The position numbers and the translations under genes are program-made. A DNA stretch of 64,000 nucleotides, from the NCBI GenBank assembly GCA_963663895.2, contig CAXXRD010000003.1, positions 1 to 64,000 of the forward strand. Direction: 5' to 3'. Source of the stretch: Dehalococcoidia bacterium. GTDB lineage: Bacteria > Chloroflexota > Dehalococcoidia > Bin125. The notes under the pieces were generated by a model. The model saw nothing but the letters and a program-made list of their open reading frames with translations, did not search any database and had not been told where the DNA came from. Below, in pieces: positions 1 through 64,000 of the stretch (position 1 is its first letter; the number at the start of each line of letters is the position of its first letter).

Positions 1-68
1 AACGCGAACTCTGCTTCGAACAGGACCTCAAACGCGCGGATGCGCCCTTTGTGATGGAAGCTTGCCAC
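1..68 (-). CDS. nusB: Probable NusB N-terminus (partial, runs off the window)
   Basis: GTG at 68 reads MASFHHKGRIRAFEVLFEAEFA, resembling the NusB N-terminal helix; lies directly downstream of fabD. Only 22 codons are visible. Confidence 0.5.
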   Translation of the reverse strand, partial: MASFHHKGRIRAFEVLFEAEFA

Positions 69-73
69 AATCC

Positions 74-1012
74 TTAGCGCTTCTCGAACGATCGGGCGTC
101 GCTGAAGTTGAACACCGTCGGCCGCACATCCGCTGCGATACTCTTCACCAACCCTGTAAGGACGGTGCCCGGTCCGATCTCCAGAAACTCACGCACCCCG
201 CGTGACACCATGAACTCGACGGAGTGTTGCCAGCGCACGGCAGTGCAGACTTGCCGCTCAAGCTCTTCCCGGATCGCTGCCACCGTCCGGATCGCCTCCG
301 CCGTTACGTTCGCTACGAGAGGAACCTCCGGTTCGCGCAGGTCCACTTTGTCAAAGGACGGGACCATGGCCGCGGCGACCGGCGCCATCAGAGAGGAATG
401 GAAAGCGCCGCTCACGCGTAGCGGGATCGCGCGGCGCGCCCCCCGCGCCTTCGCTAAGTCCATTGCGCGCGCCACGGCCGGGCGCGTGCCCCCGATCACG
501 ATCTGCGACGCCGCGTTAATATTGCAGATCTCGGCCCCCGTCTCTCGGCAGATCCCCTCCACTGCTTCTTCTCCGAGCCCAAGGACTGCCGCCAACGTCC
601 CTGGGGTGCTCTCCCCCTCCTGCTGCATCAAACGGCCTCGCTCCTGCACCAACCGGATCCCGTCGTCCAGCTTGAGCGCGCCGGCGGCGACCAACGCCGA
701 GTATTCACCGAGGCTGTGTCCGGCGACGAAGGCTGGTGCCTCTTGGAGGCGGGGATCGATCTCGCGTCCAGCGGCGAGCGTGGCGAGGCTCATGACGAGG
801 ATCGCGGGTTGGGCGTTGAAGGTCTGCCGCAACTCCTCTTCGGGCCCTTCGAAGATGATGCGGGAGAGGGGCCGTTCTAACGCGCTGTCCGCGCGGTCGA
901 ACACGGCCCGTGCCGCCGGATAGGCTTCGTAGAGATCACGCCCCATCCCGACCTTCTGTGAACCCTGGCCGGGGAATAACCAGGCCGAGCGCGTCTCGGC
1001 CACGGCGCTCAC
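74..1012 (-). CDS. fabD: Malonyl-CoA:ACP transacylase
   Basis: FPGQGSQ, GHSLGEY and VSGAFHS motifs. GTG start at 1012 overlaps the rpmF stop (GTGA); 1003 is an alternative start. The ORF-track extension to 1390 is not part of FabD. Confidence 0.95.
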   Translation of the reverse strand: MSAVAETRSAWLFPGQGSQKVGMGRDLYEAYPAARAVFDRADSALERPLSRIIFEGPEEELRQTFNAQPAILVMSLATLAAGREIDPRLQEAPAFVAGHSLGEYSALVAAGALKLDDGIRLVQERGRLMQQEGESTPGTLAAVLGLGEEAVEGICRETGAEICNINAASQIVIGGTRPAVARAMDLAKARGARRAIPLRVSGAFHSSLMAPVAAAMVPSFDKVDLREPEVPLVANVTAEAIRTVAAIREELERQVCTAVRWQHSVEFMVSRGVREFLEIGPGTVLTGLVKSIAADVRPTVFNFSDARSFEKR

Positions 1013-1204
1013 TCCCCGTCCGCCTCCTCGATACGGACGACCTCGCGCCCACGATAGGTGCCGCAGGTATAGCAGACGCGATGCGCCACCATGGGCGACT
1101 GGCAGTTTCCGCAACGGACGACTGTCGCGCGGCGTTGCTGTAAATGCTGCCGCCGCAGTCGCTGGCGAGTCTTCGCGTATTTGGCGCTTTGGAAGTGGTG
1201 GCAA
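1009..1204 (-). pseudogene. rpmF: 50S ribosomal protein L32 (zinc-binding type) with a +1 frameshift as sequenced
   Basis: TTG at 1204 with GGAG upstream gives MPPLPKR; after one extra C (~1183) the frame reads KYAKTRQRLRRQHL...CGNC...HRVCYTCGTYRGREV...*. Length 196 nt (3n+1). Canonical position between yceD and fabD. May be a sequencing error. Confidence 0.85.
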
Positions 1205-1250
1205 CTTGCAGTTCTCCAACCGGTCTGCGGCAGACCCTGTAAACCCTACG

Positions 1251-1742
1251 CTAGTCCAGCTCGCAGCGCAGCCGCTCAAGAGCACCCCAACGCCTATCCG
1301 GCTCCCTGCGGCTTCCTTGTCGCGAAGCGTCTGGCGTGCCGCGACACTCGGAACCGCAAAAGGGCCGCATCGGCCGCGCCATCTCGACATATTGCCGGGC
1401 TGCCTCGCTCAGGTCGAGTTGCCCTTGGATAATTCGAAAACCTTCGCGTCCCTCCGGCATCTCCACAGGCGCATGGCTCACGTGGTCGTATTCTGGCCAG
1501 AACTCCTCGCTGAACGCTAGAGGAAGCGGCGCGATGTACTCGCGCGCGCAATCGCTGCACACGGCTGGGACCGGCGCGCTGAGACGCACCGTTGCCAGGA
1601 TCGATCCGTCGGTGCGTAGAAGCTCGACCGCCCCGCTAACGGTAGTCGCAATCCCTTCCACCTCAAGCGGCTCGCTCGCAAGGCGAAAACTCCGTCGGCT
1701 GCCGATCGGCTCCTGCAGGAGCTGTGAGACGTTGAATTGCAC
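1251..1742 (-). CDS. yceD: DUF177/YceD family protein
   Basis: QFNVSQLL start, CSDC and C-terminal CGSECRG...DRRWGAL motifs; upstream of rpmF. Confidence 0.88.
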   Translation of the reverse strand: MQFNVSQLLQEPIGSRRSFRLASEPLEVEGIATTVSGAVELLRTDGSILATVRLSAPVPAVCSDCAREYIAPLPLAFSEEFWPEYDHVSHAPVEMPEGREGFRIIQGQLDLSEAARQYVEMARPMRPFCGSECRGTPDASRQGSRREPDRRWGALERLRCELD

Positions 1743-1914
1743 GACAGGCCTACATGTTTGCAAGGATGAGGCGGGCGCGGCAAATGACTGATTACGCACA
1801 CGCGCGTCGGTATTTCTCTTGCCTACCTTAATCTTTCCACTGAGCCGGACGCGACTATTGCGTTAGCGAACATCGGTTCGTAAGCTCAGATAGCCTATCC
1901 GAAGCGGAGAACGC

Positions 1915-2619
1915 ATGATCGCACTGAGCGACCTGTCGGAGTTGCAAGAGATCGATCTTCGTCTCGATGCCCTCAAGCGGGAGCGCGACGACAAGCTTCA
2001 GCAGACCAGAGACGATCCGCGTTATGGGGTGGCCAGTCTTCAGGCTGAGGAAAGCGCACAACGGCAGATTCTCGACGAAGTGCGCGGGCACAGGCAGTCG
2101 CTGGAGCGAGGTACCGAAGACGCCCGGACGAAGATCCAAGCCGAGGACACCAAGCTCTACGGTGGCGAGATCAAGGACCCTAAAGAGCTCAGCAACCTTC
2201 AAGCGGAGATCTTCGCTCTGCGGCGCGCGCTCCGGGCACAAGAGGATCAACTCTTAGCTCTCATCGAACAGGAAGAGGAAGCGCAGGCAGCGGCTGTACA
2301 CCTCGAGAAGCTCGTCGAAGCGTCACGCGCTCGCTGGCAGCAGCAGCAGCAGCAGCTTCGGACGGAGACCACGGCGCTTGAGGAGGAGATCGCTGCGATC
2401 GGAGAGGAAGTGAGCGCGACGCGGGCGGATATCGAGGCGGAAGCGCTGGAGATCTACGACGCTCAACGTCGCCTCATGCCCATTGTGATCGCGCGCGTCG
2501 TGGGAGGCGCCTGTAGCGGCTGCCGCCTCACGCTTCCCATCAACGCGGTCAACCGCGCCCGGCGCGCCGATCAACCGGTTCGGTGCCCCTCCTGTCAGCG
2601 GATCTTGTACGTGGCCTAG
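1915..2619 (+). CDS. Coiled-coil plus C4 zinc-ribbon protein (DUF164/HP0958-like)
   Basis: LQEIDLRL N-terminus, long coiled coil, C-terminal CSGC...CPSCQRILY. Confidence 0.88.
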   Translation: MIALSDLSELQEIDLRLDALKRERDDKLQQTRDDPRYGVASLQAEESAQRQILDEVRGHRQSLERGTEDARTKIQAEDTKLYGGEIKDPKELSNLQAEIFALRRALRAQEDQLLALIEQEEEAQAAAVHLEKLVEASRARWQQQQQQLRTETTALEEEIAAIGEEVSATRADIEAEALEIYDAQRRLMPIVIARVVGGACSGCRLTLPINAVNRARRADQPVRCPSCQRILYVA

Positions 2620-2623
2620 CCCA

Positions 2624-4048
2624 ATGCGCGCAGTCGGATACTTCAGCGGCAACCTCCCCAACGCCTCTTCGCAGCGTGCCCCCCCTTCGCTCTCCGACCA
2701 GAACGATGCGTTCCTAGAGGCCTGTCGCACACACGGCTATGAAGCCACTGCTTCGTTCCTTGATGCCGACATCCGCAGTGACCGTCCTGGCCTGCGGCAG
2801 ATGCTCGCATTCCTCCAACGCCCCGCCCCTGATTTCTGCATTGTGGTCGTCCACACGTTCAACCATCTCGGTGCCAGCCAGATCGACGCGATTCGCACCT
2901 TCTATGAGATCACGGAGTTGGGAGCTTCCGTTCTTAGCTTGGCAGAGGGATCCATAGACGACGAGCGCATCATCCAATTTTGGAACGACGCGCCGGGCGG
3001 CCATTTGGGCAAGCAGGTGCGCGAGGCGATGCGACGGCGCGCGGTGTCCGGGGCGGTTCTAGGCCGTCCGCCCTTCGGCTATCGGGTGGGACCGGATCGC
3101 CGCTTGGAGATCGTCGAGAACGAGGCGGCCCTCGTCCGGCACATTTTCCGGCTCTATCTGGAGGAGAACCTCGGGGTGCGGCGGATCGCGCGTCGCCTCA
3201 ACGAGGAAGGCTACCGCACGCGCCGGGGCGGGAACTGGAGCATGGTCTCTATCCGGGACATCCTCCGCAATCGCGTCTACGTGGGCACTTACGCCCGCTT
3301 CGGCATCACGGTACCCGGTAGCCACCCCCCGATCGTTACCGAGGATCAGTTCCGCGCTGTCCAAGTGCGACTGCAGGACCGGCGGACCGCTACCTCGGCG
3401 CGAAATCCGAGCCGCTACCTCCTCTCCGGCCTCGCCCACTGCGGCGACTGCGGTAATCGGATGATCGGTGTCTCCCGCAAGCAGCAATGGCGGCGCGGCA
3501 ACGGCGACACAGCGGAACAGGCGTACCGCTATTACCAGTGCGAGTCTCGCACCAACCAATCGGTCTGTGATTACCACACACGGCGCGCTGACGATCTGGA
3601 AGCTGAGGTCGTTGGTCATATCAAGGGCCATGAACCTGATGCGGTACAGCCGTCTGTTATCCGCGCTGGCGATGAGCAAGCGGTTGCGGCCGGCGCTGCT
3701 CAAGCCGCTGCGCGTACCCGCGGCCGCCTGCGTTCCCTCGATCGTCGCTTGTCCGAGCAACTCAACCGCCTCGCGGACAACCGCATCTCGCGCCACGAAT
3801 TCCGCACCGCGGCCAACCTGCTCGTCCGCGAGCGCCGTCGCGCCGCCGACGAGCTGCGCGCTCAAGAGCAGCGCGCTTCGGTTCACGCTTTTGAAGTGGA
3901 GCAGCGTAAGCACTTTGACCGGCAGGTCGAGCGCATCCGCACCAGCTGGGATCAGCTCTCATTCGACACGCGCCAGTCGACGCTCCGCGAACTCGTGGAG
4001 CGGGTCATCGTCCGCGATGATGGCATCACGACGGTCCTTCGCGGCTGA
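2624..4048 (+). CDS. Large serine recombinase family protein with a degenerate catalytic domain
   Basis: GRPPFGY, EAALVRHIF, IARRLNEEG, W...IRDILRNRVYVG and HPPIV recombinase-domain motifs; YLLSGLAHCGDCG...YYQC...C zinc ribbon; coiled coil; LVERVIV tail. The resolvase-type N-terminus lacks YxRxS, SG and DRLxR. Confidence 0.88.
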   Translation: MRAVGYFSGNLPNASSQRAPPSLSDQNDAFLEACRTHGYEATASFLDADIRSDRPGLRQMLAFLQRPAPDFCIVVVHTFNHLGASQIDAIRTFYEITELGASVLSLAEGSIDDERIIQFWNDAPGGHLGKQVREAMRRRAVSGAVLGRPPFGYRVGPDRRLEIVENEAALVRHIFRLYLEENLGVRRIARRLNEEGYRTRRGGNWSMVSIRDILRNRVYVGTYARFGITVPGSHPPIVTEDQFRAVQVRLQDRRTATSARNPSRYLLSGLAHCGDCGNRMIGVSRKQQWRRGNGDTAEQAYRYYQCESRTNQSVCDYHTRRADDLEAEVVGHIKGHEPDAVQPSVIRAGDEQAVAAGAAQAAARTRGRLRSLDRRLSEQLNRLADNRISRHEFRTAANLLVRERRRAADELRAQEQRASVHAFEVEQRKHFDRQVERIRTSWDQLSFDTRQSTLRELVERVIVRDDGITTVLRG

Positions 4049-4053
4049 CGCGC

Positions 4054-4461
4054 GTGCGCCTGATCGCTTACGCCGACGGCGCCGCGCGCGGTAATCCAGG
4101 CCCGGCCGCTTGCGGCGCCGTCGTCCTCGACCACGACGGGAACGAGTTGCGCCGTATTGCACAGGCGATCGGCCGCGGGACCAATAACGAAGCCGAGTAC
4201 CGTGCTGCCATCGCTGCTGTGCGCGCCGCCCTTGAGCTTGGCGCTACCGAGCTTCAGCTTCGGCTCGACTCCCAGTTGGTCGTGCGGCAGCTCCAGGGGA
4301 GCTATCGCGTGCGCAACGAACGGCTCAAGCCCCTCTATCGAGAGCTCGACGCTCTCTCCGATCAATTCGTTCGGTTCAGCGTTGGCCACGTCCCACGCGA
4401 GCAGAACCGCCGCGCGGATGCGCTGGCGAACGCCGCCCTTGACGGTAAAGAGCCAGACTGA
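4054..4461 (+). CDS. rnhA: Ribonuclease HI (short, archaeal-like type)
   Basis: YADGAARGNPGPA, TNNEAEY, DSQLVVRQ and HVPREQNRRADALAN motifs. Confidence 0.93.
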   Translation: MRLIAYADGAARGNPGPAACGAVVLDHDGNELRRIAQAIGRGTNNEAEYRAAIAAVRAALELGATELQLRLDSQLVVRQLQGSYRVRNERLKPLYRELDALSDQFVRFSVGHVPREQNRRADALANAALDGKEPD

Positions 4462-4511
4462 GCACGTCGCTTCGGTCCCAACGCGCCGGGGCGCGGGTGT
4501 ACGATCACCAT

Positions 4512-4883
4512 GGGCCAGGTGGCCGGGTGGCCGCGGCCTCTTGAACACGGGAGGTCGAGGAAAGTCCGAGCTCCACCGAGACAGGGCGCTGGGTAACTCC
4601 CAGTAGGGGTGACCCTCAGGAAAGCGCCACAGAAACAAACCGCCTCCCGCTTGGCGGCGCGAGGTAAGGGTGAAATGGTGCGGTAAGAGCGCACCAGCGG
4701 TCGGGTGACCGGCCGGCTGGGCAAGCCCCGCCCGGAGCAAGACCGCATAGGAGGGCCATGGGAGTCTCGGCCCGCCCTCGGGTAGGTCGCTAGAGGCGAC
4801 GGGTAACCGCCGCCCCAGAGAGATGGTCACCGCCTGCCGCTGCGGCGGCGGGAACAGAACTCGGCTTACAGGCCACCTGGCCC
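4512..4883 (+). ncRNA. rnpB: RNase P RNA (bacterial type A)
   Basis: Terminal P1 helix GGGCCAGGTGGCC/GGCCACCTGGCCC; GAGGAAAGTCC at 4557; CACAGAAA, GGGTGAAATGGTGCGGTAAGAGCGCACC and AACAGAACTCGGCTTA conserved elements. Confidence 0.97.
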
Positions 4884-4909
4884 TTGAGTCCCAGCTACGC
4901 AGGTGATGG

Positions 4910-6442
4910 ATGCCGGAAACGCGACGTACGCTCTCCGATCTTCTCGCTGCGACGCCCGTGCTCCAGTGGCACGGCGAGGTCGATCTGCCTATCCCTGCGG
5001 TGACACAAGACTCGCGTACCGCGGCGGTTGGTGCTTGCTTCGTCGCTGTCCCGGGTTTCCACGTCGACGGACACCGGTTTCTCACGGAGGCCTACCGCCG
5101 TGGCGCGCGCGCCTTCGTTGTGCAGGCGGACCGGCGCGCGCTTTGGGTGCCCCTTCTCCAGTACTCGCACGCGGTGATCGCGGTCGTCGCGGACACGCGT
5201 GCCGCCTTGGCCGACCTTGCCGCTGCGTTCTACGGCTATCCCGCGCGATCGATGACGGTCGTGGGCGTTACCGGCACCGACGGTAAGAGCACAACCTGCT
5301 ATCTGATCGCTGCCATTCTCGAAGCGGCGGGTTATCGCAATGGTTTGATCGGTGGGGTGCAATTCAAGATCGCCAATGAGTGGCGAATGAACGATCGCAC
5401 GCAGACTAGTCCCGAGTCTCCTTTGGTACAGGAGCTGCTCGCGGAGATGGTCGGCGCAGGAGTCACCCACGCCGTCGTCGAATCCACCTCCCATGGCTTG
5501 GCGCTGCATCGACTCGATCATTGCGAATTCGACATCGCGGTCTTTACGGGCCTCTCCGACGACCACCTCGATTTTCACGAAACGCGCGCTGCCTACCGTG
5601 ACGCGAAAGCCGCGCTCTTCCGCGCGCTGGATCGGTCCGCCGATAAGGAAACGGCCAAGCGCGGGGTTGTCAACGCGGACGATGCCGAGGCGGCGTTTTT
5701 CGCCGCCGCTACAGCCGCGCCAGTCGTCCGGGTCGGTTTGGACGCGGCGGAGTTGGACTTGACGGTGACCGATCTCCGCCAATCCGCGACGAGTTCGGCC
5801 TTCACACTGCGGACGCCGGCCGGAGATACGCAGGTTGAGCTCGCGTTGCCCGCACGATTCAACGTGCGCAATGCTCTCGCTGCGGCGGGCGCGGCGCACG
5901 CGCTTGGGATCGAGCCTGCGGCGATCGCGGCCGGCCTCAGCACCGTGCAGACGATTCCCGGCAGGATGGAGCGGATCGACTGCGGTCAGCCCTACACGGT
6001 GGTGGTAGATGCAGCGGCCACCACCGATGCACTGCGCGTGGTCATGGAGTCGGTGCGGCCGCTTCTCCGTGGTCGGCTGATCTTGGTTTTCGGCTGCGCG
6101 GGCGAGCGCGATCCCGGCCGGCGCCGTGGCATGGGTGCGGTGGCGGCGCGGTACGCCGACTACACTGTGGTGACCAGCGAAAACCCCCGTTCCGAAGAGC
6201 CTTCCGAAATTGTACGCGAGATCGCAACCGCCCTGGAGGCTGCCGGGCGCCGCCGCGGCCGCGACTTTGAAGAAGAGCCGGACCGGCGCGCTGCGATCGC
6301 GCGGGCCTTCGACCTCGCTCGGCCGGACGACTATGTCTTGATCGCCGGTAAGGGTGCGGAGCAGACACTGATCTTCGCCGACCGAACCCAGGCTTGGGAC
6401 GATCGCGAGATCAGCTGTGCCCTGCTCACCGCCCGAACCTAG
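4910..6442 (+). CDS. murE: MurE-like ATP-dependent amide ligase
   Basis: DSR, GFHVDGH, GVTGTDGKSTT P-loop, ESTSHGL, DHLDFH, PGRME, VFGCAGERD and IAGKG. Several specificity motifs diverge. Confidence 0.82.
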   Translation: MPETRRTLSDLLAATPVLQWHGEVDLPIPAVTQDSRTAAVGACFVAVPGFHVDGHRFLTEAYRRGARAFVVQADRRALWVPLLQYSHAVIAVVADTRAALADLAAAFYGYPARSMTVVGVTGTDGKSTTCYLIAAILEAAGYRNGLIGGVQFKIANEWRMNDRTQTSPESPLVQELLAEMVGAGVTHAVVESTSHGLALHRLDHCEFDIAVFTGLSDDHLDFHETRAAYRDAKAALFRALDRSADKETAKRGVVNADDAEAAFFAAATAAPVVRVGLDAAELDLTVTDLRQSATSSAFTLRTPAGDTQVELALPARFNVRNALAAAGAAHALGIEPAAIAAGLSTVQTIPGRMERIDCGQPYTVVVDAAATTDALRVVMESVRPLLRGRLILVFGCAGERDPGRRRGMGAVAARYADYTVVTSENPRSEEPSEIVREIATALEAAGRRRGRDFEEEPDRRAAIARAFDLARPDDYVLIAGKGAEQTLIFADRTQAWDDREISCALLTART

Positions 6443-6494
6443 CAGGGCGATGCTGTAATCTCCCGATAGCTTATCGGGAGGTGGGAGGAGCGGC

Positions 6495-7847
6495 ATGGAC
6501 GGAGAAACGTACCGGGAACTCGTTCGCCTCGACCAAGCCCACTGGGTACATCCGCTCAACCATCCGGCCGTCCAAGAGATGCCCATCGTTTACGAGCGCG
6601 GCGACGGGATCTACCTGTTCGGTGCCGACGGCAAGCGCTATATCGACGCGCTTTCCGGCCTCTGGAATGTGGCGGTAGGGCACGGACGCACGGAGTTGGC
6701 GGACGCTGCCGCGGAGCAGATGCGGCGGCTGGGCTTCAACAGTAACTACGCGGGCTACGCCAACGAACCCGCCATCCGCCTCGCCGCGAAGCTACTCGAC
6801 CTCGCCTATGACAATATGTCGGGCGTCTTCTTGGCCAACACCGGTTCGGACTCGAACGAGACGAACTTCAAGGCCGCCCGGTTCTACTGGGAGTTCAATG
6901 GCAAGCCGGAGAAGAACAAGATCATCAGTCGCGCTTGGGGCTATCACGGCACGACGCTCGGCGCGATGAGCGCCACCGGCATGACGGTCTACTGGGATAA
7001 TTTCGAGCCCCGCAACCCGGAGATCGTGGCCGCGCGGCGGGAGGAGGCGTGCCAGGCACCCTCTTGTCGAATGAACGGCCAGTGCAACGGCTGCCTCGAC
7101 GCCATCGTCGAGACGATCGAGCGCCTCGGCCCCGCCCGGGTCGCGGCGGTGCTCTCCGAGCCCGTGCAGGGTGCCGGAGGCGTCTTTCCCCCAGAGGCTG
7201 ATTACTTTCCCCGGCTCCGCGAGCTCTGCGATCATTACGAAATCCTTCTGATCGCCGACGAAGTCATCACGGGCTTCGGTCGTACCGGTACCTGGTTTGC
7301 GTTGGATCACTGGGGGGTCCAGCCTGATCTCGTCTCCGTTTCCAAGGCGATCACCAGTGGCTACTTGCCTTTCGGGGCGGCTATCTGGTCTCAGAAAGTG
7401 CACGAGACGATCGCCAAAACCGACCCCAACCGCAAATTCATGCATGCCTACACCACCAGCGGGCACCCTGTTGGCTCGGCGGTCGCGCTGCGCAACCTGC
7501 AGATTATTGAAGATGAGCGTCTCGTGGAGAATGCGGCGAAGCGCGGTGCACAGCTGCTTGCCGGCCTGCAGTCGCTGGCCGAAATGCCCCACGTCGGGCA
7601 CGTGCGAGGCCTCGGCCTGATGTGCGCCTTCGAGCTGCTGCGAGATCCCGAAAACGAGACTCGCTTTGATGCGGACCTCATGATGGGCGCCAAGCTCATT
7701 GAGGCCATGAAGGAACGTGGACTCGTCTCGCGGTTCCGCAATGATCACGTCGTCTTCGCGCCGCCGTTGATTGTCAGCGCGCAACAGGTCGATGACATGC
7801 TGGAGATCATCCGCGAGAGCGTGAAAGCAGTCACCGCTGGCGTCTAG
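6495..7847 (+). CDS. Class III PLP-dependent aminotransferase (omega-amine type)
   Basis: YIDALSGLW, GYHG, EPVQGAGG, LIADEVITGFGRTG and PLP-lysine SKAITSGY. Confidence 0.92.
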   Translation: MDGETYRELVRLDQAHWVHPLNHPAVQEMPIVYERGDGIYLFGADGKRYIDALSGLWNVAVGHGRTELADAAAEQMRRLGFNSNYAGYANEPAIRLAAKLLDLAYDNMSGVFLANTGSDSNETNFKAARFYWEFNGKPEKNKIISRAWGYHGTTLGAMSATGMTVYWDNFEPRNPEIVAARREEACQAPSCRMNGQCNGCLDAIVETIERLGPARVAAVLSEPVQGAGGVFPPEADYFPRLRELCDHYEILLIADEVITGFGRTGTWFALDHWGVQPDLVSVSKAITSGYLPFGAAIWSQKVHETIAKTDPNRKFMHAYTTSGHPVGSAVALRNLQIIEDERLVENAAKRGAQLLAGLQSLAEMPHVGHVRGLGLMCAFELLRDPENETRFDADLMMGAKLIEAMKERGLVSRFRNDHVVFAPPLIVSAQQVDDMLEIIRESVKAVTAGV

Positions 7848-7872
7848 CGCATGCTGCACCTGCGCTTCATCG

Positions 7873-7902
7873 TTGCCGCTCTCCGGCCGCCAGTGCTAGC
7901 GT
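7873..7902 (+). promoter_or_regulatory. Putative sigma70-type promoter
   Basis: TTGCCG, 18-nt spacer, TAGCGT with an extended -10 TG. Confidence 0.4.
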
Positions 7903-7908
7903 GGCAGG

Positions 7909-8071
7909 CAGGAAAGGAGGTGATGCTTTCTGGACGACTTAGCTTGTAGTGGAAGCCAAGCAGTGCGGAGCATCGCCCGCCTTGCCTCTGAGGTGAGCGT
8001 GGGCTAGTTGGCCGCCCTCTTGGCGACCACACACAAAACGCCGTCCTCGTCTTTGACGAAGGCGGCGTTTT
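7909..8071 (+). ncRNA. Candidate structured small RNA or small-ORF transcript
   Basis: Promoter-like sequence upstream, GAAAGGAGGTGAT at the 5' end, several hairpins, and a terminator at the 3' end. Confidence 0.4.
8035..8071. terminator. Bidirectional intrinsic terminator
   Basis: AAAACGCCGTCCTCGTC-TTT-GACGAAGGCGGCGTTTT hairpin with A and T tails. Confidence 0.75.
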
Positions 8072-8086
8072 GCATACGGTGATCGG

Positions 8087-8896
8087 GTGACCTCGGCAAC
8101 CTCGCCCGCAACTCTAAATCTCAAGGCCGTGCAGGCCGGCTTGCGCACGCGTTGGCTCGGCCGTGAACTCGCCTACAAGCGCCGTACGACATCGACTATG
8201 GATGAGGGGCGCAAGGCGGCGCTCAGGGGCGCCGCCGCCGGTGCGCTCATCCTCGCGGAAGAGCAACACGCCGGGCGCGGCACCAAGGGCCGCGCCTGGG
8301 TCTCGCCTCCCGGGGAGAATTTGCATGCCACTGTTGTTCTGCGACCGCCCGCCGCCAAGCTCCAGCGCCTGAGTATGCTCACCGCCGTCGCGATCGCCAA
8401 CGCGGTTGAGCAGCTCTACGGTCTCTTTCCCCGGATCAAATGGCCCAATGATCTGCAGCTCGACGGGAAGAAGTTCGCGGGCATCCTCATTGAAGCGGAA
8501 TGGGAGGGAGCACGTCCGACCTTCGCGCTTCTAGGCATTGGTGTGGACGTCAACTTCGATCCATCCCCATATTCCCAAGAGTTGGCTCAGCCTGTTACCA
8601 GTCTCGCCATTGAGCGCGGCCGCGCCGTGCTGCGTGAGCCGCTGCTTTCCGCGCTGTGCAATGCCTTGGAGCGCGCCTACGACGGTGCCGAGAGCGACAC
8701 GCTCTTCAAGGGTTGGTGCTCCCGGCTCGACTCGCTGGGCCGCTCGCTCAGACTCCAGACGAGTGATGGCTTGATCGAGGGATTGGCCGAGGGCGTCGAG
8801 AAGGACGGCACGCTGTTGTTGCGCGTGGAATCCGGGACGCTCTTGCGAGTCACTGCTGCTGAGGTGATCGATTACGCCCCTGCTGCCGGCAGCTAG
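8087..8896 (+). CDS. birA: Biotin-[acetyl-CoA carboxylase] ligase, no N-terminal HTH
   Basis: TSTMD, AEEQHAGRG..GRAWVSP, IKWPNDL..GKKFAGIL motifs. Confidence 0.92.
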   Translation: MTSATSPATLNLKAVQAGLRTRWLGRELAYKRRTTSTMDEGRKAALRGAAAGALILAEEQHAGRGTKGRAWVSPPGENLHATVVLRPPAAKLQRLSMLTAVAIANAVEQLYGLFPRIKWPNDLQLDGKKFAGILIEAEWEGARPTFALLGIGVDVNFDPSPYSQELAQPVTSLAIERGRAVLREPLLSALCNALERAYDGAESDTLFKGWCSRLDSLGRSLRLQTSDGLIEGLAEGVEKDGTLLLRVESGTLLRVTAAEVIDYAPAAGS

Positions 8897-10530
8897 CGCT
8901 GTCCCTCTGGTCGTGGCTCAAGTGGGGGAGGAGGGTCGGCACTCCGCGGTTGTGGTTCATCGAGCGCCTCCACGATCAGGTGCAGTCCCTCGCTCGCGAC
9001 TACGCGCACCCGGATCCCTGCTGGGATCTCGCCGCCTCGGCTGCGTGCCGTCCACAACTCGGATCGGACGAGGACGGTGCCGGCGGGGTCGATAGCGGAT
9101 CGCGTTACCCCTTCCTTGCCTACCAATCCCCGCGCTGCGGGAGCCTCCGATACGCTCTCATCGCTCGGTTCGACGATCAGGCAAAGCTCCTCCACGCGGA
9201 GCACTTGCACACGCGTGTGCGCAGGAATGGGGGTTGCGGCACTACGCGCCGTCCACAGCTCGGATGAGATGAGGACGGTGCCTTCGGGGTCCAATGGGGA
9301 CTGCGTGATCCCTTCTCCTCCCACTACGCGTGCGGTCTGGTTGGGCTGAATCGCATGCGCACGGCGCGCCCCCAGCACTAGCAGATAGAGCCAAGCGAGG
9401 AGCAGCGCGATCGCGGCGGCGATGCCGGCCAGCACCCAGATCGAGACGCCTTCCGCATCGGGCGTGTCGGAGATCAGGAACAGCCCCCCCAAGATTAGTG
9501 AGACCGCGCCGCCGACACCGAAGGCCCCGAAGCCGGCGATGAGCGCCTCCGCTGCGAACAGGACGAACGCCATCAGCACCAGCGCGATCCCGGCCGGGTT
9601 GGTGTCGAGCGTGCCCAGTGAGAAGAACGCCAAGATCAGCGCGATAATGCCGAACGCGGCTACCGCACCGCTGCTGCCGAAGCCCGTGACCACTTCGATC
9701 ACCAGCGCGAGGCCGCCGAGGCTGAGTAGGAGGAAGGCGATATTCGGGTCGCTGAGTAAGGCCAGCACGTTCTCCAAGAGATTCATGTTCGTCTCGACGC
9801 GCGGCGCTTCAGCGCTCTGCACCCTCACACGCGGCCGTCCCGGTCCTAGCTCCACCACCCACCCATCGACCTGCGCCAAGAGGTCGTCGCGGCTACTGGC
9901 TACCAGATCGATCACGTTGAGCGCGAGCGCCTCGCTCGCCGTGGCGGAGACGGCCTCGCGGACGGCGCGTTCGGCCCAATCGGCGTTACGGCCGCGGAGC
10001 TCCGCGATTCCCCGGATATCGGCAGCCGTATCGTTCTTCACCTTGGCGCCTAGATCGCCCTCGATCTCCTCGCCTCCGCTGCCCACCGGCGTGGCCGCGC
10101 CGATCTGTGTGCTCGGCGCCATCGCGGCGATATGGGCCGCCATTGTGATGAATGTCCCCGCAGACGCCGCTTGCGCGCCGAGTGGGCTGACGTAGACCGC
10201 AACGGGGACCTCCGCTGCCTCAAAGCGCTGGACGATATCATCGGTGGCGGTCACAAGGCCCCCTGGAGTGTCGAGCAGGAGCACCCAAAGTGTGGCTGCG
10301 CTCTTCTCGGCTCGGTCCAGCGCGCGATCGATGAAGTCGGCCGTGACGGGGGTGATGCTGCCGTCCACGGTGCTGATGTGGACGGCGCCGGCCGGCGCAT
10401 CGTCGCTACTGCAGGCCAGCGCGATTAGACCGCCGAGCAGTAGCACGATCGCGGCCAAGCGGCGCCCGCCTGCTCTTCCAGAGCTCAGGATTTTCGGCCG
10501 GACGGTCCTACTGATCAGCGAGTGCCACAT
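8893..10530 (-). CDS. nfeD: NfeD-family membrane-bound serine protease with a duplicated C-terminal OB domain
   Basis: LDTPGG, AASAGTFI and IGAATPV ClpP-like domain; transmembrane region; two G.EG.T...DP.GTVL..SELWTARS repeats. Confidence 0.88.
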   Translation of the reverse strand: MWHSLISRTVRPKILSSGRAGGRRLAAIVLLLGGLIALACSSDDAPAGAVHISTVDGSITPVTADFIDRALDRAEKSAATLWVLLLDTPGGLVTATDDIVQRFEAAEVPVAVYVSPLGAQAASAGTFITMAAHIAAMAPSTQIGAATPVGSGGEEIEGDLGAKVKNDTAADIRGIAELRGRNADWAERAVREAVSATASEALALNVIDLVASSRDDLLAQVDGWVVELGPGRPRVRVQSAEAPRVETNMNLLENVLALLSDPNIAFLLLSLGGLALVIEVVTGFGSSGAVAAFGIIALILAFFSLGTLDTNPAGIALVLMAFVLFAAEALIAGFGAFGVGGAVSLILGGLFLISDTPDAEGVSIWVLAGIAAAIALLLAWLYLLVLGARRAHAIQPNQTARVVGGEGITQSPLDPEGTVLISSELWTARSAATPIPAHTRVQVLRVEELCLIVEPSDESVSEAPAARGLVGKEGVTRSAIDPAGTVLVRSELWTARSRGGEIPAGIRVRVVASEGLHLIVEALDEPQPRSADPPPPLEPRPEGQR

Positions 10531-10605
10531 CGTTCGCGCTCCTTGATTATATGGATACGCGCACGCTGGTAGGCTCCAAGCCTCGGTACACTGAGGACTG
10601 GACCG

Positions 10606-11364
10606 ATGCCCCCACTTGTCAGTCACATGATCGCCGCCCGTCGCGCTGCTGCACAGCTGCGCGACGGTGCCTTGCGCGGATCGGCGGGCGCCTACGTCCT
10701 CGGCGCAACCTCCCCAGACGTGCGGGTCATGACGCGTTGGGATCGCGACCGCACGCATTTCTTCGATCTCGATAACTTTGGCCATCAGGACAGCGTCGCG
10801 GGCTTTTTTGCAGCCTGTCCCGGTCTACAAGAGCCTGCCGACCTGAATACGGAAACGCGTGCCTGGACCTGTGGCTTTCTCACCCATCTGATCATGGATG
10901 AACACTACATCCACACCATCTACCGGCCGCACTTCGGTCTGCGCTCTCCTCTCGGGGGCAGCGACCGGGCCAATCTCTTGGACCGGGTGCTGCAATACGA
11001 ATTGGATCGGCGAGAGCGAGAGGATCGCGCGCTCATGGCGGAGCTGTATGGCCAGCTACGGGAAGGATCGTTTGCAATCGAATGCGACCTGATCGATCGT
11101 CCAACGCTGGAGAAGTGGCGTGATGTGAGCGCCGAGATCACCCAGAGCCCGCCCGATTGGGAGGCCTTCGGGAAAGTCGCCGCGCGGCATCTGCGCGATG
11201 CGCGAATCGACACCCCCGAAACTTTCCGTGACTTCCTCGAACAGACGCCGGAGCTTTTGCAAGAAGCGCTGCGCAGCGTGGATACCGCCTCTGTTGAGTC
11301 GTTCTTTGAAGACGTGACGGAACGCGCGGTAGCCTGCCTGCGTGACTACCTCGCCACGTCCTGA
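10606..11364 (+). CDS. Zinc-dependent phospholipase C/P1 nuclease-fold family protein
   Basis: MP...SH, YVLGATSPD, THF and GFLTHLIMD motifs. Confidence 0.72.
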   Translation: MPPLVSHMIAARRAAAQLRDGALRGSAGAYVLGATSPDVRVMTRWDRDRTHFFDLDNFGHQDSVAGFFAACPGLQEPADLNTETRAWTCGFLTHLIMDEHYIHTIYRPHFGLRSPLGGSDRANLLDRVLQYELDRREREDRALMAELYGQLREGSFAIECDLIDRPTLEKWRDVSAEITQSPPDWEAFGKVAARHLRDARIDTPETFRDFLEQTPELLQEALRSVDTASVESFFEDVTERAVACLRDYLATS

Positions 11365-12733
11365 ATCGGTGCCGGAGGCGGCCGTTCAAGCGTTGCCGAT
11401 CGTGCGAGGCGCGGCGGCGGCGCGCGCCTCTCTGCTGCAGCGCCTTCCGCTGGAAGAGACGCCCATCTCCCCCACGATGGCTGGCACGCTGCGACGCGTA
11501 CTCGGCCGGGATGAGCGCGATCGCGACCTCCGGCCGGAAGAGGCGGTGCGCCGCATCATCGCCGCCGTCCGCGGCGAGGGCGACGCCGCCCTGCGCCGTT
11601 TCGCTGAAGCGATCGAGGGCTCGGCGCCGGCCGAATGGCTTGTCTCCGATGCGGAAATGCGCGCGGCGCGAGACGCCGTTGACCCAGAGACCTTGCAGGC
11701 ACTGCAGCTCGCTGCCGAACAGGTGCGCCGCTTCCATGAACGGCAGATGGCTCACGCCGTACGATCGTTTCTGGAGGACGGTCAAGGACAGCGGGTACGG
11801 CCCTTGCGGCGCGTAGGACTCTACGTGCCTGGCGTCGCGGTCGTGTACCCGTCGACGGTGCTGCACACGGCGATTCCGGCCCGTGTCGCGGGAGTCGAGG
11901 ACGTCTGCATCGCCAGTCCCGCCGACTCCACCGGTGCGGTGTCGCCGCTCAAGCTCGTAGCAGCGGAGATCGCAGGTGTGCGAACGGTCTACAAAGTCGG
12001 CGGCGCGCAGGCGATCGCGGCCTTGGCCTACGGGACGGAATCGATTCCCGCGGTCGACAAGATCTTTGGCCCGGGCAATATCTTCGTGACGCTCGCCAAA
12101 CGCCAAGTCTTCGGTGATGTTGGCATCGACGCGCTCTACGGTCCTACAGAGACATTGATCGTCGCGGACCACAGCGCTGACCCCGAGCTCTGTTCGGCCG
12201 ACCTCCTTGCGCAAGCTGAGCACGACGAACTGGCCTGTCCGATTCTGATCACTCCGTCCGAGCAGCTTGCCGAAGCGGTGGCACGCATCGTGCCCGAGCG
12301 CGCTCGCACAATGGAACGCGGCGCGATCGCGCTGGCCGCCTTCCAAAATCGCGGCGGTATCGTGCTCGCTGAGGACGTAGAGACCGCGCTCACCCTCGCG
12401 GACGAATTCGCACCGGAGCACATGGCCCTGCAAGTGGAAGCCGCCGAGCGGCGTGCCGAGCGGATCGCGAACGCGGGCGGTCTCTTCATCGGTGAGGCCT
12501 CGCCGGAGGCCTTGGCCGATTATGCGGCTGGTCCCAGCCACGTCATGCCGACCGGTGGGAGCGCACGCTACGCCTCGCCGCTCACGGTGAACGACTTCCT
12601 CAAGATCACGACGCTGGTCCACGTCTCTGAGAACACACTGCGGGAGATCGGCCCCATCGCCGAGCGCATCGCTGAAGCGGAAGGGCTGGGTGGCCACGCT
12701 CGCTCGCTGGCGATTCGACGGCGCGACCGCTGA
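11342..12733 (+). CDS. hisD: Histidinol dehydrogenase
   Basis: GLYVPG, GGAQAIAALAYG, GPGNIFV, DLLAQAEHD, APEH and GPSHVMPTGG. Confidence 0.96.
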   Translation: MTTSPRPESVPEAAVQALPIVRGAAAARASLLQRLPLEETPISPTMAGTLRRVLGRDERDRDLRPEEAVRRIIAAVRGEGDAALRRFAEAIEGSAPAEWLVSDAEMRAARDAVDPETLQALQLAAEQVRRFHERQMAHAVRSFLEDGQGQRVRPLRRVGLYVPGVAVVYPSTVLHTAIPARVAGVEDVCIASPADSTGAVSPLKLVAAEIAGVRTVYKVGGAQAIAALAYGTESIPAVDKIFGPGNIFVTLAKRQVFGDVGIDALYGPTETLIVADHSADPELCSADLLAQAEHDELACPILITPSEQLAEAVARIVPERARTMERGAIALAAFQNRGGIVLAEDVETALTLADEFAPEHMALQVEAAERRAERIANAGGLFIGEASPEALADYAAGPSHVMPTGGSARYASPLTVNDFLKITTLVHVSENTLREIGPIAERIAEAEGLGGHARSLAIRRRDR

Positions 12734-12747
12734 GTACCGTAACCGTC

Positions 12748-13863
12748 ATGGCTGACCAACTGCCGCCCATCCGCCCGGACCTGCTTGACCTTCCCGGCTA
12801 CGAGCCCGTGCAGCCGCTCGAGGATCTGGCGCTGGTCGCGGGTCTGGCGTCGACGGATCTGCTCAAGCTCGACGCCAATGAGAATCCCTTCGGTCCCCTG
12901 CCCGTAGTCCCGGAGATGCTTGCACGGCTTCCCGGCTACGAGCGCTATCCAGACCCAATGCAGGGACGTCTGCGTCAGACGATTGCGGACTACGTGGAGA
13001 TGCCCCCGGATCGGATCGTTGCTGGGGCGGGATCGGACGAGTTGATCGATCTCTGCTTTCGCTGTCTCGTATCGCCTGGACAGTCGATCATTAGCTGTCC
13101 GCCCACCTTTGGTATGTATCGCTTCTCTGCCGACTTGGCTGGCATCCCGATCGTGGAGGTTGAGCGGCGCGAAGACTGGCACGTGGATGCCGAGGCAGTG
13201 CAGGCGGCGATCACACCCGCGACAGCCCTGATCGTGCTGGCCTCACCCAATAACCCCACCGGCAATGCGCTGGACAGAACGGAGTTTGCGGCGCTGCTCG
13301 CCACTGGAGTGCCGCTGCTCGTCGATGAGGCCTACGCGGAGTTCGCCGGCCACTCGCTGGTGCGCGAACTCAGGCGGCATCCGCAGCTCATGCTGCTGCG
13401 CACCTTCAGCAAGTGGGCCGGGCTGGCGGGCCTGCGGGTGGGATTCGGCATCTTCCCGGAACCCGTTGCTCGGCTGCTGCTCAAAGCCAAGCCGCCCTAC
13501 AACATCAACGTTGCGGGCGAGGCGGCTGTGGTTGCGTCGCTGCAGAGCCGCGCGCTACTGGATGAGCGCGTGCGCAAGATCGTCGAGACACGGACGATCC
13601 TCATGGAGCGGCTGCGGACCCTGTCCTGGCTGGAGCCCTACCCTTCCGATGCCAACTTCATTCTCTGTCGCGTTCGGGACGGCGACGGACGGACGCTCAA
13701 GGAGGCGCTGGCCAAGCGTGGCGTCTTCGTGCGCTACTTCGACCTCCCGCGTCTGCGGGACTGCGTGCGCCTCTCCATCCCACGGCCAGATCAGGTCGCG
13801 ACCCTCATTGAGCGACTTGAGGTTGTCGGCACGGACTTGTACGCGCGCAGAAGGTCCACGTAA
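12748..13863 (+). CDS. hisC: Histidinol-phosphate aminotransferase
   Basis: KLDANENP, GSDELID, SPNNPTG, DEAY and RTFSKWAGLAGLRVG. Confidence 0.95.
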   Translation: MADQLPPIRPDLLDLPGYEPVQPLEDLALVAGLASTDLLKLDANENPFGPLPVVPEMLARLPGYERYPDPMQGRLRQTIADYVEMPPDRIVAGAGSDELIDLCFRCLVSPGQSIISCPPTFGMYRFSADLAGIPIVEVERREDWHVDAEAVQAAITPATALIVLASPNNPTGNALDRTEFAALLATGVPLLVDEAYAEFAGHSLVRELRRHPQLMLLRTFSKWAGLAGLRVGFGIFPEPVARLLLKAKPPYNINVAGEAAVVASLQSRALLDERVRKIVETRTILMERLRTLSWLEPYPSDANFILCRVRDGDGRTLKEALAKRGVFVRYFDLPRLRDCVRLSIPRPDQVATLIERLEVVGTDLYARRRST

Positions 13864-13910
13864 AGAGGGCGCTGGCTTGGGCTGCCGCTCGGTGCCAGAG
13901 TGGACGGGTC

Positions 13911-14501
13911 ATGCGGGAAGGCGTTATCCACCGACGGACCAACGAGACCGTTGTCGAGTGCCGGCTGAACCTCGACGGATCGGGCGGCTTCGATGTCGCG
14001 ACCGGAATCGGCATGCTCGACCACCTGCTCGAGCAGCTGGCGAAGCATGGCGCGTTTGACCTCCGGCTGCGTGCCGAGGGCGATTTGGAACGTGACGCGC
14101 ACCATACAGTGGAAGATGTAGGGTTGGCGCTGGGCAAGGCGCTCGACCAGGCCCTAGCCGACCGCGCCGGCATCGCGCGCATGGCCGACCGCACCGTTCC
14201 CCTGGACGAAGCTCTGATCCACGTCGCCATAGACCTGAGTGGACGGCCCTATGCCGCCGTCAACTTGCAGTTCGTGGGAACGATGATGGGTGAGCTGCCC
14301 ACGCAACTCGTGACACATTGCCTGGAATCGATCGCGCAGGAGGGGCGGCTGGCATTGCACGTGCGCCAGTTAGGTGGCGAGAACGACCATCACATTGCCG
14401 AAGCTTGCTTCAAGGCCCTCGCCCGCGCTCTGCGCGACGCCGTCACTGTGGCCGAAGCGGAGTCCTTGGTTCCCAGTACGAAGGGCACTCTGACGCACTA
14501 G
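13911..14501 (+). CDS. hisB: Imidazoleglycerol-phosphate dehydratase
   Basis: RRTNET, LDHLL, HHTVEDVG and NDHHIAEACFK. Confidence 0.96.
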   Translation: MREGVIHRRTNETVVECRLNLDGSGGFDVATGIGMLDHLLEQLAKHGAFDLRLRAEGDLERDAHHTVEDVGLALGKALDQALADRAGIARMADRTVPLDEALIHVAIDLSGRPYAAVNLQFVGTMMGELPTQLVTHCLESIAQEGRLALHVRQLGGENDHHIAEACFKALARALRDAVTVAEAESLVPSTKGTLTH

Positions 14502-14761
14502 CGCTTGTCAACCTGCTCGACCTCCACGCGGTAGTCCTCGATCACTGGATTGGCCAGCAACTTGTCGCACATGACCTCGGCGCGCTGAGCAGCGGTCTCC
14601 CCGTCGGCCGCCTCCAGCCAGATCTCGATGTACTTGCCGGCGCGCAGATCCGTGATCTCTTCGAAGCCAAGCTCGCTCAGTGCGCCTTTGATCGTGAGGC
14701 CTTCGGGGTCGTTAACCGTCCGCCTGAGCGTCACATAGACGTCGGCTTTGAAGCGCGCCAT
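14498..14761 (-). CDS. purS: FGAM synthase subunit PurS
   Basis: DPEG.TI..AL, RAGKYI and LLANPVIEDY; ATG at 14761. Confidence 0.93.
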   Translation of the reverse strand: MARFKADVYVTLRRTVNDPEGLTIKGALSELGFEEITDLRAGKYIEIWLEAADGETAAQRAEVMCDKLLANPVIEDYRVEVEQVDKR

Positions 14762-14769
14762 CGCCTTGC

Positions 14770-15705
14770 TCAAACCTCCGGGCGCAGGAGTTCGCGCTCG
14801 GTGATGCGCTGGAAGGCCTCTAGGTACCGCGTCTGCAGCAAGCTCACCACCTCGGGTGGCAGCGTCGGTGGGGGCGGCTCCTTGTTCCACCCACTCTGTG
14901 TGAGCCAGTCGCGCAGCGGCTGCTTGTCGTAGGACGGCTGCGGACCGCCAGGCTTATAGATCGCGATCTCCCAGAAACGCGACGAGTCCGGTGTGAGCGC
15001 TTCGTCGATCAAGATCGCTTCCCGATCACCGTCCTCGTTCTCCACTAGGCCGAATTCGAACTTGGTGTCGGCAATGATGAAGCCGGACTGTCGCGCTCGG
15101 GCGGCACCGTAGGCATAGAGCGCCAGCGACCGTAGCCGCACGACATTCGCCACATCCCTGCCGACGATCGCTTCTGCCTGCTCGTACGTGATGTTCTCGT
15201 CGTGACCCTCGTCCGCCTTGGTCGAAGGGGTGAAGATCGGCTCCGGCAGCGCCTGCGATTCCTCTAAGCCAGGGGGGAGCGTGATGCCGCAGATGCGGCC
15301 GCTTGTTTGGTATGCGGCCCAACCACTGCCGGAGACCGCCCCCCGCACGATCGCCTCCAGCATCACCGGTTCGGCCTTGCGCACGAGCATCGTCCGGCCG
15401 ATGTACTCGGGCCCCAGTTCCACGGGCAAGTCCGGGTTCTCGGTCGAATCGATCACCCGGATCATGTGGTTCGGCACCACCGCCTGTGTCTCCTCAAACC
15501 AGAACGCCGACATCTGAGTCAACACCCGGCCCTTGTCCGGGATCCCGTTAGGCAGCACGATGTCGAAGGCGGAGACTCGATCACTCGCGACCAGCAGCAG
15601 CCGATCCCCCAGGTCATAGATATCGCGCACCTTGCCCTGCCTCTTCGACAACGGCAGGTCGCTTTGCATGAGCACGTCACTCGCAACGTGCGTCGTCCCG
15701 CTCAT
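14770..15705 (-). CDS. purC: SAICAR synthetase
   Basis: GKVRDIY, SDRVSAFD, TPSTKA, ADTKFEFG, TPDSSRFW and DKQ. Confidence 0.96.
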   Translation of the reverse strand: MSGTTHVASDVLMQSDLPLSKRQGKVRDIYDLGDRLLLVASDRVSAFDIVLPNGIPDKGRVLTQMSAFWFEETQAVVPNHMIRVIDSTENPDLPVELGPEYIGRTMLVRKAEPVMLEAIVRGAVSGSGWAAYQTSGRICGITLPPGLEESQALPEPIFTPSTKADEGHDENITYEQAEAIVGRDVANVVRLRSLALYAYGAARARQSGFIIADTKFEFGLVENEDGDREAILIDEALTPDSSRFWEIAIYKPGGPQPSYDKQPLRDWLTQSGWNKEPPPPTLPPEVVSLLQTRYLEAFQRITERELLRPEV

Positions 15706-15723
15706 CGCAGCCTCCTTACGGGC

Positions 15724-17016
15724 TTAGAGCCCGAGTCGCGCGAACGTTTCGTCGACATGGCGCAGGTAGTAAGCAGGGTTGAAGCACTCCTCTAGCGCAT
15801 CCTCGCCGAGATGCTGCTGGACGGTCTGATCGGCCGAGAGGAGGTCGAGCAAGGGGATGTTGCTTCTCCAAGTCTGCATGGCATGGCGCTGGACGAGTGC
15901 GTAAGCCTCTTCGCGCTGCATTCCCGCCTCGACTAGCGCCAGCAGTACGCGCTGCGAGTAGAGGAGCCCCCCGGCACCGTCCAGGTTCTCACGCATGCGT
16001 TCCGGGAAGACCACCAAGTTCTCCATTACCCAGGTGAACAGATCCAGCATGTAGTCCAGCAAGCCACAGGCATCCGGGAAGATCAGACGCTCCGTGCTGG
16101 AGTGGCTGATGTCTCGCTCATGCCAGAGAGCGACGTTCTCGAAGGCGGTGGTCGCGTGGCCGCGTAGAACGCGCGCCAAACCACAGATGCGCTCGCACTT
16201 TTCGGGGTTGCGCTTGTGCGGCATCGCGGAAGAGCCTGTCTGCCCTGGCAGAAAAGGCTCCTCGACTTCGCGCACCTCGGTGCGCTGCAAATGCCGGATC
16301 TCCATGGCGAACTTTTCCAGCGATGCCGCAATCAGCGCCAGCGTACTCACAAACTGGGCATGTCGATCACGCTGGATGATCTGATTCGCTGCTGCCGCGG
16401 GCGTCAGACGGAGTCGCGCACAGACCTTTTCCTCAACCGCGGGCGGCACAGTGGCGTGCGTCCCGACGGCCCCGCTCAGCTTTCCGACAGAAATCATCCG
16501 CTTTGCTTCAGCCAGTCGCGTCTGGTGACGCCGCACCTCGGCGACCCAGATCAGCAGCTTTAATCCGAAGGTTGTGGGTTCGGCATGAACGCCGTGGGTT
16601 CGTCCCACCATCAGTGTGCGCTTGTGTGTCTGGGCGCGGGCCTCCAGCACGGCGAGCAGTCGCTCGAGCTCGCGCTCCAGCAAGGTGGCCGCGTCGCGCA
16701 GCTGGAGCGCCGTGGCAGTATCCCAGACATCGGAGGAAGTCAGTCCCAAGTGCACCCAGCGGCCTGCCTCGCCCACGTGGTCATTGACGGAGCGTAGGAA
16801 AGCCGTCATCTCGTGGTGGGTCTCGGCTTGGTAGCGATCGATGTCATCGAGCTTGAAAGCCGCCTTGGCCGCTATGGCATCGGTTTCCCCGTGGGGAATG
16901 ACTCCCGCGTCCGCCCAGGCCTGCACGGCTGCCACTTCAACTTGAAGCCAGCGGTCGTACTTTGCTTGGTCCGTCCAGAGTGCGGCCATCTCGGGCCGCG
17001 AGTAGCGCGGGATCAT
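15724..17016 (-). CDS. purB: Adenylosuccinate lyase
   Basis: MIPRYSRPEM start, GRTHGVHAEP, GSSAMPHKRNP and HERDISHSS. Confidence 0.96.
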   Translation of the reverse strand: MIPRYSRPEMAALWTDQAKYDRWLQVEVAAVQAWADAGVIPHGETDAIAAKAAFKLDDIDRYQAETHHEMTAFLRSVNDHVGEAGRWVHLGLTSSDVWDTATALQLRDAATLLERELERLLAVLEARAQTHKRTLMVGRTHGVHAEPTTFGLKLLIWVAEVRRHQTRLAEAKRMISVGKLSGAVGTHATVPPAVEEKVCARLRLTPAAAANQIIQRDRHAQFVSTLALIAASLEKFAMEIRHLQRTEVREVEEPFLPGQTGSSAMPHKRNPEKCERICGLARVLRGHATTAFENVALWHERDISHSSTERLIFPDACGLLDYMLDLFTWVMENLVVFPERMRENLDGAGGLLYSQRVLLALVEAGMQREEAYALVQRHAMQTWRSNIPLLDLLSADQTVQQHLGEDALEECFNPAYYLRHVDETFARLGL

Positions 17017-17044
17017 GCCTACACCTGCCGCGTTGCAGCCTGCA

Positions 17045-17380
17045 TCAGTCGAGGTACTCCTCGCGGACTGGGGAGAAGACGTCAATGGCCACGGAATCCT
17101 CTAGCGCCGTAACCTCGTGCGGTAGGCCGCCGGGGATGACCCAAGAGTCTCCTTGCTTAATCTCCCGTTGCAGCTTGCCGATCGTAAAGAGAACCCGGCC
17201 CGAGGCGAGATAGCCGATCTGCTCGTGCGGGTGATCGTGTAGCGGCACCACCCCCCCTTGCTTGATCGTCACCTCGTGCAACGACGTCCGGTCTCCGTGG
17301 TTAAGCGTGCGACGCGTGACTTTGTCGACCATGACCACGTCGCGCACGGCGTCGCGGTCTTGCAGATTGGCATCAGCCAT
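17045..17380 (-). CDS. Cupin domain protein
   Basis: VPLHDHPHEQIGY...IPGGLPH...DVFSPVRE. Confidence 0.88.
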   Translation of the reverse strand: MADANLQDRDAVRDVVMVDKVTRRTLNHGDRTSLHEVTIKQGGVVPLHDHPHEQIGYLASGRVLFTIGKLQREIKQGDSWVIPGGLPHEVTALEDSVAIDVFSPVREEYLD

Positions 17381-17391
17381 CAGCTTCTCCC

Positions 17392-17853
17392 TTATCCGCT
17401 TTCTGATAAGCGGCGGCGAAACGCGCGGTAGCGCTCACGAATGGCGGCGTGATGCAGCGCCAAGATCTCCACGGCGAGGTAGCCGGCGTTGCGCGCGCCC
17501 CAGTCGCCCACGGCCACCGTGGCCACGGGGACCCGCGGCGGCATCTGCAAAATGCTCAGCAGCGCATCGACTCCGTGCAGCTCGCTTGATGCGAGCGGCA
17601 CGCCGATCACCGGCAGCCTGGAGTGCGATTTGACGACGCCGGGAAGCGCCGCCGCTCCACCTGCGGCGGCGATGATCACCTCGTATCCGGCCTCCTCGGC
17701 CCCCACGACGAATGCGCGCAGCGCATCCGGTGTGCGGTGGGCGGAGAGTACGTGGCTGGTGTGCTCCACCTCGAATTCGGTCAGCACCTTGCTGGTTGCG
17801 GCCATGACGGCCCGGTCGGATTCACTGCCCATCACGATCGCGACAAGAGCCAT
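17392..17853 (-). CDS. purE: N5-CAIR mutase
   Basis: IVMGSESD, SAHRTP, LPVIGVP and QMP..VPVATV. Confidence 0.95.
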   Translation of the reverse strand: MALVAIVMGSESDRAVMAATSKVLTEFEVEHTSHVLSAHRTPDALRAFVVGAEEAGYEVIIAAAGGAAALPGVVKSHSRLPVIGVPLASSELHGVDALLSILQMPPRVPVATVAVGDWGARNAGYLAVEILALHHAAIRERYRAFRRRLSESG

Positions 17854-17867
17854 GAGACGTATCCGAT

Positions 17868-19127
17868 CTAGAGCTCGCGCGCGGCGATGTCGCGGCGATA
17901 GATGCCACCTGCAAAGTCAATGCGCCGCACGTTGTCGTAGACCCGTGCACGCGCCTCGGCCAGAGTGGGTGCTCGGGCGACCACGGTCAAGACGCGTCCG
18001 CCGCTCGTCACCACCTCGCCCTCCTCCGTGAGGCGTGTTCCCGCGTGGAAAACCTGCACGTCGTCATCGATGGCATTCAGCCCGTGAATTGGCTTACCTG
18101 TTTCGTAGGATCCCGGGTAGCCGTCGCTGGCCAGCACCACGCCGACTGTGGCGTCCTCGCTCCACTCTACTGGTTGCGCTGCCAGGCGTCCTTCAGTGCA
18201 AGCCTCCATCACCGTGAGCAGGGCCGTTCGCAGCCGTGGCAGGACTACCTGCGTTTCGGGGTCTCCGAACCGGCAGTTAAACTCCAGCACGGACGCCGCG
18301 CCCTCATCGACCATCAAGCCAGCGTATAACGCGCCTTGGAAGGGCGCGTCCCTGGCAGCGAGCGCCGCCACCACTGGCCCGTGGATGTCGGCGAACAATC
18401 GCGGTGTGTTCTCCGGCGGCAGGAAGCCAGGCGGGCTATAGGCGCCCATGCCTCCGGTGTTGGGACCTACGTCCCCGTCACCAACGCGCTTGTAGTCACA
18501 GGACAGCGGCATGGGTTCCACCTGCCGCCCGTCAACGAACGCCATCGCGCTCGCCTCAAGTCCCGCCAGACGCTCCTCAATCACGACGATCTCCGAGGCC
18601 TCGCCAAACCTGCCGCCCAGCATGGCATCGGCGCTGGCGTGTGCTTCCTCGAAAGTCGCGGGAACCACAACCCCCTTACCGGCAGCCAGCCCGTCGGCTT
18701 TGACGACCGGGGGGCTCCTGAAGCTGTCGATGAAAGCGTGCGCTGGCCTTGCCTCGTGGAAGCTCCGGCCGCGCGCATGGGAGACGCCCGCTCTCTCCAT
18801 GAGCGATTTCGCGAATCGCTTCGACGCCTCGATACGGGCAGCGGCCCGTGTCGGGCCGAACACGCGAATGTCGCGCTCGCGAAGCGCGTCCACAAGTCCT
18901 GCAGCCAGCGGCGCCTCCGGGCCGATGACTGCCAGGTCGATGCGCTCGCGAACGGCGGCGGCGGCGAGGGCGTCGATCCGTTCGCTGCCGATGGGGAGAT
19001 TCACGGCCAGCGACGCGGTGCCGGCGTTGCCCGGCGCGCAGAACAGCTGCTCGATCTGCGGGCTTTGGCTCAGGGCCCAAACGAAGGCATGCTCGCGCCC
19101 GCCGCTGCCGACTACCAACACACGCAT
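17868..19127 (-). CDS. purD: Phosphoribosylamine-glycine ligase
   Basis: GSGGREHA, KADGLAAGKGV, GPNTGGMGAYSP and EFNCRFGDPE. Confidence 0.97.
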   Translation of the reverse strand: MRVLVVGSGGREHAFVWALSQSPQIEQLFCAPGNAGTASLAVNLPIGSERIDALAAAAVRERIDLAVIGPEAPLAAGLVDALRERDIRVFGPTRAAARIEASKRFAKSLMERAGVSHARGRSFHEARPAHAFIDSFRSPPVVKADGLAAGKGVVVPATFEEAHASADAMLGGRFGEASEIVVIEERLAGLEASAMAFVDGRQVEPMPLSCDYKRVGDGDVGPNTGGMGAYSPPGFLPPENTPRLFADIHGPVVAALAARDAPFQGALYAGLMVDEGAASVLEFNCRFGDPETQVVLPRLRTALLTVMEACTEGRLAAQPVEWSEDATVGVVLASDGYPGSYETGKPIHGLNAIDDDVQVFHAGTRLTEEGEVVTSGGRVLTVVARAPTLAEARARVYDNVRRIDFAGGIYRRDIAAREL

Positions 19128-19132
19128 CCGAA

Positions 19133-19567
19133 CTATCCGCGCACCTCGACGGCGGGGGCCGCCTGTGGAATCCGCCGAAGGTCGCCGTCGAGGACGATGG
19201 GGTCCATGGCGGCCATTTCGCTGGCGTACGGCATCGCTGGTACCGGGTGCATCAGGAAGATTGGCAGGTCCAAGATGTGGGCGAAACCCATCTCGAGGAA
19301 CGAGTTTCCCCCGATATAGCGCTCAATGCCCTTGGTGGTCTCGTTGAGGACGAGGATCGCATCGGATCGCTGGATCTTGCGCCAGTGCGCGCGGATGAGA
19401 TCGAAGCTGCGTTTGAGCTCGGCGCGTTCCTCGGTCGTGGCGTCGTGGTAGTCGAACTCCTCGACTTCAACCGGCACGTAGACGGTATGGCCCAGGGCCT
19501 CCAGCGTCTGTTGGACCTCGCGGATGCGAGCGATAAGGGTCATGCTTGCACAGATTGTGATGATCAC
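19133..19567 (-). CDS. Nucleoside 2-deoxyribosyltransferase-like fold protein
   Basis: ITICASM...GHTVYVP, SDAILVLN and YIGGNSFLEMGFA...PIFL patterns. Confidence 0.6.
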   Translation of the reverse strand: MIITICASMTLIARIREVQQTLEALGHTVYVPVEVEEFDYHDATTEERAELKRSFDLIRAHWRKIQRSDAILVLNETTKGIERYIGGNSFLEMGFAHILDLPIFLMHPVPAMPYASEMAAMDPIVLDGDLRRIPQAAPAVEVRG

Positions 19568-19592
19568 CGGCGCATCGCGATCTCTCCTGACC

Positions 19593-21269
19593 TCACTCCC
19601 ATTCGATCGTCCCCGGCGGCTTCGATGTGATGTCCAGCACCACTCGGTTCACGGCCGGGACTTCATTAACAATGCGATTGCTGATACGCGCCAGCACTTC
19701 GTAGGGGAGTCGGGCCCAATCGGCCGTCATTGCGTCTGCGGCGGTGACCGCGCGCAGCGCGATCACATGCCCATAGGTGCGGTGGTCTCCCTGGACGCCG
19801 ACTGATCGTGTGTCGGTTAGGATTGCGAATGACTGCCATAGATCACTGTAAAGATCGGCCGCCTTGATCTCGTCCATCACGATCCAATCAGCGGCGCGCA
19901 GGGTCTCCAGCTTTTCGCGGGTGACCGCGCCGATGATCCGGATGGCGAGACCCGGGCCTGGGAAAGGCTGACGCTGCACCATCGCGGCAGGCAACCCGAG
20001 CGCTATGCCGGCCTGACGTACCTCATCCTTGAATAGGTAGCGCAGAGGCTCAACCAGTGCGAAGCGCATCCGCTCCGGCAATCCCCCCACGTTATGATGC
20101 GTTTTGATCGTGGCGGTCACACTGTTGGGCCCGCTCTCGACGACATCGGGGTAGGTGGTGCCCTGCACGATGTACTCGACCGCGCCGAGCCCTTTGGCGG
20201 TCTCCTCGAAGACCTCGATAAAAGTTCCGCCGATCCGCTTGCGCTTGGTTTCGGGGTCGGTGACGTCCGCCAGGACCTCCAGGAAGCGGTCCGCCGCGTC
20301 GACGTGGATCAAGTCGATCTGTAAATGCTTGCGGAAGGTCTCCACGACTCGTTGCGGCTCCTCGCGGCGCATCAGACCGTTATCGACGAAGATGCAGGTC
20401 AGTTGCGAGCCCACCGCGCGGTGCACAAGCGCTGCCGCCACTGCCGAATCCACGCCGCCGCTGAGCGCGCAGATCACACGCCCCCCCCCGATCTGATCGC
20501 GCAACCGTTGCACGCTCTGCTCACTGAAGCTGCCGGCGGTCCAATCACCCCGGCAGCCGCAGATCTTGCGGACGAAGTTCTCGAGCAAGCGGGGCCCGTC
20601 GCGGGTGTGCACGACCTCGGGGTGGAACTGGATCCCATAGATGCCGTCGTCGTTGCCGATCACTGCTGCAGGCGACGCTTCACTGGAAGCGAGCGTCTGG
20701 AACCCTGGAGGTAATTCCGTCACCCGATCGCCGTGGCTCATCCAGACGGGAAGTGCCTCTGGGAGGCCATCGAGTAGCGCCGTGTGGGGTTCTGCCCGAT
20801 GCAAGACGGCGTGACCGAACTCCCGGTTCTGCGACGGCAGGACGCGTCCGCCCAACGCCACGGCGATCTCCTGCATGCCATAGCAGATCCCAAGGACCGG
20901 CAAGCTGCTCTCGTAGATGTAGGCGGGCGCGCGCGGAGCCCTCTCGCCATATACCGACGCAGGGCCACCCGAGAGGATGAAGCCCTTGGGGTTGAGTTCC
21001 TGTACCTGCTCCCAAGTAGCGGTGTGGGGGATCAACTCGCAGTACACGTTAAGCTCGCGCACGCGCCGGGCAATGAGCATGCTGGTTTGCCCGCCGAAGT
21101 CGATGATGGCGATCGCTTCCCGTGGCTGGTGCGAAAGGGGTGTCGAAGGGTCGGTTGGGGAAGCTGCAGCAGCGCGTGCGCCACGCGCTACTTCCAGGTA
21201 GCCTGAGACTTCCAGGTCATCGGTCGTGCGGATCCGGGGGATCGGCGCCGTCGTGTTCGACTCCGCCAA
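19593..21269 (-). CDS. guaA: GMP synthase (glutamine-hydrolysing)
   Basis: [38 protein letters not shown] and [11 protein letters not shown]; TTG start with GAGGAGG RBS. Confidence 0.96.
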
Positions 21270-21379
21270 TGCGCCTCCTCGTGTTGGGCAACGTATCGCG
21301 ACGGTATACTAGCGGTCAAGAACACCTGTCCTAGGGTCGAAGGGCTTGCGAGGCGGTCGCGGCAAGAAATGGGTGCGTA

Positions 21380-22018
21380 GTGACAGCGGTAGCGGAAGTC
21401 GATCAGGGCGCCACCGAACAAGCCGCCCGCGTGCTATCCCAAGGCGGCATCGTCGCACTCCCGACGGACACGCAGTATGGTCTCGCCGCACTCGCGAGCA
21501 ACGGCGCCGCCATGATGAAGCTCTTCCATCTCAAGCGCCGGCCTGATGATCAAGCCTTGCCGATCTTTTTGCCGGACCACTCTTGGTTGGGCCGCGTCGC
21601 GACGGATGTGTCCCCCAGCATACGGCGGCTCGCGCAGGCGGTCTGGCCGGGCGCCGTCACCCTGGTTCTGCGCCGCAATCCCAAGTGGTACTCGCTCGCG
21701 GCCCCCTATGAGACCGTTGCCCTTCGTATTCCTGCGCACCCAGTCGCGCGCGCCCTACTCGATAAGGTCGGAGCACCACTGACTGGCACGAGCGCCAACC
21801 GTCACCAGGAACCTGCCGCCACGACACCCGAGGCGATCCTGGAGCTCTTCGGCAGTGCGGTCGAGATCTTACAGCCGTCGGGGCTGCTACCGGCAGGCAA
21901 GCCTTCCACGATTTTGGATTGCACTGGCGCGGAGCCTCGGGTGCTGCGCAGCGGTTTGGTCGGCGAGGAGGACATTCGCGCCATCCTGGCTGGTGAAACC
22001 GACTGGGTGCAGACTTAG
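21380..22018 (+). CDS. tsaC: L-threonylcarbamoyladenylate synthase (TsaC/YrdC)
   Basis: PTDTQYGL, KRRP, WPGAVT, TSAN and PSTILD. Confidence 0.9.
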   Translation: MTAVAEVDQGATEQAARVLSQGGIVALPTDTQYGLAALASNGAAMMKLFHLKRRPDDQALPIFLPDHSWLGRVATDVSPSIRRLAQAVWPGAVTLVLRRNPKWYSLAAPYETVALRIPAHPVARALLDKVGAPLTGTSANRHQEPAATTPEAILELFGSAVEILQPSGLLPAGKPSTILDCTGAEPRVLRSGLVGEEDIRAILAGETDWVQT

Positions 22019-22041
22019 GCTCCTACAACGGCCGGAGCCGC

Positions 22042-23232
22042 ATGGTGAAGCGCACCGTTCGAGATCTGCCGCTCCGAGGCAAGCGCGTGCTGCTGCGCGC
22101 CGACTTCAATGTGCCCCTGCAGGGTGGAGCCGTCGCTGATGATACCCGTATTCGCGCTGCCCTCCCGACCATTCGATACTTGCTCGGCGAGGGCGCTGCG
22201 GTGGTCGTTTGTGCCCATTTGGGCCGACCGCGAGGCTACGTCCGCGACGAGTTGCGACTGGCGCCGGTGGCGGCGCGGCTGAGTGAGTTGCTAAGCCTGA
22301 AGGTGGCAGTCGCGGAGGATAGTGTCGGCGCTTCCGTCGAAAAGCGGGTCCGGCAGCTACGGCCGGGCGATCTGCTGCTCTTGGAGAATCTGCGCTTCCA
22401 TCCCGAGGAAGAGGCGAACGCCCCTGATTTCGCGCGCCAACTCGCCGCGTTTGCCGATTGCTTCGTGAACGATGCCTTCGGCGCCGCGCATCGCGCCCAT
22501 GCCTCAACGGAAGGGGTGGCCCGTTACCTCGACTCCGCTGCCGGACTGCTGATGGCGGAAGAGCTAGAGCGGCTTGGTAGTGTCTTCAGTGCCGAGGTCG
22601 GCACCCGCGCGGCGCTCATTGGCGGCGCCAAGATTAGCGACAAGCTAGTGCTGCTGCGTCGGCTCATTGAGCGGGTCGACATTCTCTGTATCGGCGGCGC
22701 GATGGCCCATACTTTTCTGCTTGCCCGTGGGCTGGCGCTGGGAGCCTCACTCGTCGAGCCTGACCTGGTGGGCGAGGCCCGGACGGTCCTTGAGGCGGCT
22801 GCCAGCCGCGGGTGCATTCTGGAACTCCCGATCGATGGAGTGATCGGACAGGGCCCGGACCTGACGCCGCGCGCACGGCCCTTAATCTTCGCGGAAGAGG
22901 AGGTGGAGTCCGGCTGGCAGGTCTTGGATATCGGTCCGGCGACGGTTGAGCGCTTCAGTGAGGCCCTGCGCCCCGCGGACGTGATCGTCTGGAACGGCCC
23001 GCTTGGGTTGTTTGAGCAGCCCGCCTTTGCTGGCGGTACGCGCGCGCTCGCGCGCACGCTCGCCGGGCTGTCTGCGACTACCGTCATCTGTGGCGGCGAA
23101 ACGGCTCAAGCCGTCCATGAGGCGGGTGTGGCTGAGCGGATCGACCACATCAGCACCGGCGGCGGCGCAGCACTGGAGCTATTGGAGGGACGTACGCTTC
23201 CCGGCGTGGCCGTGTTGCCCGACCGCGTGTAA
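22042..23232 (+). CDS. pgk: Phosphoglycerate kinase
   Basis: RADFNVP, HLGRP, LENLRF, DAFGAAHRAHAS and ISTGGGA. Confidence 0.97.
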   Translation: MVKRTVRDLPLRGKRVLLRADFNVPLQGGAVADDTRIRAALPTIRYLLGEGAAVVVCAHLGRPRGYVRDELRLAPVAARLSELLSLKVAVAEDSVGASVEKRVRQLRPGDLLLLENLRFHPEEEANAPDFARQLAAFADCFVNDAFGAAHRAHASTEGVARYLDSAAGLLMAEELERLGSVFSAEVGTRAALIGGAKISDKLVLLRRLIERVDILCIGGAMAHTFLLARGLALGASLVEPDLVGEARTVLEAAASRGCILELPIDGVIGQGPDLTPRARPLIFAEEEVESGWQVLDIGPATVERFSEALRPADVIVWNGPLGLFEQPAFAGGTRALARTLAGLSATTVICGGETAQAVHEAGVAERIDHISTGGGAALELLEGRTLPGVAVLPDRV

Positions 23233-23277
23233 CCGTTGGGATCGCGTCTAGGGAGTCAAACGGGGAAGCTATAGGCT

Positions 23278-24483
23278 GTGGATCTCGATCTTGCGCGGCG
23301 GATTGCTAGACCGGCCGATACCAAGATCGTCCTGCTTGTGCTGGATGGCCTGGGCGGTCTGTCGCACCCACAAACTCGTCGCACCGAACTCCAGACCGCC
23401 CGTACGCCTCACCTCGACCGGCTGGCTGCGCAGAGCGATCTGGGCTTGACCGTTCCGGTGGCTCCCGGCGTCACGCCGGGCTCGGGCCCTGGCCACTTGG
23501 CGCTCTTCGGCTATGACCCGCTGACGTTCGAGGTGGGACGTGGGGTTCTAGAGGCGGTTGGCATCGATTTCGCGCTCGGTCCTGAGGATGTTGCCGTACG
23601 CGGTAACTTCTGCACGCTCGCACGCGACGGCGCCATTACGGACCGGCGTGCCGGCCGGATCGCCACGAAGCGTGCGCAGGAACTCGTTGAACGGCTGCGA
23701 ACCATCGACGTGGGGCCCGCCATAGAGGTGTTCGTCGAACTGGTGCGCGAACATCGGTTCGTGCTCGTGCTGCGCGGTCCCGGTCTCGATGCACGGGTGA
23801 GTGAAACCGACCCTCAGCGACTTGGCGTCGCGCCCCTCCGCAGCGAGCCGCTTCATCCCAGCGCACTCGTCACTGCGCAAGCGATTAACCAGTTCTGTGG
23901 TGAGGCGAGACGGCAGCTCGCAGATGCCGCTCCAGCCAATGGTCTCCTGCTCCGAGGGATCGCGCAGCTGCCGCAGCTGCCGCAGCTCGAAGATGTCTGG
24001 AAGATCCAAGCCGCCAGCGCTGCGATCTATCCGATGTATCGCGGGTTGGCCAAACTGGCGGGAATGACGGCATTGGGACAACCGGCGAGCTTCGATGAAC
24101 AGGTAGCGGCCCTGCGGCAGCACTGGGATGCCTACGACTACTTCTTTGTTCACTACAAGAGCACCGACACTGCTGGTGAAGACGGCGACTTCGACGCCAA
24201 AGTTGCCGCGATCGAGGAACTCGACCGGCAACTGCCCGTACTCCTGGATCTCGAACCGCATGTGCTCGGGGTGGCGGGAGACCACGCCACTCCCGCGATC
24301 TTGGCGGCGCACTCCTGGCACTCCGTGCCTTTCTTGCTGCACTCGCCGTACACGCGGCCCGATCCGCGCGCCACCTTCGACGAGCTGTCGTGCGCGCACG
24401 GATCACTGGGCACCTTCCCGGCGGCGGCGGCGATGCCGCTCCTGATGGCCCACGCCGGCCGGCTCAGCAAGTACGGTGCCTGA
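23278..24483 (+). CDS. apgM: 2,3-BPG-independent phosphoglycerate mutase (archaeal-type ApgM)
   Basis: LDGLGG, TPGSGPGHLALFGYDP, GRGVLEA, DRRAGRI, GDHATP and HSWH. Confidence 0.92.
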   Translation: MDLDLARRIARPADTKIVLLVLDGLGGLSHPQTRRTELQTARTPHLDRLAAQSDLGLTVPVAPGVTPGSGPGHLALFGYDPLTFEVGRGVLEAVGIDFALGPEDVAVRGNFCTLARDGAITDRRAGRIATKRAQELVERLRTIDVGPAIEVFVELVREHRFVLVLRGPGLDARVSETDPQRLGVAPLRSEPLHPSALVTAQAINQFCGEARRQLADAAPANGLLLRGIAQLPQLPQLEDVWKIQAASAAIYPMYRGLAKLAGMTALGQPASFDEQVAALRQHWDAYDYFFVHYKSTDTAGEDGDFDAKVAAIEELDRQLPVLLDLEPHVLGVAGDHATPAILAAHSWHSVPFLLHSPYTRPDPRATFDELSCAHGSLGTFPAAAAMPLLMAHAGRLSKYGA

Positions 24484-24490
24484 GGCCGCG

Positions 24491-25249
24491 ATGCGTACGC
24501 CGATCAGCGTTGGTAACTGGAAAATGCACGCGACCAACGCGGAAGCCGAGCAGCTCGCTGAGTCTCTGGTATGCCTCTCCGAGGTCGAAGGGGTAACGAC
24601 GGTAGTGGCCCCGGGATTCTTGCAGCTTGCGCGTGTGGCGGAGCGCTTGCGTGGCAGCGGCATTGAGTTGGCGGGACAGAACATGCACTTCGCCGCCACG
24701 GGCGCCTTCACCGGCGAGGTGAGTCCAAAGCAGTTGGCCGAGGTCGCGAGGTGGGTGATCTTGGGTCACTCCGAGCGGCGCCGCTACTTCTGTGAGGACG
24801 ACGCTGCTCTGAAGAATAAGATCGACGCCGCCCGCGTGCATGGACTGCACCCAATCCTGGCGATCGGCGAGCGGACGGAGGAGCGCCAAGCTGGGCATAC
24901 CCAAGCCGTGTTGCAGCGCCAGCTGTGGGGCGCGTTGGAAGGGCTGGATATACCAGAGGGTTTCGTGGTGGCCTACGAGCCGGTGTGGGCGATCGGCAGC
25001 GGCATGCCGGCTACGGGCGAGCAGGCCCAGGATGCGGCAGCGTTGATCCGTACCGTGCTTGCGGAACTCCAGGGAGACGCAGTCGCCACATCCGTGCGGA
25101 TCCTCTACGGCGGGTCCGTAAAAGCGGAGAACATCGCTGAGTTCGCTGCCCAGCCCGACCTCGACGGAGCGTTAGTGGGTGGGGCGTCCCTGGACGCGGA
25201 GCAGTTTCTCGCGATCACCCGCGCGATCGCGGGGGCGAAGAGGGCCTAA
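24491..25249 (+). CDS. tpiA: Triosephosphate isomerase
   Basis: GNWKMH, GAFTGEVS, GHSERR, AYEPVWAIG and LYGGSV. Confidence 0.97.
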   Translation: MRTPISVGNWKMHATNAEAEQLAESLVCLSEVEGVTTVVAPGFLQLARVAERLRGSGIELAGQNMHFAATGAFTGEVSPKQLAEVARWVILGHSERRRYFCEDDAALKNKIDAARVHGLHPILAIGERTEERQAGHTQAVLQRQLWGALEGLDIPEGFVVAYEPVWAIGSGMPATGEQAQDAAALIRTVLAELQGDAVATSVRILYGGSVKAENIAEFAAQPDLDGALVGGASLDAEQFLAITRAIAGAKRA

Positions 25250-25258
25250 GCTCCGACC

Positions 25259-26170
25259 ATGGATCCGCCGCTCGTTGCAGTGGTTGGCCCCACGGCTTCT
25301 GGGAAGAGCGAGTGGGCTCTCGCGATCGCTCAGACGTTCAACGGTGAAGTCATCGGTGCCGATAGCCGTCAAGTCTACCGCGGTATGGCCACCGGGACGG
25401 CCCAGCTTGGCCCGGTGCAGCGTAGACGAGTGCCGCACCATCTTGTCGGCCATGCTGATCCATCGGAGCGCTACAACCTGGTGCGTTTTCTCGCAGAAGC
25501 GCGGGCGGCGATCGCCGAGATCCGATCGCAACGGCGCTTGCCCGTACTCGCGGGTGGCACGGGTCAGTACGTGTGGGCTTTGTTGGAAGGCTGGTCGGTT
25601 CCGGAGATTGAGCCAGACTTGGAGTTGCGTAGCCACATGGAGGCCCGCTCCGTGAGAGAGGGCGCAGGGCAGCTCCATGCCGATCTGGCCGCGATCGATC
25701 CGCAAGCCGCACAGCGGATCGCGCCGGCGAACGTGCGTCGAGTGATCCGGGCGTTGGAGGTCTTTGCTCTGACCGGCAAGCCGATCTCTAGCTGGCACGA
25801 GAGCCGCGACTCGCTCGAAGCACTGGTCGTCGCGCCGGCCCTTGAGCGCGCGCAGCTAGACGCTCGCATTGAGAAACGAGTCGATTCGATGTTCGCGCGC
25901 GGTCTCATTGATGAGGTACGCGCGCTGCTGACGGGCGGACTCGATTCCCAAGCGTCGGCGCTGGAGAGCGTGGGCTACCCAGAGGTCTGCCGCCATCTCG
26001 CGGGCGAGATCACCCGGGTAGAGGCGGTCACCGCGGTGAAGCAAGCGACGCGGAAACTGGCCCGCCGACAGCAGCGGTGGTTCCGTCGGTCTGACGAGCG
26101 GATTCACTGGCTCGGCCACGTGGAGCAAGCGCTGGCGCTGGTGGCCGTCGCCCGCACGGTTCAGAGTTAG
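25259..26170 (+). CDS. miaA: tRNA dimethylallyltransferase
   Basis: GPTASGKS, DSRQVYRGM, GGTGQY and RRVIRALEV. Confidence 0.95.
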   Translation: MDPPLVAVVGPTASGKSEWALAIAQTFNGEVIGADSRQVYRGMATGTAQLGPVQRRRVPHHLVGHADPSERYNLVRFLAEARAAIAEIRSQRRLPVLAGGTGQYVWALLEGWSVPEIEPDLELRSHMEARSVREGAGQLHADLAAIDPQAAQRIAPANVRRVIRALEVFALTGKPISSWHESRDSLEALVVAPALERAQLDARIEKRVDSMFARGLIDEVRALLTGGLDSQASALESVGYPEVCRHLAGEITRVEAVTAVKQATRKLARRQQRWFRRSDERIHWLGHVEQALALVAVARTVQS

Positions 26171-26245
26171 GAAAAGGAAGCCGCACTGCCGATCGGCGGT
26201 ACGCCGCCGGACCTTTACAATTCGTGAATAGCAAGGCGACGCACG

Positions 26246-27121
26246 ATGGAAATTTCCTTCAGCAAGATGCAGGGCACCGGCAATGACTTCGTGCTGGTAG
26301 ACGGCCGTGCCATTCAGGCCGGTTGGGCAGGGGTAGCGTCGTCGATCTGCGATCGGCACTTCGGTGTCGGCGCGGACGGCTTGCTGGTGGTGGAGGAGTC
26401 GGGACGGGCTGCGCTGCGGATGCGGCTGTTCAACGCCGACGGTTCCGAGGCGGAGATGTGCGGCAACGGGTTGCGCTGCGTGGTGAAGTGGGCGCTGGAA
26501 CGAGGTGGTGCCGTGCTCCGCGACGGTGCTTTGGCAGTGGAAACAGGCGCCGGGATAGTGCGTGCCGTCGTGACGGCGACGGGTGCGGAGCAGTCGATCG
26601 AGCGGGTCCGTTTGTCCATGGGAGCACCGCGTTTGGAACCAGAGGAGATCCCCGTCCGTGTGGATGGACCGGGACCGATCATGAATCTGCCGATCGCGGT
26701 AGACGGAACGGAGCTGGCGGTGACCTGCGTCTCGTTGGGCAACCCGCACGCGGTGCACTTCGTCGACGGCCCCCTGAGCGCGTTTGCGCTGGAGCGGTTG
26801 GGACCGTTGGTAGAGCGGCACGATCGCTTCCCACAACGTACGAACTTCGAAGTAGTGCACGTGGAATCCCCCGAGCGGCTGCACCTGCGAGTGTGGGAGC
26901 GTGGCGCGGGCCCAACGCTAGCCTGCGGCTCAGGGGCCGCTGCCGGCATGGTCGCGGCGCGGCTTCACGGCCTGGTCGGGGAGCGTGTGACGGTCTCGCT
27001 GCCGGGCGGCGATCTCGATCTCTCTTGGGACGGAGAAGGATCGGTTTCGCTTGAGGGACCGGCGGAACGGGTATTCGAAGGACAGTGGATTATCGATCGG
27101 ACCCACGATGGTCATCCCTGA
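26246..27121 (+). CDS. dapF: Diaminopimelate epimerase
   Basis: GTGNDF, NADGSEAEMCGNG, GNPHAV and ERGAGPTLACGSG. Confidence 0.96.
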   Translation: MEISFSKMQGTGNDFVLVDGRAIQAGWAGVASSICDRHFGVGADGLLVVEESGRAALRMRLFNADGSEAEMCGNGLRCVVKWALERGGAVLRDGALAVETGAGIVRAVVTATGAEQSIERVRLSMGAPRLEPEEIPVRVDGPGPIMNLPIAVDGTELAVTCVSLGNPHAVHFVDGPLSAFALERLGPLVERHDRFPQRTNFEVVHVESPERLHLRVWERGAGPTLACGSGAAAGMVAARLHGLVGERVTVSLPGGDLDLSWDGEGSVSLEGPAERVFEGQWIIDRTHDGHP

Positions 27122-28040
27122 TTACTCGCGGCATCAGTCGGACCGTGCCCCCGGGCTGGTGCGCGAACTGCACCGCACCTTAGGCGATCAAGCACTGCGC
27201 TACCGCAACCTCGACGATGCGGACTACGACGCGCTCGTGGAGGAACGGAAGGTAATCGTCGCGCACAGTGCCGATGGCTATGTGCTCGGCTTGCCGACCG
27301 GGCGGCAGTTGCGCGTCTATTACGAGTTCGGTGACTTGGACGCAGCCCGCGATCAGTTGGGTCGCCTGGTAACGGATTTGGCCGCAGTTGCGCTTACGCG
27401 CACCGACTGCGAGACGATGGTGCTCGACTACAACGATTCGGGACACCGGCACCTCATGCATCCAGCTTTGCAAGGGGCGGCCTTTGAGGAGCTCGAGTGG
27501 TCGCTGCTGCGTTGTCGCGACATACGCGATGTCGAGCCACCCGGCGCTCTCCGCGAGGGCGTGCTGGTGCGCGGTGCGACGGTGGCGGACGGTGAAACGA
27601 TCGCACGGTTCGACGCCGCGGTGCGCGGTGCGGATGCGGTCGCTCCCCCTTTGCCGGCCGGCTTCGTCGAAGAGGCGGCATGGGTGGGGCTGGCGGAAGT
27701 GGAGGGAGAACTGGCGGGGTTCCTGCGCGTCGGCGTCACGGGAAAGCGGGGTTTGTTCGCGGACGAGTTCGTCGTCGATCCCGCGCGCTGGCCACAGGAC
27801 GTGGGCGCCGCGCTGATCAGCGCGGCAATCGAGTGGGGACGGCAAGACCAGCGGCGCGTGTTGACGGTCAGCCTCTCGACGGACCTCTCGACCGCTCCCT
27901 TTTTCAAGACGCTGGGTTTCTACCGGGTGCAGGAGCGACTGCGCTACCGGCGTCCCGTCGACCAAGCGGAGATCGAGCGACGGCGTGCGGAGAAAAAGTC
28001 GACCTACTTCAAGGTCGGCAAGATCTGGGGCAAATGGTAG
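27108..28040 (+). CDS. Putative GNAT-fold protein
   Basis: C-terminal half has VRGAT..D, GELAGFL, FVVDPARWPQDVGAALI and FFKTLGF patterns; overlaps dapF by 14 bp. Confidence 0.65.
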   Translation: MVIPDYSRHQSDRAPGLVRELHRTLGDQALRYRNLDDADYDALVEERKVIVAHSADGYVLGLPTGRQLRVYYEFGDLDAARDQLGRLVTDLAAVALTRTDCETMVLDYNDSGHRHLMHPALQGAAFEELEWSLLRCRDIRDVEPPGALREGVLVRGATVADGETIARFDAAVRGADAVAPPLPAGFVEEAAWVGLAEVEGELAGFLRVGVTGKRGLFADEFVVDPARWPQDVGAALISAAIEWGRQDQRRVLTVSLSTDLSTAPFFKTLGFYRVQERLRYRRPVDQAEIERRRAEKKSTYFKVGKIWGKW

Positions 28041-28130
28041 GCTGCGGCGCTGCGCGATCCACAGCTCGCCGCCGGCTGTGCGTTGCATCCCGTACGGCGA
28101 TAAGCAGGGTAGCTGCGAGATGGGGGACCG

Positions 28131-29294
28131 ATGCGCGTTGCTAAGCGGGTGGAGTCACTGCCGCCCTATCTATTCGTTGAGATCAGCAAGGCGATCGCGA
28201 AGAAGCGGGCGCAGGGGATCGACGTGATCACGTTCGGCATCGGCGACCCCGATCTGCCGACCCCGTCTCCGATCCTGAAGGCATTGCACCACGCTGCCGA
28301 CGATCCGCAGAATCATCGTTATCCAGAGACGGAAGGGCTCCCAGAGTTGCGCGCCGCGATCGCGGCTTGGTACAAGCGGCGCTTCGGTATCGACTTGGAT
28401 CCGGATACGGAGGTGCTGCCCTTAATCGGGGCGAAGGAGGGGATCGCGCACATCGCGCTGTGCTTCATTGATCCAGGCGGGGTGGCGCTGGTGCCCGACC
28501 CAGGCTATCCGGTCTATGCGATGGGGACGATGTTTGCGGGGGGCGAGTCGCACTTCTTGCCGCTGCGGGAAGAGAACAACTGGTTACCGGATCTTGACGC
28601 GATCCCCGCCGAGGTGCTGGAGCGCGCGACGATCCTCTGGATCAACTATCCCAATAATCCGACGGGTGCCGTAGCGTCGCTTGAGTTCTTTGAAAAGGTG
28701 GTGGCCTTCGCAAAGCGGCACAACTTGGTCGTTTGTCATGACAATGCCTACAGCGAAGTCGGCTACGACGGATACGAGCCTCCCTCGTTCTTGCAGGCGC
28801 ACGGGGCAAGGGAGGTGGGAATCGAGTTTCACTCGTTCAGTAAGTCGTACAACATGACCGGCTGGCGGATTGCGATGGCGGTGGGTAACCGCGACGTGAT
28901 CAATGCGCTGATGCGGGTGAAGTCCAACATCGACAGTGGGATCCCGCAGGCGATCCAGCGGATGGCGATCGAGGCGATCAGCGGTGATCAGAGCGTCACA
29001 GCGGAGAACGCCGCGATCCTGGAGCGGCGGCGGGACCGGGTCGTGGCGGCCTTGCTGAGGATCGGACTGAGGGTTCAGAAGCCGAAAGCGGGGATGTATG
29101 TGTGGGCGCGAGTGCCCCATGGAATGACCAGCATCGATTTCGCAAGGCGGCTGCTGGAGGACCAAGCAGTGGTGGTGACGCCCGGAAATGGCTACGGCGC
29201 GGCGGGGGATGGTTATGTGCGGCTGTCCCTGACAACTCCTGACGACAAGCTGGAGGAGGGATTGCAGCGCATCGCAAACTGGACCGCCGGCTGA
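28131..29294 (+). CDS. dapL: LL-diaminopimelate aminotransferase
   Basis: LPPYLF, GIGDPDLPTP, LIGAKEG, NYPNNPTG and SFSKSYNMTGWRI; close to dapF. Confidence 0.9.
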   Translation: MRVAKRVESLPPYLFVEISKAIAKKRAQGIDVITFGIGDPDLPTPSPILKALHHAADDPQNHRYPETEGLPELRAAIAAWYKRRFGIDLDPDTEVLPLIGAKEGIAHIALCFIDPGGVALVPDPGYPVYAMGTMFAGGESHFLPLREENNWLPDLDAIPAEVLERATILWINYPNNPTGAVASLEFFEKVVAFAKRHNLVVCHDNAYSEVGYDGYEPPSFLQAHGAREVGIEFHSFSKSYNMTGWRIAMAVGNRDVINALMRVKSNIDSGIPQAIQRMAIEAISGDQSVTAENAAILERRRDRVVAALLRIGLRVQKPKAGMYVWARVPHGMTSIDFARRLLEDQAVVVTPGNGYGAAGDGYVRLSLTTPDDKLEEGLQRIANWTAG

Positions 29295-29336
29295 CCCGAG
29301 CGCGCTAACGATACTGCGAGCCCCAAGGAGTACAGG

Positions 29337-30518
29337 ATCGATCGAGCCCCGCACGCAACGTACGCGACGACAACGCCCGAGCGCGCCCTGCTGGTAGGCG
29401 TTGACGTCACAGAGCGGAGCGATGACCTCCGCCACTGGAACGCGCAAGCCTCCTTAGATGAGCTGGAGATGTTGGCGGAAACCGCGGGTGCCGTGCCCGT
29501 GGCGCGGGTTTTGCAGCGGCTGAAACATCCCGACCGCAGGTCGTATATCGGCAAGGGGAAGCTCGCGGAGTTGGTGGACGCGCGGGAGTCGCTGGGCTAC
29601 ACCGTCGCGATCTTCGACGACGAGTTGACGCCCGCACAGCAGCGCGTACTGGAGCGGGCGCTCGGTCTGAAGGTGATCGATCGAACGGCTCTGATCCTCG
29701 ACATCTTCGCGCAGCGGGCGCGGACACGGGAGGGAGCACTGCAGGTGGCGCTGGCCCAGCACGAGTACTTGCTGCCGCGGTTGGCCGGTCAGTGGGGGCA
29801 CTTGGAACGCATGGAAGGGGCGATCGGGGCGCGAGGTCCGGGCGAGACGCAGCTCGAGACGGACCGGCGCTTGGTGCGCACCCAGATTAAGCGGCTCAAG
29901 GGCGAGATCGAGCAAGTGAAGCGGCATCGGCAGCGTTACCGGAGGAGACGCCGTCGGAACGGCGTGCCGGTGGTGGCGTTGGTGGGCTATACCAACGCGG
30001 GTAAGAGCACCTTGATGAACGCGCTCACCGGGGCTGGGGTGCGAGCACACGATCGGCTCTTCGAGACCCTGGATCCGGTGACGCGGCGCACCGCCTTGCA
30101 AGATGGGCGCGCGCTGTTGCTAACGGACACGGTGGGATTCATTGAGAAATTGCCCACCCAGTTGGTGGCCGCTTTCCGTGCCACGCTCGAAGAGTTGAAC
30201 GAGGCGGATTTACTTCTGCATGTGGTCGATATCGCGCACCCGGACGCGGCCGAGCAGAGCCAGACGGTGGAGAACACCTTGGCGGATCTGGGATTGTCGG
30301 AACGGCCCATTCTGACTCTGCTGAATAAGGCCGATCGGATCGATGGAGAGTCGAATGGGGCGGGGCCGTCGAAGCGGGTGCGCCTGTTCGCCGAGCAAGT
30401 ACAGGAAGATCGGCCGCAAACGCTGCTGATCTCGGCAGCGAAGCGTTGGGGCATCGACGAACTGCGGTCGCGAATCGGAGCGATGTTGGAGGGGACAAGC
30501 CTCCGGTGCGAGGGGTGA
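29337..30518 (+). CDS. hflX: GTPase HflX (probable non-canonical ATC start)
   Basis: ERALLVGV...SLDELEMLAETAG N-terminus, GPGETQLETDRR, GYTNAGKST, DTVGF and NKAD. The conserved region extends upstream of the first ATG (29469). Confidence 0.93.
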   Translation: MDRAPHATYATTTPERALLVGVDVTERSDDLRHWNAQASLDELEMLAETAGAVPVARVLQRLKHPDRRSYIGKGKLAELVDARESLGYTVAIFDDELTPAQQRVLERALGLKVIDRTALILDIFAQRARTREGALQVALAQHEYLLPRLAGQWGHLERMEGAIGARGPGETQLETDRRLVRTQIKRLKGEIEQVKRHRQRYRRRRRRNGVPVVALVGYTNAGKSTLMNALTGAGVRAHDRLFETLDPVTRRTALQDGRALLLTDTVGFIEKLPTQLVAAFRATLEELNEADLLLHVVDIAHPDAAEQSQTVENTLADLGLSERPILTLLNKADRIDGESNGAGPSKRVRLFAEQVQEDRPQTLLISAAKRWGIDELRSRIGAMLEGTSLRCEG

Positions 30519-30557
30519 GGGCGCCTCGGCTGTGAGCGGGACAGGGGATCTTGATCG

Positions 30558-31061
30558 TTAGTCTGCGCTGAGTCGCAGAGTGACGCGCGCGACGCGCGCA
30601 CCGAGTGCGCGCGTCTGTTGGCGGTCGAGCTCGGTGATCTGGCCATGGCCGGTGGCACCGTAGTAGGAGCCCGACTCGCGCATCGCCTCGCTCCAAGGCA
30701 GACCGACGATCACGAGTCCATGCGCCATCAGCAGGTGGATTAACTGGAGGAGAGTCGCCTCGCTACCTCCGGAGCGCGACCAGCCCGCGGTGAAGCAGGC
30801 GCCGACCTTGCCCGCCAGATCACCGCTCTCCCAGAGATCGCCGCTGTGGTCCAGCCAGTCCTTGAGCTTGCCGGTGATGCCGCTCCAATTGGGCGAGCCC
30901 AGAATCAGCGCGTCGCAGGCGAGGAGATCGGATGGCTGGGCTTGGTCGAGGGGGCGGTCGATCGGCTCGGCGCCGTCGACGGCCCGCACCCCCTGCAGGA
31001 CCGCCCGTGCGAGCTCTTGAGTGAGACCACGGCCATCGTAGAGTACGAGAACGCGGGCCAT
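30558..31061 (-). CDS. WrbA-like flavodoxin / NAD(P)H:quinone oxidoreductase
   Basis: DALILGSPNW, LAGKVGACFT...SGGSEATL and YYGA. Confidence 0.82.
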   Translation of the reverse strand: MARVLVLYDGRGLTQELARAVLQGVRAVDGAEPIDRPLDQAQPSDLLACDALILGSPNWSGITGKLKDWLDHSGDLWESGDLAGKVGACFTAGWSRSGGSEATLLQLIHLLMAHGLVIVGLPWSEAMRESGSYYGATGHGQITELDRQQTRALGARVARVTLRLSAD

Positions 31062-31070
31062 CGCTAGCGA

Positions 31071-31580
31071 TTAACCCATCGAGAGATCGAGGCTGTACCA
31101 GGCTGCTTGCCCGGGCATCTCCTCGACGCCAATGCTGAGTGAGACCAGACCGGAGGGCCCCTCCGCTGCGAGTTTGTCCCGCAGCTCGGTGGCGATGTAC
31201 TCGGCCAAGCGCTCGGCGGTGCTGTTATCGATGGGAAGCGCGGCAACGTCTCGCTTAGGCAGGCGGTAAGCCGGATCGCTCTGGTGCTGGATGAGGTAGT
31301 GGTCGCCATCGTCGCGAATGCTCAGACGGGAGCACTGCATCTGCAGGAGAAACTTATGATCGAGGTCCTGACAGATCTCACGGGTAAATCGCTTGAGCAG
31401 GGCGAAGTCGATGACCCAGGACTCGCGCTCGCTGAGGGCGCCAGCCACGTCAACGAGGACATCGTAGTTATGGCCGTGGATCGGCTCGAGCTCGTCGCTA
31501 AGGACGGCGAAATGTCCGGCGGCGAACCGGAGACGTTGCCGCTCCACAGTGACGCGATGCGGAAAGCTGGGCGCGGACAC
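31071..31580 (-). CDS. 6-pyruvoyl-tetrahydropterin synthase family protein (COG0720, ExxHGH type)
   Basis: FAAGH, EPIHGHNY, IDFALLK, LDHKFL, STAERLA and VEEMPG. Confidence 0.87.
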   Translation of the reverse strand: MSAPSFPHRVTVERQRLRFAAGHFAVLSDELEPIHGHNYDVLVDVAGALSERESWVIDFALLKRFTREICQDLDHKFLLQMQCSRLSIRDDGDHYLIQHQSDPAYRLPKRDVAALPIDNSTAERLAEYIATELRDKLAAEGPSGLVSLSIGVEEMPGQAAWYSLDLSMG

Positions 31581-31634
31581 AGAAACACCTCGCTCGTGAC
31601 GAGAGCTGGAGGGCAGGCTAGAGGGATGTGGAGG

Positions 31635-31678
31635 TTGACAGGATAGATATGATAGCGATATATCTGAATCAGATGTAT
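31635..31678 (+). promoter_or_regulatory. Promoter with a palindromic operator upstream of the PadR gene
   Basis: TTGACA at 31635; inverted repeat ATATATCTGA-A-TCAGATGTAT (31658-31678) over the -10/+1 region. Confidence 0.7.
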
Positions 31679-31695
31679 TAGGAAATGCAGAGGCG

Positions 31696-32121
31696 ATGGT
31701 AGCCGATCTAACGGCCAGTGAACATTGGGAGACAGCGATCAATCGGGCCGCCTCGCGAATGTTCGTGTTAGCGGCGATGGCGGGCGGGCCAGGGCATGGC
31801 TACGAGCTGGCACAACGTGTGCGGTCGATCTGCGACGGTGCCTGTGATCCGTCAGCGGGGGTGATATACCCGGCCATCCGCGATTTGGAATCAGAAGGCT
31901 TGATCGCCTGTGAGCGGAAAGCCGTGAGCGGCCGGGAGCGTAATGTGTGTACGCTTACGGACAAGGGCGAGACAGCCCTGCGTATTGCAGCCCAAGCCTG
32001 GGCTCGCCGTCTGCCGGCGATCCAGCGAGTGGTGCAGTCCGTGGGTGCGGAAGTGGTCGGCGGGTCGTGTTGCGGCCCACGTCTGCGGCCGTCCGTTACG
32101 ACTGCGAACGAGAGACTGTGA
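31696..32121 (+). CDS. PadR-family transcriptional regulator, Cys-rich
   Basis: HGYELAQ, G.IYPAIRDLESEGLI and TLTDKG; six cysteines. Confidence 0.88.
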   Translation: MVADLTASEHWETAINRAASRMFVLAAMAGGPGHGYELAQRVRSICDGACDPSAGVIYPAIRDLESEGLIACERKAVSGRERNVCTLTDKGETALRIAAQAWARRLPAIQRVVQSVGAEVVGGSCCGPRLRPSVTTANERL

Positions 32122-32131
32122 ATAAGGAGGT

Positions 32132-32353
32132 TTGATTGTGATTGGACCAAAGATTTTCGCGCCGGGACGGCTCACACGGCAGATCAGGCAGCGCTACGGG
32201 AAGGATGAGGGCGAGGAGGCGAGCGCGGAAGACATGACGGCGGCGGCGATGCGGATGCGAGCGCGCTACGGCCTTTCGAAGGATGGCAAGGCAGCGGACG
32301 CTGCGACGGCCGAGGAAACTGCCGGGAAGGATGACTCGGACGCTGAAGAGTAG
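32132..32353 (+). CDS. Small hypothetical protein
   Basis: Strong RBS AAGGAGG upstream; fills the gap between padR and arsM. The exact start (TTG or GTG) is uncertain. Confidence 0.6.
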
Positions 32354-32361
32354 GACACGCC

Positions 32362-33321
32362 GTGGTGCGTAAACAGCAGCAACCGCGAGAGCACGTAGCC
32401 GCGGCGCCTGCGACACAAGACAGCGGGACGATCAAGGTGGCCGTACGGCAGCGGTACGGCGGGTACGCCAAGCAGCATCTGGTCCACGCCGATACGGAGA
32501 TCGCGTTCATTGAGGTGTTGGCGGCTGGGCCGGACGGGGCTGCTTGTTGCTCGGCGCCTGCTTCGGGGAACGAAATGTCGTCCTGTGGGATGGAGGAGGG
32601 GGTGACGCAGAAGGCGATCAGGGCCCCGTATGCCGCGATCGAGACGGCTTGGCTGCCGACAAGTGTGGCGGAGGCGTCCCTGGGGTGCGGCAATCCGGCG
32701 GCGATCGCCGAGCTGCAGCCAGGCGAAACGGTGCTGGATCTAGGCTCTGGCGGCGGCATTGATTGCTTCTTGGCGGCGAAGCACGTGGGTTCGACGGGTC
32801 ACGTGATCGGCGTCGATATGACGGACGAGATGCTGGAGCTCGCGCGCGCGAATGCGCGGAAGGTCGGTGCGAGGAACGTCGAGTTCCGCAAGGGCGAGAT
32901 CGAGGCACTGCCGCTTGAGGATGCGTCGGTGGATGTGATCCTCTCGAACTGCGTAATCAATCTGTCGACGAACAAGGCACGGACCCTGCGCGAGGCTTAC
33001 CGGGTGCTGAAGCCGGGCGGCCGCTTCCGGGTGAGCGACATCGTGCTGACGCGGCAGCTGCCCTTCAACGAAGAGCAGTACTTGGCATCGTGGTCCGAGT
33101 GCATAGCGGGGGCGCTGACACAGGACGAGTTCGCAGCGAAGCTGGAGGCCGCTGGCTTCGAGCACATACAGCTGACGTTGGAGGGCGAACACCAAGAGGG
33201 TGTGCACTCTGCCTTGATCGAAGCATCCAAGCCCTACCGAGCATCGCCTTCGGCAGCAACGGAGTCTGGCAGTGAAGAGGACACCCGAAGGTCTGCTAGG
33301 CTTTCGACGGATCTCACATAG
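32362..33321 (+). CDS. arsM: Arsenite S-adenosylmethyltransferase
   Basis: [40 protein letters not shown] and CIAGAL, covering the ArsM cysteine motifs. Confidence 0.85.
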
Positions 33322-33352
33322 GTGGTTTCACAAGAGCGAAGGGCGGGAACTT

Positions 33353-34057
33353 GTGGCGAAGTCGAGTAGAGTGCAGGACCTCTTGGGATTGAGCAAGCCG
33401 GCGATCGCGATCGGGTATTTCGCGGAGCCGCCGGCTGGAGTGGCGAAGTATGAAGCGGGGGAGGTCCCGGCGGGGTGCTCATTCTGGCAGCGCGCGCAGG
33501 AAGGGGCATCGTTCTACACGGAGCAGTCGGATCACTATAACTGCGCAGTAGGGGCGTACACCCACAGTATCCCGCTGCCGCCCGAGCGGGCCGAGGAATT
33601 GGGAGAGACGATCGGCTTCATGGTGGAGCAGCGGTACCTGCGCGAGGCAGAAGTACCGATGATTCCCGTGCTGGCGGAGTCGCCTCGCTACGTGGCCTAC
33701 GGTCCGGTCGACGACGCGGAATTCAAGCCGGACGTGGTGGCAGTGGCGGCGGAACCCGCACGGGCGATGCTGCTATACGAAGCGGCGCTGCGCGCCGGCG
33801 CGGGCGGTATCGCGCCGAACATCGTAGGACGGCCGGGGTGCGCGGTGGAGGCCCTGACAATGGGAAGCGGCGAGACGGCGATGTCGCTTGGGTGCAAAGG
33901 AAACCGGACCTTCACAGGACTGCCGGATAACGAGATGTACGTGAGCTTTCCGGGATCGAAATGGGAAGCCGTGGTGGAAGCGCTGACTGAGATCGTCCAG
34001 TCGAATGAGTCGATGGGTTCCTACTATAACGGGCAGAAGAAGAAATTCTCGTACTAG
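33353..34057 (+). CDS. DUF169 family protein
   Basis: LGL..PAIAI, GCSFW, HYNCAVG, PDVV, RPGCA and SLGC.GNR..TGL..NEM. Confidence 0.78.
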   Translation: MAKSSRVQDLLGLSKPAIAIGYFAEPPAGVAKYEAGEVPAGCSFWQRAQEGASFYTEQSDHYNCAVGAYTHSIPLPPERAEELGETIGFMVEQRYLREAEVPMIPVLAESPRYVAYGPVDDAEFKPDVVAVAAEPARAMLLYEAALRAGAGGIAPNIVGRPGCAVEALTMGSGETAMSLGCKGNRTFTGLPDNEMYVSFPGSKWEAVVEALTEIVQSNESMGSYYNGQKKKFSY

Positions 34058-34247
34058 CGGCTGCCGCTCCGGATTAGAAAAGACCTGGCGGGCGAGCTTG
34101 ATGACGGTCTGCGCCCCGCGGGCGCAGCAGCGAAACCGCGATCGTACTGGTGTGTCGGCGCCTGTAAGTGCAGTGGCTACTGGCTTGGCTGCCCCGCGCG
34201 AGGTTGGATCTCCGCTCGCAGCGAGCGCCGCACCCGCTAGTCGCTCC

Positions 34248-34739
34248 TCACGTGGTTAAGCGCCGCAACTGCTTCACATGCCCTTCCACGTGCCGCACCG
34301 ACAGTCCCTCCACGAGCGCTCCCAGGGTAGGTCGTGCCGTCAGCGGTGTTTCCTCGAGCGAGGGAACAAAGATCTCTCGCTCGAGATCCTTCTCCGCCAA
34401 CTCCCCTAGGAACTCCCGCATAGACGCGTACTCTGCCTCCACCAGCCCCAGCAACTCCGTCTTCGACAGCTCTGCCCGAGATTGCCAGTCGAACACTGCC
34501 TCTCGTACGAAGTCGATGGGTTTCTCTCCGCCCTCGCGGGCCGAGCGCAGTACCGCCACGTAGCCTCCCTCCGCCGCGCCCGCCAAGTGCGCCAGCACTT
34601 CCCTTGCGCCCCATTCCCCTGCGCCCGCCGGCGTGCGCCGAAATCCCTCCTCACTCATCTCTTCTACAACGGACCGTACCTCTTCCACCGCTGCTTCACA
34701 GCGGCGTTGCCACTCCCTGATCGCTTCGACCGCTTGCAC
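34248..34739 (-). CDS. DinB/YfiT-like four-helix protein
   Basis: EWGAREVLAHL and C-terminal H...H..QL; AAAGGA RBS. Confidence 0.75.
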   Translation of the reverse strand: MQAVEAIREWQRRCEAAVEEVRSVVEEMSEEGFRRTPAGAGEWGAREVLAHLAGAAEGGYVAVLRSAREGGEKPIDFVREAVFDWQSRAELSKTELLGLVEAEYASMREFLGELAEKDLEREIFVPSLEETPLTARPTLGALVEGLSVRHVEGHVKQLRRLTT

Positions 34740-35020
34740 TCTTGCCGTCCTTTCCTGCTCACCCCTACTTACGTTACCGGCCAGCTCCTTCTTCAGTATT
34801 CCAGTATTCGAGTTCCATGCTTACCCGCGCGTTACCGGAAACTGGCACACTGCCTCTGCGTCTGCGGTGCCGACAGGATCCCGTTCCGAACCGGCCGCGC
34901 GACGCCCTCCACAGCCACCTCGACAGGGCACATCCAGCATCGCTGGAGATCCACCGCTCCACACCGTGCTGCGCCCCCCTATAGCAGGCTCCACCTGCTA
35001 GCCTGGCGAGCGGACTCACG

Positions 35021-35170
35021 ATGCCGCACAATCTCGACTCCAGCCCCCGCGCTGTTCCTCGGCCGGCCAGCCGGCGTATTGCTGTGCCTGCCCTGCTCAC
35101 CTGCTGGGTCATCCTCGTCATCGCCTTCCCTGCCACCGTCGCTTATGGTCTCTATCTGTGGGCGACCTGA
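35021..35170 (+). CDS. Small single-TM membrane protein (49 aa), not in the ORF track
   Basis: MPHNLDSSPRAVPRPASRRIAVPALLTCWVILVIAFPATVAYGLYLWAT*: basic N-region followed by a hydrophobic helix. Confidence 0.5.
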   Translation: MPHNLDSSPRAVPRPASRRIAVPALLTCWVILVIAFPATVAYGLYLWAT

Positions 35171-35280
35171 TCGGCTAAACACATCGCTCGCATGAACAAT
35201 TCACACGAGAAAAGAGCGAGATCTCGCCAGCGGACGTTCAGAAATCACACACAGAAGTTCCATTTTTCAACGGGTGTGCT

Positions 35281-35310
35281 TTGACAAGCATATCCCCCTC
35301 TAGATAGCAT
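35281..35310 (+). promoter_or_regulatory. Putative sigma70 promoter
   Basis: TTGACA, 18 nt, TAGCAT in an AT-rich stretch upstream of 35360. Confidence 0.55.
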
Positions 35311-35359
35311 TTTGAATGAACGCTGTGATGAAGTAGAAAACTACGAAAAGGATCCCTGA

Positions 35360-35902
35360 ATGGTACGAACGCTTCCACCAATTGACGATGATGTTTTCGA
35401 AGCGCTACAAGCAAAAGCCGAACCGCTTGTAGACGATATCAACGCAGTCCTGCGGCGCTTGCTTGGGATATCGGAGAGCAGTGCTTCCACGCCCAGCGGA
35501 GGTACAGGGCGAGGAGCAGCGAAGGCGCGCGCGGAAAAGAAATCCCGAACCAGCGGCAAGCGAGGTCGCCGAAGAAAGAGCGGGACACGTGCGCCGAGAG
35601 GCGCGACCCTCCCCAATTCGGAGTATGAACTTCCTATGTTGATGGCCCTCACTGATCTGGGGGGATCGGCAACTGCTCGCGACGTGGTGAATCGGATGGA
35701 GCAGCTTTTGGAAGGAAAACTCCAGCCGATCGATAGAGAGAAGATCACAACCGGGGCCATCCGCTGGAAGAACCGAACTCAGTTCGTGCGATCGAAGCTC
35801 ATCGCCGAGAACGCTATGAAGAAGGATTCCGCCCGCGGCATGTGGGAGATCACCGACGAAGGACGCGCGCGCTTGGGCCGTGAAGGCGCTCCAACAGCCT
35901 GA
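35360..35902 (+). CDS. Mrr N-terminal winged-helix domain protein with a SeqA-N-like N-terminus and no nuclease domain
   Basis: IDDDVFEALQ..AEPL.D..NAVLRRLLG; K/R-rich linker; PMLMALTDLGGSA...RWKNRTQFVRSKL...RGMWEITDEGR. Confidence 0.75.
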   Translation: MVRTLPPIDDDVFEALQAKAEPLVDDINAVLRRLLGISESSASTPSGGTGRGAAKARAEKKSRTSGKRGRRRKSGTRAPRGATLPNSEYELPMLMALTDLGGSATARDVVNRMEQLLEGKLQPIDREKITTGAIRWKNRTQFVRSKLIAENAMKKDSARGMWEITDEGRARLGREGAPTA

Positions 35903-36202
35903 GACGCTCACATAGGGAGGATTTGCCGGACGGCGCATGTGGGGGAGCGCGCCGCGCGATAGTAGGTGTCGTGGGGTCTATCCTCGTCGGACGATTTGCG
36001 CGTGTCACCAGCGGATTTTGAACACTCCGGCCCCTCGTAAGGGAAGATCTCCGTGGACCGCTTCGCCCACTTTTTCCTGGCGAGAGCGAGGTTTGCTAGT
36101 ACGGTCGTGTCTGTGTTCGCTGCGAACGCACAGAGAGAGGCTTCTGTTACCCGAAGGGTTCCGTAATAACGTGAGAGAGGATCTCGGGACGCTGCTGAAG
36201 CC

Positions 36203-37246
36203 CTAACCTCCTAGATCTCTCAGCGCCGGCGCAACCTCCTCCGCGAAGAGCTGGTGCGAGCGTGCGTGCACCTCCGGATCGATTCCCGGCCAGACCGCCG
36301 TGTAGAGGAACGCCTCGAACGGATACTGCGCGTAGAGCGCCTTGATGTGCTGAATGATCTCGTCCGGCGTCGCGACCAGGTAATGTCCTAGCCGCTCGAC
36401 ATCCTCGATCGTGTGTGGGTAAGAACCCCCGAAGGTCGCTGGAGTAGTTCCCTGCTGCCAGTTCTGGTCTTGGGCATACCAAGTTGCGTAGCCCTGAGCG
36501 TGATAGAGCGCGGAAGGAGCGAGGAGCTGCCAGTCGCGCTCGGGATTCTCGGACGTGAACAGGAGCGACATGTTGAGAATGTGGGGGTTGCGCCAGTCCT
36601 TGCCGTATTCCTTGAGGTGCTGGACGAACTTCGCTGGTGCATCCGGGGGTGCCGCGATGGTGTGGAGTAAGCCGTCGCCGAGCCGGGCGGCGCGGCGCAA
36701 AGCCTCGCCTTGCGTGGCGCCAAACCAAACAGGGATGCGCGGCTTTTGCACAGGCTTGGGAGTGCAGCGTACGTTGTGAAAGGTGAAGTGCTCGCCCTCG
36801 AAGGAAAACTCCTCCTCTTCCCAGCACTTGATCATGATTTGGACGGCCTCGTCCGTGATGGAGCCGCGGTACCTGCGGTCGATGTTGAAGCTCATGAACT
36901 CGGGATAGCGGTAGCCGACCCCGGGGCCGAAGAGGAAACGCCCGTTGCTGATGTTGTCGACGACGGCGCAGTCTTCGGCGAGACGCACGGGATTATGGAA
37001 CGGCTGCAGCAGGACGAAGGTGCCGATACGGACGCTGGAGGTGCGCGCGGCGATCGCGGCGGCCATGGGCAGTAGAGCCGGCAAGTAGCCATCGTCGATG
37101 AAATGATGCTCGGTGACCCAGATGTCGTCGAAGCCCCAGTCGGATTCGGCGGCGGCGATCTGGTCGAGGGTTTGGGCGTAGAGTGCCGGTGTCGACCGCG
37201 GAGAGCCGACGGGGTTGCGGAAGTCGTAGAGCAGTCCAAAGCGCAT
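36203..37246 (-). CDS. LLM-class (luciferase-like) flavin-dependent oxidoreductase
   Basis: GFDDIWVTEHHF, PVRLAED..VVD..SNGR, G.GYR..EF and PKPVQKP. Confidence 0.92.
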   Translation of the reverse strand: MRFGLLYDFRNPVGSPRSTPALYAQTLDQIAAAESDWGFDDIWVTEHHFIDDGYLPALLPMAAAIAARTSSVRIGTFVLLQPFHNPVRLAEDCAVVDNISNGRFLFGPGVGYRYPEFMSFNIDRRYRGSITDEAVQIMIKCWEEEEFSFEGEHFTFHNVRCTPKPVQKPRIPVWFGATQGEALRRAARLGDGLLHTIAAPPDAPAKFVQHLKEYGKDWRNPHILNMSLLFTSENPERDWQLLAPSALYHAQGYATWYAQDQNWQQGTTPATFGGSYPHTIEDVERLGHYLVATPDEIIQHIKALYAQYPFEAFLYTAVWPGIDPEVHARSHQLFAEEVAPALRDLGG

Positions 37247-37554
37247 GGAGTCCTCCTAGCTGGTGGGTGGGGAGTTGCCGTGGGCGCCGATGCTGGCTGC
37301 GCTCTACTATAGAGGCCGCAGGCGACCATCTCTTCGGCCTGGTACGTCCGGGGGGGGCAGTTCCTCGTCGATCACTTGCGGAACGTCGCGAGCGTCTTGC
37401 GGGACTCGGTACCTTGGTACCTCCCAAGTTACACCTGCCCTTAGTGAGGAGTGGTGATTGCAAGGCGCCGCATCGGACGCGGCATATGCGCGGTGTTGCA
37501 TTTGAACATGGGAAGAGGCGGAGGGGAAAGCGCGCGCTGTATCCTCACACGACT

Positions 37555-38346
37555 GTGCCTGGCAGGCTCCAAGACAAGGTGGCGATCGTGACCGGCGGTG
37601 CCCGCGGGCTGGGGCGGGGGATCGCAACGGTGCTAGCGCGGGAGGGCGCGGATATTACGGTCGCGGATCTGGCGGTAGCGGAAGCGCAGGGTACGCTCAC
37701 GGCGGTGGAAGGCGAGGGGCGCCGCGCGTTGGTGGTGGAGACGGACGTAACGGACGCGCACTCGGCGGCTCGGTGCGTTCAGGAGACGATTACGCGGCTG
37801 GGTGGCGTCGACATACTCGTGAACAATGCGGGCGTGGTCGGCGGGCATCTGGGCGAGCAGGTGACGGCCGAGGACTGGGACGCCTGCTTCGCGGTGAACG
37901 TGAAAGGGCCGTGGATCATGGGCAGAGCGCTGCTGCCGTACTTCAAGCAGCGAGGCGGAGGAAAGGTCGTCAATATCTCCTCGATCGGGGGACGCGAGGG
38001 CGTGCCGATGTTCCCCAACTACAGTGCTTCGAAGGCGGCGCTGATCAACCTTACGCAGGCGCAGGCGCTCGACTGGGCGCGCTATCACGTGAACGTCAAT
38101 GCGGTCTGCCCGGGCTTGATCTGGACGCAGATGTGGCGCTTGATCGAGTCGCACGCGGAGCAAGAGCGTGGCCGTGTAACCGAGGATCGGGCGATGTTCG
38201 AGCGATTCGTGCGAAAGCTAACGGCCTTGGGCCGCGAGCAGACGCCCGAGGATGTGGGGCACGCGGTTGCATTCCTGGCCTCAGCGGAGGCGCGGAACAT
38301 CACCGGGCAATCGCTCAACGTGGACGGTGGAATTAAGTTCGACTGA
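37555..38346 (+). CDS. Short-chain dehydrogenase/reductase
   Basis: TGGARGLG, LVNNAG, YSASK, VNAVCPG and ITGQSLNVDGG; GTG start inferred. Confidence 0.92.
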   Translation: MPGRLQDKVAIVTGGARGLGRGIATVLAREGADITVADLAVAEAQGTLTAVEGEGRRALVVETDVTDAHSAARCVQETITRLGGVDILVNNAGVVGGHLGEQVTAEDWDACFAVNVKGPWIMGRALLPYFKQRGGGKVVNISSIGGREGVPMFPNYSASKAALINLTQAQALDWARYHVNVNAVCPGLIWTQMWRLIESHAEQERGRVTEDRAMFERFVRKLTALGREQTPEDVGHAVAFLASAEARNITGQSLNVDGGIKFD

Positions 38347-38387
38347 CCGGCCTCGGCCGAGGAATGAGAGCGCTGAAGGAGCGACCA

Positions 38388-39188
38388 ATGACTGAGCCGC
38401 CACTGCTGTACGAGGTGCAAGACTACGTTGCCACGATCACGCTGAACCGGCCGGAGAAGATGAACGCCTTCAATCCGACCATGCTGCAGCTATGGGCCGA
38501 TGCGATTGAGTCGGCGGGTCGAGACGAAGGGGTGCGGGTCGTGGTGGTGACGGGGAAGGGCCGCGGCTTCTGTAGCGGCGGGGACGTGAGTAAGAAAGAG
38601 GTAGGTGGTGACCTGTTCGGGGAGTCGCTAGTAGCCGGGCGCAATGGCCTGCGCCACAGCGTGCATCGAGTACCGCGCACGCTCGCGAACTTGGAGAAAC
38701 CGTATATCGCCGCCGTGAACGGGGCAGCGGTGGGAGCGGGGATGGATATGGCTTCGATGGCGGACATACGGATCGTGTCGGATAGGGCGAAGTTTGGAAT
38801 GGCGTATGTGCGGGTGGGCCTGACGCCGGGAGATGGCGGAGCGTATTTCCTGCCTAAGATCGTGGGAATGGCCCGGGCGCTGGAGTTGATGTGGTCGGGC
38901 CGTATCTTTACCGCTCAGGAAGCCCTAGAGATGGGCTACGCACAGCGCGTGGTTCCGCACGAGGAACTCATCCCGGCGGTGCGATCCTTCGCGACGGAGC
39001 TAGCGCGCGGGCCCGCTGTTGCGGTGCAGCTCACGAAGCGCTTGGCTTATCGGAGCCAAGAGGTCGGCCTGCATGAGGCGCTGGAGATGGCGGAGCATGC
39101 GATGGTACTGGCGCGGGCGACCGAGGACTCGCGTGAAGGACCGCGGGCCTTCGCGGAGAAGCGGGCGCCGGTATTTCAGGGCCGCTAG
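38388..39188 (+). CDS. Enoyl-CoA hydratase/isomerase family protein
   Basis: TLNRPEKMNA, FCSGGD, KPYIAAVNGAAVGAG and AFAEKRAPVF. Confidence 0.92.
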   Translation: MTEPPLLYEVQDYVATITLNRPEKMNAFNPTMLQLWADAIESAGRDEGVRVVVVTGKGRGFCSGGDVSKKEVGGDLFGESLVAGRNGLRHSVHRVPRTLANLEKPYIAAVNGAAVGAGMDMASMADIRIVSDRAKFGMAYVRVGLTPGDGGAYFLPKIVGMARALELMWSGRIFTAQEALEMGYAQRVVPHEELIPAVRSFATELARGPAVAVQLTKRLAYRSQEVGLHEALEMAEHAMVLARATEDSREGPRAFAEKRAPVFQGR

Positions 39189-39228
39189 GGCCGAGAACCA
39201 CTAGGCTGGGAGCAGGAGGACCGCTCGC

Positions 39229-40416
39229 ATGGCGCTTGATTTCGCTTTCACACCGGAGCAAGAGGCGTTCCGGGAGGAGATCCGGGCCTTCCTCTCCAAA
39301 GAGTTGCCGCCGGATCATTGGAAGCTCCAAAGCGACCGCGAGCAGGCGCCTGCAGGCCAGGCCGAGTTCACGCGTGCATTCGTAAAAAAGCTGGCGGACC
39401 AGGGCTGGCTGACGATGCACTGGCCGAAGGAGTACGGAGGCCGGGGCGCGAGCGTGATGGAGCAAGTGATCTACAACGAGGAAACCGGGTATGCGGCGGC
39501 GCCGGTGGGGATCGGGTCACAGATGGCCGTCACGATGGCAGGCCCAACGATCATGCGCTGGGGAAGCGAAGAGTTGAAGGCCGAGCACCTGCCGGCGATC
39601 TCGCGCGGCGAAGCCCTGTGGTGTCAGGGGTTCTCGGAGACCAACGCGGGCTCGGATTTGGCGTCGCTGGAGACTCGGGCGGTGCGTGACGGTGATGACT
39701 ACGTGGTCAACGGGCAGAAGATCTGGACGAGCGGAGCCCATACGGCGGACTGGTGCATGCTGCTGGTCCGCACCGATCCGCAAGCACGGAAGCACAAAGG
39801 GATCACCTACCTCTTGATGGACATGCGCTCACCGGGAGTCGAAGTAAAGCCGATCCTCAGCATGATGGACGCGCACGGATTCAACGAAGTGTGGATGGAG
39901 GACGTGCGGATCCCGGTGCGGAACCGGGTGGGCGACGAGAACGAGGGATGGTATGTGGCTACGACCACCCTCGATTTCGAGCGTAGTGGAATCACTCGCG
40001 TGGCCTGGAGCAGGCGGGTGCTGGAGGAGATGGTGGGTTGGGTACGGTCGAACGGTGCCGTCACGAACAAGGCCGTGACGCGGAACGCCCTGGCTGACTT
40101 GTGGATCGCGGTCGAGGTATCACGCCTACTGTCCTATCGAGTGGGGTGGATGCAGTCGCAGGGACAGGTGCCGAACGCCGAGGCCTCCATGGTGAAGGTG
40201 TTTGGCTCGGAATTGGCCTGTGCGATTACGAACGTGGGGACGAACCTGCTGGGCCTGGGGGGTGGACTCCTACGAGGCTCCACCGGGGCGCCACCTCTCT
40301 ATGGAGCACTCCCGCTGGGGTATATGGGAACGACGACCTACGCCATCGCTGCGGGGACGAGCGAGATTCAGCGCAATATCATTGCGCAACGAGGGCTTGG
40401 CCTGCCGCGTTCGTAG
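39229..40416 (+). CDS. Acyl-CoA dehydrogenase family protein
   Basis: WCQGFSE..AGSDLASL, NGQKIWTS and GTSEIQRNIIA. Confidence 0.93.
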   Translation: MALDFAFTPEQEAFREEIRAFLSKELPPDHWKLQSDREQAPAGQAEFTRAFVKKLADQGWLTMHWPKEYGGRGASVMEQVIYNEETGYAAAPVGIGSQMAVTMAGPTIMRWGSEELKAEHLPAISRGEALWCQGFSETNAGSDLASLETRAVRDGDDYVVNGQKIWTSGAHTADWCMLLVRTDPQARKHKGITYLLMDMRSPGVEVKPILSMMDAHGFNEVWMEDVRIPVRNRVGDENEGWYVATTTLDFERSGITRVAWSRRVLEEMVGWVRSNGAVTNKAVTRNALADLWIAVEVSRLLSYRVGWMQSQGQVPNAEASMVKVFGSELACAITNVGTNLLGLGGGLLRGSTGAPPLYGALPLGYMGTTTYAIAAGTSEIQRNIIAQRGLGLPRS

Positions 40417-40517
40417 GGAACCACGCCCGACCGTCGCCAGGCCGAGACGAGGCAGCGCGCATTCGGCGGACGCTCCCGCTATGTACAAGATCCTGGAACG
40501 GGCCTGCGCCTGCGCGG

Positions 40518-40904
40518 TCAGGCTGGCTCGTCGTCGGATATGAGGACGCGGCCGTCGACGACGCGGGTGTGAAAGGTGCGGATACTCGGAGGCTTGAGTC
40601 GCTTCTCGAGGGGCGGGGGCAGCGGTGGGGCCATCCGGTCCAACATGTTCCATATCCCCTCGGGCAACCAGCTCTTCGTTTGGCCGCTACGGCAGTCGAA
40701 TTCGGATTTGTGCCAAGGACAAACGATATTGCTGCCGTGGAGTTCACCGGCGCTCAGAGGGGCGAAGAGATGGGGGCAGCGATCCTGAACCGCGAAGACC
40801 TCGCCGTGGACGTTGACTACACAAACGCGAGTGCCATTGATCTCGCCGACGGTGACGGTCCCAGGGGGCAGGTCTTCGAGGGCGCAAACATCGGCTTCGG
40901 CCAC
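40518..40904 (-). CDS. Rieske [2Fe-2S] ferredoxin
   Basis: CPH...CPWH motifs. Confidence 0.88.
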   Translation of the reverse strand: MAEADVCALEDLPPGTVTVGEINGTRVCVVNVHGEVFAVQDRCPHLFAPLSAGELHGSNIVCPWHKSEFDCRSGQTKSWLPEGIWNMLDRMAPPLPPPLEKRLKPPSIRTFHTRVVDGRVLISDDEPA

Positions 40905-41093
40905 AGAGGCACTCCGTCCGGACTTGGAAACTTTCGGACATAGGATTACGCGAGCAGCATCGTGGGTCAATTTTCAACCGCAATGCACTGCGATCGCAGC
41001 GGAGGCGGATCGAGGGCTGTAGCCTGGACGCAGCGGACAACTCTGGGGACTGGGGGCGCCGGGCGTGCCGCAGAGTTTGCGGAGGGGATCAGG

Positions 41094-41897
41094 ATGAACT
41101 TGAACGAGTATCTGCCGCCGCGCGTGGCGGTGGTGGAACTGAGCGGCCTGATCGGGTTGCGGCTGAGCGCCCGGGAGTACACAAAGCTGCTGGCAAGCGT
41201 GGGCGAAAACCCGCGAATCAAGGCCGTGGTCTTAGATATCGACTCGCCGGGTGGTGTGGCGCACGCTTCGGAGGATATCTATCTAGCGGCGCGGCGGCTG
41301 GGGGAGTCACGGCCCCTGGCAGCGGCGATCCGGGGAGTGGGAGCCTCCGGCGCGTACATGGTGGCCTGCGCGGCTGAACGTATCTTTGCGATTCCCAGTG
41401 CGATGGTGGGCTCGATCGGCGTGATCAGCGCGCGACCGATGGTGGAGGAGCTGTTGGAAAAGGCAGGCGTGCGGATGACGGTGTCAAAGAGTGTGCGATT
41501 CAAAGACATGGGCTCATTCTTTCGCCCGCCTACGGAGGAAGAGCGCGTGAAAGAGCAATCGATCGTCGACGCCATCCACGCGCGCTTCACGGAGATCGTG
41601 CGTGAGGGGCGGCCAGGGCTGGCGGCGGAGCAGATCGATGATCTGGCGACGGGAGAGATCTACCTGGGAACAACAGCACGGGAGAAAGGTCTTGTCGACG
41701 AGCTGGGCACACTCGGCGAGGCCGTCCAATGGGCGGCGGGACGAGCGGGGATCGACGCGAAGACCATGGTGATGCGGCCGCGGCGCGGATTGATGCAGTT
41801 GATGCTGCAGCGCGGGGCGAGCGGATTCATCGACGAGATCACGGCGTCGGTGGTGGAGCGCCTTTACATGCGCTCCTTGGGAATCCCCGGCTACTAG
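41094..41897 (+). CDS. sppA: Signal peptide peptidase SppA (S49), short form
   Basis: IDSPGG, ASGAY, VGSIGV, FKD and GLVDELG. Confidence 0.87.
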   Translation: MNLNEYLPPRVAVVELSGLIGLRLSAREYTKLLASVGENPRIKAVVLDIDSPGGVAHASEDIYLAARRLGESRPLAAAIRGVGASGAYMVACAAERIFAIPSAMVGSIGVISARPMVEELLEKAGVRMTVSKSVRFKDMGSFFRPPTEEERVKEQSIVDAIHARFTEIVREGRPGLAAEQIDDLATGEIYLGTTAREKGLVDELGTLGEAVQWAAGRAGIDAKTMVMRPRRGLMQLMLQRGASGFIDEITASVVERLYMRSLGIPGY

Positions 41898-41904
41898 GGG
41901 ATTC

Positions 41905-42411
41905 TTAGTCGGCCTTGGGCGCGATCTCGCGGTAGCGGCCCTCAAAGAAGATCAAGGGCGCAGCGCCAGAGTGGCACCAGCAGGCTTTGACCTCGCCGAT
42001 GTAGATCTCGTGGTCGCCGCCGGGCGCGACATCGTGGACGGTGCAATCCATGTAACCGATGGCCCCGGCGATCCGCGGGGCGCCGGTCTCGCCCAATTCG
42101 TACTCGAGATTGATGTCGGTGAACTCGGCAGGGCCGTAGTTGCGGTCACTCTTGGCGAAATAGTTGGAAAGGTTCTGCTGGTCGGCGGCCAGGATGTTGA
42201 CGGTAAAGACGGGGGTCTCTCGGAGCGTCTTGAGCATGTGGGTGTTCTTGTCGACACAGATGAGGATCAGAGGCGGATCGAGAGAGAGAGAGGTGAAGGC
42301 GTTCGCGGTCATGCCGTGGAAAGCTGGAGCCTCGCCGGAGGTGACGACGGTGACACCGGTGGCGAACTCGCCGCAAACCGTACGAAAGTATCTGGGGTCA
42401 AAGTCGGGCAT
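41905..42411 (-). CDS. Flavin reductase family protein
   Basis: FATGVTVVT, GMTANAFTSLSLDPPL and GDH.IYIGEV. Confidence 0.92.
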   Translation of the reverse strand: MPDFDPRYFRTVCGEFATGVTVVTSGEAPAFHGMTANAFTSLSLDPPLILICVDKNTHMLKTLRETPVFTVNILAADQQNLSNYFAKSDRNYGPAEFTDINLEYELGETGAPRIAGAIGYMDCTVHDVAPGGDHEIYIGEVKACWCHSGAAPLIFFEGRYREIAPKAD

Positions 42412-42608
42412 AGTGGCCAATCCCTCCAGACTGCGAGCAATTGCAGGGATAATACAGGCCCTCTCGGCGGTCGCATCTGCTTCGAAGGCTGCGGCACGGT
42501 TGGTGGCTGGCGCGCAGGACGTTGGCGCGGTCGATGATCGGTGCGGGCGCGGAGCAGCGAGCGATGGGATAGCCTTCGACGCAGCGGAAAGGGACAAGGA
42601 GGTTTCCG

Positions 42609-43403
42609 ATGGCGGATGGGGCCGTGTTGGTCGAGAGCGATGGTGGTGGCGTAACGACGGTGACGCTGAACCGGCCGGAGGCGCTCAATTCACTCAGCTT
42701 GGAAGTCGAGGAGACTTTGCAGGAGCTGTTGCCACGCCTGGAGGCCGATGATGCTACCCGGGTCGTGGTGATCACGGGAGCGGGTCGAGCTTTCTCGGCG
42801 GGGGGCGACGTCAAGGAAATGCGCCCTGGAGGAGCCTGGGATATCTCGATGGCAGAGCGGCAGGAACGATTGGAGGCGTTGCACTCGGTCGCGATCACAC
42901 TACACGCGCTTCCTAAGCCGGTGATCGCGATGGTGAACGGGGTCGCGGCGGGGGCGGGCTGCAACCTCGCCTTGGCCTGCGATCTCCGCCTGGCAAGCGA
43001 GAAAGCGAAGTTCGGGTTGGTATTTCGCAACGTAGGGTTGGGAGACGACATGGGCGGAGCCTGGCTCCTGCCTCGCTTGGTGGGGATGGGCAGGGCTTTG
43101 GAGATGTTCTTCACGGGCAGGATCATTGATGCGGCGGAGGCGCATCGGATCGGCATGGTGAACCGCGTCGTGCCGGCCGAGTCGCTGGCGGAGGAGACTT
43201 ACGGACTGGCGCGATCGTTGGCGGCGGGACCGGGGAAAGCGCTGGGGCTCATCAAAGAAGAGATCTATGGCGGGATCACCTCGTCGTTCCAGGAGCTGCT
43301 GGACTTTGAGGCGCAGCGGCAATCGGCGCTGATGGCCGAGCATGACCATCAAGAAGGGGTGACGGCTTTTGTGGAGAAGCGCCCGCCGGTGTTCACTGAC
43401 TAG
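42609..43403 (+). CDS. Enoyl-CoA hydratase/isomerase family protein
   Basis: TLNRPEALN, AFSAGGD, KPVIAMVNGVAAGAG and AFVEKRPPVF. Confidence 0.92.
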   Translation: MADGAVLVESDGGGVTTVTLNRPEALNSLSLEVEETLQELLPRLEADDATRVVVITGAGRAFSAGGDVKEMRPGGAWDISMAERQERLEALHSVAITLHALPKPVIAMVNGVAAGAGCNLALACDLRLASEKAKFGLVFRNVGLGDDMGGAWLLPRLVGMGRALEMFFTGRIIDAAEAHRIGMVNRVVPAESLAEETYGLARSLAAGPGKALGLIKEEIYGGITSSFQELLDFEAQRQSALMAEHDHQEGVTAFVEKRPPVFTD

Positions 43404-43540
43404 GCGCCGCCGGAGTAACCCGTACCGCGCTGCGCCTACTCCCGCGCGGGTTGATCGGGGCCGCTGTATCGATGAAGAGCGCTGTCTAGAGGAGAGGACG
43501 GGGCACTCCCGACTCGCCGGTCGGCTGGATCCGCTTGGCG

Positions 43541-44533
43541 TTAGGAATGGGAGGCGTGCTCGCGCAGGGGCAAATCCAGCACGGTGATAAGGCCGCGGGG
43601 AGCACTCCGGATCACACGCGCTGCCCGCAGAACGGCGGCGGCGGTGGCCTCGTCGCCGAAGACGCCGCCTAGGAACCGCAGCTTAATCGGTGGCCTGCCC
43701 TCGACTGCGATCTCGTCAAAGTCTTCCCGGACGCCGCTCTGGGCCTCGAAATGGAGGTGAATCGCCCGACCGTCGGCGGTGGTCCCATGCGCAATCTGCA
43801 CCGTGCCGCGTACGGGGCCCTGCCCGTCGGGCTGGACGGGATCGAGGCGCTCCGTCCAGTTGCTCACCTCCCAGCCGAGACCGGCGGCAATGAGGCGCCC
43901 GCTCTCGACGAGGCCGACATGACCGAAGGTTCCGGAAGCAGCGAGGCGATCGTACTCGGGGCGAGGCATGTCCATGCCGACTTTCTTGCGGAACGACTCT
44001 CGCCGGGGGCCAGGGTTCTGTACCCGGTGCACGGCAACGCTCCGCACGCTATGGCTGGCGCCGGCTGCTGCGACGACGATCTGATCCATGACGAATCCGG
44101 GGTTGACACCCGTGCCGATCAGGCTGCAGCTCTGAGCGACGGCCTGCGCGTCCAACCGTTGGGCGAACTCCTGGTGGCGTGCGAAGGGGTAAGCGAGCTC
44201 TTCGCACGTTGAGATGACGTGGAGCCGTGACCGCAAGGCGTCCTCGAACTGTGCGGCAACGCTGTCCAGTTTCGAGCCGGTGGCATGGAGGACGGCCTCG
44301 GGTTGCGGGGCCTCGCGAGGGAGAGCGGCACGTGCCTCCTCCAGAGTACGGTGGACGACAAGGGAGGGTGCGCCCGCGATCAGGCTGGAGGCGTCACGAC
44401 CGATGAGGTGCTCGGAGATGTCGACCGCACCCAGAACCTCGATCTGTGGGTCGGCCTGCGCTGCGACGAGGATGCGCTGCCCAATGGGACCAAGGCCTTG
44501 GACGATGACGGGAAGCGGATTGCCGACGCTCAA
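43541..44533 (-). CDS. NAD(P)-dependent amine dehydrogenase / DapB-like (Ord family) protein
   Basis: GLGPIG Rossmann motif, ISTCEEL and GTGVNPGFVMD. Confidence 0.75.
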   Translation of the reverse strand: MSVGNPLPVIVQGLGPIGQRILVAAQADPQIEVLGAVDISEHLIGRDASSLIAGAPSLVVHRTLEEARAALPREAPQPEAVLHATGSKLDSVAAQFEDALRSRLHVISTCEELAYPFARHQEFAQRLDAQAVAQSCSLIGTGVNPGFVMDQIVVAAAGASHSVRSVAVHRVQNPGPRRESFRKKVGMDMPRPEYDRLAASGTFGHVGLVESGRLIAAGLGWEVSNWTERLDPVQPDGQGPVRGTVQIAHGTTADGRAIHLHFEAQSGVREDFDEIAVEGRPPIKLRFLGGVFGDEATAAAVLRAARVIRSAPRGLITVLDLPLREHASHS

Positions 44534-44552
44534 GGGATTTCCATCACTACAG

Positions 44553-44879
44553 CTACTGGAGAGGTGAGAAATCGGTGGGCTGCAAGAGTTGGTTGCTGAG
44601 GAAATTGACGAGCAGGCCGTCGCGTTCGGACTCGGCTTTTACCTGCTGCCACTCGGGATCGGCGGCGAAGGCGCCCCACGCTTGCTCGCGATGGGCGTAA
44701 TCGTTGTAGGCGATCATCCAGATCAACTGGTCGCTGCGCCCGCCCATGCTGTTGGTCCAAAAGCCGATCAGTTTAATCCCGTGCTTCTCCAGCAGGGCGC
44801 AGGAGTGATTACGAAAACGGCTCAGGAGCGCCTCCATCTTGCCGGAGTTGACGTGGTAGGTGCGCATCTCGTAGATCAC
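44553..44879 (-). CDS. NIPSNAP family protein
   Basis: IYEMRTY...RF...LEKHGI..GFW...W.AFAADPEW...PTDFSP. Confidence 0.9.
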   Translation of the reverse strand: MIYEMRTYHVNSGKMEALLSRFRNHSCALLEKHGIKLIGFWTNSMGGRSDQLIWMIAYNDYAHREQAWGAFAADPEWQQVKAESERDGLLVNFLSNQLLQPTDFSPLQ

Positions 44880-44990
44880 CGCAGCCTCGATTTCCCGATC
44901 GTATATTTCGCTAACGGCATGTGTGACTGGCTCCGCGACGGGAGTCTAGGAGCTGGTGGCTTCGAGACTGCAGATTAGCGGGCAGCGTCG

Positions 44991-46400
44991 CTACTGTCGC
45001 CTGTCGGGTCGGGCTTGAGACAAGTCGGTGGCGCGGCGATCCTGGCGGCGGACGCTAGCGTAGTCCGGGCCTTCGGCAATGGCGTAGCTTTCGTCGAGGA
45101 GCTCGATGGCGTGGAGGCTGCGGCCGCCGGCGCCGAAAAGGCGGAGTCCGGCGTCTAGCTGCACCATGCAGCCCGGGTTGGCCGTGCAGACGAGGTCGGC
45201 GCCGGTCGCGTTAATCTCCGCCATTTTATTTGCAAGCAACTGGCGAGAGAGATTCTTCTGCACGATGGAGTAGATTCCAGCGCTGCCGCAGCAACGATCA
45301 GGGTGGGCCATCTCACGCAGTTCGAGGCCTGGGATCTGGCGCAGGATGGCGCGGGGAGCCGTGGCGACCCCCTGCGCATGGACGAGGTGGCAGGAGTCCT
45401 GGTACGTGACCGATCTGCCGAGATCACCGGCCGGCGGATCGAAGCCCACCGCAATCAAGTACTCGTGGATGTCCTTGACGAGGTCTGCGAAGCGCGCGGC
45501 CCGATCACGATAGACGGGATCGTTGCGGAAGAGGTGGCCGTACTCCTTCATGTGGGAGCCGCAGCCGGCGGAGTTAACGAGGATGGCATCAGGTTTGAGA
45601 CGCAAGAAGCGGTCGATGTTCTTGCGGCCGAGGGCCCTGGCCTCCTCGACGTCGCCGTTGTGGGCATGAAGGGCGCCACAGCAGAACTGATCTTCAGGGG
45701 CGACAACGTCAATCTTGTTGCGGGCGAGGACGCGGAGAGTGGCATGGTGGGTCTCGCCAAAGGTTAAGGGCATCACGCAGCCCGTGAGGAAAGCCACGCG
45801 GGCGCGGGCCTCGCCAACGGATCGGTACTGCCGAGCGTCTTGTGGGCGGAAGAAGGGTTTCGTGAAGTCGGGGGCGAGAGCGTCGACCTCGGCGAGGGCA
45901 GGCGCGAAGCGATCGAGAAGACCGGAGGACCGGACGAAGCGCTGCAAACCACTGGTTTGGAAGAGTTGCATGCTGCGGCCGGCAGCGCGGAGTCGCTTCG
46001 GGTGGGAAAAGACGCCACGCATGATGACGCGCCACAGCAATCGCTGCACAGGCTTGCTTTTCTTCTGCTGGAAGAGGTCGGCGCGCGTGCGCTCCATGAG
46101 GCGGCCGAAGGGGACGTTGGAGGGGCAAGCGGTTTCGCATGCTCGGCACTGGAGGCAGCGATCGAAATGCCGTTGCACGCGGGGAGTGAGGTCAATGCGC
46201 CCTTCGTCCAAGGCCCGCATGAGGTAAAGGCGCCCGCGAGGCGACTCGGTCTCGACGCCGAGTTCGATGTAGGTCGGACAGGCGTTAAGGCAAAAGCCGC
46301 AGTGGACGCAGAGCGTCAACTCAGCGCTATCGGGAGCGTCGGGACTGATGAATCGGCTGAGCGCGTCGGTAGCAGGGGGCGCATCTGGAATGCTGCTCAT
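44991..46400 (-). CDS. glcF: Glycolate oxidase Fe-S subunit
   Basis: CVHCGFCLNACP, CLQCRACETACP and two CCG domains. Confidence 0.88.
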   Translation of the reverse strand: MSSIPDAPPATDALSRFISPDAPDSAELTLCVHCGFCLNACPTYIELGVETESPRGRLYLMRALDEGRIDLTPRVQRHFDRCLQCRACETACPSNVPFGRLMERTRADLFQQKKSKPVQRLLWRVIMRGVFSHPKRLRAAGRSMQLFQTSGLQRFVRSSGLLDRFAPALAEVDALAPDFTKPFFRPQDARQYRSVGEARARVAFLTGCVMPLTFGETHHATLRVLARNKIDVVAPEDQFCCGALHAHNGDVEEARALGRKNIDRFLRLKPDAILVNSAGCGSHMKEYGHLFRNDPVYRDRAARFADLVKDIHEYLIAVGFDPPAGDLGRSVTYQDSCHLVHAQGVATAPRAILRQIPGLELREMAHPDRCCGSAGIYSIVQKNLSRQLLANKMAEINATGADLVCTANPGCMVQLDAGLRLFGAGGRSLHAIELLDESYAIAEGPDYASVRRQDRRATDLSQARPDRRQ

Positions 46401-46451
46401 AGCTTGCTCATCGCTGAAGTGTAGCCGCCGCTTGGATGATGCGCCGCTGGC

Positions 46452-47768
46452 TCAGATCCCGCCCACGAAGCGGCCGGGGCTGAGGGTCGCGTTGGGATCA
46501 AACTCGCGTTTGATGCGGCGCATAATGGTGATCCCGTCGCCGGCGGGTCCCCAGACGTCCATCGCGCGTTTCTCGGTCACAGGGGCGTGCTCAACGACGA
46601 GCGAACCGCCCAGCGCTTCGATCCCCTTGCGCGCGGTGGCCACCATCGCGGGGAGCAGCGCGCTGGTGGGAGCAGCGAGCCGTCCGAAGAGGAGTCCGGC
46701 GTCGGCGTATGCCCAAAGACAAGTTTGATCAGTGGCGGCACGCAGGGCGGCGGTGGCGCTGCGGAGGGAATCGGGGGGCGCAGCGCAGCGGACGAGCACG
46801 GCATTGCCGCGGGGTGGCGTGCCTTCGCGATCCGTGAGGCGCTGCCAGAAATCTGGTGCCGTGGGCTCAGGTTGGATGGCAGAGTCGGCTTGGGCAATCG
46901 CGCCTGCTAACTGCAACGTGGAGGAGACAGCGCCTTCGACCCCGGCGGCGCGCAGGACCAAGCCGACCTCGCCGAGTCCCAGGTCGTGGGCGCTTACCGG
47001 GTCGAGCGCAATGATGGATTGCAGCCCGTTGACCCCGAGAGCGATCCGCCGCCCCAGATCGATCGCGGCGTCAAAGTCGGCGGTGGGGATGACGAGCGTG
47101 GCGTCCGCGGCTGGGAGAGGGCGCAGCTTGAAAGTCGCTTCCACGATACAGCCCAGCGTGCCCAAGGAGCCGCTGAAGAGCTTGCACAGGTCGTAGCCAC
47201 TGACGTTCTTCACGACCCGGCCGCCGCTGTGCACCGTGGTCCCATGAGACAAGACGACACCGCAGCCGATCAGCCAATCGCGAGGGCCGCCAAACACGCC
47301 CCGCCGTGGCCCGCTGCGCGCCGCGGCTACGCTGCCGCCAACGGTCGCCTTGTCGGGAAAAGGAACGTCCAAGGGGACGAACTGTCCGTGATCGGCCAGG
47401 AAGGTCTGCAGGGCGGCGAACCGCATGCCGCTCTGCACCGTGATCGTGAAGTCGTCGGGAACGTGGTCGATAACGGCGTCGAGGGCGCTGGTGTCGAGCG
47501 CGACGTCATAGCGGGTTGGGGGGGCGCCGAGACCGGTGGCGGTGCGGCCGCCCTGGAGCACAACGGCCAGGTCCGCCGTGGCGGCAGCGCGTAGCACGGC
47601 GGCGAGCTCCTCAACGGTAGCGGGGCGGACGGCGATGGCAGGCCGCAACCCGTCGACGAGATAGCGATCGAGGGCGTCGGTGTCGCTGTACGCGTTGGCG
47701 GTCGCTGCAGCCACGGCGGCGATCCCGGCTCCGTCGCTGAGGCCGGCGGATGCCTCCGGGGACTTCAT
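46452..47768 (-). CDS. glcE: Glycolate oxidase FAD-binding subunit
   Basis: GGRVVKNVSGYDLCKL.GSLGTLG and FDP...LSPGR. Confidence 0.85.
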   Translation of the reverse strand: MKSPEASAGLSDGAGIAAVAAATANAYSDTDALDRYLVDGLRPAIAVRPATVEELAAVLRAAATADLAVVLQGGRTATGLGAPPTRYDVALDTSALDAVIDHVPDDFTITVQSGMRFAALQTFLADHGQFVPLDVPFPDKATVGGSVAAARSGPRRGVFGGPRDWLIGCGVVLSHGTTVHSGGRVVKNVSGYDLCKLFSGSLGTLGCIVEATFKLRPLPAADATLVIPTADFDAAIDLGRRIALGVNGLQSIIALDPVSAHDLGLGEVGLVLRAAGVEGAVSSTLQLAGAIAQADSAIQPEPTAPDFWQRLTDREGTPPRGNAVLVRCAAPPDSLRSATAALRAATDQTCLWAYADAGLLFGRLAAPTSALLPAMVATARKGIEALGGSLVVEHAPVTEKRAMDVWGPAGDGITIMRRIKREFDPNATLSPGRFVGGI

Positions 47769-47777
47769 GGTCTCGCG

Positions 47778-49244
47778 CTACACGTAGGCATCGGCACCGA
47801 ACTGTTGGATCACCTTTTGCGCGTGAGCGCTGCTGGTCTCGCCACAGCCATGTCCGCTTGGAAAGACCTTGCAGGGATTGAACGTATCGCTCGATGCGAA
47901 CGCGGCCTTGAGACGGGCGAAGGCGTCGATGTCATCTTCGGTGAAGATCCAGGGCAGATAGGAGCGCTTCTCAAGGCCGACGCCGTGCTCGCCGGTGATG
48001 GCCCCTCCAGCGTCCACGCAGAGACGCATGATCTCGCCTCCTGCGTCGAGCACCCGCTCGCTCATCCCAGGAACGCGGTCGTCGAAGAGCAGACAGGGGT
48101 GGAGGTTGCCGTCTCCGGCGTGAAACACGTTGGCGACCTGTACGTCATAGCGAGCGGCGATTTGGGCAACCTCGTCGAGAACAGCAGGGAGTTGGGTACG
48201 AGGCACGACTCCATCCAGGATGTAGTAGTTCGGCTGGATGTGGCCGAGGCAGCTGATCGCGCCCTTGCGCCCGGCCCAGAGGCGCTCGCGTTCAGGTAGC
48301 TCGCTGGCGACGCGGATCTCACGGGGCTCGAAGCTCTGCACGATCTCTTGAACGATCGCATCCTCCGCCTGCACTTGGGAAACGGGGCCGTCGACCTCGA
48401 TGATCAGCACGGCCTCAGCGTCCAGAGGGAAGCCGGTGTGGAGCACGGGTTCCACGGCGGCGATCGTCTGTTGATCGATCATCTCCAGAGCGGCCGGGAC
48501 GATGCCGGCCTTGATGACTCCGCTCACGGCGCTGCTTGCCTGGCGCATCGAGTCGAAGATGGCGAGCAGCGTGCGCACCGCCTCCGGCTTTGGCATGAGT
48601 TTGACCTGTATTTTGGTGACTACCCCGACCGTCCCCTCGCTTCCGACGACGCAGCCGACAAGGTCGTAGCCTGGGCGCTCGCGATTCGTGCCGCCCAGCC
48701 ACTGCACTGTTCCGTCGGGGGTCACAAGCTCAAGGCCGAGGACGTGATTGGTGGTGGCCCCATAGGCGAGGCAGTGGGGACCACCAGCGTTCTCAGCGAC
48801 GTTGCCGCCGATCGTGCAGGCCCGCTGGCTGCTCGGGTCGGGCATGTAGGCGAGGCCGTAGGGATCGGCGGCCACGGAGAGGTCGAGATTGACGACGCCG
48901 GGCTCCACAAGGGCAGTGCGATTGTTGGGGTCGATATCGAGAATGCGCCGCATGCGGTTCAGGGAGAGCAAGAGCCCGCCGCGGACGGCGAGTGCGCCGC
49001 CGCTGAGGCCGGTCCCGGCGCCACGAGGAGTAATAGGGAGTTCGTAGGCGTTGGCGATCTTGATGGCGGCGGCTACCTCGGCCGTGCTGGCGGGGAAGGC
49101 GACAGCCTCGGGCGCACCGCGGTCGAAGGTGCCGTCGTACTCATAGACCAAGAGGTCCTCGGGAGCCCAGATCACCGCGTCGCGGCCAAGAGCCTCTTGG
49201 AGATCGCGGACGAAGGGGGTGGGCGTCGCCATTCCCGTCATCAT
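47778..49244 (-). CDS. glcD: Glycolate oxidase subunit D (FAD-linked oxidase)
   Basis: PRGAGTGLSGG, PDPSSQ.ACTIGGN, HAGDGNLHP and GEHGVG.EK. Confidence 0.9.
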   Translation of the reverse strand: MMTGMATPTPFVRDLQEALGRDAVIWAPEDLLVYEYDGTFDRGAPEAVAFPASTAEVAAAIKIANAYELPITPRGAGTGLSGGALAVRGGLLLSLNRMRRILDIDPNNRTALVEPGVVNLDLSVAADPYGLAYMPDPSSQRACTIGGNVAENAGGPHCLAYGATTNHVLGLELVTPDGTVQWLGGTNRERPGYDLVGCVVGSEGTVGVVTKIQVKLMPKPEAVRTLLAIFDSMRQASSAVSGVIKAGIVPAALEMIDQQTIAAVEPVLHTGFPLDAEAVLIIEVDGPVSQVQAEDAIVQEIVQSFEPREIRVASELPERERLWAGRKGAISCLGHIQPNYYILDGVVPRTQLPAVLDEVAQIAARYDVQVANVFHAGDGNLHPCLLFDDRVPGMSERVLDAGGEIMRLCVDAGGAITGEHGVGLEKRSYLPWIFTEDDIDAFARLKAAFASSDTFNPCKVFPSGHGCGETSSAHAQKVIQQFGADAYV

Positions 49245-49368
49245 ATCGGCTCTCTCGGATAGAAGTATCGGCCCTTGGTGGACCGCTGTGGCGGTGTGCT
49301 GAGACCCCAGAGGCTATACTTACGCGGTCTCGTGAAGGGGCTCCCGCTATTCCTCAGTCGGTGAGCTT

Positions 49369-50043
49369 GTGGAAAGGGTGATGATGACGGCGTTTGCACC
49401 GACGTTTCGGCCGAGCTATCAGCCGCCGCTGGCGCTGGCGGCCTTTCCCGTGAAGGCGCCGCAGCAGGCATGGATTCGCGACGTGATACTGGTCGTGGCG
49501 GCGAGCTTGTTCCTTGCCGGATTGGCGCAGATCTCCTTCGACGTTCCTTTTCGCACCGGAAATCCCGTGCCGATCACCGGACAGACCTTCGGGGTGCTGC
49601 TGATCGGCGTGACGCTGGGGAGCCGCCGAGCGGCGGCGGGAGTACTGGCCTACCTCGCCTGGGGTTGGGCAGGGGCCCCCTTCTTTGCGGGCGGGGCGCA
49701 TGGAATGACGGTGTTGTATCTGGGAGCATCGGCTGGCTACCTGTGGGGATTCGTGCTGGCAGCGTTCATAGTGGGGTGGATGGCCGAGCACGGCTTCCAT
49801 CAGGGGGCGGGGCTGCTCGTTGCAATGCTGGTGGGCAACGTCCTGATCTACGTAGTGGGGCTGCCGGTGCTGGCGCTCTGGATCGACAACGCTCCTCCCG
49901 AACCCATAGCTCAGGGCTGGAGCGTCTGGTATGTGGGGCTGTGGCCGTTTATTCCCGGCGACATGGCGAAGCTGATCGCGGCGGCACTGGTCGTGCCGGT
50001 GGCTTGGTCGGCGGTGCGAACGTTCCGGCCGATCGACGGCTAA
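49369..50043 (+). CDS. bioY: BioY biotin ECF S-component
   Basis: PVPITGQTFGVLL, G.PFFAGG, GYLWGF and PFIPGD..K. Confidence 0.88.
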   Translation: MERVMMTAFAPTFRPSYQPPLALAAFPVKAPQQAWIRDVILVVAASLFLAGLAQISFDVPFRTGNPVPITGQTFGVLLIGVTLGSRRAAAGVLAYLAWGWAGAPFFAGGAHGMTVLYLGASAGYLWGFVLAAFIVGWMAEHGFHQGAGLLVAMLVGNVLIYVVGLPVLALWIDNAPPEPIAQGWSVWYVGLWPFIPGDMAKLIAAALVVPVAWSAVRTFRPIDG

Positions 50044-50053
50044 ACGGCAACGC

Positions 50054-50344
50054 GTGCCGGCCTACGTCGTTGTCCAGGGACGGATCGACGATCGCGTGCG
50101 GTACGACGAGTATCGCGCGGCGGCGGGGCCGACCGTCGAGGCGCACGGAGGGCGGTTGCTTGGGATCGGCGACCCTCCCGAACTCATAGAGGGCGAGCAG
50201 GCCGATCTGCCCCGGTTGGTTCTCATTGAATTCCCTTCGTTGGAGGCGGCGAAGACCTGGTATGCCTCAGCGGAGTACCAAGCCGTGAGGCAATTGCGAC
50301 AGGTGTCGAGCGAGAGTCGCTTCCTGTTGGTGGAAGGTGACTAG
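50054..50344 (+). CDS. DUF1330 family protein
   Basis: YD.Y...AHGGR.L...IEG...LIEFPS.EAA..WY.S.EYQ. Confidence 0.88.
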   Translation: MPAYVVVQGRIDDRVRYDEYRAAAGPTVEAHGGRLLGIGDPPELIEGEQADLPRLVLIEFPSLEAAKTWYASAEYQAVRQLRQVSSESRFLLVEGD

Positions 50345-50455
50345 GGGATTAGGCAGGATCGGGACGCGGCGCAGCCGAACGGGCGAGTGGGTCACGGGAT
50401 GTGCGGGGTCGGAAGAAGCTAGCACAAGGCGAGAGCGAACAGCCCTGGGAACCGC

Positions 50456-50944
50456 CTAGCCGTCTGTAGCAGCGGCTTGGATCAGAGCGAAGGCGCGGAG
50501 CACGGTCGCGTGTTTGTTGGCCTCGCGGTCGCCGCTCCAGACCCGGCGCTCGGTCACGCAGCGCGTACCGGGGCCGAGACAGGCGATCCAGACCGTGCCC
50601 ACGGGGTTGCTCTCACTACCGCCACTCGGACCGGTAATGCCGCTCTCGGCGAGCGCAATGTCCACAGCGAATGCTGTACGGACGCCTTGCGCGAGGGCGA
50701 GGACGGTCGCCTCGCTGACGGACCCCTCGGCAACGAGTGTGTGATGCGGGACGCCGAGTAGTTTCTCTTTCGGCGGATTGGCGTAAGGCGTGGCGCCCCC
50801 ACGGAAGGTCTTGCTGCTGCCGGGGACATCGGTGAACCAAGAGCCGATGAGGCCTCCGGTATCGGTTTCGGCACTGGCGGTGGTGAGCCCGCGGTCGATC
50901 AGGAGCCGGACGACTTCGACCGCCAGGGGGTGTGGCATGGCCAC
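50456..50944 (-). CDS. CinA C-terminal domain / NMN deamidase (PncC-like)
   Basis: SAETDTGGLI, VPGSS, GSVSE, GITGP.GG and PVGTVWI. Confidence 0.85.
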   Translation of the reverse strand: MAMPHPLAVEVVRLLIDRGLTTASAETDTGGLIGSWFTDVPGSSKTFRGGATPYANPPKEKLLGVPHHTLVAEGSVSEATVLALAQGVRTAFAVDIALAESGITGPSGGSESNPVGTVWIACLGPGTRCVTERRVWSGDREANKHATVLRAFALIQAAATDG

Positions 50945-50977
50945 AGGGTACTGGGCCAGCGCAAGGCGAGGGGACAG

Positions 50978-51256
50978 TTACTCGCGGCCTTCTGAGCGGT
51001 CGATGCGGAGAGTGAGCCAGAGGAGGCCGATGATCGCGGGCAGGAATGCACCCAGTGGCACGGCGAAGGTGATCCAGTCGGTCGCTTTGTAGCCGTTGAC
51101 GCCGGCGCCGCCTTGATCGGGCGAGGCTTGAGGGAGGGGCTGGTCCCCAACGATGGGCCCGTCGATGCCCGCAGCCAAGGCCTCCGCTGGGGCGAGGGTG
51201 AGGGCGAGAGCTGCTACGAACGCGAGGACTGTGAGGAGTAGAGCGGTTCGAGTCAT
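50978..51256 (-). CDS. Small exported or membrane protein
   Basis: GGAGG RBS; signal-peptide-like N-terminus (AEALA) and a C-terminal hydrophobic helix. Confidence 0.6.
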   Translation of the reverse strand: MTRTALLLTVLAFVAALALTLAPAEALAAGIDGPIVGDQPLPQASPDQGGAGVNGYKATDWITFAVPLGAFLPAIIGLLWLTLRIDRSEGRE

Positions 51257-51321
51257 TGGTTGGCCTCCGCGGCCATTTTGGCGTACCGGGATGACTGCGT
51301 CACGGGTCAACCTAACGATCG

Positions 51322-51804
51322 CTAGACGGTGACGATGAGGATGGGACGGCCGCTAGACCGGATCACTCGATCATTGATCCGGGTGAGGGTACTGCGGCGG
51401 AGGCCCTTCGGCCCCCGGTTGGCGAGCGCGATGATATCGGCGTCGATCTCGTTGGCGATGCGAATGATGGTGTCGGCGGGGCGGCCTGGCTCGACGCGCA
51501 CGTCGATGGAGAGGGGGCCGCCGCCGGGGGAAGCGAGTAGGCGGGCGCGGAGACTGGAGAGATATTCCATGGCCGCCGCCGCTGCGGTATCGGCGATGCG
51601 AGTGGCGGATCCGGCGCGGGCCAGCAACTCACCTGGGGAAACAATGCCGGCGCTAGTGGTCATGCGCTCGGCGGCGGTCGGGACGACGGTGAGCAGTACG
51701 AGACTGGCGCCGTCATGCTCCGAGGAGTTGCGCGCGATCGCCACCGCGCTGGGCAAGGCCGCTTCGGCCCATTCGTCGGTATTGAGAGAGACGAGTACCT
51801 TCAT
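51322..51804 (-). CDS. Universal stress protein
   Basis: MKVLVSL..., G.PADTI, DIIALANRG and VIRSS.RPILIV. Confidence 0.85.
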   Translation of the reverse strand: MKVLVSLNTDEWAEAALPSAVAIARNSSEHDGASLVLLTVVPTAAERMTTSAGIVSPGELLARAGSATRIADTAAAAAMEYLSSLRARLLASPGGGPLSIDVRVEPGRPADTIIRIANEIDADIIALANRGPKGLRRSTLTRINDRVIRSSGRPILIVTV

Positions 51805-51832
51805 GCAGCGAGTGTACGCCGGACGTAAAGGG

Positions 51833-53101
51833 TCATGCGCGGGGAGCGCTAGCGCTTGGGGGGCGGGAGACGGCAATGACGGCAGCTCCGAAGAGATAGC
51901 AGCCGACGAAGATGGCGAGGATCAGGTCGAAGGAGCCGCGAGCGTCGAAGACGAGGCTGGCGATGAGCGGTCCGGCGGCATTGAGGCCGAACTGTACCGG
52001 AGCCGTGATGCCGCGGATCGCGCCGACGCTCCAGCGCCCGAAATAGTCTGGAAAGGCAACCTGGGTCAGCGGGAGGTGCATGCCGAAGATCAGGCCGTGC
52101 CAGACGGCAAAGAGGTAGGCCATCCACGCATTGTCGACGAGGATCAGCCAGACAATGGCAAGGGAAGCGATCACCAGGACGGCGGGCAAGGCTCGGTAAA
52201 TGGGCAGGTGCTGCCGAAGTTCACCGCCGAGGATCCCACCGAGCGCGCCCATCAGGGCCCAGACCGTGATCACCGTCACGGCGGTGGTCTGGCTCAGGCC
52301 GTTGTCTTGCAGATGAGGGACGCTGCTGAAGTTGACGGCTCCTCCCACCATGAAGAGCTGACTCGTGCCGATAAGAAGCAGCCAGAAGGATCGGGTGCGG
52401 ACGGCATTGCGAACGGACCAGTGCCTGTCGAGAGCGGCCGCGCGCGCCGCCGAAGCCGAAGGGGCATCGGGCGGGTCCCCATCTGGGCGGAGGCCCAGGT
52501 CCTCGGGCCGGCGACGCACCATGAGCCAGGGCGGCAGGACGCCAAGGCCTAAGACGATCACGCCGAGGGCGAGGAAGGCCACGCGGAAGTCGGCAATGGA
52601 GAGGAAGAGTAGGACGACGAGCGGCATCAAGGCGCCGCCGGCGCGTACGCCGACGAGCGTGAGGCCGGTAGCGCGGCCGCGAGCGCGAATAAACCAGTTC
52701 GCAATCGCAACGGTGATGGCGAGATTGACGACGCCGATGACGAGGCCACGCCCGATCGCATAGAGGACGTAGAACTGCCAAACCTCTTCAATCAGAGCGA
52801 GGAGAAGCAGGGCGACCCCCATAAGCAGGGCCGAGATCGTTAAGAAGGTGCGGGCGCCGTGCCTATCGATACGGGCGCCGATCAGCGGGGAGAGAAGAGC
52901 GCCCAGGATGGTCCCGGCGGTGATGGCTCCCGCGATGGTAGCTCGGCTCCACCCGAACTCGTCCTCCAGGGGAGTAACGAAGACCCCTAGGACCGGATTG
53001 AAAAACGCGACTTGGGTGAGTGCGACCAGCGAGGCAGCGCCGGCTACCCACCAGCCGTGGAAGAGCGTAGGGTTGCGGAGCGGCACGCGAGAGATGGACA
53101 T
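51833..53101 (-). CDS. MFS transporter (OFA/MCT-like)
   Basis: About 12 hydrophobic segments; GARIDRHGAR, WF.R.RG.A.G and DYFGR motifs. Confidence 0.9.
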   Translation of the reverse strand: MSISRVPLRNPTLFHGWWVAGAASLVALTQVAFFNPVLGVFVTPLEDEFGWSRATIAGAITAGTILGALLSPLIGARIDRHGARTFLTISALLMGVALLLLALIEEVWQFYVLYAIGRGLVIGVVNLAITVAIANWFIRARGRATGLTLVGVRAGGALMPLVVLLFLSIADFRVAFLALGVIVLGLGVLPPWLMVRRRPEDLGLRPDGDPPDAPSASAARAAALDRHWSVRNAVRTRSFWLLLIGTSQLFMVGGAVNFSSVPHLQDNGLSQTTAVTVITVWALMGALGGILGGELRQHLPIYRALPAVLVIASLAIVWLILVDNAWMAYLFAVWHGLIFGMHLPLTQVAFPDYFGRWSVGAIRGITAPVQFGLNAAGPLIASLVFDARGSFDLILAIFVGCYLFGAAVIAVSRPPSASAPRA

Positions 53102-53348
53102 GAGGATTGGGCCACCTTAGCGGGTATAGGGCCTCGTGCTTGGGCTATGCGAAGCGGGTAATGGATCGTGCGGGTAGCGATAGGGCGGCCGGCACTAGCT
53201 ACAGGCGATCGTCCGCGCCGTAGAGGCCGCTCTGCGGGGGCAGCTGCCGTTGCTGGGCGATCGGGCGAGCACAGAAGGGCAGCGTGCGTCGTTGGGTGAT
53301 ACTGCTGGAGACCCCGGTGTCGATGTCGGCTGGAGGGGAGGAGCTGGA

Positions 53349-54587
53349 ATGAGGCAGGGGCCGCTGGCAGGTTTGCGAGTGTTGGATCTTACTTGGGTGC
53401 TGGCGGGACCCTACGCCTCAATGGTGCTCTGCGACTTGGGAGCGGAGGTGGTGAAGGTCGAGCGCCCGCCAGATGGAGACGTGGCGCGCACGACCGGGCC
53501 GTTCGTGAACAACGAGAGCGCTTACTTCCAGAGCATCAACCGCGGCAAGCGAAGCATCGCCATCGATCTACGCAGCGAGCGCGGCAAGGGGCTGTTCCTC
53601 GATCTGGTCGAGCGAGCCGACGTCGTGATGGAGAACTTCACGCCGGGTGCCATGGGACGGCTAGGCCTGGGATATGAAGTGCTGTCTCAGCGAAACCCGC
53701 GATTGATCTACGCCGCCACCTCCGGCTTCGGACGGACGGGACCTCAGCGAGAGAAACCGGCCCTGGATGTCGTGGTGCAGGGCATGGGCGGAGTGATGAG
53801 CATCACGGGTTACCCGGATGGGCCGCCGGCGCGAGTGGGGACCTCCGTGGGGGACATCAGCGCGGGGCTCTACACGGCGATCGGGATCCTGGCGGCGCTG
53901 CGAGAGCGGGAGATGAGTGGCGCCGGGCAACTGGTGGACATCAGTATGTTGGACTGCCAGATCGCGATCCTCGAAAACGCGGTCGTCCGCTACTTCGCAA
54001 CAGGCGAGGAACCGCAACGACTGGGAACGCGGCACCCCTCGGCAACGCCGTTTCAAGCCTTTCCCACCTCGGACGGGTGGCTGGTGCTGGCCTTGGCTTG
54101 GGGCGTGGAGAATCAGTGGGCGTTGCTATGCTCGGCCTTGGATCGCGTAGACCTGATCGACGATCCGCGCTTCGATACTTCCTTTAAGCGTACGCAGAAT
54201 CATGCTGCGCTCGAACCGGAGCTATTCGAAGCGATGCGTAAGCGGCCGACCGCTGAGTGGGTCGCGCTGTTTGAGGGATACGGAATGGCGGTGGGGCCGC
54301 TGAATACCGTGGGCGAAGCGGTCGCGCAGGAGCAGATCAAGGCGCGGGAGATGATCGCCGAGGTGCAACACCCATCGGCGGGGACGCTGAAGATGGCCGC
54401 TTCGCCGCTGCGGTTGTCACGAACGCCGGGGCAGGTGCGAGGCGCAGGGCCGCTCTATGGGGCACACACCAAGGATGTGCTGCGAGAATGGCTGGGCTTC
54501 GGCGGCGACACAGTGGAAGATTTAGCGGCGGCTGGAGTCGTCGAAACCGCGGGTGGCCCCGATATTGAGCAGTACTTGCGAGCCTAG
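53349..54587 (+). CDS. Class III CoA-transferase (CaiB/BaiF)
   Basis: PLAGLRVLDL...AGP, LGAEVVKVE, NRGKRS, ENF.PG and catalytic D in PALDVVVQ. Confidence 0.93.
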   Translation: MRQGPLAGLRVLDLTWVLAGPYASMVLCDLGAEVVKVERPPDGDVARTTGPFVNNESAYFQSINRGKRSIAIDLRSERGKGLFLDLVERADVVMENFTPGAMGRLGLGYEVLSQRNPRLIYAATSGFGRTGPQREKPALDVVVQGMGGVMSITGYPDGPPARVGTSVGDISAGLYTAIGILAALREREMSGAGQLVDISMLDCQIAILENAVVRYFATGEEPQRLGTRHPSATPFQAFPTSDGWLVLALAWGVENQWALLCSALDRVDLIDDPRFDTSFKRTQNHAALEPELFEAMRKRPTAEWVALFEGYGMAVGPLNTVGEAVAQEQIKAREMIAEVQHPSAGTLKMAASPLRLSRTPGQVRGAGPLYGAHTKDVLREWLGFGGDTVEDLAAAGVVETAGGPDIEQYLRA

Positions 54588-54590
54588 CGC

Positions 54591-55622
54591 ATGACCGAAA
54601 CAGTGCACGGAGACGACTGGCAACCCGGCCGAGATCACCCCTTCCAGCCCTGGGACGCGGCGCGGACGGCGGCGACTGGGATCCATCAAGTGACGACCCC
54701 CTTGCCATTCCAGCTGGATCACGTGCATGCCTATGTGATCGAAGTCGAGGGCGGATACCTCATGATCGACTCCGGGTTTCCCTCGGAGGCGGGACGGGCG
54801 CGACTGCGGGAAGAGATGGAGCGACGCTTCGGCGGGCTGGGCCGCGTCAAGGCGGTGGTGGTGACGCACTACCACTCAGACCACATCGGGCAAGCGGGCT
54901 GGCTGCAGCAGGAGAGCGGAGCGGCGGTATATGTGCACCGGCAGGATTGGCGGCTCGTGCCTGAGGTGACGAGCGCAGGGTGGTCGGAAAAGCCAGAAGA
55001 GTTCGGCGGCGACCTCTACGCGAAGGTGCCGGAAGAGACCCGTTTGGAGTGGGGCAAGACGCGGGCCGGGATCCGAGAGAATATTCTGCCGGTGGAAACG
55101 CCGACCTTGGTCCGAGGCGGTGAAGTGCTGGAGTTTGGAAGTCGGCGTCTCGCGTTGGTTTGGACGCCGGGACATACTGCAGGACATCTTTGTATTCATG
55201 ACTTAGATCATGCTCTGCTCTTCACCGGCGACCACCTGTTGGCGCGGATCACGCCTCACGTCGGTACCTGGAGCAGCGACGGCAGCCCGCTGCACGCATA
55301 TGAGCAGTCGCTTGCCCTAGTGGAGCGGCTGCGCCCGGCGGTCGCGCTGCCGGCTCATGAGGGCGTGATCGAGAATGCCGCGGAACGGACGCGGGAGATC
55401 CGGCTACACCACAGGAAGCGTCGCGAGCGTGTGCTGGCTGCTTTGGGATCGGAAGCGCGGACGGCGCGAGGGATCATGCCGCAGGTGTTCAAGAACCGGC
55501 ACTTGGGGATGCACGCGATGCTGGCACTCTCGGAGACTTACGCGCACCTGGAAGCTCTGGTGCAGGAAGGAGCGGTGCATCGGGAGGATGGGCCCGGGGA
55601 GCCGCTCTATCGCAGTGTCTAA
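54591..55622 (+). CDS. MBL-fold metallo-hydrolase
   Basis: [20 protein letters not shown] and LPAH. Confidence 0.9.
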
Positions 55623-55702
55623 GGGTGCGGTTGCGGCTGCGCGGCAGGATCGCCAACGCGAACCCGGCGCGGGACTCCCAAGCTAGGCGTGATACTGCCC
55701 TG

Positions 55703-57370
55703 ATGCCTGCTCGCGAATACTCCGGGAGCGTCGGCGGTGAGGTCCCGGCGGGAATGCTTCTGCCGTCACGCCAGAAGGCGCTGGTGATGGCCGGGGTCAT
55801 GCTCTCGCTGTTCCTGGCTGCGCTGGACTTCACCATCATGGGTGTCGCGATGCCGAGTATCGTGGCCGATTTCGGCGCGCTGGACCTCTTCGCCTGGCCC
55901 ATCACCGTCTACATGCTCGCATCGACGTCGGTCGTTCCCGTGGCGGGGAAGCTCTCGGACCTCTACGGGCGTCGCCCGCTCCTTTTGGTTGGGGTGCTGG
56001 TCTTTTTGGTGGGCTCCGTGCTGGCAGGCGCGGCGGGCGACATGCATCAGCTCATCGGGTTTCGTGCGGTGCAAGGGATGGGTGGCGGCCTGATCATGGC
56101 GAACGCGCTAACGGTGATCGGTGATCTGTTCGCCCCGGCCGAACGGGGACGTTGGACCGGGATCATCTCCGGGACCTTCGCTCTGGCGAGTGTGATCGGA
56201 CCGCTCGTCGGCGGAGCGCTCACAGACAACCTCTCCTGGCGTTGGGTCTTCTTCATCAATATTCCCGTCGGCGCGGTCGCGCTGGCAGTGGTGTTCTTCC
56301 TCATGCCGAAGTTCAGCCGCGGTGGCGAGGGGGGTATCGACTACAAGGGCGCGGCGCTGTTGATCGCGGGATCGGTCCCACTCCTGCTTGCGGTGTCGTG
56401 GGCGGGGAACTTGTATGCCTGGTCGGATCTGCCGGTGATCGCGCTGTTACTGGGATCGGCCGCCGCCTTCGCGCTCTTCGTATGGGTGGAGTTGCGGGCG
56501 CCCCACCCCCTGCTGCCGCTGCCCCTCTTTCGGAATCGGGTCTTCGCGGTAGCGATCGTGGTCGTCTCATTCGTGGGGTTGGGACTGTTCAGTGTGATCC
56601 AGTTCCTGCCGCTATTCGTGCAGGGCGGGCAGGGAGAGACCGCGACGAACTCCGGCACCGTGACGATGCCCATGATGGGCGGGATCGTACTGGCCTCGAT
56701 CCTGACGGGGCAGCTCGTCACCCGGATCGGGCGCTACCGGCTCTTCGCGGTGAGCGGCGGCGCGTTGATGGTGCTGGGGGTGTGGCTGCTTTCCACGTTG
56801 GAAGCGGATTCGTCAGCCTGGGTGACGCGGGGCTACATCGTGACGATGGGGGTGGGGATCGGAGTAGCGATGCCGCTCTACAACCTGGCGGTCCAAAACA
56901 CCTTGTCGTATCGGGTCTTGGGAATCGCTACCGCTTCGTTGCAGTTCTTTCGACAACTCGGCGGGGCGCTTGGGGTGGCGGTCTTCGGGTCGCTACTGGC
57001 TGCGGGCTTTGCCGCCGAGCTGGCGAAGCAGTTTCCAGCGGACTTCGACGAGTTGCGGGAAGCGCCACAGATCCTGTTGAGCCGGGAGACGCTTGCGCCG
57101 TTTCGGGAATCGCTAGAGGCGGACGCGCCCGGCACGGCAGCAATGGTCATCGGCACGGCGCGGGATGCCTTGGCGGGGACGATCACGGATCTTTTCCAAA
57201 TCGCGGCGTTGATGATGGTGGCAGCGCTGGTGGCGACGCTCTTTCTGCCCCCGATCCGACAACAGCGCCGGGAAGAGCTGCTGGCGGAGCTGATCGCGCA
57301 AGAGCCCCCCGCGCCTCCGGAGCGGGATCTCGAACCGCGGTCGGCGCCGGTCAGTGGCGGGGCAGGTTAA
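55703..57370 (+). CDS. DHA2-family (14-TM) MFS efflux transporter
   Basis: [32 protein letters not shown] and [10 protein letters not shown]. Confidence 0.92.
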
Positions 57371-57473
57371 TCCGGGCGCAAGGAGCGCACTCCGGGATAC
57401 CGCACCAGCAGGAAAGAGCCGCTGGAAGTCGGATGGGATCGGCCGCAAGGTCCGGGCGTCGCTCCCGCGCGGG

Positions 57474-58949
57474 CTAAGTCCTCACGTAGGGCAGGGTGCT
57501 CTGCCCCATCAAGTACCTGTCCACTCCGTGGGCGGCCGCGCGTCCTTCGGCGATCGCCCAGACCACAAGCGACTGGCCGCGCACCATGTCGCCGGCAGCG
57601 AAGATCCCGGCGTGACTACTCTGTTTAAAGCGGTCCACCTGGATGTTGCCACGACTGTCGAGGGCGAGCCCGAGTTGGCTCACAGGACCGTCGTGCTCGG
57701 GGTGGAGAAAGCCCATGGCGAGCAGGACTAAGTCACAATCGATGCTGAACTCGGTGTCGGCGATCGGCTCCATCTGCATGCGGCCGCCCTCGCCGCGTTT
57801 CCAGTCGAGCCGGCGAGCATGCAGCTGCTCAACCCGGCCGTGGGAGCCGCTGAATCGCGTCGTCTCGATCGCGTAGTCGCGCTCGCCTCCCTCCTCATGA
57901 GCGGGGGAGAGGCGGAGGATGCGCGACCACTGCGGCCAGGGGTTGTCGCGAGCCCGCTTCTCGGGAGGCTCGGGAAGCAGCTCGAACTGGTGGACCGACG
58001 CCGCTCCCTGTCGATGAGCGGTGCCGAGGCAGTCAGCACCAGTGTCGCCGCCGCCGATGATGATCACACGCTTGCCTTCAGCGGTGATGGGAAGGGGGAG
58101 GCCGTCTCCGGCCTTGAATCCGGCTGCGACCGGCGTCATGCCAGCGCTGCGGTAGTTCTGCTGCGGTAAGTACTCCATCGCGAAGTGGATGCCGTCTAGC
58201 TCGCGGCCGGGAACGGCGAGGTCGCGGGGGTGGGTGGAGCCGCCGCAAAGGACGATCGCGTCGAAGTCGCGCACGAGATCATCCGTGGCGATGTTCTTGC
58301 CGACGTAGGCGCCGGTGAAGAACTCCACTCCTTCTTCGGCCATAATTTCGATCCGCCGTTGGACGAGTTCCTTGTCGAGCTTGAAATCCGGGATGCCCAA
58401 TCGCAGGAGCCCGCCGATCAGCTGGTCGCGCTCGTAGACGCTGACTTGGTGCCCGGCACGGTTGAGTTGCTGTGCGCAGGCCAGCCCGGCAGGCCCCGAG
58501 CCTACGATGGCCACCTTCTTGCCCGTACGCTGGACGGGAGGCATGGGTTTGATCCAACCCTCGGCATAGCCGCGGTCAGCGATCGCCTTCTCGATGAACT
58601 CGATCGTGACGGGGTCGTCGTTGATAGCCAGTGTGCAGGAAACCTCGCAGGGGGCGGGGCAGATGCGGCCGGTGAACTCAGGGAAGTTATTGGTTGCCAG
58701 AAGCCGGTGGAGCGCTTCCTCCCAACGCCCCTGGTAGACCAAGTCGTTCCATTCCGGGATGAGGTTGCCCAGCGGGCAACCCTGGTGGCAGAAAGGTACA
58801 CCGCAATCCATGCAGCGCGCGCCCTGTTCCTGGACCCGCTCCGGCGGCCACTCGTGGTAGATCTCCAAGTAGTCACCGACCCGCTCCTGCACCGGGCGCT
58901 TGGCCGGTGGGCGGCGTAGAAACTCCTTGAAACCGGTTGTCTTGCCCAC
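57474..58949 (-). CDS. gltD: Glutamate synthase small subunit
   Basis: GKTTGFKEF start, [35 protein letters not shown] and [10 protein letters not shown]. Confidence 0.96.
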
Positions 58950-58962
58950 GCACTGCCTCCGC

Positions 58963-61900
58963 TTAGCTGAGAACAGGCGCGGGGTTTTGGTTGCGAGTTG
59001 GGGACGCAGCGCGCTGAGCGCGCTCCTCCAATACCCGGCGGTAGGCCCGTGGGAAGACTTTAACGAATTGCGACAGCGCGCTCTCCCAGTCGTCGAGGAG
59101 GCGCCGAGCGATGTCACTGCCGGTGTGTCGGAGGTGAGCCTCAACCATCCCGCGGAGCAGGTCCTGATCCTGGGGCTCGGACACCGGCTCCAAATCGACC
59201 ATGTCGGGATTACAGCGAACGGGGAAATCGCCACTCTCGTCCCAGACGAAGGCAAAGCCGCCACTCATGCCGGCGGCGAAGTTGCGGCCCGTGGAGCCGA
59301 GGACCACCACGCACCCGCCGGTCATGTACTCACAACCGTGATCGCCTACCCCTTCCACGACGGCCTTGGCGCCGCTGTTGCGGACGGCGAAGCGCTCGCC
59401 CGCGAGGCCTCGGACGTACAGCTCGCCTGCCGTGGCGCCATAGAGCACGACATTACCGATGATGGTGTTCCGCTCGGGGACGAAAGTCGCTTGGCGGGGT
59501 GGCTTGACGATGACGCGTCCTCCCGAGAGCCCTTTGGCCAGATAGTCGTTCGCGTCGCCTTCCAGCGTGAACTCCACGCCGCCCGCAAGCCAGAGGCCAA
59601 ACGATTGCCCGGCCGAACCACGGAAATGTGCCCGGATGGTCTCTGCTGGCAGACCAGCTTCCCCGGTCCTCTTCGAGATCTCCCAGCTGAGGATGCCGCC
59701 CACAGCCCGGTTCGCGTTCCGAATCGGCAGCTCGAGCTGGATAGGGCGTTGCTCCGTCAGAGCGGGGAGGGCACGGGCGACGATCTCGTGATCGATCGCG
59801 TGTTCCAGGCCGTGCTCCTGTCTCTGCTTGCAATAAGTGGCGAAGGAATCGGGAACATCGGGGCGCTGCAGGATGGGGGAGATATCGAGGTGGGCGGCCT
59901 TCCAGTGGTCGATATCGTCTGCCGGCTCGAGCAGGTCGACCCGGCCTACCATTTCGTTGACCGTGCGCAGCCCTAGCTTGGCCATGATCTCGCGAAGATG
60001 CTCAGCGACGAAGAACATGTAGTTGACGACGAAGTCGGCCTCGCCGGTAAAGCGAGCGCGGAGTTCGGGATCCTGGGTCGCGATGCCGACGGAGCAGGCA
60101 TTGAGATGGCATTTGCGCAGCATGATGCAACCGAGGGTGACGAGCGGCATGGTGGCGAAGCCGAACTCCTCGGCACCGAGCAGACAGGCGATGGCGACAT
60201 CCCGGCCGGTCTTGAGCTGGCCGTCCGCTTGAACCACGATCCGGCCCCGCAGGTCGTTCATGACCAGCACTTGTTGCGTCTCGGCGACGCCGAGTTCCCA
60301 GGGAAGCCCCCCATGCTTGATTGAGCTCTGTGGCGAAGCGCCGGTGCCGCCGCTGGCGCCGCTGATCAAGACAACGTCCCCATGTCCTTTGGAAACGCCG
60401 GCGGCGATCGTTCCGACCCCGACTTCGGACACGAGTTTGACGTGCACGCGCGCGTCGGGATTCCCGTTCTTGAGATCGTGAATGAGCTGGGCGAGGTCCT
60501 CAATGGAGTAAATGTCGTGATGGGGAGGCGGGGAGATCAGCTCAACGCCAGGGGTCGAGTGGCGGACTCGAGCGATCGTCTCGTCAACCTTGTGGCCGGG
60601 CAGCTGACCACCCTCGCCGGGCTTGGCTCCTTGGGCCATTTTGATCTGGAGATCGGTCGCGTGCGTAAGGTAGTTGCTGTTGACTCCAAAGCGCCCCGAG
60701 GCGACCTGCTTGATCGCGCTCTCGCGGCGATCGCCATTGGGGTCCGGAACGTAGCGGGCGGGATCTTCTCCGCCTTCCCCGGTGTTGCTCTTCGCGCCGA
60801 TCCGATTCATGGCGATCGCCAAGGTCTCGTGAGCCTCCTTGCTAATGGAGCCGAAAGAAGCGGCGCCGGTCGCAAACCGTTTCACGATCTCGGATGCCGG
60901 CTCCACTTCGTCGATCGGGATCGGTTCGACTTCCTTGAAGCGAAGTAAGCCGCGGATCGTGGCTCGCTGCTCTGGGTCCTCATCGACCATGTGCGCGAAG
61001 CGTTGGTAGGCAGCGAAGTCATTGCGGCTGGTGGCGTCTTGAATCAGCGCGATCGCGTCCGGGTTGAGCATGTGGAACTCGCCATCGCGGCGCCAGTGGT
61101 AGTTGCCCCCCGAGCGCAGATCAAGCGCCTCGGCGATCAGCCTTCGTGGGAAAGCATGATCATGGCGCCGCAGCACGGCCTCCTCGACCACCTCAAGGCC
61201 GATACCCCCGATGCGGGTCGGCGTGTTGGTAAAGAACTCGTCGACGAGTTCTTGGCCGAGGCCGATCGCCTCGAAGATCTGAGCGCCGCGATAGCTGGAC
61301 ACCGTCGAGATCCCCATCTTGGACATCACCTTGACGATCCCTTTATCGACGGCTTGGATGTAACGCTCTTCGATGCTGTCTTGTTCGAGCGCTTGGGAGA
61401 GAATGCCGTCGGCGCGCAGCTCCGCAAGTGTTTCGAAAGCCAGGTAGGGGTTGATCGCGGAGGCTCCATAGCCCACCAGCGTGGCGAAGTGGTGCACCTC
61501 GCGGGGCTCGCCCGATTCGATCACGATATCGGCGCGCATGCGACGGCCGGCATCGATCAGGTGGTGGTGGACGGCGGCTACCGCGAGCAGGCTCGGAATC
61601 GGGGCGTGCCGAGCGTCGATACCACGATCACTGAGGACCAGGATGGAGTCACCGGCATCCACTGCCTTGATGGCGGCTGCGCACAGCGCGTCGAGTGCCG
61701 CGCGTAGTGCCCCGCCCGATGTTGGCTTGCCATTGCGGGACGATGCCGCTGTCTCGAAAAGGATCGGTAAGGTGGTGGCGCGCAGCCCCGGCTGGTCCAG
61801 CGCCTTGATCTTGGCGAGCTCGGCGTTGGTGATCACGGGGCGGGCGATCTTCAGCTGTCGCGCATGCCCGGACGTCTCTTCGAAAAGATTCCCTCGCGTG

Positions 61901-63561
61901 CCGATCAGGGTCTCGGTGGAAGTAACGAGCTTCTCCCACTGGGCATCGAGCGGTGGGTTGGTCACCTGCGCGAAGAGCTGACGGAAATAGTTCGCCAGTG
62001 GCTGGGGGTGGTCCGAGAGGACCGCGATGGGGGTGTCGTTCCCCATAGAGCCCACAGGCTCTTTCGCGTCGTTGGCCATGGCCGCCATGATCATGCCGAG
62101 CTCTTCTGTCGTGTAACCATGGGCGCGCTGGCGCTCACGCAGACTGCCGAAATGCGGTCCAGGCACCTGGGCGGGAGTGGGAAGGTCCGCCAGCGTGAGC
62201 CGTTGCGCTCGCAGCCATTCGCCATAGGGCAAGCGGCTGGCCAGTGCAGGCTTCACTTCTTCATCGGGGACGATGCGACCCTGCTCCATATCGATGAGGA
62301 AAACGCGGCCGGGGCGGACGCGGCTCTTGAGTTTGATCTGCTCCGGTGGAATGTCCAAGACGCCCGTCTCGGATCCCATCACGACCAAGCCGTCCTTGGT
62401 CACGAGGTACCGCAGCGGACGCAGGCCGTTACGGTCCAGTACGACGGCGATCTGCTGGCCGTCGCTGGCGGCGACCATCGCGGGCCCATCCCAGGGCTCC
62501 ATCAGCGCTGCGTGGTAGTCGTAGAAATCCCGCGTCTCTTGATCCATCGACTCGTGATTCTCGAAAGCCTCGGGGATCATCATCATGAGGCAGTGGGGTA
62601 GAGAGCGGCCGGTGTGGATCAGAAGTTCAAGCGCGTTGTCGAAGCTCGCGGTATCGCTCTGGCCAGGCTGGCAGATGGGGAAGAGGCTCTCCAGTTCCTC
62701 GTCCGTGAAGTGCGGAGAGGAGAGCAACGCCTGACGCGCGGTCATCCAGTTGATGTTGCCCCGTAGCGTGTTGATCTCGCCGTTATGGGCGATGAAGCGA
62801 TAGGGATGCGCTAGCCGCCAGGATCCGAGCGTGTTCGTGCTGAAACGAGAATGCACGATCGCCCAGGCGCTGACGAGCTCCGGATCGTGCAGGTCTTGGT
62901 AGAACCCATTGACCTGCGTGCTGATCAGCAGACCCTTGTAGACCACGCGGTCGCTGAACATGCTGGGGATGTAGAAATCCTCCGGGTGGGGAATGCTGCT
63001 CGCCTCGACCGCGCTCTCGATGCAGCGACGGGCGACATAGAGACGGCGATTCAGCTCGCTCTCCTCCGCGACCTCGTCTGGGGCGCCGATGAAGCACTGC
63101 GCGATCTGAGGAGCGACGGTGCGAGCGATGGATCCGATCGCCTCGGGAGTGACGGGGACTTCGCGCCAACCGAGCACCTTGAGGCCACGGCGTCTCACCT
63201 CCGCTTCCACAATCGATTGGCAGGTGGCGCGGTCGGCCTCCCCTTGCGGGAAGAAGACCATCGCTACTCCGTAGCGGCCGGGAGCGGGCAGCGAGATGCC
63301 GAGCCTCGCCGTCTCGCGGCGGAAAAAGACATCTGGCATCTGGAAGAGAACGCCGCCGCCATCTCCGGTGAGCGGATCGGCGCCGAGAGCGCCGCGGTGG
63401 GCGAGGTTGTTCGCGACCTCGATCGCCTGTTCAAGGATGCGGTGGCTTCGCTGCCCGTCGAGGTTGGCCACGACGCCCACTCCGCAGGCATCGTGCTCGA
63501 AGGCGGGGTCGTAAAGGCCCTGCTTCGTAAGCCGTCTGGGCGGTGCTTGCGGTGAATCCAT
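58963..63561 (-). CDS. gltB: Glutamate synthase large subunit
   Basis: HDACGVG, HSRFSTNT, EPWDGPA, GAKPGEGGQLPG, PPPHHDIYSIED and GERFAVRNSG. Confidence 0.98.
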   Translation of the reverse strand: MDSPQAPPRRLTKQGLYDPAFEHDACGVGVVANLDGQRSHRILEQAIEVANNLAHRGALGADPLTGDGGGVLFQMPDVFFRRETARLGISLPAPGRYGVAMVFFPQGEADRATCQSIVEAEVRRRGLKVLGWREVPVTPEAIGSIARTVAPQIAQCFIGAPDEVAEESELNRRLYVARRCIESAVEASSIPHPEDFYIPSMFSDRVVYKGLLISTQVNGFYQDLHDPELVSAWAIVHSRFSTNTLGSWRLAHPYRFIAHNGEINTLRGNINWMTARQALLSSPHFTDEELESLFPICQPGQSDTASFDNALELLIHTGRSLPHCLMMMIPEAFENHESMDQETRDFYDYHAALMEPWDGPAMVAASDGQQIAVVLDRNGLRPLRYLVTKDGLVVMGSETGVLDIPPEQIKLKSRVRPGRVFLIDMEQGRIVPDEEVKPALASRLPYGEWLRAQRLTLADLPTPAQVPGPHFGSLRERQRAHGYTTEELGMIMAAMANDAKEPVGSMGNDTPIAVLSDHPQPLANYFRQLFAQVTNPPLDAQWEKLVTSTETLIGTRGNLFEETSGHARQLKIARPVITNAELAKIKALDQPGLRATTLPILFETAASSRNGKPTSGGALRAALDALCAAAIKAVDAGDSILVLSDRGIDARHAPIPSLLAVAAVHHHLIDAGRRMRADIVIESGEPREVHHFATLVGYGASAINPYLAFETLAELRADGILSQALEQDSIEERYIQAVDKGIVKVMSKMGISTVSSYRGAQIFEAIGLGQELVDEFFTNTPTRIGGIGLEVVEEAVLRRHDHAFPRRLIAEALDLRSGGNYHWRRDGEFHMLNPDAIALIQDATSRNDFAAYQRFAHMVDEDPEQRATIRGLLRFKEVEPIPIDEVEPASEIVKRFATGAASFGSISKEAHETLAIAMNRIGAKSNTGEGGEDPARYVPDPNGDRRESAIKQVASGRFGVNSNYLTHATDLQIKMAQGAKPGEGGQLPGHKVDETIARVRHSTPGVELISPPPHHDIYSIEDLAQLIHDLKNGNPDARVHVKLVSEVGVGTIAAGVSKGHGDVVLISGASGGTGASPQSSIKHGGLPWELGVAETQQVLVMNDLRGRIVVQADGQLKTGRDVAIACLLGAEEFGFATMPLVTLGCIMLRKCHLNACSVGIATQDPELRARFTGEADFVVNYMFFVAEHLREIMAKLGLRTVNEMVGRVDLLEPADDIDHWKAAHLDISPILQRPDVPDSFATYCKQRQEHGLEHAIDHEIVARALPALTEQRPIQLELPIRNANRAVGGILSWEISKRTGEAGLPAETIRAHFRGSAGQSFGLWLAGGVEFTLEGDANDYLAKGLSGGRVIVKPPRQATFVPERNTIIGNVVLYGATAGELYVRGLAGERFAVRNSGAKAVVEGVGDHGCEYMTGGCVVVLGSTGRNFAAGMSGGFAFVWDESGDFPVRCNPDMVDLEPVSEPQDQDLLRGMVEAHLRHTGSDIARRLLDDWESALSQFVKVFPRAYRRVLEERAQRAASPTRNQNPAPVLS

Positions 63562-64000
63562 TGGCTCCTTACCGCGCGTGAATGCACATCGATACCGTTA
63601 GAAGCGGCGTACTTTAAAGTCTTGCCGGCGGATAACAAATGGAGACCGGCTGGATGACGAAAATAAAAAAGCACCAGCACCGCGCACCAACTGTACGCAG
63701 CGGCCTCAAGCCAACCCCTCCATCGGGACAGGCCAGCGTTATGCAGATTTTCCCAGATAACTAGGAGAGCCGTCTAGGGGCTGGAGAGCGTGCCCGAGCC
63801 AAGAACGGCTGTCCGTCAGGGCTACAGTACGGCTTTGCCGAGTGGCGAAGGGACCGAGCGGCAGCATTCCCAGTGCTGGCGAGGGGCGTCCGGCAGATAT
63901 CACTCGCCTGTCTGAACAAACCGGGCCATCGCATCGATACCTGGGTCGCTGCGCTAGAACGGCGGGGCTCGGCGCGTGTGCTCCTACCCTTCCTCCATGT

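Follow-up and report, generated by a model that had tools for sequence, protein, structure and literature searches.

The window, i.e. the whole stretch of 64,000 nucleotides analysed from a Dehalococcoidia bacterium (contig CAXXRD010000003.1, positions 1 to 64,000), contains a zinc-ribbon gene (1915-2619), a recombinase-like open reading frame (2624-4048), rnhA (4054-4461, GTG start) and rnpB (4515-4884). The protein encoded by 2624-4048 (474 aa, no internal stops) is designated Rec*; the features of the locus are as follows:

1858..1886, + strand: putative promoter of the zinc-ribbon/Rec* operon (TTGCGT at 1858-1863, 17-nt spacer, TAAGCT at 1881-1886)
1894..1910, + strand: leader motif CCTATCCGAAGCGGAGA, a 17-mer before the zinc-ribbon gene, including a GGAG ribosome-binding site
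1915..2619, + strand: CT398/CdsZ/HP0958-like coiled-coil hairpin and C4 zinc-ribbon protein, 234 aa (PF02591, PF24481)
2624..2998, + strand: Rec* N-domain, residues 1-125, resolvase fold with the catalytic residues gone (profile, PF00239.26)
2999..3103, + strand: Rec* second half of helix E and GRPPFGY linker, residues 126-160 (alignment, conservation)
3104..3409, + strand: Rec* Recombinase domain (RD), residues 161-262 (PF07508, E 1.5e-23)
3410..3628, + strand: Rec* zinc-ribbon domain (ZD) core, residues 263-335 (PF13408; Cys 273, 276, 306, 315)
3629..4048, + strand: Rec* coiled-coil hairpin (336-445), C-terminal beta strands and stop codon (AF2 model, alignment)
4054..4461, + strand: RNase HI, 135 aa (PF13456, PF00075)
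4500..4505, + strand: TACGAT, a -10-like box 9 nt before rnpB (sequence; box conserved in relatives)
4515..4884, + strand: RNase P RNA, bacterial class A (RF00010, 289.2 bits, E 3.1e-94, model positions 1-367 of 367)

Rec* is separated from the zinc-ribbon gene by 4 nt (TAG CCCA ATG) and from rnhA by 5 nt (TGA CGCGC GTG); the reading frame positions, the full length and both gaps given in the original prediction were all reproduced. Because these spacers comprise only a few nucleotides, the sequence suggests coupled translation. When the window itself was scanned for promoter consensus sequences, no such site was recognised; the TATACT/TAGACT boxes of relatives align with the position of the putative operon promoter, and 56 of 94 non-redundant relatives have CTATAATC ahead of the zinc-ribbon gene, compared with at most 8 in 20 shuffles. 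The 17-mer CCTATCCGAAGCGGAGA precedes the zinc-ribbon gene with up to three changes in 23 of 120 loci: the 21 loci with up to two changes all come from the same family as the window or from its nearest relatives, and the remaining two are weak matches with three mismatches each.

The genes flanking Rec*

The zinc-ribbon protein (PF02591, E 3.7e-13; PF24481, E 4.2e-09) shares the coiled-coil hairpin and the C4 zinc ribbon with the CT398 (CdsZ)/HP0958 (FlgZ)/MSMEG_4306 family; its cysteines C200, C203, C224 and C227 form a CxxC...CxxC pattern that is invariant in 29 orthologs. With a score of 54 versus a cut-off of 275 for the NCBIfam CdsZ equivalog, it is a member of the family, not an equivalog. 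RNase HI (PF13456, E 3.7e-25; PF00075, E 5.4e-12) had its best NCBIfam match in PRK07238 (N-terminal part of an RNase H/acid phosphatase; 142.6 bits, below the cut-off of 326), and residues D8, E47, D72 and D122, which we take to be the DEDD catalytic set, are visible in its sequence. The rnpB score of 289.2 bits (gathering score 100) identifies a class A RNase P RNA.

The constant partner of Rec* is the upstream CT398/CdsZ-like zinc-ribbon gene, located directly adjacent and on the same strand at 80/80 loci, at 20/20 loci and at 18/20 loci from 20 families (exceptions: L041 and L045, the latter being the sole inspected locus of family f6). RNase HI was found downstream at 19/20 loci, 64/80 loci and 12 of the 20 loci from 20 families, rnpB at 64/80 and 11 of the 20, respectively, and the zinc-ribbon gene also adjoins rnpB in genomes without Rec*. 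At 52 of 52 non-redundant loci a TAnnnT box ends 4-17 nt before rnpB (mean 5.8, maximum 12 in 200 shuffles). The original prediction had proposed a functional tie of Rec* to RNA:DNA hybrids and RNase P; this is not supported in that form, as RNase HI and rnpB are each present at only 64 of 80 loci and rnpB possesses its own -10-like box. The suggested roles in R-loop control, replication or chromosome organisation are conjectural. A CT398-type zinc-ribbon neighbourhood with rnhA and RNase P RNA has been described before (PMC3372290); in the literature passages on the CT398 family no mention of a recombinase-like neighbour was found. As weak evidence of expression, one metatranscriptome run yielded short contigs over 2832-2983 and 4136-4327, for which DNA carry-over is possible.

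Domain architecture and catalytic residues of Rec*

All four modules of the large serine recombinases (LSRs) are retained in Rec*. Pfam profiles matched the Recombinase domain (PF07508, residues 165-253, E 1.5e-23) and Zn_ribbon_recom (PF13408, residues 266-334, E 8.6e-14), the latter accompanied by the inserted coiled coil that is typical of LSRs and appears as a modelled hairpin. In the AlphaFold2 model (mean pLDDT of 81.5) this hairpin spans residues 351-444 (helices 351-384 and 390-444) and is followed by strands at 458-472; a low-confidence break lies at residues 125-130. The top Foldseek matches were the integrases of SPbeta, Bxb1, PhiC31 and A118. In profile alignments, the RD aligned with that of A118 integrase, the C-terminal segment with the C-terminal part of the A118 and SPbeta integrases, and residues 126-160 with the C-terminal part of gamma-delta helix E. 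For the N-domain, hmmscan of the protein gave no PF00239 match at E<=0.1; a six-frame genome search placed PF00239.26 on window positions 2666-2962 (35.2 bits), Foldseek paired the domain with the catalytic domains of TP901-1 and gamma-delta resolvase, and a profile of 29 orthologous N-domains matched resolvase-family structures (3guv, 8.8e-6; TP901-1, 3e-4; gamma-delta, 1e-3). Judged from these comparisons, the N-domain is a diverged but still recognisable resolvase fold. The predicted retention of the DNA-binding domain, zinc ribbon and coiled coil stands and extends to the fold of the N-domain. The predicted four-cysteine zinc ribbon holds for the window (C273, C276, C306, C315) but not generally: C273 is kept in 35/35 aligned orthologs, C276 and C306 in 23/35 each (C315 was outside this tally), so that the second and third zinc cysteines are lost in 12/35.

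The three catalytic motifs YxRxS, DxGxSG and DRLxR had been predicted to be lost, which was confirmed against TP901-1, gamma-delta and the intact metagenomic relative P0192. TP901-1 'YTRVS' aligned to Y6-F-S8-G-N10 of Rec* and gamma-delta 'LDRLGR' to N80-H81-L82-G83-A84; 'GYFRVS', 'DIASGTRTDR' and 'DRFGR' of P0192 correspond to 'GYFSGN', 'DADIRSDRPG' and 'NHLGA' in the window. Taking R8/D67/R68/R71 (plus D36 and R45) in gamma-delta numbering as the catalytic set, the nucleophilic serine, R8, D67, R68 and R71 are therefore all replaced (window: S8, N80, H81, A84), and the D36 and R45 equivalents are still present as D47 and R54. In a set of 29 orthologs that covers more than 20 families, Ser10 was present in three, R8 in eleven and both in two, which are devoid of R68 and R71; the R68/R71 pair occurred in none. 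The R8/S10/R68/R71 set is missing in 125 of the best 150 N-domain-profile matches among 1.84 billion representatives; the other 25 are the weaker-scoring 'GYFRVS...LDRFGR' group, not Rec*, and the only intact-site proteins among these 150. No sampled Rec* member keeps the full set, unlike the paralogs and the nearest active kin; as a positive control, an intact N-terminal Tyr-x-Arg-x-Ser LSR was recovered at 9 of 10 fetched paralog loci in relatives. A conserved substitute serine was not found in the orthologs: position 8 is R/S/T/H/K/V/L/G/P/N (among eleven aligned members of the window's family, Ser in nine, Thr in one, Arg in one). Tyr6 is nearly invariant (126 of 150 N-domain-profile representatives; Phe in 11). 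Placement of Ser8 or a nearby serine in an intact active site, which would have spoken against the prediction, was not upheld, given the variable position 8 and the rarity of Ser10 (3/29); the comparisons support the conclusion that Rec* is catalytically dead.

Inheritance, selection and conservation

The genome under study contains exactly one Rec* match, and an ortholog was found in 24/24 genomes of the same family (E<=1e-62, versus >=8e-28 for paralogs). In the class sample, Rec* was present in 158 of 301 genomes, all-or-none by family (157 of 300 without G259, which is flagged as unpublished); in the phylum sample it occurred in 8 of 301, all Dehalococcoidia. The family is sizeable: the N-domain profile retrieves 311 representatives at E<=1e-10, and species genomes contain 457 loci. 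All 24 same-family genomes and more than 20 families (32-97% identity) have a full-length, open frame; disrupted copies occur in 2 of 41 relatives (an in-frame TAG in G003/L015, three frames in G030), and 16 of 17 genomes of family f6 match only from about residue 89-121. The GC content equals that of the flanks, which consist of housekeeping genes in conserved order; in the Rec*-free genome L023, the zinc-ribbon gene, rnhA and rnpB directly adjoin. No att-like repeats, cargo or directionality factor were detected near Rec*, i.e. its surroundings are not those of a mobile element. In the tree, Rec* formed one branch with support of 100/99 against nine paralogs and was split from 27 intact LSRs at one branch (SH-aLRT 100); according to this topology, Rec* has a single origin.

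Overall dN/dS amounted to 0.07-0.23 (Nei-Gojobori, 10 pairs). The suggested per-domain comparison gave low values for the N-domain too (0.08-0.27) and 0.06-0.40 for the coiled-coil/C-terminal segment; single-domain values were mostly <=0.40 (exceptions: 0.67 in a short, low-divergence segment and one undefined value), which supports purifying selection on every domain. Single copy, fixed locus and vertical inheritance support a domesticated rather than mobile gene. The domestication originally proposed is thus backed by synteny, vertical inheritance and selection, and neither of the patterns named as contradicting it, patchy distribution and relaxed selection on a decaying relic, was seen.

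Conservation is uneven along the protein. Mean pairwise identity was 0.58 for residues 126-160, 0.59 for the RD and 0.61 for the zinc ribbon, but lower in the N-domain (0.38) and the coiled coil (0.30); of 38 invariant columns (35 aligned orthologs), 36 fall in residues 126-335 (5/35 in 126-160, 15/102 in the RD, 16/73 in 263-335). The net charge is +7 for residues 126-160 and again +7 for the RD. As judged by alignment, the most conserved parts are those that hold the DNA in active integrases: helix E/linker, RD and ZD.

Proposed role and alternative explanations

Large serine integrases are mobile-element enzymes and genome-engineering tools. The SPbeta (SprA/YokA), A118 (LI), Bxb1 and PhiC31 integrases have the four-module architecture and fold in common with Rec* (profile E-values of 3e-17 for 4kis and 3e-16 for 9dxh; Foldseek E 4e-21 to 1e-15 against solved integrases). 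In contrast to these, Rec* lacks the nucleophilic serine, R8/D67/R68/R71, att sites, cargo and directionality factor, is chromosomal, single copy and vertically inherited, and a variable segment of low confidence breaks its modelled helix E. Among the proteins found, the closest kin with an intact site are the 'GYFRVS...LDRFGR' metagenomic LSRs (e.g. P0192: collinear over the full length, 27% identity, E 4e-26), which share the N-terminal 'AVGYF' and the conserved Cys34 context with Rec*, but keep the whole catalytic set and are set apart from Rec* in the tree by its branch (SH-aLRT 100); in the sources they are named only 'site-specific DNA recombinase'. XisF, SpoIVCA and Ccr are LSRs that have been co-opted for functions of the host or of an element. 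Of the NCBIfam families, XisF matches Rec* best (79 bits), yet Rec* scores far under the family cut-offs (79 versus 375; 73 versus 900), and these proteins still cut and rejoin DNA, unlike the role predicted here.

Rec* is likely to be an exapted integrase that binds DNA site-specifically but does not cut it, and that acts jointly with the zinc-ribbon protein. That it now acts as a DNA-binding protein is probable because the cutting residues have been lost, yet the gene has been kept under selection behind the zinc-ribbon gene. In one early lineage of the Dehalococcoidia, an integrase gene would have inserted between rnhA/rnpB and the CT398-like zinc-ribbon gene; the mobile element and the catalytic residues would then have been lost, with vertical single-copy inheritance thereafter. 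Since helix E/linker, RD and ZD are the best-conserved segments, the function under selection would be to recognise a specific DNA sequence without cutting it, probably through a dimer on a dyad site, and, as the contact domains barely vary, one and the same site would be bound class-wide. Comparison of the relatives' regions upstream of the operon revealed no dyad target, only the promoter-like and ribosome-binding motifs. The Tn3/gamma-delta resolvase dimer represses transcription at res by site-specific binding. This is the closest functional analogy to a non-cutting role, although these resolvases stay catalytic and are without the RD, ZD and coiled coil of Rec*. It should be mentioned that selection on the N-domain and the coiled coil runs against a plain DNA binder, which would not obviously need them.

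More speculatively, Rec* and the zinc-ribbon protein could act together as a regulator or architectural factor in which Rec* provides the anchor on DNA. In a 2026 preprint, a mycobacterial homolog of the zinc-ribbon protein is predicted to bind RNA polymerase beta-prime (10.64898/2026.07.15.738315); this polymerase link of the CT398 family is there a structure prediction, in another phylum. In its most far-reaching and rather doubtful form, the two proteins would be a previously unknown two-component transcription or chromosome factor, in which Rec* recognises a long site (~40-50 bp), perhaps with bridging by the coiled coil, its partner couples to RNA polymerase, and the pair controls conserved site(s) in about half of the sampled Dehalococcoidia. 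In that case, the DNA-recognition and synapsis machinery of an integrase would have found a second use in regulation, stripped of its chemistry.

Alternatively, Rec* might have given up DNA binding for a scaffolding role with protein or RNA, for instance by helping to assemble or tether RNA polymerase, RNase P RNA or the zinc-ribbon protein, with the RD and ZD surfaces re-used for such contacts. Its constant neighbour belongs to a coiled-coil/zinc-ribbon family reported to bind proteins and mRNA, rnpB is nearby at 64 of 80 loci, the N-domain and coiled coil are under selection, and the second and third zinc cysteines are missing in 12 of 35 aligned orthologs. Such a role is nonetheless unlikely: conservation is highest in the positively charged modules, the GRPPFGY linker among them, that contact DNA in active integrases, and rnpB is absent from 16 of 80 loci and preceded by a promoter-like box of its own. 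The retained N-domain, helix E and coiled coil, which mediate subunit contacts in integrases, together with several intact LSR paralogs in some relatives, would also be consistent with an inactive regulatory subunit that forms heteromers with an active serine recombinase encoded elsewhere, or competes at its att sites, thereby controlling a mobile element or programmed rearrangement. This appears very unlikely, as Rec* is the sole Resolvase-domain and sole Recombinase-domain match in its own genome (91% complete) and the single match in many relatives carrying it, and several single-contig relatives with Rec* are without an active serine recombinase at the sensitivity of the Rec* homology search.

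Retention of recombinase or nuclease activity through an unconventional nucleophile, e.g. Ser8/Thr8 or Tyr6, is highly improbable. The frequency of Tyr6 (126/150 representatives) and of Ser8 (9 of 11 members of the window's family, one Thr, one Arg) is set against a position 8 that varies across the Rec* family, the replacement of Tyr6 by Phe in 11/150, the loss of the phosphate-activating Arg residues in all members and a location that is fixed in all lineages, with no att-like repeats or cargo. Least credible of all is a decaying prophage relic awaiting deletion: the lost catalytic motifs and the disrupted copies in 2 of 41 relatives would fit, but this reading is already contradicted by the low dN/dS (0.07-0.23), the open full-length frames (24/24 same-family genomes, more than 20 families) and the fixed single-copy position.

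Full-text literature searches found no report of a complete LSR that lost its chemistry and was kept as a core chromosomal gene. As a non-cutting DNA-binding protein, Rec* would be a natural case in which DNA recognition by an integrase is uncoupled from catalysis, and it would give the poorly understood CT398/HP0958/Rv2229c family a concrete partner; its presence traces a deep division of the Dehalococcoidia, an environmental class that is abundant and mostly uncultured. Databases label Rec* proteins only as 'recombinase family protein', and automated annotation or integrase mining would tally their genes as prophage integrases.

Domain architecture and catalytic motifs of Rec*

The large serine recombinase (LSR) homolog Rec* is encoded in a locus of four genes, all co-oriented on the plus strand:

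1915-2619, plus strand: zinc-ribbon protein, 234 aa (CT398_CC and Zn_ribbon_9, Pfam)
2624-4048, plus strand: Rec*, recombinase-like ORF, 474 aa (Recombinase and Zn_ribbon_recom, Pfam)
4054-4461, plus strand: RNase HI (rnhA), 135 aa, GTG start (RNase H domains, Pfam)
4500-4505, plus strand: −10-like hexamer TACGAT of rnpB (sequence)
4515-4884, plus strand: RNase P RNA (rnpB; RF00010, 289 bits)

A divergent YceD-family gene lies upstream of the zinc-ribbon gene, and murE follows downstream from 4910. Spacers of 4 nt (zinc-ribbon gene to Rec*) and 5 nt (Rec* to rnhA) agree with the tight packing that had been claimed for Rec*; its GC content (0.63-0.67) is the same as that of the flanks, and no tRNA gene was found within 12 kb of the locus.

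Pfam assigned a Recombinase domain (RD; residues 165-253, E 1.5e-23) and a Zn_ribbon_recom domain (ZD; residues 266-334, E 8.6e-14) to Rec*, and hmmscan against Pfam gave no Resolvase match at E≤0.1. The latter result was not taken as evidence of loss, because the six-frame genome search with PF00239.26 matched residues 15-113 of Rec* with 35.2 bits; the PF00239 label is also precomputed on many Rec* orthologs. A profile of 18 orthologs matched the A118 (3e-17) and SPbeta (3e-16) integrases over the full length, and a profile of 29 N-terminal resolvase-fold parts (N-domains) matched catalytic domains of the resolvase family (3guv, 8.8e-6; TP901-1, 3e-4; gamma-delta, 1e-3). The BLASTP alignment of Rec* with P0192, an intact LSR relative, was collinear (27% identity, E 4e-26).

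According to the profile and BLASTP alignments, the Y-x-R-x-S position reads Y6-F-S8-G-N10 in the Rec* of the window; the position of 'DIASGTRTDR' is occupied by 'DADIRSDRPG' and that of D-R-L/F-G-R by N80-H81-L82-G83-A84. Thus, both the nucleophile and four other catalytic residues have been exchanged; the alteration of all three catalytic motifs, on which the original prediction of an apparently catalytically dead integrase was founded, was confirmed by the alignments with A118/SPbeta, TP901-1, gamma-delta and P0192. The AlphaFold2 model (mean pLDDT 81.5, pTM 0.49) revealed a resolvase-like alpha/beta N-domain with helix E broken by a low-confidence segment (residues 125-130), followed by the C-terminal modules: the RD, the ZD (a beta-ribbon) and a ~95-residue helical hairpin. 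The best Foldseek matches of this model were the SPbeta, Bxb1, PhiC31 and A118 integrases (E 4e-21 to 1e-15); the catalytic domains of TP901-1 and gamma-delta resolvase, taken in isolation, matched as well. Rec* has the whole scaffold of an integrase but lacks its chemistry.

Of 29 orthologs, which represent more than 20 families, 3 carry Ser at position 10 and 11 carry Arg at position 8. Both R8 and S10 occur in two of them (loci L030 and L032), which have V/T at the R68 position and S/D at the R71 position. The N-domain profile retrieved 5838 of 1.84 billion representatives at E≤1e-3 (311 at ≤1e-10, 27 at ≤1e-30). Among the best 150 of these 5838 matches, the full gamma-delta resolvase-type set R8, S10, R68 and R71 was absent from 125 and present in 25, all of the latter belonging to a weaker-scoring 'GYFRVS...LDRFGR' group. 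As a control, an intact N-terminal YxRxS was found in a long ORF at 9/10 paralog loci of the relatives; the tenth locus (L050), whose longest ORF had no YxRxS among its first 110 residues, was dropped. The nearest intact kin are listed in the sources by the name 'site-specific DNA recombinase' only.

Inheritance, distribution and selection

The single Rec* match in the window's own genome is at the same time its sole Resolvase-domain and sole Recombinase-domain match. A Rec* match was present in 35/41 relatives, with a clear gap between orthologs (E≤1e-62) and the next tier, paralogs (from 8e-28). In the class-wide sample, exactly one match at E≤1e-40 was found in 158/301 genomes (157/300 without the unpublished genome G259), and the distribution was all-or-none by family, e.g. 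17/17, 17/17, 16/17 and 8/8 versus 0/12, 0/7 and 0/7. The phylum-wide sample contained 8 matching genomes out of 301, all 8 from the same class; likewise, all named records with relatives are Dehalococcoidia or Chloroflexota MAGs (457 loci encoding a relative, the best 80 of which were examined). In the phylogenetic analysis, one branch (support 100/99, stem ~1.1) separated the 35 Rec* rows from 9 paralogs; the Rec* branch also received an SH-aLRT of 100 in a tree with 27 intact LSRs, and the window's family formed a supported subclade within the Rec* rows. Vertical inheritance was borne out by the full-length ortholog in 24/24 same-family genomes, the all-or-none pattern and the single branch.

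Disrupted copies were detected in 2/41 relatives: At locus L015 (genome G003), residue 250 is an in-frame TAG versus Glu in a close relative, and in genome G030 (G030:C1:1956957-1958392) the ortholog is split across three frames. Each of the two may be a genuine pseudogene or result from a sequencing error. In 16/17 genomes of one family, f6, the Rec* match begins only at about residue 89-121; at the one f6 locus inspected (L045, genome G150), no zinc-ribbon gene was found beside Rec*, and rnhA is still next. Judged from these match boundaries, f6 may represent a natural Rec* variant without N-domain.

For the integrase originally inferred to be domesticated, no relaxed selection was observed: Nei-Gojobori dN/dS values of ten ortholog pairs ranged from 0.07 to 0.23 overall and were low for the N-domain, too (0.08-0.27; ZD, 0.01-0.29; RD, 0.04-0.23 except for 0.67 in one near-identical pair). 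The N-domain and the coiled coil stay under selection; their mean pairwise identities among 35 orthologs were 0.38 and 0.30, respectively, compared with 0.58 for helix E/linker, 0.59 for the RD and 0.61 for the ZD core, and 36 of the 38 invariant columns fall in residues 126-335. The C-terminus of helix E, the GRPPFGY linker, the RD and the ZD are the best-conserved parts and are positively charged. Of the zinc cysteines, C273 is invariant in the 35 orthologs, while C276 and C306 are present in 23/35 each. The Rec* of the window keeps all four; part of its family lost three of the four.

Among orthologs L005-L020, most aligned members of the family carry G, S or N in place of three of the four zinc cysteines (residues 273-315, window 3440-3568), the genus of the window itself and L004 not being counted. 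The surrounding YRYYQ...RTNQS motif is retained, and the ribbon thus appears to be maintained in these members even in the absence of zinc.

Gene neighborhood and putative working

The zinc-ribbon gene (CT398/CdsZ-like) was located directly 5' of Rec* on the same strand in 20/20 loci belonging to the window's family or its nearest relatives, in 18/20 loci from 20 different families and in 80/80 named-MAG loci (some genomes being shared with the other sets); no such neighbor exists at L041. RNase HI follows Rec* in 19/20, 12/20 and 64/80 loci of these sets, and rnpB in 16/19, 11/20 and 64/80. Among five Rec*-free genomes of the class, one possessed zinc-ribbon gene, rnhA and rnpB in direct adjacency, two the zinc-ribbon gene next to rnpB, and two neither. 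With regard to this adjacency, Rec* seems to have been inserted into a zinc-ribbon/rnhA/rnpB neighborhood that is older. This neighborhood, called known in the original prediction, has indeed been published: PMC3372290 places DUF164 genes next to rnhA in several phyla and, in Borrelia, next to the gene for RNase P RNA. COG1579 is named as top co-occurring partner of NIF3 operons in PMC8469502.

At six loci (L097, L101, L102, L106, L112, L133) the rnhA-rnpB spacer comprises 300-365 nt instead of 30-150 nt and is rich in repeated GCA/GCC/CGG stretches, the opposite strand of which could code for a small Cys-rich protein. At L034, a distant relative, a large SRP RNA (RF01854, 150 bits; 2665-2932, minus strand) comes next after Rec* in place of rnpB, i.e. 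another stable-RNA gene at the same position.

At title and abstract level, full-text searches gave no description like Rec*, neither among serine recombinases that are inactive, domesticated or nucleophile-less nor for Dehalococcoidia with a serine recombinase or RNase P RNA; the source names of these proteins are 'recombinase family protein' or 'site-specific DNA recombinase'. Rec* is filed as a pseudo-enzyme offshoot of the LSRs; together with the CT398-family gene, it makes up an undescribed two-gene module. Rec* is fixed in the chromosome, selected and joined by a few-nt spacer to the CT398-family gene. The strong conservation and positive charge of the modules by which active integrases hold DNA argue for site-specific DNA binding as the activity probably retained; given how little these modules differ within the class, the predicted target site is probably conserved as well. 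The mycobacterial CT398-family protein ML1638 is predicted to bind the beta-prime shelf and jaw of RNA polymerase, according to the 2026 preprint 10.64898/2026.07.15.738315. If this link holds here, Rec* could, speculatively, serve as DNA anchor for its zinc-ribbon partner. Co-folding of the two proteins (two alignments) gave a score of 0.00 in two runs without controls, which speaks neither for nor against binding.

Transcription signals of the locus

A −10-like hexamer ending 4-17 nt before the 5' end of rnpB was present in 52/52 non-redundant loci (L056-L135; shuffle control: mean 5.8, maximum 12), with variants such as TATACT, TACACT, TATAAT and similar in the relatives and TACGAT in the window. 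Co-transcription of Rec* and rnpB, as part of the co-expression originally predicted, is therefore not required; judged by this hexamer, rnpB seems to form its own transcription unit, even though it is tightly packed with, and oriented like, the genes before it. One metatranscriptome run contained 5% of the sampled words; 2832-2983, 4136-4327, 4939-5000 and parts of rnpB are covered by its short contigs, which, as contigs of an RNA library, show neither proven transcription nor operon structure. Two further RNA runs yielded almost nothing.

The consensus promoter/terminator scan of window 1200-5200 gave no promoter-like site and one terminator-like site (minus strand, inside rnpB), below the shuffle count. 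Upstream of the zinc-ribbon gene, the −10-like box CTATAATC occurs in 56/94 non-redundant loci. No dyad site for Rec* as operator was seen upstream of the operon, where the CTATAATC box and a leader motif stood out alone; a short repeat, CGAAC-N4-GTTCG, lies within the window's promoter spacer and is not conserved in more distant relatives. The leader with the ribosome-binding motif GGAG is lineage-restricted (23/120 loci).

The 17-nt leader CCTAATCGAAGCGGAGA is near-invariant directly before the zinc-ribbon start codon (L004-L015, L057-L071; window 1894-1910, with 2 changes); with ≤2 changes it is restricted to one subclade, and it is conserved far above the surrounding intergenic DNA. At L006, a tandem repeat of about five copies of GGTGGTGCTTGC/GGTGGTGCCCGC units fills the intergenic region upstream of the zinc-ribbon gene.
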